From the IMG/VR virus record IMGVR_UViG_3300030708_002846, positions 1-61,525 of that record: 61,525 nt of DNA; one strand, written 5' to 3'. Source of the stretch: a virus (taxonomy: Duplodnaviria > Caudoviricetes). How positions within the stretch are numbered: position 1 is the first letter of the stretch; every line of letters starts with the position of its first letter. This document shows positions 1-61,525 of this stretch, piece by piece. The position numbers and the translations under genes are program-made. The notes below the pieces were generated by a model. It saw only the letters and a list, made by a program, of their open reading frames with translations. It did not search any database and was not told where the DNA came from.

Positions 1-77
1 TTATCTTGTGGAAAAGCATTATCGAACATTTCTTTGTCACTCATAATTTAAATGCCTGCAGAGTTTCTAATTTTTCT
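1..77. repeat. 77-bp direct repeat identical to window end (circular assembly overlap)
   Basis: 1-77 is identical to 61449-61525. Confidence 0.95.
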
Positions 78-265
78 TCAGCATTAGATATTTTTTCAAT
101 AAGTTTATCGCATTCATCTACATGTTGTGGATGTTCTCCTATACCCACAGGTTTTTCCATGTAAATTTTTAATGTTGCTTCTGCCTCTGAAATTTGTGCA
201 TTGTATCTATCTTCTAAAGCTTGTATTATTAAATTTCTAAACACCGCACATTCCTTCGCATTCAT
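41..265 (-). CDS. small hypothetical phage protein (start uncertain)
   Basis: ORF lies between the PAPS-reductase-like gene and DUF3310 across the junction; stop abuts the DUF3310 start. Confidence 0.6.
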   Translation of the reverse strand: MNAKECAVFRNLIIQALEDRYNAQISEAEATLKIYMEKPVGIGEHPQHVDECDKLIEKISNAEEKLETLQAFKL

Positions 266-1076
266 TGTTAAACAAATCTTGTTGACTATCTTCTTTAAAT
301 TTTACCTCATCTAAAGGTTTACACTGCCTATGAACAAAGTTTTTGACTGGTGTATTATACATTCTCATATGTTTATCAAATTCTACAGCTTTTTCAAACT
401 CTTTTGGTCTATTATTTTTCATATCTAACCAAAAAGCATCATCATGAAATGGGCAACCAATGCAAGCTGATTTAGCTGGTGTTCTATAACCTTTACCCTC
501 ATACCATTTAAGGCAATCCTTTCGTGACATATTCTTTTCGATTAAAGGCCAAGTGTTTTTTTGCCACCAAAATCTTGAAGGTTTCATTCTCATTATTTCA
601 TCAGTAGAGATGCCAACCCATACCTCTACCCAATCATCTTTTTTCATTCTCTGCCTTGGTTTATAACCTAAAACTTCTCTTATCTTTTTAGCAATTGGAG
701 TAATCTTGTACTCTCGTGTGCATTGTCTACGACCCATACCTTTTTTACCTTTTTCATTTAATGTATAGAATGGAGCAGAAGCAAATTGATTACCTCCTGG
801 AGATAAAGCTTTCAATATATCTTTATCTAAATCTCCTTTTTTACAAATATGTATTGGTATGGATATTGTTTTTTTAAGCCACTCTAAATGTTCTAACACG
901 GGAGCAGGTTCCCAACCTGTATCAGCGAATACCATAAAGTCTGGTTTTTCTTCAAATAACCCTTCATGTGCCATCAGAGCCATTGTGCTTGATTGTACAC
1001 CAGCACCCAATGACAATACTCTTGCAAGCGGTTTATCTTTTCTTTTAATCAATTTTCCTTCTATTCTTGTTATCAT
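237..1076 (-). CDS. PAPS-reductase-like / PP-loop adenine nucleotide alpha-hydrolase family protein
   Basis: LSLGAGVQSS and FADTGWE motifs; Cys motifs SACIGCPFH and ECEGMCG. Confidence 0.7.
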   Translation of the reverse strand: MITRIEGKLIKRKDKPLARVLSLGAGVQSSTMALMAHEGLFEEKPDFMVFADTGWEPAPVLEHLEWLKKTISIPIHICKKGDLDKDILKALSPGGNQFASAPFYTLNEKGKKGMGRRQCTREYKITPIAKKIREVLGYKPRQRMKKDDWVEVWVGISTDEIMRMKPSRFWWQKNTWPLIEKNMSRKDCLKWYEGKGYRTPAKSACIGCPFHDDAFWLDMKNNRPKEFEKAVEFDKHMRMYNTPVKNFVHRQCKPLDEVKFKEDSQQDLFNNECEGMCGV

Positions 1077-2700
1077 GTTTTTTCATATATATTAAATAGT
1101 CTTCACCAATAGGATAGTGATATTTATAGTCTGTGCTTAAAATATGCAAAGTATCTCTTGCACGAGTTCCACCTGTATACCAAACTTTTTTTTCGTGAGA
1201 CTTTTCTTGTTTATTTTTGTGCCTGTAACTAGCTGGCCAATTAGCCTTAGAATATAATACAACATGATTTGCTTCATCACCTTTGACACTGTGTATTGTA
1301 TCAATTACTACTCTTGGTGCTTCATCTAATGTTTTAGTTCCATATCTTTTTAATAGTCTTAAAAAATATATAGCTTGTCTTGGTGAAAAATTTCTTTTTA
1401 ATATCCACCACCATTGTTTATTTTGCATTTCGTCTTGCATATCAAGACCACACCATTCTCTCAAATCATTAAAATTATATTCTTGAAAGTCTGGTACACC
1501 CTTCCAAAATTTTGGTGTTCTAAAATCAGAATCTTTAAGTTCTCTAATGTATTTGAACATAATTTCAGCATCTTTTTTACCTATTTTTTTTCCATTACTC
1601 ACAGCTGTCCATGCTTTTATTGCTTGCCATTGTTTTATATCAAATGATTTGTTGCCTTCATTATCAGAAAAATAAATACCTGCGTCTTTTGCTAAAGATT
1701 TAAGTTCATTCACGGTATTGTGCACTCTACCTAACAAAAACCATGTGCCCTCAAGATTAAATGGTATCTCTTTAAAATTTAAATATCTTTTTACAGCACT
1801 TTCCTTATCTTGTGGACTAAACGTTTTATCAATACTATCTAAAATTCCTTGACGCATAACCTGTGTAAATTCATGTATAGCTTTGCCATATCTTCTTGTC
1901 TTTTTCAAAACAACTTTTCTACCTGGAAAATAATGTGTAAAGTATTTAGAATCTGCTCCATTCCATTGATATATTGCTTGGTCATCATCACCTGCTAAAT
2001 AAATTCTTTTAACATTGTCTACCATTTTATAAATTACTGACCATTGAAGTGGTGTAAAATCTTGAGCTTCATCTAAAATTAAAACTTCCAATTGTGGGAA
2101 ATCTATAGAATCTATTGCCCTTTCGATCATGTCTGTAAAGTCTATAAAAGAAACTTCTCCGCCTGCTCTTTTGTAATGTTCATAAGTATCTATCTTTCTC
2201 AAAAAAACATCTAATGAATCTTGTCTATTACTTTCTTGTTTGTAAATACGAATTGGATCTTGCATCATATTTCTTGCTTTATCATAAACACCAAGAGACC
2301 AGTCTTTATAAGTAAAGTTATCTTCAGCTAATCTCGAATCACTTCTTTTTACAAAACTATTCTGTAGAGCGTAATCAATCATACAAGCTTTTGTATCAAA
2401 AATTTCCTCCTCAAAATATCTTCTACAGTAAGAATGCAATGTTCTAAATCTGCTAAATTGTTTATCACTTATATGTGGAAATGCTTCAGAAGCTCTTTTT
2501 ATGGCTGTGTTTACAGCTTTGTTTGTAAAAGATATAAATGCTATTTTTTCTGGATCTATACCAAGTTTAATATATTTTTTAACAACTCTCTCAATCAATG
2601 TCCAAGTTTTACCTGTACCAGGAGGACCAAATATTTTTATGGTCTTATGATAAAGTTTTTTATGTTTTTGGAGTTCTGAATTTTGTATGATACTGGTCAT
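1045..2700 (-). CDS. UvrD/Rep-like SF1 DNA helicase
   Basis: GPPGTGKT Walker A, DEAQD Walker B, GDDDQAIY, TIHSVKG, YTGGTRAR. Confidence 0.92.
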   Translation of the reverse strand: MTSIIQNSELQKHKKLYHKTIKIFGPPGTGKTWTLIERVVKKYIKLGIDPEKIAFISFTNKAVNTAIKRASEAFPHISDKQFSRFRTLHSYCRRYFEEEIFDTKACMIDYALQNSFVKRSDSRLAEDNFTYKDWSLGVYDKARNMMQDPIRIYKQESNRQDSLDVFLRKIDTYEHYKRAGGEVSFIDFTDMIERAIDSIDFPQLEVLILDEAQDFTPLQWSVIYKMVDNVKRIYLAGDDDQAIYQWNGADSKYFTHYFPGRKVVLKKTRRYGKAIHEFTQVMRQGILDSIDKTFSPQDKESAVKRYLNFKEIPFNLEGTWFLLGRVHNTVNELKSLAKDAGIYFSDNEGNKSFDIKQWQAIKAWTAVSNGKKIGKKDAEIMFKYIRELKDSDFRTPKFWKGVPDFQEYNFNDLREWCGLDMQDEMQNKQWWWILKRNFSPRQAIYFLRLLKRYGTKTLDEAPRVVIDTIHSVKGDEANHVVLYSKANWPASYRHKNKQEKSHEKKVWYTGGTRARDTLHILSTDYKYHYPIGEDYLIYMKKHDNKNRRKID

Positions 2701-4237
2701 CCATTTCGCTCACTATGTTTTTAGTATTAGTTTGTGTCTGTTTAATTGCCTGATGATTTACAAACTCAGGCATTGTAACATACCAAACATTTTTTTCTCC
2801 TTCATGATAATCATGTTTATCACATTTAAGTAATCTTAACGCTTCTACGACAGATGCGAAAGCCTTATTTGAATTTCTCTTTAAAAACCTATCTAATGTT
2901 GCTCTTTTAAAATACACAATATTTGATTTAGAGTCTAAAACAGTATAGCCATCTTTTAATTTATTGAAATCATCTTGTTCAATTGTAGTTTCAAAAAAAT
3001 CTTTTAACGTTTGATATTGTTCCTCTTCCAATGTATCTTCATATTTTAATTTAGTATTTTCAACTGCAGACTCAACGATGTGTTTCATTAATAGTTCAAA
3101 CGGATCAGGACCTTTTTTAGGTCTAGGTAAAGTTAACCAATACAGTCTATGTTTAGCTAAACAAGTTCTCCAAGTTTTTTGATCTTTAATATCTTCTGCT
3201 CTAAAAGATATGTGTGTATCTCTAAAATCACATTCCCATATAATTCCTTTTGTATCTTGGGTATAAATAATATCTTTAAAGTCATTTTTAATATCAGGAG
3301 CTTGTACTCCAATACCTAACTTTCTTAGTTTACAAGTTTCTTTGTCACAAATAGAAGCAACAAATCCATGTTTAGGTGGACAAAAATATTCATAACCTTT
3401 AGTATGAACTGATTGTGCAACCATATCACTTTCTGATCTTTTTAATGGTCCTTTTGGGTGATTAGCATATATGCTTCTTTGTCTTTCCCAAGCTACATCT
3501 TTTAATTGTTTTACTGTAAGACTACCCTCAGATTTCTTCATTTCAGTAACACAAATATTAAACAACATATTGTTTCTTTCACCTGTCCAACCTTCTTGTA
3601 TTACTTTTTGCACACAAGGAGGGTATTCTCTCCAATCAGTTTCTGCATTGTATTCTGTAATTTTGGATTTCAAAAATTCATTTGGTTCAACTGTTTTTTT
3701 CTTTGCTAATTCTATAAAACCACCTAACATTAAAGGTGTGTTTTGATCATCAAATGCATATTCAATTGCAGCATCTGCTTTGTGATAGGGCATACCTACT
3801 GCTTTATTTAATGGAAATACTTCTTTTGATAAAAAATATTCTTTATTTATTTCTTCAAGTTTTGCTTTTACCTTTACTTTATCTGCCCAATCAGAGAAGA
3901 AAATAAATAAGTGTAGACCGCCAGATTTAGATTTAACAGGGACAAGTGGTAAATCAAAATCTCTAATTATGTCGACATACTTTTTTTGTGAATATGCTTT
4001 ATAATTAGCAGGATCAATATCAATGCAAGACCACCTCAACTTATCACCGTTCTCAGGACGGATCCCTATTAAGACGTCACCCTTAATATGATCTGACCAA
4101 AGTTGTTCGGTAACTGGTTCGTGAACCGTGAGGTAGTCTGCTTGTTTCTTACCCCGTTCATCAGTTTCCCCCGTCAGAGAAACTGTGATGAACTGGGAAG
4201 AGTCACCCTCAAAAAGTTTGAGTAACTCTTTTTGCAT
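2660..4237 (-). CDS. AEP-family primase
   Basis: CIDID and KSKSGGLH catalytic motifs; PPC...GERNN PriCT-like region. Confidence 0.8.
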   Translation of the reverse strand: MQKELLKLFEGDSSQFITVSLTGETDERGKKQADYLTVHEPVTEQLWSDHIKGDVLIGIRPENGDKLRWSCIDIDPANYKAYSQKKYVDIIRDFDLPLVPVKSKSGGLHLFIFFSDWADKVKVKAKLEEINKEYFLSKEVFPLNKAVGMPYHKADAAIEYAFDDQNTPLMLGGFIELAKKKTVEPNEFLKSKITEYNAETDWREYPPCVQKVIQEGWTGERNNMLFNICVTEMKKSEGSLTVKQLKDVAWERQRSIYANHPKGPLKRSESDMVAQSVHTKGYEYFCPPKHGFVASICDKETCKLRKLGIGVQAPDIKNDFKDIIYTQDTKGIIWECDFRDTHISFRAEDIKDQKTWRTCLAKHRLYWLTLPRPKKGPDPFELLMKHIVESAVENTKLKYEDTLEEEQYQTLKDFFETTIEQDDFNKLKDGYTVLDSKSNIVYFKRATLDRFLKRNSNKAFASVVEALRLLKCDKHDYHEGEKNVWYVTMPEFVNHQAIKQTQTNTKNIVSEMDDQYHTKFRTPKT

Positions 4238-5058
4238 TAGAATGGTGTGGCTTCTTTTTTGACTTCTTTCTTAGCAGCTTCTTCTTTACCGAAGTCGACC
4301 TTACCAAAGATGTCCGATTTCATCGCACTCTCATAAAACGCTTTTGACGCTTCTAATGTACTCGCCAATTTTGGATCATCTAGATATCTATCGAATTCGA
4401 CAATCCACCCATACCAAGAGTTTTGTGAGTTACTTTCTTTAGTGGTCTTCAATCTATAGGCAGTAGCCCAAGACGGTGGAGTAAAGAAACCTTTTTTACC
4501 TTTAAGTCTTCTACTTGCAATCATTGAATTCCAAGTTTTAGATTTCTTCTTTTGAGTAGATTTCATAGTAATTAATGCGGTCTCCACAGGCACATAATTA
4601 CTATCTAAGATTTGTACAAAATGATTTCCTGTGTCTTCAACATAGTTACCATTTTCTAGTCTATCTTTACCGTCATCACCTCTTGTAGTTTGAGATAATA
4701 TTGAAGGCTCAGTATGTATACCAACAGGTCTACCAGGACTATCCCCTCTATCTTTCCACTCATTAAAGGTATTGATGTATAAACATGGTACAACGATTAA
4801 ACCATCTTTACCTTTGTATAAGGAACCAGTTATCTCATTGTAGATGTCACCTTGTTTAGCTGTCTCAATATACTTGCCATCTGATTCGTCAAGTACAGGT
4901 GAGTTTGCATAAAGGATTTTTAAAATAGGGAGTCTAGTATCCCTAGCAGTAACAAATTCTTGACCTTGTCCTGCTGACTCTTCCAAATTAAATGTAGTTG
5001 GAAGGGACGCTTCTTTTTTAACTGCTACATCCTTGGCAGCTTCTTTTGCTTGTTGCAT
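4237..5058 (-). CDS. putative single-stranded DNA-binding protein
   Basis: sits in the replication operon; charged tail ending PF. Confidence 0.5.
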   Translation of the reverse strand: MQQAKEAAKDVAVKKEASLPTTFNLEESAGQGQEFVTARDTRLPILKILYANSPVLDESDGKYIETAKQGDIYNEITGSLYKGKDGLIVVPCLYINTFNEWKDRGDSPGRPVGIHTEPSILSQTTRGDDGKDRLENGNYVEDTGNHFVQILDSNYVPVETALITMKSTQKKKSKTWNSMIASRRLKGKKGFFTPPSWATAYRLKTTKESNSQNSWYGWIVEFDRYLDDPKLASTLEASKAFYESAMKSDIFGKVDFGKEEAAKKEVKKEATPF

Positions 5059-5061
5059 TGT

Positions 5062-5607
5062 TTACTCCTTCGCTTTTATCTTTGTTCGTGTTGCTACGTA
5101 AACACCGAATAAATCGGCAGGAACATTACGACCATTTTCGATTTCATCTCTTACGAAACCTTTTAATGTCATAGGTTCTACCTTTTCGGCTTGCTTAACA
5201 TTATGCCCTTTATTTCTTAATTCGTCAACCAAAGTTTTAGCTTCATTATCTTGGCTTCTTCCAAAAGTTAAAGTAACATTATTTTTGATTAAATCTCCGT
5301 GACCATTATCACGTAACCAATCAAAAGCTTCTTCCTGTCTGGATACAGGTATCCTTGCTGCATAGTAAGGTTTTACTTCTACAGAGGAACCATCATTAAG
5401 TTTTAATAATTGTATCCCAGCTTGTTGCATGAGATTTGGAATATCGTTTTCAGAAAGTTTTGTTTCAGTCGCTTTTACTTTTTTTAATTTATCTTCTAGA
5501 TCTGATAGTTCTTTCTGGACGTCCAATAACTCATTACATTTTTTTGCTATGTCTGCTGACATGCTAGTATCGATTTTTACGTCTTTCGATAACTGTTCTA
5601 AGTCCAT
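5062..5607 (-). CDS. conserved phage replication-module protein (start reassigned to ATG 5607)
   Basis: AGGAGG SD upstream of ATG 5607; coiled-coil N-terminus; AFDWLRDNGHGDLIK motif. Confidence 0.75.
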   Translation of the reverse strand: MDLEQLSKDVKIDTSMSADIAKKCNELLDVQKELSDLEDKLKKVKATETKLSENDIPNLMQQAGIQLLKLNDGSSVEVKPYYAARIPVSRQEEAFDWLRDNGHGDLIKNNVTLTFGRSQDNEAKTLVDELRNKGHNVKQAEKVEPMTLKGFVRDEIENGRNVPADLFGVYVATRTKIKAKE

Positions 5608-5624
5608 ATGACCTCCTTGTTTAT

Positions 5625-5685
5625 GTGAGGATCTTATAAATATGTTATTTGACAATGTAAAGAAAAAAATATATTAATGGGACAA
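5625..5685. promoter_or_regulatory. divergent sigma70-like promoters
   Basis: + strand TTGACA(5649)-17-TATTAA; - strand TTTACA-17-TATAAG; lies between divergent genes. Confidence 0.6.
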
Positions 5686-5705
5686 CTCATTAGAGATTTA
5701 CACGA

Positions 5706-7115
5706 ATGACGGAACAATACATATATAAAACAAAACCTTTTGAGCATCAGCGCCAAGCTCTGATTCAAGGCGCAGAAAAAAGAAATTTTGCATATTTTAT
5801 GGAAATGGGTACTGGTAAAACCAAGGTTGCCATTGATAACGCCTGTTGGTTGTATCAAAAAAATAAAATAGATACTGTAATAGTTATTGCACCTAATTCA
5901 GTTTATAGAAATTGGATTAAAGAAATAAAAACACATGCACCTATAAATGATTTAAATATATGTGCACATAAAATGGAACCTTTTAGATGGAAAGATGGTT
6001 ATTTAAATTGGTTTTTAATTAATGTTGAAGCATTATCACATGCAAGTGGTGTAAAGGTATTACAAGAAATTACTCTAAATCATGCTTCTTCATGTATGAT
6101 GATTCTAGACGAAAGTACAACCATAAAAAACAGATCAGCAAAACGATCAAAAAACATTTGTAGATTAGGTAAACCAATCCAATACAAAAGGATACTAACA
6201 GGCTCGCCAATAACAAAATCTCCATTAGACTTATTTACTCAATGTGCCTTTCTAAGCGAATCACTTCTAGGATTCAAATCTTTTTTTACTTTTAGAGCAA
6301 GATACGCTGTAATGCAACAAATAGAAATGAATGGCAGAGCAGTTCTTTTTCCCAAATACTATACAAATCTTAATGAACTTGAGGAAAAACTTAAAACATT
6401 TTCATATAGAGTAAGAAAACACGAGTGTTTGGACCTTCCTGAAAAACTATATCAAGTAAGACAACTCACTATGTCCACTGAACAGAATGAAGTGTATCAA
6501 CAATTAAGAAGAAATGCGTTTGCTATCTTACAAGATAAAGAAGTGAGTTTTGCAAACAAACTTACAGAGATAATTAAACTACACCAGGTTTGTAATGGTT
6601 ATGTAAAAGCTGATGATGGAACTGTTACGCCTTTTGATAATTGTGCTAAAATCAAAGACTTGATGACAATAATTGATGAAGGAGAAGGTAAGTTTATTAT
6701 CTGGGCTAATTATGTTTACAACATTAAAACGATTATTGAAACGTTACAAAAGTCTTACGGTCATAGCTCTGTGGTTGCTATTTATGGAGAAGTTTCAACA
6801 GAAGATAGGACACAGGCTGTCGAACGGTTTCAAAATGATGATAGCTGCCGTTTTTTTGTTGGTAATCCTTCCACTGGTGGTTATGGTCTCACTCTTACCA
6901 ATGCTAGTTATGTTATTTATTTCAGCAATTCGTATAATTTGGAAGTACGTCAACAATCTGAAGATAGAGCTCATAGAATTGGTCAAAAGAAAAATGTGAC
7001 TTATATCGATTTAATAATGAGAGATACTATTGATCAATTAATTATTGGATCTTTAAAAAGAAAAATTAAAATAAGTGCAGAAACTTTAGGTGAAGAAGTT
7101 CTTAAGTGGCTTTAA
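5706..7115 (+). CDS. SNF2-family (SF2) helicase
   Basis: MEMGTGKT, DEST, LTGSP, GGYGLTL, QSEDRAHRIGQ. Confidence 0.92.
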   Translation: MTEQYIYKTKPFEHQRQALIQGAEKRNFAYFMEMGTGKTKVAIDNACWLYQKNKIDTVIVIAPNSVYRNWIKEIKTHAPINDLNICAHKMEPFRWKDGYLNWFLINVEALSHASGVKVLQEITLNHASSCMMILDESTTIKNRSAKRSKNICRLGKPIQYKRILTGSPITKSPLDLFTQCAFLSESLLGFKSFFTFRARYAVMQQIEMNGRAVLFPKYYTNLNELEEKLKTFSYRVRKHECLDLPEKLYQVRQLTMSTEQNEVYQQLRRNAFAILQDKEVSFANKLTEIIKLHQVCNGYVKADDGTVTPFDNCAKIKDLMTIIDEGEGKFIIWANYVYNIKTIIETLQKSYGHSSVVAIYGEVSTEDRTQAVERFQNDDSCRFFVGNPSTGGYGLTLTNASYVIYFSNSYNLEVRQQSEDRAHRIGQKKNVTYIDLIMRDTIDQLIIGSLKRKIKISAETLGEEVLKWL

Positions 7116-7818
7116 GTTTATAGTATTGTTCTACTCTTTCAAACCAAAGCTCTTCATACTCTGCCAGTCTTGTCTCATCTAACTCAAAACTTTGAAACTG
7201 TAAATCTTTGGTACACATCGCAACTAAACCACCCATTATAGGCCCGTGATTCTTTTTATGTGCTAAAGAATAAGCAGCTAATTGATAGTAATAATCTGTT
7301 ACCCATTCTTCTCTTTTTAATTTATTACTTTGTTTAAAGTCGATTATGTAAGGTTTATCTTTATACAAACCAACAAGATCTGTGCTTCCTGCCCATCTTT
7401 GATCATATTCTAAACTAACTTCACTACCATATATGATTTTTAATGGCTCAAGATTTTCTACAATTCTGTGTGCCATCATTCTTGCCTGGGCACCGTCTTT
7501 AGAATCATTCCAATATCCTATACCTTTTATATAGTTTTCTAACACATAATGCATTTCTGTTCCCCTTGTTGCAGCTTGAGTGGTTATTTTCTGTGCCTCT
7601 TGATAACCAACTCTAGCTCTCCATGCATCAAGTGATTTTCTTTTTTCCTCTGATTGTGTAGCTGATAATATTGTTGTAACTGAAGGTACTTTTTTTTCTC
7701 CTACAGCATAGGTTCGTGGGCCGTGATCATCGTCTCGTGTAAATTGTTTGTAAGTATACTTATCGTCCCATTTTAAATCTGTGATTGTGAATGTAGTATC
7801 AGTGCGAATAATCTTCAT
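7102..7818 (-). CDS. PD-(D/E)xK exonuclease
   Basis: PSVTTIL, RGTEMH, AGSTD...IIDFKQS, YQLAAY. Confidence 0.85.
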   Translation of the reverse strand: MKIIRTDTTFTITDLKWDDKYTYKQFTRDDDHGPRTYAVGEKKVPSVTTILSATQSEEKRKSLDAWRARVGYQEAQKITTQAATRGTEMHYVLENYIKGIGYWNDSKDGAQARMMAHRIVENLEPLKIIYGSEVSLEYDQRWAGSTDLVGLYKDKPYIIDFKQSNKLKREEWVTDYYYQLAAYSLAHKKNHGPIMGGLVAMCTKDLQFQSFELDETRLAEYEELWFERVEQYYKLKAT

Positions 7819-7830
7819 GCAGTAGTAATA

Positions 7831-8007
7831 CTACATATGATTTGAAAGTACAGCTAAAAGTATTGCACCTAGTCCACCTACTATAAACTTTTCCATTCTA
7901 GCGATACGTGCTTCCATTCTATCTATTCTATCAAATGTTTGTTTTTGCATGTATCTGCAAATTCTTTCATGATGTTCTATCTTTTGTAATGCTGATTTCT
8001 TAGCCAT
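7831..8007 (-). CDS. 58-aa coiled-coil protein with C-terminal TM helix (XhlA/holin-like); not in ORF track
   Basis: manual translation MAKKSALQKIEHHERIC...FIVGGLGAILLAVLSNHM; TAATG coupling to upstream gene. Confidence 0.65.
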   Translation of the reverse strand: MAKKSALQKIEHHERICRYMQKQTFDRIDRMEARIARMEKFIVGGLGAILLAVLSNHM

Positions 8008-8246
8008 TATAGTAAATCCTCATCTACATTTTTACCAATATAAACTTCTCCACCACCTTTTAGTTTTGTAGGAAATTCATATAAATAAGAATATTTATTT
8101 TCAATATCGCTTGAACCAATGTTTTCTGCTATGACAGGGACCGTTTTTAAAGTCTCTCCAGTTAAAGTTTTACTTTTGCCCAACCCACTTAAAGCAGCTC
8201 CTATAGCTATAGCTTTACCTAATTTTTTTAATTTTTTTCTAGACAT
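8007..8246 (-). CDS. small protein with C-terminal GG...DLL tag
   Basis: ORF ends KGGGEVYIGKNVDEDLL. Confidence 0.7.
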   Translation of the reverse strand: MSRKKLKKLGKAIAIGAALSGLGKSKTLTGETLKTVPVIAENIGSSDIENKYSYLYEFPTKLKGGGEVYIGKNVDEDLL

Positions 8247-11200
8247 TTGGATTCTCCGCTATTAGCTGACCTAAAGTATCATTTGGATTTAATGCTGCAA
8301 ATGTTTTGGCTCTATTTGCAGATACTGGTTGTATTGGTTGTATAGGTGTTATTGGAGCAACTCCTGATTGATTACTTTCTGCACTTTTTCCTAGTGCAAT
8401 TGCTTCATTGTCTATTTGATTTATTGCATCATTTGTATTCGCTGCAATTTCATTGCCTTTAAAAAAGTTTTCTGCGTTATTAATTACTTCTGTTGATGAA
8501 TTTTTAATTTGCTTAAGTTCAGGATACATCCTGTTTTTGATATCATCTGCTATACCTTCTATGCTAAAATTGTCCTGTGGAACTTTGGTTGGTAATGAAA
8601 GTAAATATTGAGATATTTCGTTAAAATTTATTTTTTGTGGATCAACTCTTGGTGCATCTTTTTCTTCGTCTAAAACATAATTATATAAGTCTGCAAATGA
8701 TTTTGATTGTGCTTTAGTCATAGGTTGGCTTACATAACTTTTAAACTCACCAGTTCCAGCTAATTGATCCATTCTTTTCATAGGATCAAAAACTAAATCA
8801 TAAAATTGTTTTACTCTTTTAGGATCTGCTAAAATTTTACCTGCATATCTTCCAAGTAGTATGAAAGAAACAGTTGGTAAAAGACCTACTGTAGCAACCC
8901 CTGCTCCAGCTGCGATTGTTCCTGACATAGGTAGTATTCCTCCCATAACACTTCCTAAACCACCCATTTGAAATCTTCTTTTTAAATATGTTGATGCATC
9001 TCCTAAATCATATGAATACTGACCTTCCATAACTTCTAAGATATCTTCAATTTGTCTAACTGCTTTAGAACCTTCTGCACCACCTCCATACATACTTATT
9101 AATCTATTTCTTGCTGTAGCAACCTCAGATGTTGTACCAACAAGACCTAAATTTTTTCTAAATCGAGCAGGATCGAATTGTGCTACTTCATCTGTTTTTA
9201 ATCTTAATTGATCGAAAGGTATGTCAGCAACACCAGCTTCCATAACCTCATCAACTTTCAAACCTCTTTTAGTTAATTCATCAGACAGTATTTCTTCATT
9301 TACATTATGTAAAAACTTATTATGCATAAAACCTTTGTCTCTTATAGTTTCTAATTTATTGAACAAAGGCACATCATTTAGTTTAGGTTTCATCATGTAA
9401 GCATCATTGAAAGCATCAAAAAAATAAATTTGTCTAAATCTATCAAAAATGGCTCGACCAGTTTTACCTGTTTGTCCACCTCTATCTACTCCCAAAAGTT
9501 TTCTTACATTTGTGATTGAAGAATCACTTCCATTCTTAAAAACATTCAATAATCCATCTGACCATAATTTATCAGGATCTAAATTTTGTCTACCTGCAAT
9601 ATTCAATAAACCTTTTTGTGTAAAAATATTAGAATCAAATTTATTAAATATAGCTGTTCCTTTTAATGCTGAACCCTCTGATTTAAATGTTCTAACACTT
9701 CTTGTGAATATTTCATTTGCTTTCAAAAGATCTGCTTCAAGCATTTTAACATCACCTACTAAATCTTGTAAAAATTTATTACCTGCATCAGGACCAAAAT
9801 CTTTTACTTGTTGATCAAAAGCTTCTTTTACTCTTTCATTTTTAAGTAAATCATCTATGTTTTCTGGATTAGCTAAAGCATTAAAATCCTTTTTCATAGC
9901 ACTATCTAATCTTCCTGCAATTCCTAATGGGTTTTTGAAATTAGTAAGAGAAATTGCTTCTTTCATTTGTCTATGAAAATCAACATATTGTTTACCCGTA
10001 ACTCCACTTACGTTGTATTCGAAAGTGTTTTGAATTGCATCTAAATACTTTAATAATGGGTCCATAGTTACATCTAATTCTTGTCTAATTTTTGGATCTT
10101 CAATTCTTTTTACAACAGGATCTGAAACTTCAGAATAATACTGTTTAATAGCTTTTGCTTCCTTAAGTAAATTATCCATTTTAATAAAAGGAATATTTCC
10201 TCCACCAATATTTTCAGCAGTTCTCATTACACCTAAGTATTGTTGATCGATAATGTTATTCCATTCTCTGAAATTTTTTTTCACCTGATTGATTGCCCCA
10301 TAACTAAGAATTTGAGCATCCGCATATGGAACTGATGAATCTAAAATATCAATCATTCTACCGTAAGTTTCTTTTTCTATAGCTGCTCTTGCAGCTTTTT
10401 GTGGACCACCAACTGCAGGGAAAATAGTAATTGTTTTTCCTGCATCTTTTAAACCTTTAGCTACAAAACCTACATTCTCATCAATGAGTGCTTGAGTATT
10501 TATAGGAATAGATTGTTCTCTTGCTTTTTTTGCTAAGTCATAAGCTCTATCACCTTCTAAACCAATTGCAGATCTATATCCTTTTGTCATAAGCGAAAGC
10601 ATAGGGGCTAATGCAAATGCTCCAAAATTAAAGTACAAAGCATTTTTCATTGCATCTGCTGCGTGAACTAAAGATCTTTCTCCAACAGGTAAAGCTCTAA
10701 TATCATCTTCACTTACGTTCGCTAAATCTTCAGAAGTTGTTGCAGCAAAATCAGTCATTAAATTAGCTGCATCAAATGTTAATGAACCTACACCAGCTCC
10801 GACAGATCCACCAAATTGTGACAATGCTTCTGTATATAAAAAAGGTGTAGGACCTTTCATTCTTATTTTACCTGGTCCTTGTCTTACAAAGTCTGCCATT
10901 TTACCTGCTGTAGAAGCTAAACCTTTTAAAAGTTTTGAACCTCTTACCATAGGTAATTTCATTAATTGTTTTTGAAATTGATTTATTTTTTCAGGTGAAA
11001 TTATAGTTCTTTGATCTACACCAAATTCTGCTTTAGCATTGTTTGCAATTAAAGATTTTACAAGCATATCTCTATTTTTAATATATGGAATTATAGAACC
11101 TGTAACATCTCCTACTAATTCCAAATCTGCTCTACCTATTCCTGTAGCAGTTTCAAACGGCTGTAATTTTTTTTGTTTTTGTGCTGCTAGAATTTCCATA

Positions 11201-11361
11201 GCAGCATTTTGCTCAGCAGCTACTTCGTTGATACCCCCATACCCTTTGAGTTGACCTGATTTTAATAATGCGTCTACCGCAAACTTTTGATCATCGTTTA
11301 GAGTTCTTACATCGAGGGCTTTGTTATCTAAAGCCTCTTGTATTTGTTTTACAGAAGCCAT
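8239..11361 (-). CDS. large internal virion (ejection) protein
   Basis: 1040 aa, helical Ala/Gly-rich composition, at end of the structural operon. Confidence 0.6.
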   Translation of the reverse strand: MASVKQIQEALDNKALDVRTLNDDQKFAVDALLKSGQLKGYGGINEVAAEQNAAMEILAAQKQKKLQPFETATGIGRADLELVGDVTGSIIPYIKNRDMLVKSLIANNAKAEFGVDQRTIISPEKINQFQKQLMKLPMVRGSKLLKGLASTAGKMADFVRQGPGKIRMKGPTPFLYTEALSQFGGSVGAGVGSLTFDAANLMTDFAATTSEDLANVSEDDIRALPVGERSLVHAADAMKNALYFNFGAFALAPMLSLMTKGYRSAIGLEGDRAYDLAKKAREQSIPINTQALIDENVGFVAKGLKDAGKTITIFPAVGGPQKAARAAIEKETYGRMIDILDSSVPYADAQILSYGAINQVKKNFREWNNIIDQQYLGVMRTAENIGGGNIPFIKMDNLLKEAKAIKQYYSEVSDPVVKRIEDPKIRQELDVTMDPLLKYLDAIQNTFEYNVSGVTGKQYVDFHRQMKEAISLTNFKNPLGIAGRLDSAMKKDFNALANPENIDDLLKNERVKEAFDQQVKDFGPDAGNKFLQDLVGDVKMLEADLLKANEIFTRSVRTFKSEGSALKGTAIFNKFDSNIFTQKGLLNIAGRQNLDPDKLWSDGLLNVFKNGSDSSITNVRKLLGVDRGGQTGKTGRAIFDRFRQIYFFDAFNDAYMMKPKLNDVPLFNKLETIRDKGFMHNKFLHNVNEEILSDELTKRGLKVDEVMEAGVADIPFDQLRLKTDEVAQFDPARFRKNLGLVGTTSEVATARNRLISMYGGGAEGSKAVRQIEDILEVMEGQYSYDLGDASTYLKRRFQMGGLGSVMGGILPMSGTIAAGAGVATVGLLPTVSFILLGRYAGKILADPKRVKQFYDLVFDPMKRMDQLAGTGEFKSYVSQPMTKAQSKSFADLYNYVLDEEKDAPRVDPQKINFNEISQYLLSLPTKVPQDNFSIEGIADDIKNRMYPELKQIKNSSTEVINNAENFFKGNEIAANTNDAINQIDNEAIALGKSAESNQSGVAPITPIQPIQPVSANRAKTFAALNPNDTLGQLIAENPNV

Positions 11362-13472
11362 TATTTTGTTCCTATATTAATAGTTTCTAATATTGCATTT
11401 ATATTATCTTGCGCTTTCTTAGAATCTTTTTTAAATGTGTAGTCTTGAACTAGAGGCATATTAGTTAAACCTTCAACAAACTTATTACTTCCACCTGCGT
11501 TTTGATAACTGTTTAATGTTTCAGCAAATTTTTCATTTAAGTCATTCATGATTGCAACATAGTTACCTTTAATTTTTCTTGGTGAATCTAGTGTAAATAT
11601 TTTAGTTAGCTCACCAGCGGCATCGATATCTCTTTGTGTTAAACGGTCTTCTTGTTTATTTGCGTTTGCAAGTAAGTATTTTAATCTAACTTCAATTAAT
11701 TTTGCTTTTGTAATTTTTGCTAGTTCTTCGTCATTTGGTCTAAGTATATTAAACCTTTTTCTATCCATCAGAGTATACTCTCTAGCTTCTTCTAAATCTT
11801 TTCTTAAATTTTCTTGTATTAATGTTTTTTCATCTTCTTTCGCATTACTTGTAACTAATGTTTGAATATAAGCGTCTGGGTTTGAACCTGCTTCACCTGT
11901 AATTATTGCATCAGCAGCACCGATAACTGATTCAGCTCCAGATGTGAAGAGACCTCTAGGACCTATTAGATTTTCAGGTAAGTCATTTACAAATTTAGCC
12001 ATACCGTAACCTAAATTTTGTCCTGATAATTGTGTTCTAAGTTTTCTTAAACTTGCATTATCTCCAGCTTTACCAACATTTACTGCACCCTCTAAATCCA
12101 AATTATTTGCTAACACCCAAGTAAAAGTGCCGTCACCATTATCTTTTTTTACAGCTTCATAACCTTTGTAAGGGCCACTATCAAAATTTTTAACATCAAT
12201 TACTTTTTGACCACCAATTGCTTCGGGATCTTGTACTAAAAATCTATTTGTTGCTGCAGTAACTTGAAATTGGTTTGTTCCATCTTTTTTAGCTTTTAAA
12301 TAGGCAACAGCTAAATCATTTTTTCTATCTTTTTCTTTTGCTTTAAGAGCTATAGCAGTATCAACTGTTTCGCCTACCGCTTGTCCTGTAACATCTAATA
12401 AACCTCTCACTCCCTTTTCACCTGTTTTTTTGGTTACTAAACCTGAAGCTAACTTAAGTAAAATTAAATTGTTTGTATCATCTTTAGTGCCTGTTAAATC
12501 TTCTAATTCTTTTGAAAATTTTTGAAACTCTAATGTTTGTTTAGATAATTTTTTACCTGATTCTTCTTTGTTACTTGTTCTTACAATTTCTTCTTCAACT
12601 TCTTCTGCTGAAGCATCTCCAGATGGTGCAGTTACTTTTTGTGTTTTTTGTATCTGTGGAATTAAATTTGAAGGATCAGCACTTGTAAGTTTTTCATCTG
12701 TTTGTGCAGCTACTAATCGATCTTTTACTGCTTGTTTCTGAGCATCAGTTAATTTTACATTGTTATCTTTTTCGTATTGTTTAATTTGTATATCGATTGG
12801 ATCTCCCAAAACTTGATTTTTACCTGCAGTATCAGGTTGTGCAAACACAGCTCCTGTACCAAGAAGTGTACCACCAGCAATCATTGGACCATAACCTTTA
12901 GGTGTTAATTTTTTTATACCTTTACCTGTATCCCTCATTGCTTCTTTTACTTTACCAATCTTTCCTGTTCTTTTTCCCATTCCAGCCATTCTTAACGCTC
13001 TTCCCATTAAAGGTGCTGAAAGTAAAAGACCTCCTAAACCACCTGCAACTTGCCCGTAATCACCTCTCATTACTCCTGATCCTATTTCGTTGACACTACC
13101 TGCTGCGATTGGTGCAGTTAGGGCTAACTCAGCACCTGTGACTGCTCCTCTTGGTATTCTACCTGCTTTTATAGCTCTAGATTCTATTCCACCCAAGCCT
13201 GACGTTTTCAGACCTCTTTGTTCTCCCATTATTCTTGTGGCTAAATTAGGTTGATTACCACCTGTCATAAATCCAGAAGAAGGTTTTGGTGCAGCTCTTG
13301 CCGCTTTAAAAGCTCTGTAACCTCTTTGAACTGCAGGTCCTACTCTACTTAAAACATTAAAAGCTGTTCCTATACCACCTAAAAAGTGACCTGGAATATT
13401 ACCTGTTTGTATTTGTTTAAAATGTCTAGCTCTGTTAGCAAACAGTTTTCTTTTTAGAACTGGATCATTCAT
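11361..13472 (-). CDS. internal virion (ejection) protein
   Basis: 703 aa; Gly-rich hydrophobic segments; synteny with podovirus ejection genes. Confidence 0.6.
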   Translation of the reverse strand: MNDPVLKRKLFANRARHFKQIQTGNIPGHFLGGIGTAFNVLSRVGPAVQRGYRAFKAARAAPKPSSGFMTGGNQPNLATRIMGEQRGLKTSGLGGIESRAIKAGRIPRGAVTGAELALTAPIAAGSVNEIGSGVMRGDYGQVAGGLGGLLLSAPLMGRALRMAGMGKRTGKIGKVKEAMRDTGKGIKKLTPKGYGPMIAGGTLLGTGAVFAQPDTAGKNQVLGDPIDIQIKQYEKDNNVKLTDAQKQAVKDRLVAAQTDEKLTSADPSNLIPQIQKTQKVTAPSGDASAEEVEEEIVRTSNKEESGKKLSKQTLEFQKFSKELEDLTGTKDDTNNLILLKLASGLVTKKTGEKGVRGLLDVTGQAVGETVDTAIALKAKEKDRKNDLAVAYLKAKKDGTNQFQVTAATNRFLVQDPEAIGGQKVIDVKNFDSGPYKGYEAVKKDNGDGTFTWVLANNLDLEGAVNVGKAGDNASLRKLRTQLSGQNLGYGMAKFVNDLPENLIGPRGLFTSGAESVIGAADAIITGEAGSNPDAYIQTLVTSNAKEDEKTLIQENLRKDLEEAREYTLMDRKRFNILRPNDEELAKITKAKLIEVRLKYLLANANKQEDRLTQRDIDAAGELTKIFTLDSPRKIKGNYVAIMNDLNEKFAETLNSYQNAGGSNKFVEGLTNMPLVQDYTFKKDSKKAQDNINAILETINIGTK

Positions 13473-14320
13473 TATCTTCCTCTTCCCATCATGTTGTAAG
13501 CAGCATATGCTCCTATCCCTGATCCTGCCGCTTGTGCTAACGGGTTAGTGCCTGGGGCCGTGGTTGCTGTTACAGCAGACTGGGTAGTAGGTAAATTTGT
13601 CATGATACCTTTTAAAAATTCTAATCTTTGATAAGGCTCATATGATCTTGCTAATTGAGTTTGTCTTGATGCATCTAATGCCTGTTGTCCTAATTGTCTT
13701 TGGACACCTCCTGCTTGCAATAAACTTTGAATGTCTGCTTGTTGCATTGCTTGTTGTTGTCCACCTAAAGCACCTAATAACTGTCCAGCAGATTGTTGTA
13801 TGCCTTGTTGTTGAGCAGCTAATTGTGCAGCATTTTGAAATCCTGCAGCTAAAGATTGTCCAATATTCGATTGTGTAGCTCTTTGTAACTCAGCTTGTTG
13901 AATACCTTCTCTGCCTCCACCAAAAGCTCCTGCTTGAACTGCGTTTGCTGCAAGTTGATTTTGTGCCATCTGACCTTGTCTTGCTATCTCATCAGTTACA
14001 TAAGATTGATAAGGATTTAAAAACTGACTTATGTTCGGGCCTTGTAGAGAACCAAGAACAGAACCTATACCTGCTGCAGTTGGAACGGCACCTACGCCTG
14101 TAGTCCCTGCTTGAGTAAATCCTGCTTGTTCTAATCCACTAGGACCTGCAACTTGAAATGCAGGAATATTTACAGGGTTAGTAGCAAGTTTAGCTGCTTG
14201 ATCGTATAGGGCTAGTTTTCGGCTTTCTACTTCTGGTGCTTCTCTAGCTATCGATACTTGAGTGCCTGAAGTGGAGCCGCCTCCTCCTCCGCCACCCCCG
14301 CCTCCGAAGATGAAACTCAT
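13472..14320 (-). CDS. DNA-ejection/pilot-like virion protein
   Basis: Gln/Ala/Gly-rich; NPY and GAFGGGREG motifs; N-terminal poly-Gly. Confidence 0.65.
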   Translation of the reverse strand: MSFIFGGGGGGGGGGSTSGTQVSIAREAPEVESRKLALYDQAAKLATNPVNIPAFQVAGPSGLEQAGFTQAGTTGVGAVPTAAGIGSVLGSLQGPNISQFLNPYQSYVTDEIARQGQMAQNQLAANAVQAGAFGGGREGIQQAELQRATQSNIGQSLAAGFQNAAQLAAQQQGIQQSAGQLLGALGGQQQAMQQADIQSLLQAGGVQRQLGQQALDASRQTQLARSYEPYQRLEFLKGIMTNLPTTQSAVTATTAPGTNPLAQAAGSGIGAYAAYNMMGRGR

Positions 14321-14321
14321 T

Positions 14322-14783
14322 TTATTTTAACTCCTTTGTATATAAATATCTTTTTACTTCCCATTGTTTACTCTTTAAAAAATTTTTCCAACCAGGACGA
14401 GCATGAACAGCAATTTTTTGACAATCCTCTTGTATCGCTAAATTTTCTATTGCATCCGCTGCTTCGTCTTGCCATAATTCTCTTTTTTCTCCTTTTAACA
14501 ATATGACTTCACATTGTTTATAGTTTGGTAACTCCATTATTCTAGTGACAAATACACCAAACACTTTGTACTTTTCACCATCGTCAGATCCAAACATCAT
14601 AAATAGTTGATAGGATCTGTCTAAAAGACCTGCTTTGAGATCTTCTATGTTCATAGGGTAGCCATCAAACTTCAAGCCTTCCCTAAGCATGAAATCAACT
14701 AGATTCCAATACTCATTTACCTTTTTACTATCAATGTATAATACATTGACTTCCTTTTTAATTCTTTTCTTTTCTGGCAGCAT
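14322..14783 (-). CDS. GNAT-like protein preceding ejection genes
   Basis: 153 aa; ARPGWK motif; position typical of podovirus acetyltransferase-like genes. Confidence 0.45.
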   Translation of the reverse strand: MLPEKKRIKKEVNVLYIDSKKVNEYWNLVDFMLREGLKFDGYPMNIEDLKAGLLDRSYQLFMMFGSDDGEKYKVFGVFVTRIMELPNYKQCEVILLKGEKRELWQDEAADAIENLAIQEDCQKIAVHARPGWKNFLKSKQWEVKRYLYTKELK

Positions 14784-15714
14784 CTAATAAATCAAAAATT
14801 CTTTTAAATTTTGCTTGTTGACTATAAAAGAAGGCTGCACCCTTTTTTCTCATATCTTTCATATCACTTGGGTTTCCTCCTTCTAATATACCTGCCCCTA
14901 GAATTGCATCAGCTCTTGATACAAACTCTCCGTCAGCAAGTTGTGCAAGCATAGTATCTTCATCTTTATCTCCAGCACCAGCTCCATCTTCTACGTATCC
15001 TGAAGCTCTTACATAATTGTTAACATCATGTTCATCATGATCAGCTTTAGATGGTAAATAGTTTATGCCACCTGTATTATAAGTAGGTAAAGCATTTACA
15101 ATTCCTCCTTTATTAAAAGTGTAAGGTGTATCTTGAGATGTATAATCATAAATGTTTGATTGAGGCTGGACATCCGTGCCATAATCATACCCTTCAGTTA
15201 TACCCTCTAATTCTTTTTTATTTTTTTCATAAGCTTTTTTATAATCTTCATCGGTAAAAGGTGGTTTAACATCATCTTCATCTTCCAGTAATGAAGTTGC
15301 AGCTAATGTTAATCCTATTTTTTCTCCTGTACCTAATCCCATAAATCCTGAACCTTTAGCTGCTGCTTCAGCAGCTTTTCCTTCTAATCCAGCTGCTTTT
15401 ATTTGATCAGCTGTCATAGCTTTTTCTCCAATTAATCTTTTAACACCGCCCATTGATTCTCCTGGTGCTATTTGAACTTGTTTTCCAAATGAGGGTACAG
15501 GTCCCATAGCTCCTGCTGCAGGTCCCCCAACAAATCGTCCTGTCATACCAGGTAGTGATGTCGAACCAAAAGCTCTAAAAGGACCAAAGCCTGCCATACC
15601 TGCAAACTGTCCTATGCCACCCATTAGGGCAGCATCTTTTAATGCTGTTCTTGTTGATTTACCTCTAAGTTTTTGTACGCCAAAAGTGGCAAGGGCTATT
15701 GTAAATGGATCCAT
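14758..15714 (-). CDS. virion protein with GG...D..LA.L.DGEFV domain
   Basis: FNKGG, YNTGG and EDTMLAQLADGEFV resemble the motif in tape-measure/ejection proteins. Confidence 0.6.
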   Translation of the reverse strand: MDPFTIALATFGVQKLRGKSTRTALKDAALMGGIGQFAGMAGFGPFRAFGSTSLPGMTGRFVGGPAAGAMGPVPSFGKQVQIAPGESMGGVKRLIGEKAMTADQIKAAGLEGKAAEAAAKGSGFMGLGTGEKIGLTLAATSLLEDEDDVKPPFTDEDYKKAYEKNKKELEGITEGYDYGTDVQPQSNIYDYTSQDTPYTFNKGGIVNALPTYNTGGINYLPSKADHDEHDVNNYVRASGYVEDGAGAGDKDEDTMLAQLADGEFVSRADAILGAGILEGGNPSDMKDMRKKGAAFFYSQQAKFKRIFDLLDAARKEKN

Positions 15715-15774
15715 AATTAAAATAATAACATGTTAATTTTATTATTTTAACTGTTATAGAGCATTTAATCAATA

Positions 15775-16533
15775 TCAGCCTGTTTTTACGAATTCATTAA
15801 ACATCTTTCCTGAGTATTTAAACTCTCCAACATGCGCTATATCTTCGTCTATTAGAGCATGTATTTTACCTCCCATAGAGGTCCATAATTTACAGAAATA
15901 AAAGTCTTCTCCTGTATATGTTTTTGTTTTTGGGCTGTAATACGAATCGAAAAAATTAAAGTAAAACGGTCTTTCTGTCATCTCACCGTTGACCATGGTT
16001 TGTTGAATAATGTTTAATTGATTATATTCTTTCATTAATTTTTCAAAAGCAGATCTTTGAATCATCATCATACCAGTTGGTCCTTTAATTACCTCAACAA
16101 AACCATTTTTTGGTTCAATTTTATTTTCATTACCAAATGTAACAGGGTAAATTAAACCGTATGTATTTGAGTTATCATCAGGTCTTTTTTCTAAGTCTTT
16201 TCTAAACTTTGTTTCATGAATTGTTTTCATTGGATAAGGAATTAAAGAAACCTCATGTTCACACTTAAAAAGTCTAAGAGCAGATCTTGTTGTAAAATCA
16301 ATATCTGAATCTATAAACAGCATGTGTGTAGCATCAGATTGTAAGAAAGCTGATACACACAAGTTTCTTCCCTGTGTAACTAGACTAGACTTCATTAATT
16401 GAAACGTAACTTTTATCTTATTAAGTAAACATTCCTTTTGTAAATCAAGACAAGCTTTCATATAATGCATTGACACCTCTGAATGAATAGGTGTGCATAC
16501 CATTAAACTCTTTTTATTTGTTTCTGTAGACAC
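15775..16533 (-). CDS. GT-A fold glycosyltransferase-like protein
   Basis: LFIDSDI DxD motif; TGMMMI; GEDFYFC. Confidence 0.7.
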   Translation of the reverse strand: MSTETNKKSLMVCTPIHSEVSMHYMKACLDLQKECLLNKIKVTFQLMKSSLVTQGRNLCVSAFLQSDATHMLFIDSDIDFTTRSALRLFKCEHEVSLIPYPMKTIHETKFRKDLEKRPDDNSNTYGLIYPVTFGNENKIEPKNGFVEVIKGPTGMMMIQRSAFEKLMKEYNQLNIIQQTMVNGEMTERPFYFNFFDSYYSPKTKTYTGEDFYFCKLWTSMGGKIHALIDEDIAHVGEFKYSGKMFNEFVKTG

Positions 16534-17452
16534 TTAATGCTCCTTTTAAAAAATTAGTCCAAAAATTTCCTATTACTTTCCAATCATAAAACCTTTTATA
16601 ATAAGATTGTTGAAATTTAAGACCTTGTGAAATATCTTTTTTTAATATTTCTTTTGTTTCTATTATAGCTTCTGCTAGTTGTATCTTTAAATTTTTTTTA
16701 TTTGATGTGTAAGGTATGTATATTGGAAATTCTGCACATGTTTCTGGAAGAGCGCCAAGGTCAGTGGTTATTAGCATTTGACCTGCAGCTAAAGATTCCA
16801 TAGCAGATATACAAAAAGTTTCTTCCCATATACTTGGAAAACAATTTACTTGATAATCTTTTAACTTTCCTAATAATTGATCGTGAGGGCAGTAACCCAT
16901 ATAGTTTACATTTGATAAGCTTTTTGCTTTTTCATAAAGTTCTTTGTATGGCTCATCATTATTTTCAAAAAAAGTTTTTCCATAAATAATTGTAGATGAA
17001 TATACATCAAGAGATATATCAGGATCTTTTATCGCTTCCATTGCGTCTAAGGCAACTTCTAAACCTCTCCATGGTGTAGAAATGTAGCACATCTTCATTT
17101 TTGGTTGAGGGGTAAAATCAGTTTTTATTGCAAGTTCATCATAATCTATTCCATTTTTTATTACAGTACATTTATCTTCTGGTATTTTGAAAAAATACCT
17201 ATATTTCTCGTAACTCCAATGACTATTAAATACATACCAATCATACTTGTCATGATTTTTTTTATCTTTAAACCAGTTGTGTAAGTTAGGTTGATCATAA
17301 GAATTTTTTAACCAAAGAATATTTGGTTTTACAGGATGTAAAGGTTCTTTTTCAGGAACAGATGTTGTTATTTGAACAGCGTCTAATAAAGAATACTCAA
17401 CAAATTTTTTTAAATAATCAAATTGGATTTCAGTTCCACCGTATGGTTGCAT
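16514..17452 (-). CDS. GT-B (GT4-like) glycosyltransferase
   Basis: GGTE N-terminus; PSIWEETFCISAMESLAAG; GALPET. Confidence 0.85.
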   Translation of the reverse strand: MQPYGGTEIQFDYLKKFVEYSLLDAVQITTSVPEKEPLHPVKPNILWLKNSYDQPNLHNWFKDKKNHDKYDWYVFNSHWSYEKYRYFFKIPEDKCTVIKNGIDYDELAIKTDFTPQPKMKMCYISTPWRGLEVALDAMEAIKDPDISLDVYSSTIIYGKTFFENNDEPYKELYEKAKSLSNVNYMGYCPHDQLLGKLKDYQVNCFPSIWEETFCISAMESLAAGQMLITTDLGALPETCAEFPIYIPYTSNKKNLKIQLAEAIIETKEILKKDISQGLKFQQSYYKRFYDWKVIGNFWTNFLKGALSVYRNK

Positions 17453-17673
17453 TATTCGGTTTTACCAAAAACTTCTAAAGAATCAACTGTTATTTTTTGG
17501 TTGATTTGTAAATCATCATTAGTAGTGTCACTATTGGGATCAGCAACATCATTATCAAAATCAGCTTTACTAGCATATTTTTTTCCTGTTCTTTTATTTA
17601 ATACTTCTTCAGTTGCTGTGGCTTGGACTACAGGAACTTCTTGTCCACCAATGTTAACAGTTTTATTTGTCAT
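17452..17673 (-). CDS. hypothetical phage protein
   Basis: ORF with SD, translationally coupled to the GT gene. Confidence 0.65.
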   Translation of the reverse strand: MTNKTVNIGGQEVPVVQATATEEVLNKRTGKKYASKADFDNDVADPNSDTTNDDLQINQKITVDSLEVFGKTE

Positions 17674-17675
17674 TA

Positions 17676-17804
17676 CTACCTTCCTTGACGGTTGTAGCGC
17701 TTATAACATCTTTTTTTATGTTTGTTAAGTCTTTTTGTATGACGCCTTGGACGTTTTCTTGGCTTTGGTCTAGGTGTGAAATTAAGAAATTTTACCTTAG
17801 CCAT
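17676..17804 (-). CDS. 42-aa Arg/Lys-rich peptide; not in ORF track
   Basis: manual translation MAKVKFLNFTPRPKPRKRPRRHTKRLNKHKKRCYKRYNRQGR; fills the intergenic gap. Confidence 0.6.
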   Translation of the reverse strand: MAKVKFLNFTPRPKPRKRPRRHTKRLNKHKKRCYKRYNRQGR

Positions 17805-18147
17805 TTTCTTGTGATCTATCAATCAATGCATAACTTACAGCGCCCTGAATTTTATTACTTCCTGTAGCTGCTGTTACTGTTATGGCATCTCCCGATTCTA
17901 AATTTAAACCTTGAGGGGTGGCGTTGATTTGTGATTTAGCTGGAACATCATCCCTAAAAAATTCATATTCAGTGCTTGAAGCAGAAGAATCTACTAAATT
18001 CATGTTAACTAATATAGCTGATGAGGCATCATTATTTGCACAGTAAACACTTTTAATAATTATTGTTGCATCAGTCGGACATGTCAGCACCGTAGTTTTA
18101 CTTGTATCGGCTTGTTTGAAACCTTGATTTTTATATTGAATTGTCAT
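17797..18147 (-). CDS. putative tail/virion beta-rich protein
   Basis: 116 aa; LNLESGD motif shared with 25065..25430 (LYLEEGD). Confidence 0.6.
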   Translation of the reverse strand: MTIQYKNQGFKQADTSKTTVLTCPTDATIIIKSVYCANNDASSAILVNMNLVDSSASSTEYEFFRDDVPAKSQINATPQGLNLESGDAITVTAATGSNKIQGAVSYALIDRSQENG

Positions 18148-18308
18148 GATAAGAAATAATTAAACGCTTCTTGTTCATCTTTCAAGTCTTTTTGATATGA
18201 AAAATTTAATTGTTGTTTTATTACGTCAACTGATTCTAATATTTGTCTTTGATTAGAAACATCATATTGTTCTTTTGGTTCTGGTATGTATGCTGTTATT
18301 TTTGCCAT
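18144..18308 (-). CDS. 54-aa hypothetical virion-module protein; not in ORF track
   Basis: manual translation MAKITAYIPEPKEQYDVSNQRQILES...; ATGA overlap with next gene. Confidence 0.65.
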   Translation of the reverse strand: MAKITAYIPEPKEQYDVSNQRQILESVDVIKQQLNFSYQKDLKDEQEAFNYFLS

Positions 18309-18808
18309 TTAATATTACCACTTACTATTAGTCTAACATTATCTTTATTTGGGTCAACCGAGTGAGGTAAAAAACAAGGAAACAGTGTGCACAATCCTAT
18401 CTCAGGTTTAATTTTTTTTGCATAATAACTTAAATAAGGATAACCTGGATTATATAAATTTAAGTGAGAAGAATCTTCGGTACAATCAATAATATATGAA
18501 AAAGAATAGAAATCTTTAATTGATTCGTGAGTATGCAGATCGTGAAAATGACCCTTCTCATAATGTTGTATCCAAGCTTTTACTAAACCATATTTCTTAT
18601 AACCTAGATAAATACCTACTTCTTTGAAAAAAGGATCAAGCTGTTTAAGCGTAAGATCTAACAGCTCTTTATTGGGTTTGTCATAATCATAATTATTGTT
18701 TTGTGCCTCATAATTATTAAGCTTTTGGTTTTTTACAAATTCTAAATAGTCTTTTGAAAAAGGTATTATCTTTTTGAAATACTCAATAGAGATATCTTTT
18801 ACTTGCAT
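18296..18808 (-). CDS. 2OG-Fe(II) oxygenase (HxH type)
   Basis: HTH...FPCFLPHSV...RLIVSGN. Confidence 0.8.
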   Translation of the reverse strand: MQVKDISIEYFKKIIPFSKDYLEFVKNQKLNNYEAQNNNYDYDKPNKELLDLTLKQLDPFFKEVGIYLGYKKYGLVKAWIQHYEKGHFHDLHTHESIKDFYSFSYIIDCTEDSSHLNLYNPGYPYLSYYAKKIKPEIGLCTLFPCFLPHSVDPNKDNVRLIVSGNIKWQK

Positions 18809-20727
18809 TATCTACGTCCGTCAGGCTGAATGTCGAATCTAAATAACCCTAATCTCCAATTTTGATCTACAGCGTCATTTTCAATCTTAACACTAGCTAA
18901 TCTTGACCTTGCACGTGTATGAATTTGTTTTGTTGTTGGTGTTACTGTAAACGGACCTAAAGGTGAAGATGCTTGTGTATCATTCGGAAAAGCTCTTAAA
19001 TTTAAAGTTACCTTTGCTTGACCCGATAGAATACCGAAGTCAGGAATAAATCTTCTTATCTTAATAAAATACTCACCGTTTCCTTCAACGTCTAATTCAA
19101 AATCTCCTGATTGTATAAATGCTTGTATTGCAGTAGTAGTTCCATTAGCATCAACTTCGTTTAAACCACTTTCATGTTCATACAATCTACTGGCGCCTTG
19201 GTTCGTGATCCCTTGTACAGTAGGAAAAGTCCCTGTTCCTGTTGTGTAAAATCTTGTTGCATAAGGTAACGGAAATACACCTTGATCAAAATAAGTTGTT
19301 CTAGCTAAAGTTCCTACAGTCCATACATTCTCGTCATAATTATAAGTAACTACTCTATCTATATTATTTGATCCTGCTTTAGGATAAAACCAATTTATTT
19401 CACTAAACAAACTATTATGTGAAGCAAATGTTATTTTACCTGCAGAAAAATTTAATCCTAAATTAGTTCCATTTGATGTAAAAACAAAATCTTCTACTAA
19501 ACATGGTAAAGCTTTTACAGTACCATCAAAAACAAAAAAGCCACCCTCATCACTTATCCAATATACAGCTCCGTTGACGTACACTGCAGCATTCGGACCC
19601 AAACAACCACAGTTAGTCCCAACTTGTTTTATACTAAATGTAAAAGGCGGCCCTACAAATTGCATAATATAGGCGGCTGTATCTGTAAGAATAAAAATGT
19701 AATCTTTACCTTTTACCGCTGCAATAATTTCACTTCCACTATCTAATCTAAAAGTTCCAGCAGTGTTAGTAGAAGTAGGTGCGTAAGTGTTTAAATCTTC
19801 TTGGTCAGAGAATCTTATAAACATTTTATCTTGTGTCGAAGTTGTTCCAATTGTAGTTTCTGTTCCTAAATGAACTAGGTGCCTATCTCTGTCAGAAACA
19901 ATGGTAGCCACACTTTTTGTAGGGTTACCAGATAAAGCTACCGCTCTTGTAACAAGAGCATTTGTATCTGCTGCAACAGGATTCCAAGAAAAACTTGGGC
20001 CGTTATGAACAGTGGCTATTAGTGTTTGACCATAATTATCTAATGACCACAGGCCTGGATCAAGAATTAAGTTAGAAGATGTTCTTGATGTGCCCCATGT
20101 AGATAGACCCCAAGTACCAGTACCAAAACCATAAGCAGGCTGTTGAATGTAGTTACCTATATCAATGTATGGTGTAAGTGTTAAAGATCCATTATTTGTA
20201 ACGGATCCTGTCGATTCGTTTGATGGCATTTGAATAGTAAAAGTAGTTGGTGACGGAACCGTCAAAACCTCAAAGAGATTATCGGTAAAATTAGCAGATG
20301 TAAAACTAGTTCCTGATAATCCTGTAGCAGCAGAAAATGCTACAAGTTCTGTAATTTGTAAATTATGATCAGCTGGTGTAGTGATAGTCACTATGTTACT
20401 ACCATTAGTAGTGGTGATGTCACAGTTCGCTTGTGTTCTAACTGAATCTAACGGAGTTATATCATAAAATATTTCATCATAATAAATAGCTAAAATTCTA
20501 TTTGTTCCAATTGCAGAGTACCTTCTACCATCTAAATCAAACCAATTGTGCATTTGCCTAGCAACACCTACTAAATCATTTGCATTTAATTGATTCCATC
20601 CTCCTATTTTTTCAGGCATGCCGTATCTAAAACGCACGTTATCACCATCAATCCAAACATTTTGAGCCTGGGTTGCTGTGATTTGTTTGTTAAAACCTGC
20701 TGCGAATGGTACTTTAGCTAATGGCAT
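18808..20727 (-). CDS. tail nozzle / stabilisation protein (tail tubular B-like)
   Basis: 639 aa beta-rich; NVRFRYG.PEKIGGW, IRFSDQED, C-terminal QPDGRR. Confidence 0.65.
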   Translation of the reverse strand: MPLAKVPFAAGFNKQITATQAQNVWIDGDNVRFRYGMPEKIGGWNQLNANDLVGVARQMHNWFDLDGRRYSAIGTNRILAIYYDEIFYDITPLDSVRTQANCDITTTNGSNIVTITTPADHNLQITELVAFSAATGLSGTSFTSANFTDNLFEVLTVPSPTTFTIQMPSNESTGSVTNNGSLTLTPYIDIGNYIQQPAYGFGTGTWGLSTWGTSRTSSNLILDPGLWSLDNYGQTLIATVHNGPSFSWNPVAADTNALVTRAVALSGNPTKSVATIVSDRDRHLVHLGTETTIGTTSTQDKMFIRFSDQEDLNTYAPTSTNTAGTFRLDSGSEIIAAVKGKDYIFILTDTAAYIMQFVGPPFTFSIKQVGTNCGCLGPNAAVYVNGAVYWISDEGGFFVFDGTVKALPCLVEDFVFTSNGTNLGLNFSAGKITFASHNSLFSEINWFYPKAGSNNIDRVVTYNYDENVWTVGTLARTTYFDQGVFPLPYATRFYTTGTGTFPTVQGITNQGASRLYEHESGLNEVDANGTTTAIQAFIQSGDFELDVEGNGEYFIKIRRFIPDFGILSGQAKVTLNLRAFPNDTQASSPLGPFTVTPTTKQIHTRARSRLASVKIENDAVDQNWRLGLFRFDIQPDGRR

Positions 20728-20735
20728 ATGGCTTA

Positions 20736-21413
20736 TTATACTATTTTTTTACCAAGTATTCTATCTTTCAGTATAGAAAACTTATAGCTTAAAGTATTGG
20801 TATGGCTTGTTAGATCAAACTTTTTATTAGAAAAATGTAGTTCAATATCATCTTGTGTTTCAAAAGACATATAAAATAATGGTTCGTCCTTTTTGATAAC
20901 TATTTTATCAGTCTCTTTCCTAACAGGTAAAAACATATTTAAATCAGTTGGTATATCTTTAGGATGTATTACACCAGGAAGACATTCCCAATTTCTAAAT
21001 TCCCATGAAGCATTATGAAAATATAAAGGTGCATCTGATTGAATATAATTAAACATGCATATCTTTATTACAAATTTATAATTATCGTTTTGTACATAAT
21101 TTAACAGCTGTGAGTTACTATGAGTTGTCACACTCATAAGATTATTAAAATCGCCATTACCCATTGCCCACTGCTCTAACCTATTATTAGATATTAAAAA
21201 CTCCATATCAAAAGGAGATGTAAAAACTAATACTTTTCTAAAATAGTTTACAAATCCAGGACAAGTTTTAATTGTAGTGCTCGTCTCTGAACGGTTAAAA
21301 AGCCTTGGTATATTTTTGTAATATTTTGGTAGATTTTGTGGAAAGCTTAAAAAATTATTCTTTAATATTTCTATGGGTATTATGTTGCTATAAATTGTAA
21401 GGTTATTTTTCAT
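20736..21413 (-). CDS. hypothetical protein in oxygenase cluster
   Basis: ORF with TIKTCPG motif; very AT-rich. Confidence 0.65.
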   Translation of the reverse strand: MKNNLTIYSNIIPIEILKNNFLSFPQNLPKYYKNIPRLFNRSETSTTIKTCPGFVNYFRKVLVFTSPFDMEFLISNNRLEQWAMGNGDFNNLMSVTTHSNSQLLNYVQNDNYKFVIKICMFNYIQSDAPLYFHNASWEFRNWECLPGVIHPKDIPTDLNMFLPVRKETDKIVIKKDEPLFYMSFETQDDIELHFSNKKFDLTSHTNTLSYKFSILKDRILGKKIV

Positions 21414-22023
21414 TTTTAAAAGAAACAGGTAAACCTATAAAAGGTCTTGTGTCAAATTTATTATACTCTGCGTTTTCAGTATCTACAGAATTATAATGCA
21501 AAAACACTTGACCACATAATTCTCCTTCAAATTTATTTCTCCAATGTTCTAGGATGTTACCTTTGTAAACTAACATATCTCCTTCTTCTAGATTGACTTC
21601 AACATCTGTATTCTCATTCTTGATATATATAGGCCAAGGGTCGCCCCCTAAATAAAGTGTAGTTGATATTTCACAACTAAACCTATCAGTGTGTTTTTTT
21701 AATTCATCTCCTTTTTCATAAACTCTTGAGTATGAGTATGTTGGATATAATTTTTTATTTGTAATTTTTTCCATTATATTTTTAAGCTCTATCAAAAAAA
21801 CTTCATTTTCTATTGATGCATAAATTGAGAACGTACCAGGCACTTGAGCATCATTCCATGTTCCAAAATCTATACTATCTTTTTTCAAATAATTTGTTTT
21901 AAACATATGGTCAGTAACCTTTCTTCTTAACAATAAACATCTAAAAGCAAAATCTGCTATCTCCTTAGAGACAGCGCTCTTAATTATTGTAAAACCATCG
22001 TTATGAAAATTATAATTTGTCAT
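21403..22023 (-). CDS. 2OG-Fe(II) oxygenase
   Basis: LKKHTDR...GDMLVYKG..LEHWR. Confidence 0.8.
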   Translation of the reverse strand: MTNYNFHNDGFTIIKSAVSKEIADFAFRCLLLRRKVTDHMFKTNYLKKDSIDFGTWNDAQVPGTFSIYASIENEVFLIELKNIMEKITNKKLYPTYSYSRVYEKGDELKKHTDRFSCEISTTLYLGGDPWPIYIKNENTDVEVNLEEGDMLVYKGNILEHWRNKFEGELCGQVFLHYNSVDTENAEYNKFDTRPFIGLPVSFKNEK

Positions 22024-22540
22024 GTAAGTTAAAATGTATAAATCTTAAAATATTATTATTTTTTTGTACAGTAAACATGTGTGGTAAGTATGATGGAAAT
22101 ATTATTAAATCACCTTGTTGCGGTTTTATATTTACTCTCTCTGACATAGCAGATACCTCATCTTTATTTTCTAATTCATTTATATCTTTGTATAAAAGTG
22201 TATTAGATCTTGGATCACAAAAAATAGGAAAAGATGTATCTTTGCCTACCTCCAAAAATAAAAAACCACTTACTAAACTATTATAATGAACATGATATTC
22301 TTGATTCGAATATTCTTTAAATGTTTCTAACCATATGTCTTTTATTTTAAGATTATTATAATTTGTTTTTAAACCCATTCTTTTTATTAGTTCAAAGCCT
22401 TTGTCCAATAAAGTGTCTGACACAATTTTAAAATCATTTTGCGAACTGTTAAATCTTTCACATAAATGTTTATGATTCTCATGAAACACAGGCGTTGGAA
22501 AAAGACTATACATCATTTGAAAGGGTATCCTAAAAACCAA
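22010..22540 (-). CDS. 2OG-Fe(II) oxygenase (HxH type)
   Basis: HVH..SLVSG...FPSYLPH...RFIHFN. Confidence 0.8.
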   Translation of the reverse strand: MVFRIPFQMMYSLFPTPVFHENHKHLCERFNSSQNDFKIVSDTLLDKGFELIKRMGLKTNYNNLKIKDIWLETFKEYSNQEYHVHYNSLVSGFLFLEVGKDTSFPIFCDPRSNTLLYKDINELENKDEVSAMSERVNIKPQQGDLIIFPSYLPHMFTVQKNNNILRFIHFNLHDKL

Positions 22541-23175
22541 GAGACAAGAGAATATCGAGTTCCTTGAGTCACTGGTGTTATTCTATGCCAAACAAAAGAT
22601 GGAAAGACAATTACGCTCCCTTTTGGTTTAAATCTATCCTCTTTTGTAACTATGAGTGCATCATCTTTATTTCTAAATTGAAATTCTAGTTCACCTCCTT
22701 GATAGTCACATGGGTCACTTAAATTAACACACATAGATAATTTTCTTATTTTTTTATAAAAGTTTTCCTGTTTAGGATTTTCATAAGCTCCATCGAAAGA
22801 GTCTGGATGCCAATTATAAAATTGATTAATTTTGTATTTAGTAAATTGTACTGATTCAGAATGATTTACTTCAAAGTTCCATTCTGCATTTTTATTAGCT
22901 GTATGTACATAAGGCCAAAGCTCTTTATAAAGCCATTCCTCGTCTATCCAAGCAACATCTGAATCTCGCTTTTTTTTAGTTTTTTCTTCAAACTCTTTTA
23001 ATAACTGGTTTTTTGTAACGTCAAATCTATTTACAAGCTGTTCTTCAATGTATTTATCGGCATCTCCTGTCGTGCCCTTGCGTTCTCTTAAATTGTTTCC
23101 GTGTGTAATAAGTTTGTTACAAAACTCTTCAGACAAAACTTTTTCAAAAACCCAATAATAATTTTTTAAGATCAT
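22513..23175 (-). CDS. 2OG-Fe(II) oxygenase (prolyl-hydroxylase/PKHD-like)
   Basis: YNWHPD, RKLS, YQGGEL, FPSFVWHRITPVTQGTRYSLVSW. Confidence 0.9.
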   Translation of the reverse strand: MILKNYYWVFEKVLSEEFCNKLITHGNNLRERKGTTGDADKYIEEQLVNRFDVTKNQLLKEFEEKTKKKRDSDVAWIDEEWLYKELWPYVHTANKNAEWNFEVNHSESVQFTKYKINQFYNWHPDSFDGAYENPKQENFYKKIRKLSMCVNLSDPCDYQGGELEFQFRNKDDALIVTKEDRFKPKGSVIVFPSFVWHRITPVTQGTRYSLVSWFLGYPFK

Positions 23176-23657
23176 AAATAATTAAAAACCAAAGTAACTC
23201 TTGCTTTCTTGTCTGTGCATGTTGTACTAGCATGAGGTTTTGAAGAATCAAATAAAACTATATTATTTTGTTTACTCTCTATTTCTTGATCTTCAATTAT
23301 GGTTTTTCCATTATTTGTATTAAAAAAGAAAAGTGCACCTTTATGTGGATATTCAAAATCAGTGTGCATTCTATGTTTAATTATTTTTTGTTGATTCAAA
23401 TATAAATTTGCTTTTATTCTTATTATTGCTTTAGGTTTTAATCTATCCAAGAAAGGCCGACAAACCATGTCATAAAATTCGCTATTGGGTCTATTATCTT
23501 TATAAAATAAATGTGCTAAGAAAATATTATCTAGAGGATCTTTTTCATCAATTACGAAGTCTTGATAAAACCACGGAAAACTATTATTCATTACAAATTT
23601 TTGTAAATTTGTAAAAGCGTCTTGTGGTAAAAAATCTTCTATGACTTCAATCGACAT
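23172..23657 (-). CDS. 2OG-Fe(II) oxygenase
   Basis: HTD...FDSSKPH...RVTLVFN. Confidence 0.8.
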   Translation of the reverse strand: MSIEVIEDFLPQDAFTNLQKFVMNNSFPWFYQDFVIDEKDPLDNIFLAHLFYKDNRPNSEFYDMVCRPFLDRLKPKAIIRIKANLYLNQQKIIKHRMHTDFEYPHKGALFFFNTNNGKTIIEDQEIESKQNNIVLFDSSKPHASTTCTDKKARVTLVFNYL

Positions 23658-23694
23658 GAGTAAGTTTATACACTTACTTTAATTAAAAGGCAAA

Positions 23695-24210
23695 TTAACT
23701 TGGTACTTCCCAAGAAGTTGAAGTAGAACTCCAAACTAAAGATGTAGTGTTTTCAAAATCTTGACCAATCCATCTTGTATTCTCATCATCCCAAGTCCAA
23801 TTTAGTGTTTTTTCACCATGGTTTCTTGTTGGAAAACCGAAGCTTGGTTCCCAATCACATCTACTAGTGTTAAACACCCAACTAGAATAAGGTTTTGGTG
23901 GTATGAATTTATCTGTTGCAGAATCGTAAGTATATCCTTGTGCAGGATAATTTCCTCTTAATGGAGTACCTCCATCAACATGTTCATTGTTTTGAGTTTT
24001 TTTATCACATCTTTTAACGTATGTGTTTTGCGGATAGTTTCCATCGTAATATGTGTCTGCAGTCCATGCATCATCAGGTATAGTAGAATTTACCCAAGTT
24101 GCGCACTGATCAGAATCAACTCCTCCATTAGCAGCGCATTGTGCATCGTCCATTATGACTACTTTAATTACAATATTATCGTCTGAATTAATTTGTGCAA
24201 AATGTGCCAT
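23695..24210 (-). CDS. tail-fibre-associated protein
   Basis: MAHFAQ start; RGNYP...YD...D.FIPPKPYSSW motif; follows the fibre gene. Confidence 0.65.
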   Translation of the reverse strand: MAHFAQINSDDNIVIKVVIMDDAQCAANGGVDSDQCATWVNSTIPDDAWTADTYYDGNYPQNTYVKRCDKKTQNNEHVDGGTPLRGNYPAQGYTYDSATDKFIPPKPYSSWVFNTSRCDWEPSFGFPTRNHGEKTLNWTWDDENTRWIGQDFENTTSLVWSSTSTSWEVPS

Positions 24211-25049
24211 TATCCTGATTTCCAATTTCCATCTTTAATTGCTTCAAAGACTTGTTTAGTTGGCCATACACCAGAAGCTGAAAAAGCATCAAGTTCTCTT
24301 ACGATTACAATACCGTCTCCGCCACTTCTTGTGCCGCCACCGTGATTCGCTCCTGCTCCACCACCTCGGCCATCGCCTCCATTTTGGCCTCCAGGTGAAC
24401 CTTCACCTCCGCCTCCTGTACCTCCAGCATAATTTCCGTCAGAGCCGCCTCCGCCTCCAGCGTAATAATTTCCAGGTGATGAAATTGCGTTTTCTGAACC
24501 TTGTCCTCCAGCAGAACCTCCAGGTTGGCTAGCACCTCCGCCACCTCCACGGTCATTGCTATTTCCTCCAGGATTTCCTTGAGGTGGACTTACAGGTGGT
24601 TGGTTTCCTTGTCCTCCGTTTCCAGATTGAGAACCTCCGCCTCCTGATCCGCCAGGTCGTCCAGATTGGCCATTCCATGAGCCACCTCCTCCGCCTCCAG
24701 CAGATGTAATTCCAAATACACTTGAAGAACCACCATTGTTTGCTTGTTGATAGTCACCGCAGAAACCTCCGCCTCCGCCTCCAACTGAGACAGGGTAGCT
24801 TGATCCACCTGATACAGGTTGAGCATCTGCTACAGGAGATGGATAGTTTGTTCTATATCCTCCTGCTCCTCCGCCCCCAATTCGAGCCGCGCCACCGCCA
24901 CCACCGACAATAAGATATTCTACAAATTTAGTGCCTGGTGATGCAGTATAAGTTCCGCCTGAAGTAAATGAATTAACTGCAGGTGATCCAGCTTCTGAGA
25001 AGATTGGATTGTTTGAAGCTCCAATAATACCACCTTGTCCTTGTGCCAT
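24210..25049 (-). CDS. glycine-rich tail fibre / receptor-binding protein
   Basis: YLIVGGGGG, many GGxG repeats, GDGIVIVR, SGVW end motif. Confidence 0.75.
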   Translation of the reverse strand: MAQGQGGIIGASNNPIFSEAGSPAVNSFTSGGTYTASPGTKFVEYLIVGGGGGAARIGGGGAGGYRTNYPSPVADAQPVSGGSSYPVSVGGGGGGFCGDYQQANNGGSSSVFGITSAGGGGGGSWNGQSGRPGGSGGGGSQSGNGGQGNQPPVSPPQGNPGGNSNDRGGGGGASQPGGSAGGQGSENAISSPGNYYAGGGGGSDGNYAGGTGGGGEGSPGGQNGGDGRGGGAGANHGGGTRSGGDGIVIVRELDAFSASGVWPTKQVFEAIKDGNWKSG

Positions 25050-25064
25050 TATTAAGACCTCCTA

Positions 25065-25430
25065 TTAACTTAGTTCTTCGTAATTTATAGTGATAGTCAA
25101 GTCACTAGCTGCACTAGCTCCTGCTTCGATATTATCTCCCTCTTCTAAATACAGAGAAGAATTTTTATCAATTAATATTAAAGTTGAGTCTGCTGCTACA
25201 GCAATTGTGCTTGCAATTTTAATTGGTGAACCACCACTTTTTGTAATAGCCACAGTCGCATCAGCAGAGCTACTGCCGTCTATGTTAGCTATAATAATAC
25301 TGTTAATTTTAAAAACTTTGTTTGATGATGATGCGTTCGCTAAAATTTCTGTTGTTACAGTAGTGGTCAAAGTAGCTTGAACTGACTTAGCTGTAATCGT
25401 TGAAACGTTAACTAGATTTGGTGCTGCCAT
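25065..25430 (-). CDS. tail structural protein
   Basis: MAAPNLVNV...LYLEEGD...YEEL; beta-rich. Confidence 0.65.
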   Translation of the reverse strand: MAAPNLVNVSTITAKSVQATLTTTVTTEILANASSSNKVFKINSIIIANIDGSSSADATVAITKSGGSPIKIASTIAVAADSTLILIDKNSSLYLEEGDNIEAGASAASDLTITINYEELS

Positions 25431-25454
25431 TTTTTATATCTCCTTAATTATAAT

Positions 25455-26105
25455 TTATCCGAAAACTAGTGCCATTGCAATAGCTTTTCCTGTTGAAGCT
25501 ACATCAGAAAAAGATAACGCTCCTGCGCCATTTGTTGTTAACCCATTACCACTTGAGCCATCTGCTGTCGGTAAGGTTAAAGAAAAACTAGAACCCACAG
25601 TAGCAGGTGCTTTCAAACCTACATACTCTCCTCCAGTAGAATCTTCGAATCTTACTTCATTTTGATTAGTCAAATTTAATTGTGATAATTCTGAAAATAA
25701 ATCTGTAACATTAGTACCATCAGCGTAAAGAATTTTTGTACCTTTATCAGTGGTAGCAAAAGTTGGTCCTGTGCCACTTACTGTTTTAAATTGAACAGTG
25801 TACGCGCCTGAAGTTGTGTTTTTGACTATGTATACTTTTTCAATGCTGTCAGGAATTGTTACAATTTGGTTACCTGTAATAGTTCCTGTTAATTCAACTA
25901 CTGCGTTTCTTGCATTTGAAAGAGTTGCATTTGTCATTGCTAACGCTGTCGTTTGTGCGCCACCTGCAATAGAAACTGCTTCATAACCTGCAATCGCTTG
26001 TTGAACTAAGTTTAAATTTGTATTAGTTTTATCACCCCAAGTACCAGAGTTTTCCCCTGTTACCATTAATTCGAGTTTCAAATCTGTAGAATAACTTGAT
26101 GCCAT
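25455..26105 (-). CDS. tail structural protein
   Basis: GENSGTWGDKTNTN; LTLPTADG; C-terminal GKAIAMALVFG. Confidence 0.65.
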   Translation of the reverse strand: MASSYSTDLKLELMVTGENSGTWGDKTNTNLNLVQQAIAGYEAVSIAGGAQTTALAMTNATLSNARNAVVELTGTITGNQIVTIPDSIEKVYIVKNTTSGAYTVQFKTVSGTGPTFATTDKGTKILYADGTNVTDLFSELSQLNLTNQNEVRFEDSTGGEYVGLKAPATVGSSFSLTLPTADGSSGNGLTTNGAGALSFSDVASTGKAIAMALVFG

Positions 26106-26138
26106 ATATTAATCCTTGTTTTAAAAAGTATAGTTTAT

Positions 26139-27605
26139 CTATGCTGCCTCGTCAATAACCGTCCAAGTGTTAGTTATATCTGGATCTACTACTGCCCAGG
26201 CATTTATGTTAATTGTACCAACAGAACCGTTGATTTGCAATCCTGTTACTGGTGCTTCAGCACTTGCTCCAGCTACCGCACTCGCAAGAGATGGTGTTAG
26301 AGATATTCCTGAAGGAGAAGCTATAGTATTTGCGTCTAATACGGCTGTTCCTAAAGAGAAAGTTGTTGATAGTCCTGTTAAAGCACCTGTATTTGCGTCC
26401 GCGGTTACGCTTACTGAACTTACATTTGTAGTTAAGCTTTGTCCTGTAGAAATTACGTCTACTGATGGGATTATTATTTCAACACCTGTTAATAAAGTAT
26501 TTCCGTCACCATTACCCCAAAGACTATTTCCCCATGTGTCATTTCCCCAAGGGTCATTGGAAGGAGATGTAACTTCAACAATTGTAAGTTCTCCACCAAA
26601 AGCATTTCCTTGAGAAGTTGTTGCGTTTGTTCCTGATAAAGAATAAATAGAAGCTTGACCAATAGTTCCAAGTGATGAAGACATTCCTTGTCCTGTCAAA
26701 GAAACATTTGCTTCTCCAATACCAACTTCGACACCACTTACTAATGAAATTCCGTCACCAATACCCCATAATCCATTACCCCATGTTTCATTACCCCATG
26801 GATCATTTGAAGGAGATGTAACTTCAACAGTTACAAGCTCTCCAGCAAATACTGTACCTCTGCTCGAAGTCATGCTTTGACCTGTGACTGGAGCTTCGGC
26901 ACTTGTTCCAGCAACTTCATCTCCTACAGCTGATGTCATGGATGCGCCTGTTGGTATAATGTTTGCGTTTGCTGTTACGCTTTCAGTTCCAATAGCAAAT
27001 GTACCAATACTAATACCTGTAACAGCTGCTTCAGGACTTTCAAATTCGCCCCATTCTTGAGATCCCCAAGTTAATGCACCCCATCCAACAGATGGAAAAT
27101 ACGTAACTGAACTTACTGCTGATGTAACGTTTACACCAGTTGCAGAAGCAGATTGATCTCCTAATAAATTCCAAGTACCAAATCCCCATGTTTTTGCTCC
27201 CCATGTATTTTGAGTAATATCAAAAACACCTCCCATGCCAATTCCATGGATGTAACACAAATAATAAAAATCTGTTTCAGAAGACGGTGTTACTTCAATG
27301 TATCTTGTAGTAGCAGCATTGAATGTGGTTGTATTTGTGTAGTTTGTTTGGTTGCTAGCTCCGTCAAGATAATAAGTTATCCCCGAAGAAATAATGCCAG
27401 ACGTACTAGTGTTTGTAGAAAAAATTAATGGGTGGTTGTTATTTGATGCATCACTTTGATCAAAACGTAAAGTTGCACCTGAAACCCAACTTACAGTTCC
27501 TGGACCTGTAGAATTTCTAGCACCGTCTAAATAAAAGACGTTGCCCGTTCCTCCGCCATAAAGGTTACCCGATGCTACGGTAACTGTGTAAGTAAGTTCT
27601 GCCAT
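26139..27605 (-). CDS. virion protein with N-terminal cupredoxin-like domain and WG repeats
   Basis: NHPL...CYIHGIGMG; repeated WGxxxWG; Ser/Thr/Gly-rich. Confidence 0.65.
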   Translation of the reverse strand: MAELTYTVTVASGNLYGGGTGNVFYLDGARNSTGPGTVSWVSGATLRFDQSDASNNNHPLIFSTNTSTSGIISSGITYYLDGASNQTNYTNTTTFNAATTRYIEVTPSSETDFYYLCYIHGIGMGGVFDITQNTWGAKTWGFGTWNLLGDQSASATGVNVTSAVSSVTYFPSVGWGALTWGSQEWGEFESPEAAVTGISIGTFAIGTESVTANANIIPTGASMTSAVGDEVAGTSAEAPVTGQSMTSSRGTVFAGELVTVEVTSPSNDPWGNETWGNGLWGIGDGISLVSGVEVGIGEANVSLTGQGMSSSLGTIGQASIYSLSGTNATTSQGNAFGGELTIVEVTSPSNDPWGNDTWGNSLWGNGDGNTLLTGVEIIIPSVDVISTGQSLTTNVSSVSVTADANTGALTGLSTTFSLGTAVLDANTIASPSGISLTPSLASAVAGASAEAPVTGLQINGSVGTININAWAVVDPDITNTWTVIDEAA

Positions 27606-27622
27606 AGCAACGGGCTCCTAAA

Positions 27623-28051
27623 TTATGCGATTCTTAAAATAGCAGCAGTAGAGGTAAAGTTAGGAAATTGAATTGTAAACGTTCCTGATGTTGCAGTTTT
27701 ATCTGCGCCAAAATCTAAAACACAAACTGCTTTTTTAGAGTCAGTTGAGTTATAAATTAAAGCACCTCTTGCAGTTAAAGTTACTCCAGTAAAAGATAAG
27801 TCTGCGAAATCTACAATAGCTGTTGTAGATGATAATGATGTTTGTTGCGATTGTAATTGTTTACCCTTAGCAACATACGTACCAGAAGCAGAAACTTCGT
27901 TACCTGTAGTGTATGAAGTTGTTGCTGCACCTAGAGATGCTTGTGATGTATATAATGCTAAATTAAAATTGTCCCCGCCTGTATCCAGATCATGGACACC
28001 GTCTAATAATTCTTTTTTGAAAGAATTACAAACTGCTTGTGTTATTGCCAT
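27623..28051 (-). CDS. structural protein
   Basis: MAITQAVCNSFKKELL...ARGALIYN...VLDFG; SD present. Confidence 0.65.
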   Translation of the reverse strand: MAITQAVCNSFKKELLDGVHDLDTGGDNFNLALYTSQASLGAATTSYTTGNEVSASGTYVAKGKQLQSQQTSLSSTTAIVDFADLSFTGVTLTARGALIYNSTDSKKAVCVLDFGADKTATSGTFTIQFPNFTSTAAILRIA

Positions 28052-28069
28052 AAAATTTCTCCTTAATAA

Positions 28070-28765
28070 TTAATTATTTGGTGATGGTGAAGGAATTTTA
28101 ACCCTTGGCACACCATCGGTATACTCGTCTCTACGTCTAGCTCCCATTTGCTCCAACGCAAAACTTTGTATAGCTATATTATACTTGTCTGAATAGAGTT
28201 TGTACATATCCATGGGCCCTTTCAAAAACTCATAGGCGTTCATCATCGTAGCTACAAATAATAGATCTTGATAGTTATTAGACAGATATGTCGTAGTGTT
28301 AGTTGATGACAAATGATCAGGGTTCATTACATAGTCTACTTCAACTTTATACGCACTGTTAGGCGTAGGAGCCACTATTAAATAGGTTTCTTTCCAATTA
28401 GAATAGTATTTTGGCACTCCTGTAGCTTCAGTTGAATTATACTCATCTATAAAAGATACATCTCTTTTGACCAAAGTTTCAGTTGTAGTTGGAGAATTAT
28501 TTGTGTTAAAAACTTTCACCGCTCTTACAGACAAACTAAATCTAGATGTATTACCTTGAAAAACAGCATTATTAGGAAGTTCTAAATATCTGTTTGAAGG
28601 TTTAAAATTACTTGTAACATACTGTCTTTCGTAATCTGCATCTACTTCTCTTGAGATTCTTAACTCTGCATCTTTAATCATAGAGTCAAGTATAGAATCA
28701 GTTAATACTGAACTATCAACCTCTGTGTAATCTCTAATCTTTTGAATTAATTCTGCAAACGTCAT
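28070..28765 (-). CDS. head-tail adaptor / tail tubular A-like protein
   Basis: AELRI; G.PKYY; VAPTP motifs typical of adaptors. Confidence 0.6.
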   Translation of the reverse strand: MTFAELIQKIRDYTEVDSSVLTDSILDSMIKDAELRISREVDADYERQYVTSNFKPSNRYLELPNNAVFQGNTSRFSLSVRAVKVFNTNNSPTTTETLVKRDVSFIDEYNSTEATGVPKYYSNWKETYLIVAPTPNSAYKVEVDYVMNPDHLSSTNTTTYLSNNYQDLLFVATMMNAYEFLKGPMDMYKLYSDKYNIAIQSFALEQMGARRRDEYTDGVPRVKIPSPSPNN

Positions 28766-29106
28766 GATATAGTTATTGTAACACTCCCTAATGAACCTCG
28801 TAACTCTCTTTTGTTATTTTCTTCTGTTGGAGAAGTTTGAGGCTGCATTCCATTTGATAAAAATTGACCATCCCAATATTGAGGATCCAAATACACTGTG
28901 ACAGGAGCAGCTCTTTGTGGTCTTGCATTAGACAATGCAACAGGATCAGCTTTCTTTGGTTTAGGATCTAACTGAGGATGTTTTGCTTCAAATTCAGACG
29001 TATGTACAAAAGAACCATTCCATTCTTTTACCATTTCTCTATAAGGAAAAGCTTGACCTGATCTATCTGATATTGATTGTGCAAATTTACCCTTCGAATA
29101 AGCCAT
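28762..29106 (-). CDS. conserved hypothetical virion-module protein
   Basis: SDRSG.AFPY.EM.KEWNG; KHPQL. Confidence 0.7.
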   Translation of the reverse strand: MAYSKGKFAQSISDRSGQAFPYREMVKEWNGSFVHTSEFEAKHPQLDPKPKKADPVALSNARPQRAAPVTVYLDPQYWDGQFLSNGMQPQTSPTEENNKRELRGSLGSVTITIS

Positions 29107-29780
29107 TAGGATCCTTGTGGGTAATAAACATTAGGTGTTATATATACAGATGTTCTTTGTCCGTCTTCATCTAATGCTCTTTTCAATTCATCTTCGTATA
29201 ATAATTTTAATGCTTGAATTCTTTCTGGTGCTATTTTTTGAGCTAAATAGAAAGCTAAACCTGATACCATACATGGAAAGAATCTAAAAGGCATATCGGA
29301 GGTATTAGTATATGCTCCTACATCTTCAATTCTAGCTAAATAGTAATAAAAAATATTAGTTACAGAACCTGTGCTTGGAGCTAAATATAAACTAATTGTA
29401 GGTGTAAGTTGTCTATCAACATAATATTGAGAGGGGGTGCCTGTATCAGATTTATTTGGAATAGCAATGTATTCTGATCTTGAAATTTTAGTTAAACTTT
29501 GTTGCGTTCCACCCGTTGTAGTTACAACAGCTTCTAAAACATCATTACAATCGCTTGGAGTATTATAAGTTATTTGTCCGTTAACTAAAGTTTCTGTTTG
29601 CGATTTAACTTTCCAAAGATTTATACCTCTGTTACCCCATTCAGAAAAAAGTAAATTTAAACTTCTTCTAGCTGACTTGATGTCATTACCAGAATTAGTT
29701 CTTACGCCACATCTTTCGTAAGCTTCTTCGATAACTTCATCAATTGTGATATTAAAACTTGTTGTTCCTGATGTAGCCAT
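29106..29780 (-). CDS. head-tail adaptor-like protein
   Basis: MATSGT; ARRSLNLLFSEWGNRGINLW; GTPSQYY. Confidence 0.6.
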   Translation of the reverse strand: MATSGTTSFNITIDEVIEEAYERCGVRTNSGNDIKSARRSLNLLFSEWGNRGINLWKVKSQTETLVNGQITYNTPSDCNDVLEAVVTTTGGTQQSLTKISRSEYIAIPNKSDTGTPSQYYVDRQLTPTISLYLAPSTGSVTNIFYYYLARIEDVGAYTNTSDMPFRFFPCMVSGLAFYLAQKIAPERIQALKLLYEDELKRALDEDGQRTSVYITPNVYYPQGS

Positions 29781-29787
29781 TTCATCC

Positions 29788-29952
29788 TTACGCTAATATT
29801 TTTTCTTGTAAATGTTTTGGTAGATTTTTTTGTTTACCAATTAGCTTTCCTGTTTTAGCATTTGTTGGTTTCTTTTTTACTGAGCCACCGCCCATGTATT
29901 TATTCATTCCACCACCCATTTTACCTTGTACTTTTATTCTTCCATTTTTCAT
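29788..29952 (-). CDS. 54-aa basic peptide with MGGG motifs; not in ORF track
   Basis: manual translation MKNGRIKVQGKMGGGMNKYMGGGSVKKKPTNAKTGKLIGKQKNLPKHLQEKILA; TAATG coupling. Confidence 0.65.
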   Translation of the reverse strand: MKNGRIKVQGKMGGGMNKYMGGGSVKKKPTNAKTGKLIGKQKNLPKHLQEKILA

Positions 29953-30113
29953 TACATTACTCCTTTGAAGTTTCCTCCTTTAATGGCTATACCCATGCCA
30001 CCACAAGAAAGTTGTTTTGGTTTAATTGGTTTTGTTTTTTTCTTATCTTTAGCTGCTTGAGTTGCTTTTCTCAATGCCTCAAGATATTTTTTATATTCTG
30101 TTGCTTGCTCCAT
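29952..30113 (-). CDS. 53-aa basic peptide; not in ORF track
   Basis: manual translation MEQATEYKKYLEALRKA...LSCGGMGIAIKGGNFKGVM; TAATG coupling at both ends. Confidence 0.65.
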   Translation of the reverse strand: MEQATEYKKYLEALRKATQAAKDKKKTKPIKPKQLSCGGMGIAIKGGNFKGVM

Positions 30114-30505
30114 TATAGATCTATCATACCACCATAATATAGTTTAGTAAACTCGCCTTTCGATGCAAATGTCTTAACATTTGTAGGTTTACCACCTACT
30201 CCTTGTGCTTTACTTCTTTTTCTCGCAACCGCAGAACGCCTTTGCGATTCTGTCATTCGGGCGGCTTTTGCAGCAGGCACGCATTTGGGGTATTTTCTTT
30301 TTGATCCATCTGCAGATTTTCTTCCACATTCTTTATATCCTCCACCTTTTTTTGGTGATCCTATATCTACCCATTTTTCTGAAAACCATTTTTTAAGTCC
30401 ACCTTTTTTCATACCTGCTGGGACACAGTTTGGAACCATTTTGTTCCCTTTTTTCTTCATACCTTTTTGGACATATCCTTGCCAACATGTACCTCGTTCA
30501 CTCAT
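30113..30505 (-). CDS. basic conserved phage protein
   Basis: CWQGY...PNCVP; KWFSEKWVDI; YPKCVP. Confidence 0.7.
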   Translation of the reverse strand: MSERGTCWQGYVQKGMKKKGNKMVPNCVPAGMKKGGLKKWFSEKWVDIGSPKKGGGYKECGRKSADGSKRKYPKCVPAAKAARMTESQRRSAVARKRSKAQGVGGKPTNVKTFASKGEFTKLYYGGMIDL

Positions 30506-31026
30506 TTTAATAAGTCGCCATAGTACTCAATTGAACTTGGATTTGATAAATTAATATCAGCTGAGTCATGTTTAATAAATTTTCCTTGATAAGCTGAAAT
30601 AGAATCTAATTTATTTGCTTGTTTTTTGTGGGTTGCAGATGCTTTATGTAATCCTTTTGCAACTTCTTTAATCTTAGCCTCTCCACCTATTTTTTTAGCT
30701 GGAGGTTTATTAAGTATTTCTGCACCTTTTATAAGAATATCAAATAAACCGTCACCATCTGATTTAGGAAAATTTCTTTTTCTTGGACCATATTTTTTAA
30801 CATCCTTTTTTCTTTTTTCTTTTCTTAAATCTTTCAAATCTGAATTTGTTTCTATTAGAATACCTGTTTTTGCTTTCTTCGGTCCCCAATCTTTTCTTTT
30901 TGTACCCGATGGATCTTTTATTTTGCCCGCACAAATCTTACTAGCATATGCATTCGCGTATGCACTGGGATATACCTTAAATTTTCTTTTAGCGGCCGCT
31001 TTGCCTCTAGCACATAGTTTTGTCAT
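30502..31026 (-). CDS. basic conserved phage protein
   Basis: AKRKFKVYPSAYAN motif; ends YYGDLLK. Confidence 0.7.
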   Translation of the reverse strand: MTKLCARGKAAAKRKFKVYPSAYANAYASKICAGKIKDPSGTKRKDWGPKKAKTGILIETNSDLKDLRKEKRKKDVKKYGPRKRNFPKSDGDGLFDILIKGAEILNKPPAKKIGGEAKIKEVAKGLHKASATHKKQANKLDSISAYQGKFIKHDSADINLSNPSSIEYYGDLLK

Positions 31027-31147
31027 AGTGTCTTAGCCTTTTTCGGTTGTACAACTTCTTTGATTGTACCACTTTTTGTTTGAACAGTAAACTTCCCACT
31101 CTAAGCAATTTAGCAATAGGATTTCTCTTTTTTTCTTTATTTTTCAT
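31007..31147 (-). CDS. 46-aa ArfA-like basic peptide; not in ORF track
   Basis: manual translation MKNKEKKRNPIAKLLRVGSLLFKQKVVQSKKLYNRKRLRHYDKTMC; ATGA overlap with upstream gene. Confidence 0.55.
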   Translation of the reverse strand: MKNKEKKRNPIAKLLRVGSLLFKQKVVQSKKLYNRKRLRHYDKTMC

Positions 31148-31686
31148 CTTAATCTTGGTCCTTTAAAAAATATTACCAGAGTTCTTCTCGATCCGTAAGT
31201 GACAGGTAATACTTTGTGAGGATGATAAGATTTAAATAAAATTGCGTCACCGCCCTGTGAAAATTCAGATATTTTATTCTTTTGATGTATTAGTTGAAAC
31301 TCTCCTCCCTCGTAATTTGTTTCAGAAAGATTGATAATAAAGGTAAGTTTTAAATCAAACGGTTTATCTCTTTCACCATCCACATGCCAATCATATTCTC
31401 CTTTTTCAGAACCATCATAATCATTAAGAGTTGCAAATTCGTTAGGTGTAATTTCAAATATATCCATTCCAAAGTTAAAAGAGTTAACAGTTACTGCTGC
31501 ATTAATACAAGGTTTTATTTCTTCCCAAATGTGACCTAATTGAATTGTTTTAACATTTGTAATTTTAGTCGTATTAGCAGCGCGTCTATCCTCACAATCC
31601 TCAACATAATGATTAATTTTTTGATTAAGTTTTATTATATCTTGTGGTGATATTATTTTATTCCAATACCAATAGGTGAAAGACAT
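31144..31686 (-). CDS. 2OG-Fe(II) oxygenase (PKHD-like)
   Basis: YDWHVD, YEGGEF, HKVLPVTYGSRRTLV. Confidence 0.88.
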   Translation of the reverse strand: MSFTYWYWNKIISPQDIIKLNQKINHYVEDCEDRRAANTTKITNVKTIQLGHIWEEIKPCINAAVTVNSFNFGMDIFEITPNEFATLNDYDGSEKGEYDWHVDGERDKPFDLKLTFIINLSETNYEGGEFQLIHQKNKISEFSQGGDAILFKSYHPHKVLPVTYGSRRTLVIFFKGPRLR

Positions 31687-32252
31687 TAATTATAATTAAA
31701 AGAAAAAGACATTCTTTTATCCTCTGTTAAATTTGGTTTTACTCTATGTTTTAACCAACTTGGAAACAAAATCAATAGGTTATCTTCAGGAACAACAAAA
31801 TACTTTGAGGAATTATATATATTATATTCTTTATGTTTAATTTTTTGTAAATGATATTCAATGGTTTCAAAATCATTTACAAATTCAATTGCACCAGAAT
31901 CTTTTTTTGTTTGTACATAAAACACACCAGATATAAGAGAATTTATATGACAATGAAGTATATTATAATTTCCAAAGTAATTTATGTTAGCCCATAAATT
32001 GTCAAGTTTTGTATTTTCAATATTAAAAACTTTTTTAAATATTTCTACATTCTTATTTAACTCTTTAATTAATTCTTGAACTTCTTCTTGTTTGTTATCT
32101 AAGTCGTTCGATTGAAAACCACCTTCATTAGATATTACTCTTTTGTTATTCTGTCTTTCTAAATTTTCAATATACAATTTTAATGTATCTAAATTTAGAT
32201 TTAATTTTTTAATATAAATAGGAGTGCTAAAAATGTTTATTACTTCATTCAT
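31686..32252 (-). CDS. 2OG-Fe(II) oxygenase (HxH type)
   Basis: WANIN...HCH..SLISGVFY...FPSWLKHRV.PN...RMSFSFN. Confidence 0.88.
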   Translation of the reverse strand: MNEVINIFSTPIYIKKLNLNLDTLKLYIENLERQNNKRVISNEGGFQSNDLDNKQEEVQELIKELNKNVEIFKKVFNIENTKLDNLWANINYFGNYNILHCHINSLISGVFYVQTKKDSGAIEFVNDFETIEYHLQKIKHKEYNIYNSSKYFVVPEDNLLILFPSWLKHRVKPNLTEDKRMSFSFNYN

Positions 32253-32712
32253 GAGTTTTAAAGGCTATTGATATTCTTGGTAAACTTGAATTTGAAGCTA
32301 ATCCTCTATGTGATAATTCTGATGGAAAAGCTATTAGTTGATTTTGAATAAAATTTATCTTTTTATCTTTTATTTCTAAACATCCTTCTCCTTTTTGTAA
32401 TGTATCTGAAACCATAAGTAAGTATGTCGTTGTTCCATTATCTTGATGCCATGAACCACTCATGTCGGAGTGTTGAATATTTGCATAAGCTTCAATTACT
32501 TTTATATTTTTCTTAAAAGTTTTAATTAACTTAAAATGTAAAAATTCAAGATCTTCTTTTTTCAAGTCTGATCTATAAAATTGTTTGTGTTTTGGATCTG
32601 ATATTATAGATTTTTCACCATAATAATGAGGGTAATTATAGAGTATTTTATAATGTAAATATTTTATATAATCATCATCTAACCAATCATTTATGCAAAC
32701 TATGTTAGACAT
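32245..32712 (-). CDS. 2OG-Fe(II) oxygenase
   Basis: WHQD...FPSELSHRG...RISIAFK. Confidence 0.8.
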   Translation of the reverse strand: MSNIVCINDWLDDDYIKYLHYKILYNYPHYYGEKSIISDPKHKQFYRSDLKKEDLEFLHFKLIKTFKKNIKVIEAYANIQHSDMSGSWHQDNGTTTYLLMVSDTLQKGEGCLEIKDKKINFIQNQLIAFPSELSHRGLASNSSLPRISIAFKTHE

Positions 32713-33203
32713 TAAAAATAATTAAAATTTATGACTATCCTGTTTGGTGTAGAAAGCTGAGTTTTAACTCTATGTTGTGTCTCACTTGGAAATATAACTA
32801 TTCTATTTTCTTCTGATTGAACAAATTCATTAGTATCTTTAAATTCTGTTCCACCATCATTAGAATTTACATAAAGAACTGCAGTGGTTGCACCCTTTAA
32901 TTTATTATCAGTATGCCAATTAGAATAATATCTTTCACCAGTTCTTAAATACATGTTAGCTCTCACACTAATAGTCGCTGCAACTTTTAATCTTTCTAAA
33001 CACTCCACTATGAAAGGATCATAAAATGGAGAGTTAATTGTATTTTTGTGAAAAAAAATATGAGCAAAATAAAAATTATCAGGATTTTTACCAGTCTGTA
33101 CCATGTGTTTTTGATAAAACCAATTTATATCACTGCTCGTTAGAATGTTTCTAAACTGATTCCACTTAGATCTTTCTATGAAATTGTCAATTACTTGAAG
33201 CAT
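32712..33203 (-). CDS. 2OG-Fe(II) oxygenase
   Basis: WHTD...DGGTEF...FPSETQH...RIVINFN. Confidence 0.85.
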   Translation of the reverse strand: MLQVIDNFIERSKWNQFRNILTSSDINWFYQKHMVQTGKNPDNFYFAHIFFHKNTINSPFYDPFIVECLERLKVAATISVRANMYLRTGERYYSNWHTDNKLKGATTAVLYVNSNDGGTEFKDTNEFVQSEENRIVIFPSETQHRVKTQLSTPNRIVINFNYF

Positions 33204-33214
33204 ATTAAATCCAT

Positions 33215-33352
33215 TTAAGCTGTAAAAGTTTTGCTTAATGGATTTTTTTTATTTTTTTTTGCGTATAATTTCTTTTTGTCTTTTTTCTTATCTTTAGCGC
33301 CTCTTAATTGACCCTCAACTTGCTTTGTCATCTGTGATCTTGTTATTGCCAT
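33215..33352 (-). CDS. 45-aa basic peptide with capsid-like N-terminus; not in ORF track
   Basis: manual translation MAITRSQMTKQVEGQLRGAKDKKKDKKKLYAKKNKKNPLSKTFTA; TAATG coupling. Confidence 0.65.
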   Translation of the reverse strand: MAITRSQMTKQVEGQLRGAKDKKKDKKKLYAKKNKKNPLSKTFTA

Positions 33353-33828
33353 TAAACTAAATCCTTTGCTTTTCCTATAATAGGTTTGTATTTAGTTTTA
33401 CCATCAGATTTATAAGCATGCAAGAATTGTTTTCTTGGTTGATCGGGGGTATAGCTGCAATGTATCCAGCCACTGTTTGGCTCACCAGGAGTGTAGAACT
33501 CCAATATCAATTGATCATAGTCTAGGTTTTGGTTGATCCAATCAGCTAGCTCTGCATTGTCTGTACCCATCACTTCAAAATCGGCCGCCTCGGCTTTTGC
33601 ATGCTGGCTGTTGATTGAGCTACCTATTTTTACACACAGTTGTTCGCTCCGAAATCCGCTAGTGACTTTTACTCTGCCAAAGTGATCACGTACAGGCTGT
33701 AAAATATTTTCACAAAGAGCTTTTAATTTTTCAATCTGACCTGAGTTTGGATTATTATTTATGTCCAATCTGATTGCTGTGTCTGATTTGATTAACTCTT
33801 GAAGAGTAAAATTACGTGAAAGATTCAT
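33352..33828 (-). CDS. peptidase M15A family endolysin
   Basis: LSRNFTL.E, TSGFRS, SQH...AAD, WIHCS Zn motifs. Confidence 0.88.
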   Translation of the reverse strand: MNLSRNFTLQELIKSDTAIRLDINNNPNSGQIEKLKALCENILQPVRDHFGRVKVTSGFRSEQLCVKIGSSINSQHAKAEAADFEVMGTDNAELADWINQNLDYDQLILEFYTPGEPNSGWIHCSYTPDQPRKQFLHAYKSDGKTKYKPIIGKAKDLV

Positions 33829-33835
33829 AAATCTC

Positions 33836-34048
33836 CTATTCTATTATTAATTTTTTTATTGATTTTGATCCATCAATATTATCTTCTAATTCAGCAGAAC
33901 CCTTCCAACATTTGTAGGTTACTGATTCACTAAACTGTCTCTCCGCGTGGCGCTTCCCTCGGAGACAACCAGCCATGTTTTCTTGCAAACGAGCTTCCTT
34001 GATCTCTGCGTTTACAAACATAAGTAAAGCTACTACAGACTCAATCAT
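33836..34048 (-). CDS. small exported-like protein (lysis region)
   Basis: hydrophobic N-terminus; two Cys. Confidence 0.55.
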   Translation of the reverse strand: MIESVVALLMFVNAEIKEARLQENMAGCLRGKRHAERQFSESVTYKCWKGSAELEDNIDGSKSIKKLIIE

Positions 34049-34473
34049 TGTGAATAACTCCCATTACCATTGTATTTCATATCCCTGTTTGAATCTTTTA
34101 GTTTTTCGATATCATCCAAAACCTTATCCATTTGCTTTCTTAAAAACTCGATGTTTACTTTATTTAAAGCCATTGATTCGATATGTTTGTTTAACTTATC
34201 CGTGGTCTTGTACAAATCCTCGATCATCATGAATTGCTCAGAATCAGCGGGCAATGAACCTAGTTGTCCACGTGGCCATTTGATTCTAAACTCTGTATTC
34301 TCTTCAAGATCTTTCTCCATTAATTGTATACGAGTGTCTGCAACATTAAGACGTTCTACAATTTGAAAATAACCCATCGTTCCAAGTGCTACGATAACGA
34401 TCAAACTAGCAACCGTCTTCATAGGCATCTGTACTCGTGCCTCTTCTCCAATGTTGAGTGGTTTATTGGACAT
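34045..34473 (-). CDS. membrane-anchored coiled-coil protein (spanin/holin candidate)
   Basis: N-terminal TM helix then coiled coil; upstream of endolysin. Confidence 0.55.
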   Translation of the reverse strand: MSNKPLNIGEEARVQMPMKTVASLIVIVALGTMGYFQIVERLNVADTRIQLMEKDLEENTEFRIKWPRGQLGSLPADSEQFMMIEDLYKTTDKLNKHIESMALNKVNIEFLRKQMDKVLDDIEKLKDSNRDMKYNGNGSYSQ

Positions 34474-34628
34474 TAAATACCCTGCATTCGAGGATCATTA
34501 GACAAGATATTTTTTACAGCTTTTGGTCTTGCTATAGAATCTGCACTTCTTTTTCTCAATTGTGCTACAGCAGACTTCTTCAACTGTATTTGTTTCTTGA
34601 TCAATTTTAGATCTCTTTCTAAATTCAT
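34473..34628 (-). CDS. 51-aa basic hypothetical; not in ORF track
   Basis: manual translation MNLERDLKLIKKQIQLKK...DPRMQGI; coupled to neighbours. Confidence 0.5.
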   Translation of the reverse strand: MNLERDLKLIKKQIQLKKSAVAQLRKRSADSIARPKAVKNILSNDPRMQGI

Positions 34629-34723
34629 TTCTTTTTCTTCTTTTTGCTTATGAATACATTATCTATCCATTGGCATACTTTGTCTAGAGCCCCAAAAAAG
34701 CCATACATAAACTTATCTATCAT
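34625..34723 (-). CDS. 32-aa peptide; not in ORF track
   Basis: manual translation MIDKFMYGFFGALDKVCQWIDNVFISKKKKRK; ATGA overlaps at both ends. Confidence 0.5.
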   Translation of the reverse strand: MIDKFMYGFFGALDKVCQWIDNVFISKKKKKK

Positions 34724-35361
34724 TCTTTTTTTTCCATTTCATAAAACATTTTGTCCGTATCTTCTGTAACCATGTCGTTATCTTCTGCGTCCCAGTATGT
34801 AGTTTGAACTGAGTAATCTGGCCAGCTGTCATCAGTAGTATAACTGTTAATGTGCCAAAGAATACGATTATTAGGCTGAGCTGCATAATTCCCGTTAGAA
34901 AGAGCCAATATATGCGCACACTTATGTTCTTGAGGTATTTCAGAATGTTCTGTATCCAAGATATTAACGTCTGGATGAGCCCAATCAATTGTAAATAAAT
35001 ATTTGCCATGATAAAATTTTTTATCTAAGCCTAAATATTTTCCGTTTACACCATCCAGCCAATCAAAACAAGTAACACTAGGCCAATAGCTAAAACTATT
35101 CCACAATTCCAATTCATGCGTTTGCATATCTGGCACACTGGATCTATCAAAATTTTTTTGAAAAAATGCTGATATAGGTAAACGCCAAAAGCATGCACCG
35201 TTTGGTAGCATGATGTTAAATAAGAGCGCACGTCCTGATATGGATGTAAGACCGAAGACCACACAGTCTTCACTTTCGCCATGATGTTTTTTAAGGTCAT
35301 AAAGATACTCCTTTCTTACTTTACAATATATTGGAGGTAAATTTGCGTTCAGATAGGCCAT
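34720..35361 (-). CDS. conserved marine phage protein
   Basis: YLNAN.P; RLPISAF; HKC.H; GNYAAQPNNRI. Confidence 0.75.
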   Translation of the reverse strand: MAYLNANLPPIYCKVRKEYLYDLKKHHGESEDCVVFGLTSISGRALLFNIMLPNGACFWRLPISAFFQKNFDRSSVPDMQTHELELWNSFSYWPSVTCFDWLDGVNGKYLGLDKKFYHGKYLFTIDWAHPDVNILDTEHSEIPQEHKCAHILALSNGNYAAQPNNRILWHINSYTTDDSWPDYSVQTTYWDAEDNDMVTEDTDKMFYEMEKKE

Positions 35362-35458
35362 GTTTATATTTTGTCCTCCAATATTCTTTTCTTTCTAACA
35401 ATCTAATTTTATATTCTAATTTACTTATTCCAAGTAATTTTTTAAAAAATTCTAACAT
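35321..35458 (-). CDS. 45-aa hypothetical; not in ORF track
   Basis: manual translation MLEFFKKLLGISKLEYKIRLLERK...; fills the intergenic gap. Confidence 0.45.
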   Translation of the reverse strand: MLEFFKKLLGISKLEYKIRLLERKEYWRTKYKHGLSERKFTSNIL

Positions 35459-35772
35459 TTCCATCTTCTTCTTGCAGCGCATATTCTCTTTTCAGGAGTT
35501 TTTTTACAATTCACATTATGCATTTTCATTTGTCCCGCACTTCTTGCACAATATGATTTACGTCTTTTTGCTGCTTTAGATCCTTTTTTAACTTTACCTG
35601 TTACTGCAGTTTTAAGTTTTGATCCAGGGTTCATTCTTCTATATGCACGAACGCCTGCAGCGGTCATACCTGCACCTGATTTAGTTGATCTAAAATTTTT
35701 TTTATTTCGCGCAGGCATTCCTCCCTTTGCGAAACCATCAATCTCTATACCTAAATCAGCATAGTAATCCAT
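35452..35772 (-). CDS. basic conserved phage protein
   Basis: FAKGG; NPGSKLKTAVTG; RRKSYCARSAGQ. Confidence 0.7.
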   Translation of the reverse strand: MDYYADLGIEIDGFAKGGMPARNKKNFRSTKSGAGMTAAGVRAYRRMNPGSKLKTAVTGKVKKGSKAAKRRKSYCARSAGQMKMHNVNCKKTPEKRICAARRRWKC

Positions 35773-35779
35773 TTTAAAC

Positions 35780-36100
35780 CTAAACTGTTAATCCAGCGCC
35801 TGAATATTTATCTGTAAGCAAAGTATATGCAGTCACTTTAGTTTTTGTTTTACAAAAAATTCCTTTTGGAAAAAGAATTCCATCTTCAGGAAAGTTAAAG
35901 TTAATAACATCTCCAGATGGTACATCTGCTTGAAACAAAGTTGCTCCTGCATTAGATGTAGTTGTAAGTTCTAAAGTTCCAGCTCCTGTTCCATCAGAAG
36001 CAATTATGATTCCTCTTAATCTTACAGGTGGTTCGATAATAGCTGTAGCCCCTGCCGCAGCAGTAGATCTTGTAGCTTGTATATCACTTTTAAATGCCAT
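35780..36100 (-). CDS. putative structural protein
   Basis: PEDGILF motif; AGGAG SD; head operon. Confidence 0.65.
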   Translation of the reverse strand: MAFKSDIQATRSTAAAGATAIIEPPVRLRGIIIASDGTGAGTLELTTTSNAGATLFQADVPSGDVINFNFPEDGILFPKGIFCKTKTKVTAYTLLTDKYSGAGLTV

Positions 36101-36115
36101 TTGTTCTCCTAGTTT

Positions 36116-36135
36116 GTGGCTCCCGAAGGAGCCAC
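36116..36135 (-). other. cUUCGg RNA hairpin
   Basis: GTGGCTCC-TTCG-GGAGCCAC on - strand, directly before the SD; no U tract. Confidence 0.7.
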
Positions 36136-36145
36136 TAATTTAATA

Positions 36146-36688
36146 TTATGCAATAGTTGCAATTGGAGTTGATAAAGTCTCAGCTTTGTAAGTTGAGTTA
36201 GTACCATCATCCTTAATGCAAGTTAATCTTACTCTTGCGTTCACAGCAGTTGTCGCTGGTAAAGTTAGAGTATCACCTGCAACGTCACTCGCTGGGTTAG
36301 CAGCTGTTCCACCCATTAATGAAAGAGCACCAAAAAAATTTGATACACCTGAACCAGGTAAAACAAAAGTAACAGTTTTTCCAGAACCTACAGCAGTTGT
36401 TACAAAAAACTCGTAAGTGTTTCCAACGTTTGCTGTGCTTAAAGCTGGCATATTAACAACGATATCATCTGTTCCATCTACTTCAAAAATAGTTCCTGAT
36501 TGAGCAGTAGTTAAAGTTGTAGTTACAGCCGCACCTGTGTTTAAAGTCGTGTTATCTACTGTTGTTCTAAAGTTTGGTCTAGCATCATATGTAGCTTCGA
36601 CTGTAATAGCACCTGTCGTGCTATTTTTTGTTATTTGTTCGAAACCATTTTCCGATCGTACTGGTCCCGAAAAAGTTGTATTTGCCAT
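36146..36688 (-). CDS. capsid-associated / decoration protein
   Basis: MANTTFSGPVRS N-terminus; Thr-rich; follows the capsid gene. Confidence 0.6.
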   Translation of the reverse strand: MANTTFSGPVRSENGFEQITKNSTTGAITVEATYDARPNFRTTVDNTTLNTGAAVTTTLTTAQSGTIFEVDGTDDIVVNMPALSTANVGNTYEFFVTTAVGSGKTVTFVLPGSGVSNFFGALSLMGGTAANPASDVAGDTLTLPATTAVNARVRLTCIKDDGTNSTYKAETLSTPIATIA

Positions 36689-36701
36689 AATTTTCTCCTT
36701 T

Positions 36702-36767
36702 GTATAGCTTTAATTATGTCGTCTCTATACCGTCTGCCTAGTCAGTCGACATAATAGTTACTCTAGG
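36702..36767 (-). ncRNA. structured RNA downstream of major capsid gene (possibly Mu-gpT-DE-like motif)
   Basis: three interleaved complementary pairs ATTATGTCG/CGACATAAT, CCTAG/CTAGG, GTATAG/CTATAC; TATAAT just upstream. Confidence 0.6.
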
Positions 36768-36783
36768 TTTTTATATTATACAT

Positions 36784-36814
36784 AAAAAAAGGGGCGATGT
36801 AAAACACCGCCCCT
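36784..36814 (-). terminator. intrinsic terminator after major capsid gene
   Basis: GGGGCGGTGT-TTT-ACATCGCCCC followed by T7. Confidence 0.85.
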
Positions 36815-36839
36815 CTTAGTACTATCTTGTAATTAGTAA

Positions 36840-37757
36840 TTACGCAGCACCTGGAGATCCGAAGATTCCTCTAGGGTCAGAGAAGCCGAAGCTGTATCTT
36901 TCTCTAGCTTTGAATCTAACGTTTCCAGTGTCGAAATCACCTTCGATCGCTGTTTTAACAGGCGATCTTACAAAATGTTTCAAACCGTTAGGTGCATCAG
37001 TTAGAATGAAGAAAGCATCAGTATCAGTCAAGAAGTGATTTACTCTGTATCCTTCAGGAATCATACCCATGTTCATCATTGCATTGATGTCATTATCTGC
37101 AGTTCCAACTCTTTGAGGTGACTTCATAATTCTCTCAGCAGTAAATTGTAATTCTTTTGGAATTATCATTTTTCTACCTTGAAGAGCAATTTTTAGTCCT
37201 CTTTCGTCTACGAACGCTGCGATATCAATTAACGCTTGCTCTAAAGATGTTTCCGATAAGTCAGAAGCTGTAGAAAGTTCATTTCTGAAAGTTCCACCGT
37301 TTGCTAATGGGTGATCAGTAGTCATAAGTGCTTTACCGTCTCCACCATTATGTGCTCCACTTGTGTCGAAACCATTGTTTAGAATGTTCGCTGCAGTGAT
37401 TTGTTTTGATTGTGACATTGATCTTGCAAGAGCTCTTGTGTATCTGCCAGCTAATCTGTCGTATAGGTTATCTTCAATAGCCTCTTCAGTTATAGCAAAT
37501 CCTAATGCTACAGTGTTGTGAGTGTATCTTGAAGTATACGCTTCAGTAGCTTGATCCATAGTGACCATAGCGCCTTCAGCTTTTGTAGCTGCAGTGCCAA
37601 AGCCAGATAACATTACTTCTTCTTCAAACGCTCTGTCTGAAGTTTCAGTAGCAAAGATCTCAGCATGTTCATTGTCGTATCTATTATATTCCAGGCCAAA
37701 TAGTGCATTTAAACCTGGCTCTAGTTCTTTAACTAGTTGTGATCGTGATATAGCCAT
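36840..37757 (-). CDS. major capsid protein (Mu gpT-like, HK97 fold)
   Basis: MAISRSQLVKELEPGLNALFG; EEAIEDNLY; RERYSFG..DPRG; followed by terminator. Confidence 0.88.
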   Translation of the reverse strand: MAISRSQLVKELEPGLNALFGLEYNRYDNEHAEIFATETSDRAFEEEVMLSGFGTAATKAEGAMVTMDQATEAYTSRYTHNTVALGFAITEEAIEDNLYDRLAGRYTRALARSMSQSKQITAANILNNGFDTSGAHNGGDGKALMTTDHPLANGGTFRNELSTASDLSETSLEQALIDIAAFVDERGLKIALQGRKMIIPKELQFTAERIMKSPQRVGTADNDINAMMNMGMIPEGYRVNHFLTDTDAFFILTDAPNGLKHFVRSPVKTAIEGDFDTGNVRFKARERYSFGFSDPRGIFGSPGAA

Positions 37758-37772
37758 AATTTATTTCTCCTA

Positions 37773-38351
37773 TTATAAGCCTGTGCCTTGATCGTAGAAA
37801 TGGTTATTAATTCTAACCAATACATCTACGTTCGCGCTTCCAGCTTCCGAATTACTCGTGTCTTGTGAGATATCGATCGCTTGAAGAACAGTTCCACTTG
37901 TAGTTAAACCAGATACACTGTGGTCCAATTGAACTTCAGATATACCTGTTAAAGTGTTTCCTGTTACGTTAGTGATTGCAAAGTTTTTGAAGATGTCTGC
38001 TACAGCAAACGCACCATCAGAATCTATCGAATAGACTACACTTGGATCATCAATTACGTTAGCAACGATATCACTCGCTACAATCGATCCAGGATAGTAG
38101 TTCTTAAACGTAGGCTTCTGAGTAGTAGGGTCTGTGTAAAACACTCCGTTAAAAACGCCAAGGACTTTATCGGAAGTAGCAGCAACTGCTCTTTCGATTC
38201 CACCACCAGTTACAGGTTTTACCAAGTCACCTTGGAAAATTGCAGTACCATAGTTACTTGCAATTCTGTATCTGTTTTGTGCGTTTATAAATGGAGAGCC
38301 ATCCAACTTTCTTACGGGTCTTAATCCGTATTTCTCAGCAGTATTTGCCAT
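37773..38351 (-). CDS. minor capsid / head decoration protein
   Basis: YGLRP..IFQGD.V..GVFNG..DDP motif; directly upstream of capsid gene. Confidence 0.65.
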   Translation of the reverse strand: MANTAEKYGLRPVRKLDGSPFINAQNRYRIASNYGTAIFQGDLVKPVTGGGIERAVAATSDKVLGVFNGVFYTDPTTQKPTFKNYYPGSIVASDIVANVIDDPSVVYSIDSDGAFAVADIFKNFAITNVTGNTLTGISEVQLDHSVSGLTTSGTVLQAIDISQDTSNSEAGSANVDVLVRINNHFYDQGTGL

Positions 38352-38405
38352 GTTTTTTCTCCTTTATAAGTTACAATTTACTTTGGGGAGGTTATTGTCA
38401 CAAAA

Positions 38406-38876
38406 TTAGGACTTATTCCCACCACCAAAAGTTACGCGAGATTGTCTATTAATATTAATAGGCATCTCAGGTCGTTGTTCCTTCATGACATCGTTATCTA
38501 CCATGTCTACTCTGTCTTGAGTAATTCTTTTGAAATACTCAGCACGGCTTTTTGCGATTTCTTCAGGTATCCTTCCCAACACAAGGCCAGCAACCCCGAT
38601 CAAACCTGCGTATTGTCCTTGTCGAATTACAGGGTAAGCATGATCACCTAATTGATTTTTAATCTCTTCGGCTCTCACAAATTCCCATCCTTCTCGCATT
38701 TTCTTAGATACGTTAGCCGCATCTTGAAAACCCATTGACTCGGTTCTTATCCATCTATGGACATAACCGTCTGGCGCAGGTGGTGCATCCAGAGATGATG
38801 GTGGCGCCCAAGGTTTATTTCTTTGTTCTTTAACCTCGTTTGACGCGCGTGAAGTTCTATTTATTTTTTCGCTCAT
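38406..38876 (-). CDS. conserved head-module protein
   Basis: WAPPSSLDAP.APDG..HRWIR; REGWEFV. Confidence 0.7.
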   Translation of the reverse strand: MSEKINRTSRASNEVKEQRNKPWAPPSSLDAPPAPDGYVHRWIRTESMGFQDAANVSKKMREGWEFVRAEEIKNQLGDHAYPVIRQGQYAGLIGVAGLVLGRIPEEIAKSRAEYFKRITQDRVDMVDNDVMKEQRPEMPININRQSRVTFGGGNKS

Positions 38877-38877
38877 A

Positions 38878-48416: not shown

Positions 48417-48425
48417 TTTTTCCTC

Positions 48426-49910
48426 CTAATAATATTTGTACTGTTTTGGATTAGGATAGTCATACATATCCTCTTTCCAATCAGTAAGTAGTTCTATAAA
48501 ATTACCTTGTCTGTATCTTAACATGGCTTGAGACATACTATCTACATAGTCATCATGTGCACCATGAGGAAATGCAGCGCATTCTTCAATCACTTCCTCA
48601 GCCCAGTGTTCTCCCTCTGGATACCATATGGCTCCAGATTCGAAAAGTGGTGCAACCGAGTTAACTCTGACAAATTTATCTTTACCCTTGGTTGGTACGA
48701 AATCTACCACGGGTATTCCCATTCGTCTAAATTCTTGAGCGAGTGGTTGTCCTGTTGCCTTAGCTTCAATAACCACGGTCTCAGGCTCCCAGTACTTGTA
48801 CTGTTCGAGAGCTATGGCTTTAAGTTCAGGAAAATCATACTTACCCTTCATCGCGTCTAGTAGGATAACATTTGGTTCTTTGCCTTCTTCTGGAAAAAAT
48901 ATTCCCCAAGTTGTAATAGCAGAGTAGTCTGCAGTTTCTTTTTTTGAAAATGCTGTATCATAAGATTGTATAATTCCTTGTAAATTTGGAACATCTTTTT
49001 TCTTCCAAGGTCTCCACCATTCTCTTTTGATAATCGCACCTTCTTCAGAAGTTGGTTCTTGCATGTATTGTGCTGACCAATTTCTTATTGGTAAAGATGC
49101 TTTAACTTTCAGTAATTCTTCTTTCTCCCAATACTCAGGCCACACAGGTTCTTCATTAGGCATGATTGCAGGGAAAGAAATTTGTTTCCACCTGTCTGCC
49201 TTTGGTTCTTTTTGCGCCTTGATCAATCTGCCTGTAAGGTCATCCTGAGCCCATCTTGTCATTACGACAACAATTGTTCCTCCAGGTTGCAAACGTTGTC
49301 TGGGTCCTGATACGTACCAATCAAAACTTTTTTCCATAGCCGTATCAGACAAAGCATCTTGCTCAGTATGTGGATCATCGATAATAAGTAAGTCCGCCCC
49401 TCGTCCTGTGATAGAACCGCCTACCCCCGCTGCATAATATTCGCCACCATGATTGGTCTCCCAACGTCCTTTAGCCTTACTATCTTCTCTTAGTTTAACA
49501 TCTCCAAAGATCTGTTTATACTCTGGACTGTCCATTAGATTACGAACCTTTGAACCGAACCTTGCTGATAATTCTGAGTTATGTGATACCTGCATAATTT
49601 TTAATTTTGGAAACTTCCCTATCATCCAAGCAGGAAATAAATATGATGCAAATTCTGATTTAGTATGTCTAGGAGGCATATTAATTATGAGCCTTCCTTT
49701 ACGTTCCTTTGATATTTTAGTAAATTCTGCTGCTATTATCTGATGGTGCCCCCATCTTTTTGGGTTCTTATCTAATCTACATATGAAGTCAGGCCAAACA
49801 TTTTTTACAAAATATATAAAATTATCCTGACAAAGTTTAATATGTTCTATAAATTTTTTTTCAACAACAGCTCTTAACTGGTCAGTTGTTAATAATTCTT
49901 TTTGTACCAT
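48426..49910 (-). CDS. terL: terminase large subunit
   Basis: NMPPRHTKS, ITGRGADLLIIDDP, MTRW, SYDTA, HDDYVDS. Confidence 0.95.
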   Translation of the reverse strand: MVQKELLTTDQLRAVVEKKFIEHIKLCQDNFIYFVKNVWPDFICRLDKNPKRWGHHQIIAAEFTKISKERKGRLIINMPPRHTKSEFASYLFPAWMIGKFPKLKIMQVSHNSELSARFGSKVRNLMDSPEYKQIFGDVKLREDSKAKGRWETNHGGEYYAAGVGGSITGRGADLLIIDDPHTEQDALSDTAMEKSFDWYVSGPRQRLQPGGTIVVVMTRWAQDDLTGRLIKAQKEPKADRWKQISFPAIMPNEEPVWPEYWEKEELLKVKASLPIRNWSAQYMQEPTSEEGAIIKREWWRPWKKKDVPNLQGIIQSYDTAFSKKETADYSAITTWGIFFPEEGKEPNVILLDAMKGKYDFPELKAIALEQYKYWEPETVVIEAKATGQPLAQEFRRMGIPVVDFVPTKGKDKFVRVNSVAPLFESGAIWYPEGEHWAEEVIEECAAFPHGAHDDYVDSMSQAMLRYRQGNFIELLTDWKEDMYDYPNPKQYKYY

Positions 49911-50350
49911 CTATATTTAATCTCACTATGAACTTTTTCTTGCCACTCCCTGCCTGGTCTAGTTGTCCAACCTTTACCTTTTGCAAAGGGTCGAGTGACA
50001 GCTTCTTTTTCAAAGCCACAAGCATTCAAACTAATACCTGACTCTTTTTGTAGGGTATAAGTAATAATTTTTTTGCCACCCATAAGCTGCCATATGTTCC
50101 AAGCTTTTGCATACAAAAAACTATTAACATTTTTTGTTCCATCAGAACAGGTTCTTAGTACCTCTGCAGTATACCTATTATCTAACTTTCTAGCTACAGG
50201 TCTACCAAGCACTAGAATTCCTACTAATTTATCATTCTTCAAAGCTCCTAAACAAAATTTACAACCTCTTACCTTCTTACTATGTCGATGTAACTTAATT
50301 ATAAAATTGTTAGCTTCAGCCATTGAAATAGGGATACATTTCATTTTCAT
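49889..50350 (-). CDS. Mom/XF1762-like DNA-modification protein
   Basis: HRH, GRPVARKLD, EV.R.CSDG, SFLY, ITYT...ESG.SL. Confidence 0.7.
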   Translation of the reverse strand: MKMKCIPISMAEANNFIIKLHRHSKKVRGCKFCLGALKNDKLVGILVLGRPVARKLDNRYTAEVLRTCSDGTKNVNSFLYAKAWNIWQLMGGKKIITYTLQKESGISLNACGFEKEAVTRPFAKGKGWTTRPGREWQEKVHSEIKYRWYKKNY

Positions 50351-50531
50351 TTTGGGTCCCCTTTTGTATCATAATAAAATAAACTCGACTACATGTATAG
50401 ATCTTATTCTCAAGGCGATCTCTGTGTTCCATTGTAAGTTGTAGAACGTCACAAAATGTTGTGGTTATTGATCTTATGTCGTACTAGATATTGAGCCTTC
50501 TAGCAACGTCACCTTCGGGGAGAAGCTGTAC

Positions 50532-50558
50532 CAGGCAGCAGCATCTGCCTGCTGCCTG
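50532..50558. terminator. GC-rich hairpin downstream of early genes
   Basis: CAGGCAGCAG / CTGCTGCCTG 10-bp stem just after the stop of 50566..50868; U tract only on + side. Confidence 0.45.
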
Positions 50559-50565
50559 TAACTTT

Positions 50566-50868
50566 TTAGATATAAGGATTGTGTAAAGAGTTAGTTCTTT
50601 TTGGTGGTATTAATTTATTCCAAGTTGGTTTGTACTTTTGTATCCAACGTCTTTCATACCATCTTATTTTATTATGATCTTTTACTCGCAGTATTTTTAC
50701 AACGCAGTTCATTCTATCTAAATCATAAGAACGTAAGCGTTGATGAACGTCAAAAAGAGACATTCCAATATAACGAATAAGTTTTGTTTCTTTACCAATA
50801 AGAAAGTATATCCCCCCATAAGCAGAGGGGACATAGCTAGGTTTTAGATTGAATATTCTTTTACTCAT
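50566..50868 (-). CDS. GIY-YIG nuclease domain protein
   Basis: GIY...YIG; R; E..WI..YKP.WN. Confidence 0.8.
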   Translation of the reverse strand: MSKRIFNLKPSYVPSAYGGIYFLIGKETKLIRYIGMSLFDVHQRLRSYDLDRMNCVVKILRVKDHNKIRWYERRWIQKYKPTWNKLIPPKRTNSLHNPYI

Positions 50869-51124
50869 TATTCAACTGTTCAAGAATTGGTTTTAAATTT
50901 CTAATTAGATTTTGTTTTAATTCTTTAACAATATCATCATTAGGATACTTAACCAAAATTTCTTCAACTGCACTTTCTAACTGTTTATACATAAACTGAT
51001 AGTTTAAACTAGTTGTAGGGTTGTCAGTTGGTTGGTCAACTTGTTGAGCATTTTGCTCAACAAGTGTTGTATTAAGTATGTTAATTAAATCGTTATTAGG
51101 CATTAGCACCTCCGACTTTTTCAT
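50861..51124 (-). CDS. hypothetical early protein (likely start ATG 51103)
   Basis: GGAGG SD before MPNND. Confidence 0.6.
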   Translation of the reverse strand: MKKSEVLMPNNDLINILNTTLVEQNAQQVDQPTDNPTTSLNYQFMYKQLESAVEEILVKYPNDDIVKELKQNLIRNLKPILEQLNNE

Positions 51125-51458
51125 ACTTAACTTTGATTTCAGTTGTTTCTAATTCAACCAAAAATTCCTCGTACAGTTTTGGATATTTTTCTTTGAATTT
51201 AGATGTATCAAATCTTTTCATCTTTCTTTGAATAAGTTGAGCAAAACCCTCAAACTCATTGTCCATATCATTTAAGATAATAAGATTTGTTTTTAAGTCT
51301 TTGAAATATTCTACATATTCAGGTTTCATAAGACTTGTTTGTTTTGTGTATTCTGAAATTGTACTTTTCAAAATACCATAGTTTAACAATGCAAGTTTTT
51401 GTTTTTGACTTGCTTTTTTAACTCTTATTTTTTTAAGAGTGTTTTTTTGCTTTGTCAT
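51096..51458 (-). CDS. hypothetical early protein
   Basis: AGGAG SD; RFDTSKFKEKYP.LY motif. Confidence 0.7.
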   Translation of the reverse strand: MTKQKNTLKKIRVKKASQKQKLALLNYGILKSTISEYTKQTSLMKPEYVEYFKDLKTNLIILNDMDNEFEGFAQLIQRKMKRFDTSKFKEKYPKLYEEFLVELETTEIKVKYEKVGGANA

Positions 51459-51494
51459 AACTTTACTCCTTTGTTTTTGTTTAAGTTATAACTA

Positions 51495-51510
51495 TCTTAT
51501 ATAGATAAGA
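51495..51510. promoter_or_regulatory. operator-like inverted repeat in promoter
   Basis: TCTTAT-ATAG-ATAAGA. Confidence 0.6.
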
Positions 51511-51716
51511 TTTTTAAAAACAACCCTTTTTTTTACTATTTCAAAAAAAAATTTCCTCCATAGAGCCACGCACATTAAGATTTCGACCTCAATGCGACCT
51601 ATACCTCATAGCCTTTTTTTATCAAACCAACTTTTAAATTTTCCGACATAGTTCCGTGCTGGGACTTTAATCTTTCTTCTTAAAATAACTAGAGAACGCA
51701 GAAACGAGAAACGAGA

Positions 51717-51737
51717 CGGCACGGTTTGACCGTGCCG
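51717..51737 (-). terminator. hairpin terminator after 51778..52281
   Basis: CGGCACGGT / ACCGTGCCG 9-bp stem with pyrimidine-rich tail. Confidence 0.55.
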
Positions 51738-51777
51738 ATTGTATAAATAATAAGCACAACATAGATAGACTACTACT

Positions 51778-52281
51778 TCAACAAATTCGAAATCCATTAC
51801 TATCTTCGCAGAACTCAATGAACTCTTTTACGTTTTCCAAAGTGAATGGATAAGAACTTCCATAATCATATTTAGATTGAATCCAATTCCACGTGTCATG
51901 GTCTTCAGCAGGGTAGTCTCTTGGTGCTAGACCTTTCTTGTTTGTTTCAGCTTCAACTTTCTTCCGAAGCATTTCATGTAGCTTATTTACTTGGGCGTTG
52001 TTGGTCTCGGCTTTTTTTGTATCTTCCTTTGTTTCATCAATAGCTTTTTTTACCATGCCATTATCAATCAAAGCCCTTAATTGATTTGCTATCTGTTTCG
52101 CTTTTTCGCCACTTACCTCATGTCCCTCGTTATGTTGCCACGCAGGTTTATCTTCATGCTCAATAACTCCCGTGTGTTCACATACAAATTGAGCGAGGCG
52201 TCTCCACCACCAAACATTGTTTCTGAAGTATTCGCCCTTTTCTGTTTTGTGTTGTCCTAGACTGTATAAATCAAAGCCCAT
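51778..52281 (-). CDS. conserved hypothetical early protein
   Basis: MGFDLY; YFRNNVWWW; own promoter and AGGAG SD. Confidence 0.8.
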   Translation of the reverse strand: MGFDLYSLGQHKTEKGEYFRNNVWWWRRLAQFVCEHTGVIEHEDKPAWQHNEGHEVSGEKAKQIANQLRALIDNGMVKKAIDETKEDTKKAETNNAQVNKLHEMLRKKVEAETNKKGLAPRDYPAEDHDTWNWIQSKYDYGSSYPFTLENVKEFIEFCEDSNGFRIC

Positions 52282-52305
52282 ATTTTCTCCTTTTGTTTAT
52301 GTTTA

Positions 52306-52341
52306 TCCCATCAATGTAAGACTTTATTTGGTAAAGTCAAG
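52306..52341 (-). promoter_or_regulatory. sigma70-like promoter with operator
   Basis: TTGACT-16-TACATT; TCCCAT-CAAT-GTAAGA at 52306-52321. Confidence 0.65.
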
Positions 52342-52508
52342 TACAAAATTTTCACGATCCACGAGAGCTTCTGGAAGAAAAACTGGGGGGCTGGCTCTGG
52401 GAGCTGGTCTTTACACTCTTGAGTGTCGCCCAACGAGGAACTACCAACGAGACCACGCCTCTTCCACCCGAACCTCCTCCAGCATCACCAGCTGTGGCGC
52501 CAGGGACA

Positions 52509-52619
52509 TTACCATAATGTTATAGCTGCTAGGACCGCGAACGCAATAAACGAGGGAACGCGAGCTGCAATGGCTGCCGAAACGGCAGCCCATCCAATGA
52601 TCATGATCCCCACTAACAT
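52509..52619 (-). CDS. 36-aa hydrophobic membrane peptide; not in ORF track
   Basis: manual translation MLVGIMIIGWAAVSAAIAARVPSFIAFAVLAAITLW; starts right after the upstream stop. Confidence 0.5.
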   Translation of the reverse strand: MLVGIMIIGWAAVSAAIAARVPSFIAFAVLAAITLW

Positions 52620-52620
52620 G

Positions 52621-52956
52621 TTACCTGCCCCATGTGATTCCCTCCACATCTGTCTTGAACTTAACGTGTTGACGCAACTGCATCTTCGTAAGGATCCTTG
52701 GCACGTTGTCTAACAAACCTTCACCTTTGAGTCTGCTGCCCTTGGTAATGCGTACCCACATTTTCTCTGTGCCACCGCGCTCCTTGAACCACACGTACAC
52801 ATACTCCCGCATCGAAGGCCTTCTCTCCAGTGCTTTTATTTTAAAATATGTTTCTTTGCCGTGTTCAGGGCACGAGAAGACAACATTGTCTTCTTCCATT
52901 TGTTTGGCTTCTTCTGAGTCCAGAGGATCTCTCCAAATAAATTTATCTTTGGTCAT
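52621..52956 (-). CDS. DUF2314-like hypothetical protein
   Basis: EKMWV...G.LDN.P motif. Confidence 0.6.
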   Translation of the reverse strand: MTKDKFIWRDPLDSEEAKQMEEDNVVFSCPEHGKETYFKIKALERRPSMREYVYVWFKERGGTEKMWVRITKGSRLKGEGLLDNVPRILTKMQLRQHVKFKTDVEGITWGR

Positions 52957-53033
52957 AGTATTACCCCCACGAGCTTCAGGATAACAATGATGCTAACGCA
53001 AAAGGTTAGCTCTACTAGTATACTTTTAGACAT
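52953..53033 (-). CDS. 26-aa membrane peptide; not in ORF track
   Basis: manual translation MSKSILVELTFCVSIIVILKLVGVIL; AGGAG SD; ATGA overlap. Confidence 0.55.
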   Translation of the reverse strand: MSKSILVELTFCVSIIVILKLVGVIL

Positions 53034-53054
53034 TTCTTTCTCCTATGTTATGTG

Positions 53055-53091
53055 TCCCATGTATATAAGACTTCTATCTCCTGCTGTCAAG
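53055..53091 (-). promoter_or_regulatory. sigma70-like promoter with operator
   Basis: TTGACA-17-TATATA; TCCCAT-GTAT-ATAAGA at 53055-53070. Confidence 0.7.
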
Positions 53092-53388
53092 AATTTTTTT
53101 CCAGAACTTTTCCCACACGAGTCGTGAGCTCTGGTGCTGGGCTCAGCGTCCTATCCTCTTGGTCAGCGAATGGCGATGAACGAGGACGAGGAAACGAGGA
53201 CTTGGATACCATCACCTGCTTCCCAGATCCACGCTGCACCAGCCAGTATCCTATTTACCTGAGTGGTGTCAAACGAGAGTTCATCAACGAGAACGTAGGA
53301 TCGGGAGACATTCGCTTCCGCAGCACCCAGCTCCTGGCGCCAGAGTCCATGCTTCTTGAGTGGCATAAAACGAGGAAACGAGAACGAG

Positions 53389-53784
53389 CTAACGTGGACT
53401 TCGGGCTGCAGCACCAGCCGTTCTGGCCAGTAGGTTCCTGATCCCTGTTGTGCTTATGTCCGAGGACGTAGCAACGAGGTCAACGCAACGAGATTCACGG
53501 TTCACGGCCAGAATTTCTATGGCTCTTTGCTTGAGGGGGGAGTTCAGAATAAATACTTTACCACCTGCCCTTTGATATTTAATATGCCAATTGATTTGCC
53601 ACTTTGACAGGCCTCGATTCTTGAGATCATTTGCTTTGAGTTCGAGCCAAAAAATAGTATTGTTTAGCACACAATGAACATCTGGAATTCCATTAGTTGT
53701 ACTGCTTTCTACCCTTGTAAAATGTGCGTTTTCTTTAATCTTCTTGATACGATTCCACAGCTTAGTTTCACCAGTTTGAGACAC
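53389..53784 (-). CDS. VRR-NUC / Holliday junction resolvase-like nuclease
   Basis: GIPDV...FWLELK...LS..Q..W...AGG. Confidence 0.78.
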   Translation of the reverse strand: MSQTGETKLWNRIKKIKENAHFTRVESSTTNGIPDVHCVLNNTIFWLELKANDLKNRGLSKWQINWHIKYQRAGGKVFILNSPLKQRAIEILAVNRESRCVDLVATSSDISTTGIRNLLARTAGAAARSPR

Positions 53785-53796
53785 AAATAAATCCGA

Positions 53797-54009
53797 TCAA
53801 GAATTGCAAATGCAACCGTAAAAATCACCACTTCCATCTTTCATAACATGACGATTTATGGGTGAATCTAAATAGTCTGTAAGGTGTAATCTTACGATAT
53901 CACATAGATTAAAACAGTCTAATTCAGCATAAATTTTTACATTTTGTAACATTTCTTTGGTAACTTCTACCAACGAATATAAACCATCATTGTAAATAAT
54001 CAGTTCCAT
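53797..54009 (-). CDS. hypothetical protein
   Basis: ORF with TAATG coupling. Confidence 0.6.
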   Translation of the reverse strand: MELIIYNDGLYSLVEVTKEMLQNVKIYAELDCFNLCDIVRLHLTDYLDSPINRHVMKDGSGDFYGCICNS

Positions 54010-54323
54010 TATAATTTCCTTATTGATGTTATTACACTATTAGGAATAATAGTTGTATTTCCTACACTCTCCATGTGACCTGCATCTCCTTCAGCTCCGT
54101 CCTTTAAACCAAAATCAGCAAAGATTCTTGTAATACCTTTTGAACGAGACAACAAATGTCCCTTAGTAACACATCTTCCTAACTGACTTTTATGCACAGC
54201 ATCAATTGTTTGCCAACCTGCCTCTCCAACAATATCTAACCACTGCACTTCTACCAAAGGGTACTTATCAATTTGAGTTTTTTCAAGTTTTTTATTTATC
54301 TTTATGATTTTTCGTGATGACAT
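54009..54323 (-). CDS. conserved hypothetical phage protein
   Basis: V.W.D...GW; GNTTIIP motif. Confidence 0.7.
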   Translation of the reverse strand: MSSRKIIKINKKLEKTQIDKYPLVEVQWLDIVGEAGWQTIDAVHKSQLGRCVTKGHLLSRSKGITRIFADFGLKDGAEGDAGHMESVGNTTIIPNSVITSIRKL

Positions 54324-54397
54324 ATACGTTTCCTATACTAGTTGTTAATGTGCTGTTATGCACTTCGTTAAATACCTTCATAAACATTTTCCAGTCT

Positions 54398-54916
54398 TTA
54401 GTCTTTAACAGACGTTTCTGGCGTAATGTCAATGATGTTTTTGGCTTCACCGATTTTCGACTCAAGCTCATCTAAACGTTTCTCCAATTGCTCTCTTGAT
54501 AATCCTTCTAATCCTAAATGTGTTACTTCTTTTCGATCAACAAAGAAACCTGCCATTTTGCCTTTTGCTACCTCAGCATTAATTGCTGCAGTAAACTGAC
54601 CTTTGTTCTCTGCACCGTTTCGTAACCTGTCATAAGTTTTATAAGATTTTAATTTATCTTTTTCGTAAATTGCTAATTCTTGAGCCATTCGTTTTTCTAA
54701 GTATCTACAAACATGTGGATTAACATCAGGATTGGTTAATCTACTTGCTGTCTCAGTAGGGCCATATTTGTTTTTGGAAGTGTAACCAGCTTCTTTAGCT
54801 GCATCTACCTTCGAAATCTTGCCATAATTCTCTACGTAAATATCTACAAATCTTTTTTGTTTTGGTGTTAATTCAGTAATTGTCCGTAAAGCTTTTGATT
54901 TTTGTGGCATGTCCAT
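54398..54916 (-). CDS. terS: terminase small subunit
   Basis: LTPKQKRFV..Y...AAKEAGY HTH; AAI.AE...GK.AG. Confidence 0.8.
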   Translation of the reverse strand: MDMPQKSKALRTITELTPKQKRFVDIYVENYGKISKVDAAKEAGYTSKNKYGPTETASRLTNPDVNPHVCRYLEKRMAQELAIYEKDKLKSYKTYDRLRNGAENKGQFTAAINAEVAKGKMAGFFVDRKEVTHLGLEGLSREQLEKRLDELESKIGEAKNIIDITPETSVKD

Positions 54917-54930
54917 ATACTATACCTCTA

Positions 54931-55080
54931 TCCTAGAAAAATAAATACAGGTCAATAAAATTCTATTTTTTGTTCGTAAGAAATGTAATTTTTCCTAGAA
55001 TTCTAGGAAAATTCCTAGTAGTTTCCTAGTTCTTTTTGTTCTATTAGTGTTGATATTACTTGTTTTTCCTAGTTTCCTAG
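54931..55080. repeat. TCCTAG repeat cluster with 22-bp palindrome
   Basis: TTTTCCTAGAATTCTAGGAAAA at 54990-55011, plus copies at 54931, 55012, 55023, 55066 and 55074. Confidence 0.75.
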
Positions 55081-55209
55081 TAAAAAGTGTTGAAATGAAA
55101 AAAAATTATTTATTTTTTTTTCTAAGTAAAGGGTATAGGGAAACACACTACATTAGAACGTTTCTAAAGTACTTTTTGGTTGATTTTCATGTGAATCACG
55201 TATATCTCT

Positions 55210-55295
55210 ATAGTGTTTTTCATTTAGCTCTTTTCTCACATAAACAGGAGGTCAACATGGATTGGATCCAGGGGGAAACCCCTTCCATGCTGGCC
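55210..55295 (+). ncRNA. candidate small RNA 1 (leader mimic, GAAA-capped stem); 5' end uncertain
   Basis: 55250-55261 pairs with 55284-55295; AGGGG-GAAA-CCCCT; possible TTGATT -35 at 55180. Confidence 0.45.
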
Positions 55296-55349
55296 CGTGA
55301 GCCGTGGTCAATTGCTCTTGACAACAGGTTCAAAAAAATTATATACCGT

Positions 55350-55425
55350 ACACGATTAATTAATCATCCCTACGTTTATGTTTAAGGTAGCTCTGGGGAG
55401 GGGAGACTCGAACCAGGGCTTAAAC
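55350..55425 (+). ncRNA. candidate small RNA 2 (antisense seed plus GAGA-capped stem)
   Basis: TTGACA(55318)-16-TATATA promoter; AGCTCTGG/CCAGGGCT stem; GGG-GAGA-CTC cap. Confidence 0.45.
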
Positions 55426-55890
55426 AATCACAGAAATAAGGATACTAGTAAACAAAGCTGTCGTTGCATCACTCACGCATCTTCGTAAATGTTCTAAATG
55501 TTTACGATGGTATTTTTTAGATTCATGCTCCTTACAATCACGGTACTTGTGATATTGAACATAATATCTTCTCCAGGCTACTTGTTTTTGGGTAAATTTT
55601 ATATCACCTCTTTTAATGGCTTTTATATACTGTTCTTTTACATGCTCAGGGGTAAAACCTGACCAGTAACAAATCCTTTCGAAATCATCGTTAGAATTAA
55701 AAATCCAGTTATGTGCATCGAATTTATATACACTAGACTTACGATCATTTTGATTAGTTGCTGAATCTTCAATGGCATTACATAAAACACCACGCCACAG
55801 CTTCTCCTCTGATGGCACCTCTTGTGTAGAAAGTAACTTAGCTGCGAAGCTAGTGCCCATAAGTTTTAATAAGGTAAGTGAGTAAGTCAC
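55420..55890 (-). CDS. conserved hypothetical phage protein (likely start ATG 55860)
   Basis: E.KLWR.VL..A.ED; DF..IC motif. Confidence 0.7.
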   Translation of the reverse strand: MTYSLTLLKLMGTSFAAKLLSTQEVPSEEKLWRGVLCNAIEDSATNQNDRKSSVYKFDAHNWIFNSNDDFERICYWSGFTPEHVKEQYIKAIKRGDIKFTQKQVAWRRYYVQYHKYRDCKEHESKKYHRKHLEHLRRCVSDATTALFTSILISVIV

Positions 55891-56062
55891 GATAGTAAAC
55901 TACCCTTTCTGGGTCACTTCTTTTTTTCTTGAAATGGAAATTATAATCATCTTCAACATTTTCTATTAAATTTGTTATATCTTGTCCAGTCCATCCCTCT
56001 ATTTTAGGTATATCAAGAAAGTCCTTAAATAAACTCATATCTATAGTGTACTCATTTGCCAT
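55850..56062 (-). CDS. hypothetical protein
   Basis: ORF in tightly overlapping operon. Confidence 0.65.
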   Translation of the reverse strand: MANEYTIDMSLFKDFLDIPKIEGWTGQDITNLIENVEDDYNFHFKKKRSDPERVVYYRDLLTYLIKTYGH

Positions 56063-56321
56063 CTAATTTTCCACCTTCTATAACATTTAACCGCACTATC
56101 TTTGCCTTCTTTTCTACCCTTTTTTGCTTAAAATTTTTCCATATCATTTGTATATCCTGCATAAAATTTGGATCAAATGTTTCATTGTAATCAAATTTTT
56201 GACCCATATACAATCTAAACATCACACCTGTTACAAGTGCGTACTCTTTCATAGTCAATTTTTTTGCAAGTATATGTATGGATTTATGTAAATCGCTAAT
56301 GTCTTGTGTATTTTTTGCCAC
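56052..56321 (-). CDS. hypothetical protein
   Basis: ORF in operon; LNVIEGGK tail. Confidence 0.65.
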   Translation of the reverse strand: MAKNTQDISDLHKSIHILAKKLTMKEYALVTGVMFRLYMGQKFDYNETFDPNFMQDIQMIWKNFKQKRVEKKAKIVRLNVIEGGKLDGK

Positions 56322-56562
56322 GAATCAATTCCTTTAATTTTGTTAAAATGCTAACAATTATTGAGCCGTGACTCGTGTTGATTGGTTCTAGATACCCATT
56401 ACCATCGCAATGCTGACATAACTTTAAAGGATCTGTAGCTTGTAGTTCTTCTGCGTTTGCAAAATATCCATTTCCTTTACAGGTTATACATATTTCGTAT
56501 GATTGTACCTTATCAAAAGGATTAATTTCTTTAATACCAAATGTCAAACCTTTTTTTCTCAT
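56296..56562 (-). CDS. DnaJ-type CxxCxGxG zinc-finger protein
   Basis: CITCKGNG and CQHCDGNG. Confidence 0.75.
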   Translation of the reverse strand: MRKKGLTFGIKEINPFDKVQSYEICITCKGNGYFANAEELQATDPLKLCQHCDGNGYLEPINTSHGSIIVSILTKLKELIRGKKYTRH

Positions 56563-56783
56563 ATACCCCCTCCTTTTCTCATTGCATCCAAACTGAATGT
56601 CTTATCATGGTATGGTTTAGTTCTTGGATTTTTACCTTTAGGCCACCTACATTTTATTTTCATTATTCTTTCATTATGCATTTTACCAGATACAATTATT
56701 ATATCATGACCATTTTCATGACTATGCACATGATGTCTTATATACTCTGGAAGTGTAATTTCAGAATTATCTTTTTTACTCAT
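56559..56783 (-). CDS. hypothetical protein (start reassigned to ATG 56783)
   Basis: TAATG coupling and AGGA SD. Confidence 0.6.
   Translation of the reverse strand: MSKKDNSEITLPEYIRHHVHSHENGHDIIIVSGKMHNERIMKIKCRWPKGKNPRTKPYHDKTFSLDAMRKGGGI

Positions 56784-61525: not shown

Follow-up and report, generated by a model that had tools for sequence, protein, structure and literature searches.

A near-copy of a replication-operon ribosome-binding site at the head of a putative plus-strand non-coding unit upstream of terS in HTVC023P-type pelagiphages

Introduction

Bacterial leader RNAs that sequester the SD sequence, and minimal 'start-stop' upstream frames, are of a known kind. RNA sponges of the CsrB/RsmZ type carry many GGA motifs in hairpin loops, and the STAB-SD sequences of Bacillus mRNAs are SD sequences that act as 5' stabilizers. 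The sponges AgvB and AsxR are said to mimic the targets of host sRNAs. These two RNAs are described as phage-encoded anti-sRNAs of enterohaemorrhagic E. coli (PMC4104026).

The element described here, at positions 55210-55295 of a pelagiphage genome, shares features with each of these systems. Like the SD-sequestering and start-stop leaders, it has a strong SD-AUG followed by a stop at once or soon, and its ribosome site has a complement in an anti-SD-like stretch farther down the same putative RNA. It differs from them in controlling no downstream protein gene and in that its 3' partner is a small structured RNA. As in AgvB and AsxR, a phage RNA would imitate the target site on an mRNA and base-pair with a small RNA, but the likeness is superficial, since the small RNA here comes from the same strand, only 100 nt distant, and shows no preferential pairing with the mimicked leader. 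The element resembles CsrB/RsmZ RNAs in imitating a ribosome-binding site, whereas it has a single SD that is not in a loop. With STAB-SD it has in common an SD near the RNA 5' end and no requirement for a real protein start; the organism and the RNase set differ. The element may be classed as a phage intergenic structured RNA or leader of putative function.

Phages of the HTVC023P type are described as the most abundant known phage group in the sea (10.1101/2019.12.14.876532), and are reported to have no RNA polymerase of their own but to rely on that of the host (PMC12753301). Their early genes all lack an assigned function. A literature search returned no paper on a pelagiphage sRNA, a paper examined among those on pelagiphages and non-coding sequence does not concern an element such as this one, and the passages searched in papers on HTVC023P-type phages mention no promoter, intergenic or non-coding element. 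A conserved non-coding unit at the early/late boundary that is absent from Rfam is a concrete handle on the switch from early to late expression, and comprises iterons, a divergent box, a copy of a ribosome site and a small RNA with a covarying hairpin.

Genome Context

The window, meaning the whole 61,525-nt stretch of DNA analyzed, is one complete virus record with nearly all genes on the minus strand. What looks like a 'direct terminal repeat' of the record is an exact overlap of 77 nt, as is typical of a circular assembly, and was rejected as a clue to the physical ends; the true circle thus measures about 61.4 kb and the ends of the record are arbitrary. The element sits in a 503-nt gap (54917-55419) between two minus-strand genes, and the gene whose leader it resembles lies at the head of the early/replication operon:

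54398-54916, minus strand: terS (phrog_51), one flank of the gap
55420-55890, minus strand: last gene of the upstream minus-strand operon, the other flank of the gap
5062-5607, minus strand: gene with the copied leader (DUF7307, 'Pam3 gp33-like')
5603-5655, minus strand: genuine leader of this DUF7307 (Gam-like) gene, which heads the early/replication operon; TTTACA-N17-TATAAG lies upstream

Pelagibacter phage HTVC023P alone among phage records matched the region in DNA sequence, and only over window positions 54985-55080, while at the protein level kinship is broad and includes terS, terL, portal, DNA polymerase, helicases and primase. Phage records give relatives of the DUF7307 gene the annotation DNA-ends-protecting protein or host-nuclease inhibitor, i.e., Gam-like, and the gene is followed by a Pam3_Gp34-like gene and then by genes for a primase and a UvrD-like helicase.

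In other lineages, unrelated plus-strand genes fill the slot before terS: gp20 in HTVC023P, open frames in L016 and L196, and gp31 in HTVC027P. No homologue of HTVC023P gp20 was found in the window or in any of the loci fetched through terS (17 viral and 50 metagenome). In HTVC027P (L234, 1075-1514), for which a transcriptome has been published, gp30 and the divergent gp31 lie upstream of terS without the non-coding unit, which rules this phage out as a test bed. Gp30 is reported to be an ArfA-like ribosome-rescue factor (PMC12753301), and the slot seems to collect translation-related cargo.

Rfam 15 gave no match at the gathering score in the window. A permissive search of 54900-55500 returned only chance-level matches (E 1.3-9.3) lying outside or across the element, and one of three relatives' loci returned a single unrelated match (E 0.93). 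ARAGORN gave 0 genes, and the TTCGAG-like stretch at 55397-55415 was accordingly not taken for a tRNA, a tmRNA or an att site. Transcripts and termini were sought in Logan contigs of 24 runs, in which no DNA ends were seen, though contigs cannot show them; the sole RNA run (X20) gave one 161-nt contig at 55912-56072, outside the element, and its missing cover elsewhere is uninformative.

The Copied Ribosome-Binding Site

Two overlapping features of the plus strand are at issue:

55235-55261, plus strand: copy of the translation-initiation region of gene 5062-5607, with the SD AGGAGGT at 55246-55252 and ATG at 55257-55259
55257-55385, plus strand: 42-codon open frame, not a conserved gene

An earlier note on this DNA had pointed out a near-copy of the replication-operon leader, and the alignment bears this out. 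Plus-strand 55235-55261 and minus-strand 5629-5603 share an exact 12-mer, an exact AGGAGGTCA and then ATGGA, with two indels of 1-2 nt offsetting the shared blocks. The exact 12-mer occurs at only two places in the window, the copy and the leader, and its full length rests on one base because 55237 is polymorphic at strain level (C to A in L003, a 98.8% identical relative, and in run X10).

The specificity of the match was assessed by aligning the 43-nt start region of 55257 to those of the 143 ATG-started ORFs of at least 50 codons. The 5607 leader scored 18 and the next best 9, against a mean of 3.2 (sd 2.0) over the 143 start regions, and copies from four genomes scored above the 99th percentile of 1000 shuffled leaders. 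The likeness between copy and gene extends past the ATG to about codon 5 (55271): the gene starts ATGGACTTAGAACAG, and the copies read ATG-ACTTAG..AACAG in L008, ATG-ACTTGGATCAG in L004 and L005, and ATGGATTGGATCCAG in the window. The possibility that all strong start sites are alike was rejected, the full 43-nt likeness being unique to 5607 and 9-mer counts being at chance level; ACATAAAC precedes the SD of the genes starting at 52281 and 57709 as well. Judged by these alignments, gene 5062-5607 has in the near-copy a true and conserved paralogue of its leader and first codons. A striking 27-nt copy alone is not enough to infer a decoy.

The frame that follows the AUG has 2, 16, 17, 18 or 42 codons depending on the lineage, in differing frames, and in two distant lineages it stops after 2 codons (ATG ACT TAG or ATG ACT TGA). 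The 42-codon frame matched no PHROG family. By ORF reading, this 2-42 codon frame is the only plus-strand gene candidate within 55257-55419, and there is no downstream gene to control. A regulated 42-aa peptide starting MDWIQG had been offered as an alternative, and the strong SD at an ideal distance from the ATG speaks for it. The variation in frame and length, the lack of a PHROG family, and the conservation of nucleotides and pairing instead of codons led us to reject it; such a peptide is very improbable, and on the frames compared, a conserved protein from the 42-codon frame is already refuted.

Conservation among Relatives

The copy was found in five lineages of the window group, consisting of (i) the window, L003 and L181, (ii) L006, L007, L188 and L189, (iii) L008, L067, L183 and L184, (iv) L185 alone, and (v) L004, L005, L186 and L187. 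A sixth, more distant lineage (L013, L213, L061 and L194; the L013 group) has a generic SD-AUG module at the equivalent position. The GGAG and ATG are invariant in all six, with a 4-5 nt spacer that varies, and the flanking non-coding DNA of the five copy lineages is 69-83% identical. Both copy and hairpin are absent from L009, L010, L036, the L038 group, L014, L016, the L196 group and HTVC023P, the last of which has iterons and the CGTG motif (see below). Since the L038 group and L014 hold the 3' RNA without the copy, the copy module is dispensable.

Copy and leader had been expected to co-vary in related phages. Both sites are on one contig in four genomes (the window, G001, G002 and G003; the L003 contig is without the leader), and none of the four copies is closest to the leader of its own genome. 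When eight leaders were compared with eight copies, window-group copies scored 7-21 against window-group leaders and 2-10 against others, while copies of the L013 group resembled no leader (scores 3-10). As far as such scores can tell, this fits a single event of duplication or conversion in the window group's ancestor, after which copy and leader drifted independently, and does not fit continuing co-evolution of copy and leader, the resemblance being at group level only.

The Putative Plus-Strand Unit

The features of the plus strand around the copy are the following:

55181-55207, plus strand: possible promoter TTGATT-N15-TATATC (putative)
55216-55234, plus strand: conserved block GTTTTTCAT..AGCTCTTTTC in the alignments, likely the 5' part of the putative transcript
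55250-55295, plus strand: 12-bp lower stem proposed in the earlier note (55250-55261 with 55284-55295), only in the window and L003
55270-55283, plus strand: apical GC hairpin AGGGG-GAAA-CCCCT, 100% of cells paired in 7 sequences
55318-55345, plus strand: promoter-like TTGACA-N16-TATATA, preceding the downstream small RNA
55367-55381, plus strand: anti-SD-like segment TCCCT..GTTTATGT, whose complement in the copy is ACATAAAC plus the beginning of the SD; GTTTATGT is invariant
55390-55419, plus strand: terminal hairpin GCTCTGG / CCAGGGC with loop GGGAGACT (55401-55408); its covarying stem marks the end of the unit

The arrangement is clearest in the L013 group, where a promoter (TTGACA-N17-TACTGT), the GTTTTTCAT..AG block, an SD-AUG-stop, a AUCAUCCUUUCUAAG stretch and a T-tailed hairpin follow one another as a single promoter-to-terminator unit, roughly 170 nt long. 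The two halves are set apart in the window group by the CGTG motif and another promoter-like site. What had been taken for two small RNAs, 'sRNA 1' and 'sRNA 2', look like the two halves of one conserved plus-strand unit when the lineages are aligned, and the small RNA-like part (55343-55420, plus strand) belongs to no Rfam family.

The TTGACA and TATATAC at 55318-55345 are invariant in 13 sequences. A promoter scan called neither of the plus-strand sites (55181-55207 and 55318-55345), the second because the scan was a simple one and the second hexamer ends in a base other than T. Sigma-70-like promoters are plausible here, since the phages are reported to rely on the host RNA polymerase (PMC12753301).

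Compensatory changes were seen at 8 of the 10 predicted pairs of the terminal hairpin in 15 sequences, which were chosen by the loop word and a nearby word, so that conservation of the loop is partly by construction and that of the stem is not. The loop GGGAGACT is conserved across distant lineages (L013, L014, L038, L061, L194 and others), and a search for loop targets found no second exact copy of it in the window. A T run follows the hairpin in 8 of the 15 sequences, the window not being among them.

The Hairpin Next to the Copy and Its Lower Stem

The AUG had been described as locked in a 12-bp stem with one mismatch, capped by AGGGG-GAAA-CCCCT. The cap holds up well: its five pairs are formed in 7/7 sequences, with one compensatory pair (G-C to C-G in two of the seven), and GAAA is the usual loop, with AUA-like loops in L067, L183 and L184. 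The lower stem is present in the window, where it has 11 pairs (one G-U) and one mismatch and is reproduced by ViennaRNA as the minimum-energy fold, but it is not conserved. Across 7 sequences, 57.9% of the cells of the 12 lower pairs are paired, compensatory changes number 0, and 8 of the 12 pairs depart through unpaired cells. The energy of the local fold is unremarkable (z -1.23, 24 of 200 shuffles as good; z -1.09, 25 of 200).

The hairpin at 55270-55283 is not an intrinsic terminator, as the stem is followed by TCCATGCTGG and not by a U run, and the terminator scan was silent. The many GGA motifs in hairpin loops typical of CsrB-like RNAs were not seen; the single SD is in a stem or single strand in all folds.

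Predicted Pairing of the Copy with the 3' Segment

An exact 8-nt inverted repeat links the copy (55238-55245) to the 3' segment (55374-55381). Pairing was evaluated between the 20 nt ending in GGAG and the 50 nt before GGGAGACT in all sequences where a copy could be located. In these 15 of 15 sequences, the cis duplex was better than mononucleotide shuffles (p 0.000-0.040). In a second test, the true partner was ranked against every natural 42-mer of the same locus and strand, using one to three sequences per lineage with near-duplicates omitted. The 42-mers that paired with the copy as well or better numbered 45/906, 0/620, 5/469, 5/479, 0/907, 8/907, 7/479 and 54/1768, ranks that are not independent because the tested sequences are related. 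The complementarity of the SD-proximal part of the copy to the segment called sRNA 2 in the earlier note is thereby upheld in silico, the segment being a top 5% local partner in 8/8 sequences.

The genuine leader gave a different picture. In the equivalent rank test, 142/906, 7/620, 89/469, 147/907, 272/907 and 569/1238 of the natural 42-mers were as good or better, i.e., the leader was a top-5% partner of the 3' segment in only one of six genomes, and the decoy logic of the earlier note is not sustained. Against shuffles, the leader gave p values of 0.037, 0.000, 0.010, 0.160 and 0.467 in five genomes and 0.160 in G008, and it ranked 7th of the 143 start regions of the window in pairing with the 3' segment; for the copy of the window the score was -11.7, where 292 start regions averaged -8.1 (sd 3.2). 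By these predictions, the copy pairs with the 3' segment in every lineage and the genuine leader mostly does not.

Window-group copies paired better with window-group than with L013-group 3' segments in 5/5 cases, and L013-group copies paired about equally well with some window-group segments. The sequences of the helix differ by group (ACATAAAC/GTTTATGT vs TAACTTAG/CTAAGTTA), and the helix does not amount to strict covariation, because it is AU-rich and its 3' strands are not positionally homologous between groups. RNAalifold did not predict the long-range helix from a 13-sequence alignment, in which the L008 group is out of register near the hairpin.

DNA-Level Features of the Gap

Between terS and the copy, and overlapping the foot of the lower stem, are features that probably belong to the DNA:

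54992-55080, both orientations: six TTCCTAG iterons between terS and the element (6 of the 9 copies in the window)
55111-55138, plus strand: right arm of a 28-nt inverted repeat, 79% complementary to the left arm (54920-54947), which is the upstream region of terS
55291-55306, plus strand: motif TGGCCCGTGAGCCGTG, core CGTG-NNN-CGTG, family-wide; its first bases are the 3' arm of the lower stem

The 28-nt inverted repeat flanks the iterons, and each arm holds a box CTARG-N5-GGTATAG (CTAAG-N5-GGTATAG in the right arm). Sites of this box are at 54936 (minus), 36741 (minus), which is upstream of the gene starting at 36688, and 55122 (plus). By eye, both arms change together across lineages (GGTATAG, GGGTATATA, CTATATAG), and the box may be a phage-specific, perhaps late, promoter element. 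In that case, terS may have an almost leaderless message, read from its second ATG (54910). The iteron palindrome is adjoined by a promoter-like site for terS.

The iterons include a perfect 22-nt palindrome (54990-55011) directly upstream of terS. In relatives, other iteron words are found at the equivalent place (CTCCTAG, TTCCCAG, ATCGCGACAC and others), and such variation suggests a DNA-binding protein that is probably lineage-specific.

The motif TGGCCCGTGAGCCGTG had more than 118 matches in IMG/VR among the matches listed, compared with 39 for the reversed control, and 103 of 118 match loci among the matches listed encode kin of this phage (controls, 5 of 39). Among the matches listed, 123 instances comprised 36 in the helicase homologue, 24 near terS, 1 in the polymerase and 62 elsewhere. 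The window holds 8 instances of the core CGTG-NNN-CGTG, 6 of them on the plus strand (4119, 7714, 47874, 55295, 56366 and 60490; minus strand, 53496 and 52353), against 0.35 expected, and five relatives hold 40 against 11 for the backward control; relatives with the motif include G005-G008 and HTVC023P. Copies inside genes hold their position in relatives, synonymous bases included, as in the primase gene (7/7 relatives). Of the 15 loci read upstream of terS, 8 have the motif and 7 do not, and its place relative to the RNA features varies. These two properties, the keeping of genic copies and the variable place near RNA features, mark it as an element in its own right that probably acts at the level of DNA. 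That it overlaps the stem looks incidental, and it may be a protein-binding, nicking, priming or packaging signal. The motif, whose fuller form is GGYYCGTGANCCGTG, is dispersed and strand-biased, and tandem 7-nt arrays of it are seen in GC-rich relatives.

Metagenome contigs (runs X6, X7 and X10) branch at 55105-55141, at a conserved T-run/GGGTATAGGG block, into unrelated sequence, which points to a mosaic junction between co-occurring relatives.

Possible Roles of the Element

The best-supported reading, to which we would give a little less than an even chance, is that of a copied ribosome-site module that pairs in cis within a plus-strand non-coding RNA. Positions 55210-55295 would be the 5' module of a putative unit of about 200 nt (about 55214-55420) that diverges from terS in one branch of HTVC023P-type pelagiphages. 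The module would consist of a paralogous copy of the DUF7307 RBS and first codons, heading a minimal or decayed frame, and then the GC hairpin. The stretch just 5' of the SD and running into it would pair with the anti-SD-like 55367-55381, before the terminal hairpin, so that each of the two, ribosome site and 3' small-RNA domain, would mask the other; this fold could be opened when a 30S subunit binds or by brief (two-codon) translation. The module might thus act as a ribosome-dependent switch or as a 5' stabilizer of the small RNA, and the output would be the fold or stability of that RNA, whose own conserved feature is the GGGAGACU loop. Several observations favor this reading: the specific likeness to one leader out of 143 start regions, the keeping of the copy in five lineages and of an SD-AUG module in the sixth (L013 group), the invariant GGAG and ATG around a variable spacer, and the 2-codon frame of two distant lineages. 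To these can be added the single promoter and T-tailed terminator that in the L013 group enclose SD-AUG module and 3' domain alike, the cis complementarity (15/15 against shuffles, 8/8 within the top 5% of natural 42-mers), the 5/5 preference of window-group copies for window-group 3' segments, and the 8/10 covarying pairs of the terminal hairpin, alongside the apical hairpin. From these we infer a transcript and its ends, ribosome binding and a regulatory output. The reading is weakened by the silence of the promoter scan on both plus-strand sites, by the RNAalifold result, by the modest pairing in the window (45/906 natural 42-mers as good), by the comparable pairing of L013-group copies with some window-group segments and by the dispensability of the module. 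The GGAG and ATG could also be kept for base-pairing and not for ribosomes.

It is possible, though unlikely, that the copy is a relic without RNA function, the 5' end of the DUF7307 gene having been duplicated or converted into a recombination-prone cargo slot upstream of terS and left to drift. This would account for the unrelated plus-strand genes of the slot in other phages (HTVC023P gp20, the L016/L196 frames and HTVC027P gp31), the branching of assembly graphs at 55105-55141, units that look internally duplicated in the region, a frame that decayed differently by lineage and a local fold no better than shuffles. A drifting relic is harder to reconcile with a copy that is recognizable in five lineages despite an identity of only 69-83% in the flanking non-coding DNA, with an SD and ATG intact in six while the spacer varies, and with complementarity to the 3' segment kept in every lineage. 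That last point, together with the conserved SD-ATG, is also left unexplained if the hairpin, CGTG-NNN-CGTG, iterons and flanking inverted repeat form a protein-binding region of the DNA (a packaging start, an origin or a control region of the late terS promoter) and the leader likeness is incidental. We consider such a site improbable, although the motif is enriched in the phage family and dispersed on one strand, its copies hold position inside genes down to synonymous bases, and its place relative to RNA features differs between groups; next to terS, the iterons differ by lineage, are surrounded by the 28-nt inverted repeat and abut a promoter-like site at their palindrome. Hairpin and copy are absent in the motif-bearing lineages L009, L010, L036 and L038, and the motif is missing upstream of terS in 7/15 loci. 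The decoy or sponge of the earlier note, in which the copy would mimic the replication-operon leader and titrate a translational repressor or the downstream small RNA that would otherwise act on this leader, so as to time the early/replication genes, draws on the specificity of the copy for the DUF7307 leader among 143, its complementarity to the 5' segment of the small RNA, the closeness of window-group copies to window-group leaders over those of other groups, and a second, ATG-less copy (of the terS upstream region) on the same strand. The leader does beat shuffles in 3/5 genomes (p 0.037, 0.000 and 0.010), but not significantly in G001, G005 and G008 (p 0.16, 0.47 and 0.16), and it is a top-5% partner in only 1/6 genomes and 7th of 143 start regions. 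With 0/4 copies closest to their own leader, L013-group copies that resemble none (3-10), and one SD in place of the many GGA loops of protein sponges, this model is unsupported and we regard it as slightly less likely still. Less probable again, and quite unlikely, is a plus-strand RNA that imitates the first start regions of both large operons (55235-55261 for the Gam-like/replication operon and the ATG-less 55111-55138 for the terS upstream region), carries the anti-SD segment, is driven by the same box as the terS promoter, and serves late in infection as a competitor for ribosomes or a start-site-binding factor, moving translation on from the early to the late genes.

Other Observations

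A gene for a PAPS-reductase-like protein (phrog_424) lies at 237-1076 (minus strand), within the replication module; such genes in phages are often linked to DNA modification. Within the coding region of the DUF7307 mRNA, a hairpin spans about +17 to +40 (window 5545-5590, minus strand; L138-L141 and L231-L233), which is maintained by compensatory synonymous changes and has other sequence in distant relatives, and a 5-bp stem also links the SD of this mRNA to codons 2-3.

What the first reader, a model, noticed from the sequence alone, without database searches (positions are those of the whole stretch)
55318..55425. Candidate sRNA 2 with a seed antisense to several early-gene initiation regions
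Seen: promoter TTGACA-16-TATATA, then GTTTATGTTTA (55374-55384), then a GAGA-capped hairpin. The same 11-mer occurs on the + strand, so antisense to - strand mRNAs, at 52295 (upstream of the SD of gene 52281), 57723 (upstream of the SD of gene 57709) and 57949 (codons 3-6 of gene 57966). The 8-mer GTTTATGT occurs at 5619 in the replication leader and is complementary to sRNA 1. Inferred: a multi-target translational silencer paired with an adjacent sponge, forming an RNA timing circuit. AT richness raises chance matches, but every 11-mer hit I found is at an initiation region.
Basis: partly seen in the sequence, partly recalled or inferred. Interest (0 to 1): 0.8.

Follow-up and report, generated by a model that had tools for sequence, protein, structure and literature searches.

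The report
Conserved small RNA gene in pelagiphage
A short non-coding RNA gene sits between the early genes and the packaging genes of this ocean phage, and its exposed stretch matches the ribosome-landing sites of a few phage genes, a match that changes in step in related phages, so it probably switches those genes off.

Summary
The 11-mer occurs 4 times, all on the + strand, against 0.19 expected.

The window is a whole 61.5-kb HTVC023P-type pelagiphage contig. The same unit lies at the same place, upstream of the small terminase gene, in 36 IMG/VR contigs plus L012. It consists of a promoter, a 5' hairpin, a conserved single-stranded stretch and a GAGA-capped hairpin. A U-tract follows the hairpin in three of the four seed classes, but not in the window's class.

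Both hairpins show compensatory changes: 97.5% of cells paired, 12 pairs changed on both sides, 0 of 500 shuffles as high.

The key result is that the single-stranded seed differs between classes and the leader just 5' of the Shine-Dalgarno of the gene 51778-52281 ortholog changes with it.

I read it as a trans-acting antisense sRNA that blocks translation initiation.

- **Weak points:** no expression data, no U-tract in the window, only moderate energy ranks, and one proposed target (5619) that does not co-vary.
- **The "sponge":** plausible in two classes, absent in two.
- **Known families:** none matches in Rfam.

The parts
55318..55345 (+). Promoter P_B of the small RNA: -35 TTGACA (55318-55323), 16-nt spacer, -10 TATATA (55340-55345). 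The predicted start is near A55350-A55352 (inferred).
   Evidence: Read. In the alignment of 8 class-B sequences, CTTGACA and TATATAC are invariant while the 16-nt spacer varies freely. Classes A, C and D carry TTGACT/TTGACA-type hexamers at the same place.
55354..55365 (+). 5' hairpin SL1, an AT-rich palindrome (GATTAATTAATC).
   Evidence: Folded. Class-B relatives carry other palindromes at the same spot. In class A, SL1 has 8 pairs, 5 of them with changes on both sides, and 99.3% of cells are paired.
55367..55384 (+). Single-stranded targeting region: a CU-rich anti-SD piece (UCCCU, 55367-55371) and the seed GUUUAUGUUUA (55374-55384).
   Evidence: GTTTATGT is invariant in 8 of 8 class-B sequences. 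The longest exact matches of the whole RNA to the genome all fall on this seed: 12, 11, 11 and 11 nt. Predicted duplexes with the 52281 leader reach into the SD.
55390..55419 (+). GAGA-capped hairpin (arms 55390-55396 and 55413-55419; conserved top GGGAGACT at 55401-55408). It abuts the stop codon (55420-55422) of the convergent gene. No U-tract follows it in this class.
   Evidence: Compensatory changes occur in class B (GCTCTGG/CCAGGGC, GGGCTGG/CCAGCCC, AGTCCTGG/CCAGGACT). GGGAGACT is invariant in 29 of 29 sequences. In classes A, C and D the same hairpin is followed by a T-run on the + strand.
55180..55259 (+). Upstream promoter-like P_A (TTGATT 55180-55185, 17 nt, TATCTC 55203-55208) and a pseudo-initiation region: ACATAAAC (55238-55245), SD AGGAGG (55246-55251), ATG (55257). 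It may act as a cis target mimic of the seed.
   Evidence: Conserved in classes A and B. The open frame after the ATG is 2 codons in 21 of 22 class-A rows and 2, 2, 16, 16, 18, 18 and 42 codons in class B; class C has none. The minimum-energy folds of the long transcript pair this leader with the seed in the window and in L076, but not in class A L072. It resembles the initiation region of gene 5062-5607.
52279..52340 (-). Best-supported target: promoter (-35 at 52335-52340, -10 at 52313-52318), leader with the seed complement (52295-52305), SD (52287-52292) and start codon (52279-52281) of gene 51778-52281, a 167-aa protein of unknown function that begins MGFD.
   Evidence: The leader co-varies with the seed in classes A, B, C and D.
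57709..57734 (-). Candidate target: a 12-nt seed complement (57723-57734) 5' of the SD of gene 57413-57709.
   Evidence: It is conserved in class-B relatives L001, L004/L027 and L006/L019/L020. The gene is not found in the class A/C loci searched.
57949..57966 (-). Candidate target: the seed complement in codons 3-6 of gene 57709-57966.
   Evidence: In L002/L003 the RNA reads ..ATGTG and the site reads CACAT.., a matched change on both partners. It is absent in L006/L019/L020. In class A the ortholog carries a 9-mer complement further in, about 70-95 nt after the first in-frame ATG, in 6 loci.

Best explanation
55318-55422(+) is a small non-coding RNA gene of about 70 nt in an HTVC023P-type pelagiphage.

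A sigma-70-type promoter fires against the direction of nearly all phage genes. The RNA folds into a short 5' hairpin, an exposed stretch of about 20 nt and a GAGA-capped 3' hairpin. In sister classes that hairpin is an intrinsic terminator.

The exposed stretch pairs in trans with a few phage mRNAs on the other strand. Pairing falls right at the ribosome-binding site: an 8-12-nt seed lands on the leader just 5' of the Shine-Dalgarno (or on the first codons), and a neighbouring CU-rich piece lands on the Shine-Dalgarno itself. This should block 30S binding and so repress translation.

The conserved target is the gene 51778-52281, of unknown function. 57413-57709 and 57709-57966 are further candidates in this class.

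- **Shown:** the anatomy, its conservation, the compensatory changes in both hairpins, and the change of seed and target leader in step.
- **Inferred:** transcription, the 3' end in this class, repression, and any role of the upstream mimic.
For: 1. **Recurrence.** The pattern scan found 81 stretches. Of these, 36, plus the window, carry GGGAGACT 235-367 nt downstream of the anchor, giving 34 distinct sequences. L012 has the same unit without the anchor.
2. **Promoter signature.** The hexamers are invariant and the spacer is free.
3. **Structure.** In class A (19 sequences) 97.5% of cells are paired and 12 of 23 pairs have changes on both sides. None of 500 shuffles reaches this, and slid controls reach at most 59% paired. 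U.G pairs in the stem would be C.A mismatches on the other strand.
4. **Terminator.** A T-run follows the hairpin on the + strand in classes A, C and D.
5. **Seed and target change together.** Longest complementarity of the RNA to the leader of the 52281 ortholog is 9-11 nt within class B, against 4-6 nt for B RNA with A or C leaders and for A or C RNA with B leaders. Class D has its own 9-mer at an MGLD-gene leader. Shuffles of the RNA stretch that reach the observed length number 7, 21, 18, 47 and 87 of 5000 for the five representatives. Duplex energies with the own partner are -13.9 to -19.4 kcal/mol and are the best in their column for A, C and D. In the two class-B columns the best RNA is L076 (-14.9), just ahead of the window's (-14.3); class D comes close at -13.6.
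6. **Matched change in L002/L003** at the 57949 site.
7. **Enrichment at initiation regions.** Of 57 complementary matches of 9 nt or more, 19 fall in initiation windows against 5.0 expected; the contigs are related, so the counts are not independent.
8. **Not a protein gene.** The 42-aa frame that ends in the 11-mer is not conserved.
Against: - No RNA run holds the stretch, so transcription is unproven (recorded under Tried and rejected).
- In the window's class the hairpin is followed by UUAAAC, not a U-tract, so the 3' end is unknown.
- The class-A covariance model finds the window copy only at 13.6 bits, E 0.69, rank 4 of 27. Homology therefore rests on synteny and the conserved hairpin top.
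- Energy-based ranking is only moderate. The motif-bearing initiation regions rank 7, 8, 9 and 12 of 90. A genome-wide duplex scan does not put the three sites in its top 25.
- 38 of the 57 matches of 9 nt or more lie outside initiation windows.
- The 5619 site does not co-vary in classes A and C.
- In the complete class-A genome G001 the only exact copy of the 10-mer tried lies on the RNA's strand beside the RNA locus L028, so it is presumably the RNA itself; I did not check the coordinates. One-mismatch copies number 8 forward and 10 reverse, against 1 and 7 for the control pattern.
- Classes A and C share most of the seed, so there are about three independent seed states, not five.
- Identity on one DNA strand is also what a repeated protein-binding site would give.
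Confidence: 0.6

Rival explanations
1. The unit is a cis-acting boundary element. One or two promoters fire against the end of the early operon, and a bidirectional hairpin terminator stops or interferes with read-through into the packaging genes, or makes an antisense partner for read-through RNA. Any trans complementarity would be incidental.
For: - The unit sits exactly between the last upstream gene (stop codon at 55420-55422) and the small terminase gene.
- Two tandem + strand promoters face the minus-strand operon.
- In class A the hairpin is preceded by an A-run, so it could terminate both ways.
- In the window's class the RNA has no U-tract and would run antisense into gene 55420-55890.
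Against: - This does not explain the invariant single-stranded stretch between two co-varying hairpins.
- It does not explain why that stretch and the distant 52281 leader change together.
- It is compatible with the main reading as a second function.
Confidence: 0.15
2. The 11-mer is a repeated DNA site for a phage protein, in the manner of the one-orientation 'stoperator' sites of mycobacteriophages (recalled, not from a call). Alternatively it is a gene-boundary recombination sequence. The copy at 55374 would be one more such site.
For: - All 4 exact copies are in one orientation on the DNA.
- Covariation seen as identity on one strand fits a site that co-evolves with its binding protein.
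- Other repeats that look like protein sites lie nearby: the CCTAG array and the TTAGAAC..TTCTAA palindrome.
Against: - There are only 4 copies.
- The part of the RNA that matches the leader shifts register between classes, which pairing tolerates and a fixed protein site does not: TAAGTTAGTT, GTTAAGTTA, GTTAGTTG.
- The match extends into the SD through U.G-compatible differences (and hand alignment rows).
- The copy at 55374 is framed by a promoter, a co-varying hairpin and, in sister classes, a terminator.
- No conservation beyond the 11-mer is shared by all four copies.
Confidence: 0.1
3. The stretch is the 3' end of a small protein gene, 55257-55385(+), 42 aa, with a strong SD. The 11-mer would simply encode Val-Tyr-Val-stop.
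For: AGGAGG lies 5 nt before the ATG at 55257, and the frame is open to the TAA at 55383-55385, inside the 11-mer.
Against: - The frame length after the conserved SD-ATG is 2 codons in 21 of 22 class-A rows and in L037/L050, 16 in L027/L054, 18 in L076/L097, and 42 only in the window. Class C has no such start.
- The 42-aa product has no Pfam or PHROG match.
Confidence: 0.03
4. Chance: an AT-rich 11-mer recurs in an AT-rich genome.
For: The genome is 34% G+C, and many 8-9-mers of the RNA recur at random places.
Against: - 0 of 100 shuffles give 4 copies.
- The pattern repeats with other seeds in other classes.
Confidence: 0.02

Closest known systems
DicF of the E. coli Qin prophage, a trans-acting phage-derived sRNA (review PMC12197685; passages read)
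   Same: Both are short phage-encoded RNAs that, according to the review, base-pair with an mRNA and prevent its translation. Both have a terminator-like 3' structure and more than one target.
   Different: DicF is cut from an operon transcript and acts on host genes such as ftsZ. This RNA has its own promoter, lies in a lytic-type pelagiphage, and its supported targets are phage genes. There is no sequence or Rfam relationship.
Cis-antisense RNAs of temperate phages: lambda OOP and P22 sar (review PMC12197685; passages read)
   Same: All are small RNAs of about 70 nt made from a promoter that fires against the main transcription, and all are used to repress a phage gene.
   Different: OOP and sar overlap their target gene and are fully complementary to it. 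This RNA lies in an intergenic gap and matches targets 2.3-3.1 kb away through only 8-12 nt.
P1/P7 c4 antisense RNA and P4 CI RNA (recalled, not from a call)
   Same: In those systems a short RNA pairs with short repeated complementary boxes that cover a ribosome-binding site, and complementary boxes also lie upstream in the same transcript. That resembles the upstream mimic here.
   Different: Those RNAs are processed from the transcript that carries the target and serve immunity in temperate elements. Here the targets are on the opposite strand, and no lysogeny function was seen in the proteins I scanned against Pfam or PHROGs. I did not scan all genes.
Mycobacteriophage stoperators (recalled, not from a call)
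   Same: Both are short asymmetric repeats in one orientation near gene starts.
   Different: As I recall, stoperators are DNA sites bound by a repressor and number in the tens. This genome has 4 copies, one of them inside an RNA-gene-like unit.

Membership tests
Any Rfam 15 family | Match to a curated covariance model at its gathering score | tested here: not met
   0 matches in the whole window at gathering score. In 54900-55500 the lax search gave 3 matches, E 1.3-9.3, none over the RNA.
Trans-acting base-pairing sRNA with intrinsic terminator | Own promoter | tested here: inconclusive
   The hexamers are conserved and the spacer is free in 8 of 8 class-B sequences, and the other classes have equivalents. 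The tool's consensus scan does not list it. There is no transcript-start data.
Trans-acting base-pairing sRNA with intrinsic terminator | Conserved, unpaired seed between structured parts | tested here: met
   In class A the consensus leaves columns 22-40 unpaired and nearly invariant. GTTTATGT is invariant in class B. In the window, part of the seed (UGUUUA) can also pair with UUAAAC after the hairpin.
Trans-acting base-pairing sRNA with intrinsic terminator | G+C-rich hairpin followed by a U-tract | tested here: not met
   Not met in the window and its class, where the hairpin is followed by TTAAAC. Met in classes A, C and D.
Trans-acting base-pairing sRNA with intrinsic terminator | Complementarity to targets at initiation regions that is kept through changes on both partners | tested here: met
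   Met for the 52281 ortholog leader in four seed classes and through the L002/L003 matched change at 57949. Not met for 5619.
Trans-acting base-pairing sRNA with intrinsic terminator | The RNA is made, and it represses its targets | not testable with these tools
   No RNA holder was listed.
Cis-antisense RNA (OOP/sar kind) | Overlaps the gene it controls on the other strand | tested here: not met
   No minus-strand gene overlaps 55350-55419. The hairpin only abuts the stop codon at 55420-55422.
Small protein gene | Open frame conserved among relatives | tested here: not met
   Frame lengths are 2, 16, 18 and 42 codons, or the start is absent.
Stoperator-like repeated DNA site | Many copies (tens) in one orientation across the genome | tested here: not met
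   4 exact copies and 11 with up to 1 mismatch, of which 3 are on the other strand.

The most novel reading that the evidence does not exclude
The locus may be a self-contained RNA switch with two outputs from two tandem promoters.

The upstream promoter would make a long form that carries a decoy ribosome-binding site. The decoy looks like a copy of the initiation region of the DUF7307 gene, with a start codon but almost no reading frame. It folds back on the seed and keeps it silent. The inner promoter would make the short, active silencer.

The balance between the two promoters would then set when the target genes (the MGFD gene and small genes downstream of the polymerase) are translated. 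That balance might be governed by the palindrome upstream of the outer promoter.

Probability: 0.2. Interest if true: 0.75.

Novelty: new member of a known kind. Interest (0 to 1): 0.6.

Why it matters
[quoted passage not shown] Their hosts, SAR11 bacteria, are known for very small regulatory repertoires (recalled).

I found no report of a small RNA in pelagiphages:
- 'pelagiphage' with 'small RNA' returned 2 unrelated papers.
- The 80-genome HTVC023P-type study has no occurrence of sRNA, small RNA, promoter, terminator, intergenic or noncoding in its main text.

If it is real, this would be a conserved post-transcriptional regulator in a dominant marine virus. It has natural 'seed-swap' variants that predict exactly which compensatory mutations to test. 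It also points to a conserved protein of unknown function (MGFD; confident model, no known fold) whose dose the phage apparently needs to control.

Tried and rejected
**Expression.** The look-up of sequencing runs on 51500-58500 listed 24 runs. 20 hold the stretch or part of it, and none is on record as RNA: no RNA holder listed.

**Known RNA families.** Rfam at gathering score and at lax threshold gave nothing over the RNA. ARAGORN found 0 tRNA or tmRNA genes. I ran it because the minus strand of the hairpin looks like a tRNA T-arm.

**Close DNA relatives among isolated phages.**
- No megablast match.
- blastn of the class-A unit found no match.
- blastn of the window's gap found only the CCTAG-repeat part of HTVC023P.
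- HTVC023P has a diverged hairpin unit without the GAGA top at the same place, and its leader shows no clear match to it (covariance model 17.2 bits, E 0.11).
- In HTVC027P the small terminase gene lies on the opposite strand to the DNA polymerase gene, unlike in the window.

**Covariance model of class A on the window.** The real copy scored only 13.6 bits, so it is no membership proof.

**Energy-based target ranking.** See the Against line.

**More class-B members.** I read 117 new loci; 3 had a GGRAGAC within 130 nt and none was the element.

**Function of the main target.**
- No Pfam or PHROG family.
- The Atlas gave only unnamed viral clusters.
- The AlphaFold model has pLDDT 91.2, and 0 of 500 PDB matches reach E 0.001 or better.
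- tblastn found no significant similarity between the class-D MGLD protein and MGFD (E 6.6). Calling it an ortholog rests on position and end motifs only.

**Other points.**
- One leader (L028) was picked wrongly by my pattern. The right one is the L033 row.
- Supplements of papers were not seen. Those of PMC12753301 and PMC9599517 might hold transcript or annotation data that bear on this locus.

Full report
**What the window is.** The window is the whole record: one contig of 61,525 bases. Almost all long open frames lie on the minus strand. The DNA polymerase is 71% identical to that of Pelagibacter phage HTVC023P. The finding lies in a 500-base gap (54917-55419). On one side is the last gene of a run of small genes downstream of the polymerase (55420-55890, minus). 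On the other is the small terminase subunit (54398-54916, minus). The large terminase is at 48426-49910.

TTGACA (55318-55323), a 16-nt spacer and TATATA (55340-55345) are followed by GTTTATGTTTA at 55374-55384 and then by a hairpin. The hairpin arms are 55390-55396 and 55413-55419, and it is capped by GAGA. The 11-mer occurs four times, always on the + strand, against 0.19 expected; 0 of 100 shuffles reach four.

- two bases 5' of the Shine-Dalgarno of gene 51778-52281;
- 5' of the Shine-Dalgarno of gene 57413-57709;
- in codons 3-6 of gene 57709-57966.

Two corrections are needed. A shifted 11-mer at 31830 lies inside a gene. Gene 52281 sits between the two terminase genes, so it is not shown to be early.

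**A frame I had to exclude.** On the + strand a strong Shine-Dalgarno (AGGAGG) and an ATG at 55257 open a 42-codon frame whose last codons and stop are the 11-mer itself. Relatives settle this. After the conserved SD-ATG the frame is 2 codons in 21 of 22 class-A rows and in two class-B contigs. It is 16, 18 and 42 codons in the other class-B contigs, and class C has no such start. It is not a conserved protein gene.

**Relatives.** Searches with the small terminase protein and with the upstream protein gave 17 and 6 IMG/VR loci. Seven of these align with the window across the whole gap. In that alignment:
- CTTGACA and TATATAC are invariant while the 16 bases between them vary freely;
- GTTTATGT is invariant;
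- the hairpin arms change in a compensatory way (GCTCTGG/CCAGGGC, GGGCTGG/CCAGCCC, AGTCCTGG/CCAGGACT);
- the hairpin top GGGAGACT is invariant.

A conserved motif about 285 bases upstream served as an anchor for a scan of viral contigs. It gave 81 stretches. Of these, 36, plus the window, carry GGGAGACT 235-367 bases downstream in the same orientation, giving 34 distinct sequences. L012 has the same unit without the anchor.

**Four seed classes, one architecture.** Each class has a -35/-10 pair, a short 5' hairpin, about 20 single-stranded bases and a GAGA-capped hairpin. I sorted the rows into classes by eye and by seed motif.
- Class B: the window and 7 other contigs.
- Class A: most of the rest, 22 of the 34 distinct rows.
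- Class C: 5 contigs.
- Class D: L012.

In classes A, C and D the hairpin is followed by a run of T on the + strand, so it is a plain intrinsic terminator. In class B it is followed by TTAAAC, because the stop codon of the convergent gene abuts it.

On 19 class-A sequences the consensus fold has 23 pairs:
- 97.5% of cells are paired;
- 12 pairs show changes on both sides;
- none of 500 shuffles reaches any of the five measures;
- sliding the partners by 1-3 columns drops pairing to 37-59%.

The stretch between the two hairpins is unpaired and almost invariant within a class. That is the usual picture of a seed.

**The decisive point: seed and target change together.** The protein of gene 51778-52281 begins MGFD. 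It has orthologs in 20 distinct leader contexts among the loci.

| Class | Leader 5' of the Shine-Dalgarno | Matching piece of the class's RNA |
|---|---|---|
| B | TAAACATAAAC | GTTTATGTTTA |
| A | AAACTAACTTAAC | TAAGTTAGTT |
| C | AAATTAACTTAAC | GTTAAGTTA |
| D | AAACAAAGA, before the start of an MGLD gene; a second 9-mer lies before another start | TCTTTGTTT |

- **Longest complementarity.** It is 9-11 nt for B RNA with B leaders. It is 4-6 nt for B RNA with A or C leaders and for A or C RNA with B leaders.
- **Shuffling the RNA stretch.** The observed length is reached in 7, 21, 18, 47 and 87 of 5000 trials for the five representatives.
- **Duplex energies.** With the own partner they are -13.9 to -19.4 kcal/mol, the best in their column for A, C and D. 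In the two class-B columns the L076 RNA (-14.9) is just ahead of the window's (-14.3), and class D comes close (-13.6).
- **Reach into the SD.** In every class a CU-rich piece lies 5' of the seed (UCCCU, CUCC, UUCUUUC, UUCUUUG, UCUU), and the predicted duplex extends into the Shine-Dalgarno.

Classes A and C share most of their seed, so I count about three independent states.

**Other targets are less even.**
- **57949.** In L002/L003 the RNA reads ..ATGTG where the window has ..ATGTT, and the site reads CACAT.. where the window has AACAT... This is a matched change that costs an amino-acid replacement. The site is missing in L006/L019/L020. In class A the same gene carries a 9-mer match to the class-A seed further in, about 70-95 nt after the first in-frame ATG, in 6 loci. 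The third codon positions are unchanged there while neighbouring codons vary.
- **57723.** The site is kept in class B, but the gene is not found in the class A and C loci searched.
- **51096-51458.** The leader has an exact 9-mer in L002, L003, L005 and L054 and one mismatch in the window.
- **5619.** The 8-mer before the DUF7307 gene has no counterpart in the complete class-A and class-C genomes, so I do not count it as a conserved target.

Over 29 non-redundant loci, 19 of 57 matches of 9 nt or more fall within -30 to +20 of a start that has a Shine-Dalgarno, against 5.0 expected. The other 38 do not, and the loci are related.

Energy ranking is only moderate. The four motif-bearing starts rank 7, 8, 9 and 12 of 90. 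A genome-wide duplex scan does not bring the sites into its top 25.

**The 'sponge'.** About 135 bases upstream on the same strand lies a second promoter-like pair (TTGATT, 17 nt, TATCTC; 55180-55208). It is followed by ACATAAAC, AGGAGG and ATG (55238-55259). This is an initiation region in the same sense orientation as the real targets. It is close in sequence to that of gene 5062-5607.

No terminator lies between it and the inner promoter, so it would be the 5' part of a longer form of the same RNA.

The folds are mixed:
- The minimum-energy fold of the long form pairs this leader with the seed in the window (z -2.85).
- It does the same in L076, whose two partners both differ from the window's.
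- In class A the fold instead pairs the seed with the -10 region of the inner promoter.
- Classes C and D have one promoter and no mimic.

A self-sequestering long form is therefore possible but not general.

**Rivals.**
- A repeated protein-binding site would also show as identity on one strand. Four things speak against it: only four copies, shifts of register between classes, extension into the SD through U.G-compatible differences, and the RNA-gene frame around the 55374 copy.
- A boundary or insulator role for the convergent promoters and hairpin is compatible with the data. It may well coexist with the main reading.

**What is known.** Rfam has no match. I found no report of pelagiphage small RNAs. 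Phage-derived base-pairing RNAs such as DicF, OOP and sar are well described (review PMC12197685, passages read). So this is a new member of a known kind.

**What is missing.** Any evidence of transcription, the 3' end in class B, and the function of the MGFD protein. Its model is confident (pLDDT 91.2) but matches no solved fold.

Noticed in passing
window 54990-55085: An array of TTCCTAG/CTAGGAA repeats, some forming inverted pairs, lies just upstream of the small terminase gene. It is conserved in the relatives and in HTVC023P. It could be a packaging (pac) site or a cluster of regulator sites.
   Followed up: partly
window 55113-55140: A T-run followed by CTAAG, 4 nt and GGGTATAGGG is conserved across classes A-C. 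I used it as the anchor pattern, and 36 of the 81 hits in viral contigs belong to this phage group. Its function is unknown; it might be a late promoter on the minus strand.
   Followed up: partly
window 55153-55167: A palindrome, TTAGAAC-GT-TTCTAA, lies just upstream of the outer promoter. Similar TTAGAA..TTCTAA or TTTAGAACCATTATAAAC motifs stand before the promoter in classes A and C. It looks like an operator or activator site for the RNA's promoter.
   Followed up: no
window 55292-55307: GGCCCGTGAGCCGTGG (a CCGTG-NN-CCGTG motif) is conserved, but its position relative to the promoters differs between classes, and it also occurs in HTVC023P. Unexplained.
   Followed up: no
window 52330-52620 and 53100-53530: Two islands of 50-57% G+C lie in a 34% G+C genome and are rich in AACGAG-like repeats. 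The frame 53389-53784(-) has weak endonuclease/helicase PHROG matches. They may be a mobile insertion or a homing-endonuclease remnant.
   Followed up: no
window 51778-52281 (-): The main target encodes a 167-aa protein (MGFD...) that is conserved in this phage group, including HTVC023P gp23 (44.6% identity). Its model is confident (pLDDT 91.2), but it has no Pfam, PHROG or PDB relative. It has its own sigma-70-like promoter (TTGACT, 16 nt, TACATT).
   Followed up: partly
window 56296-56562 (-): This 88-aa protein has weak matches to Q-like antitermination proteins (PHROG E 1.6e-4 and 8.3e-3).
   Followed up: no
window 49889-50350 (-): A Mom-like DNA modification protein (PHROG E 2.2e-29) lies directly upstream of the large terminase gene.
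   Followed up: no
L105 (HTVC023P) 4422-4820: In HTVC023P the equivalent gap holds an extra 132-aa gene (gp20) on the RNA's strand, with its own terminator. A diverged hairpin unit without the GAGA top follows it.
   Followed up: partly
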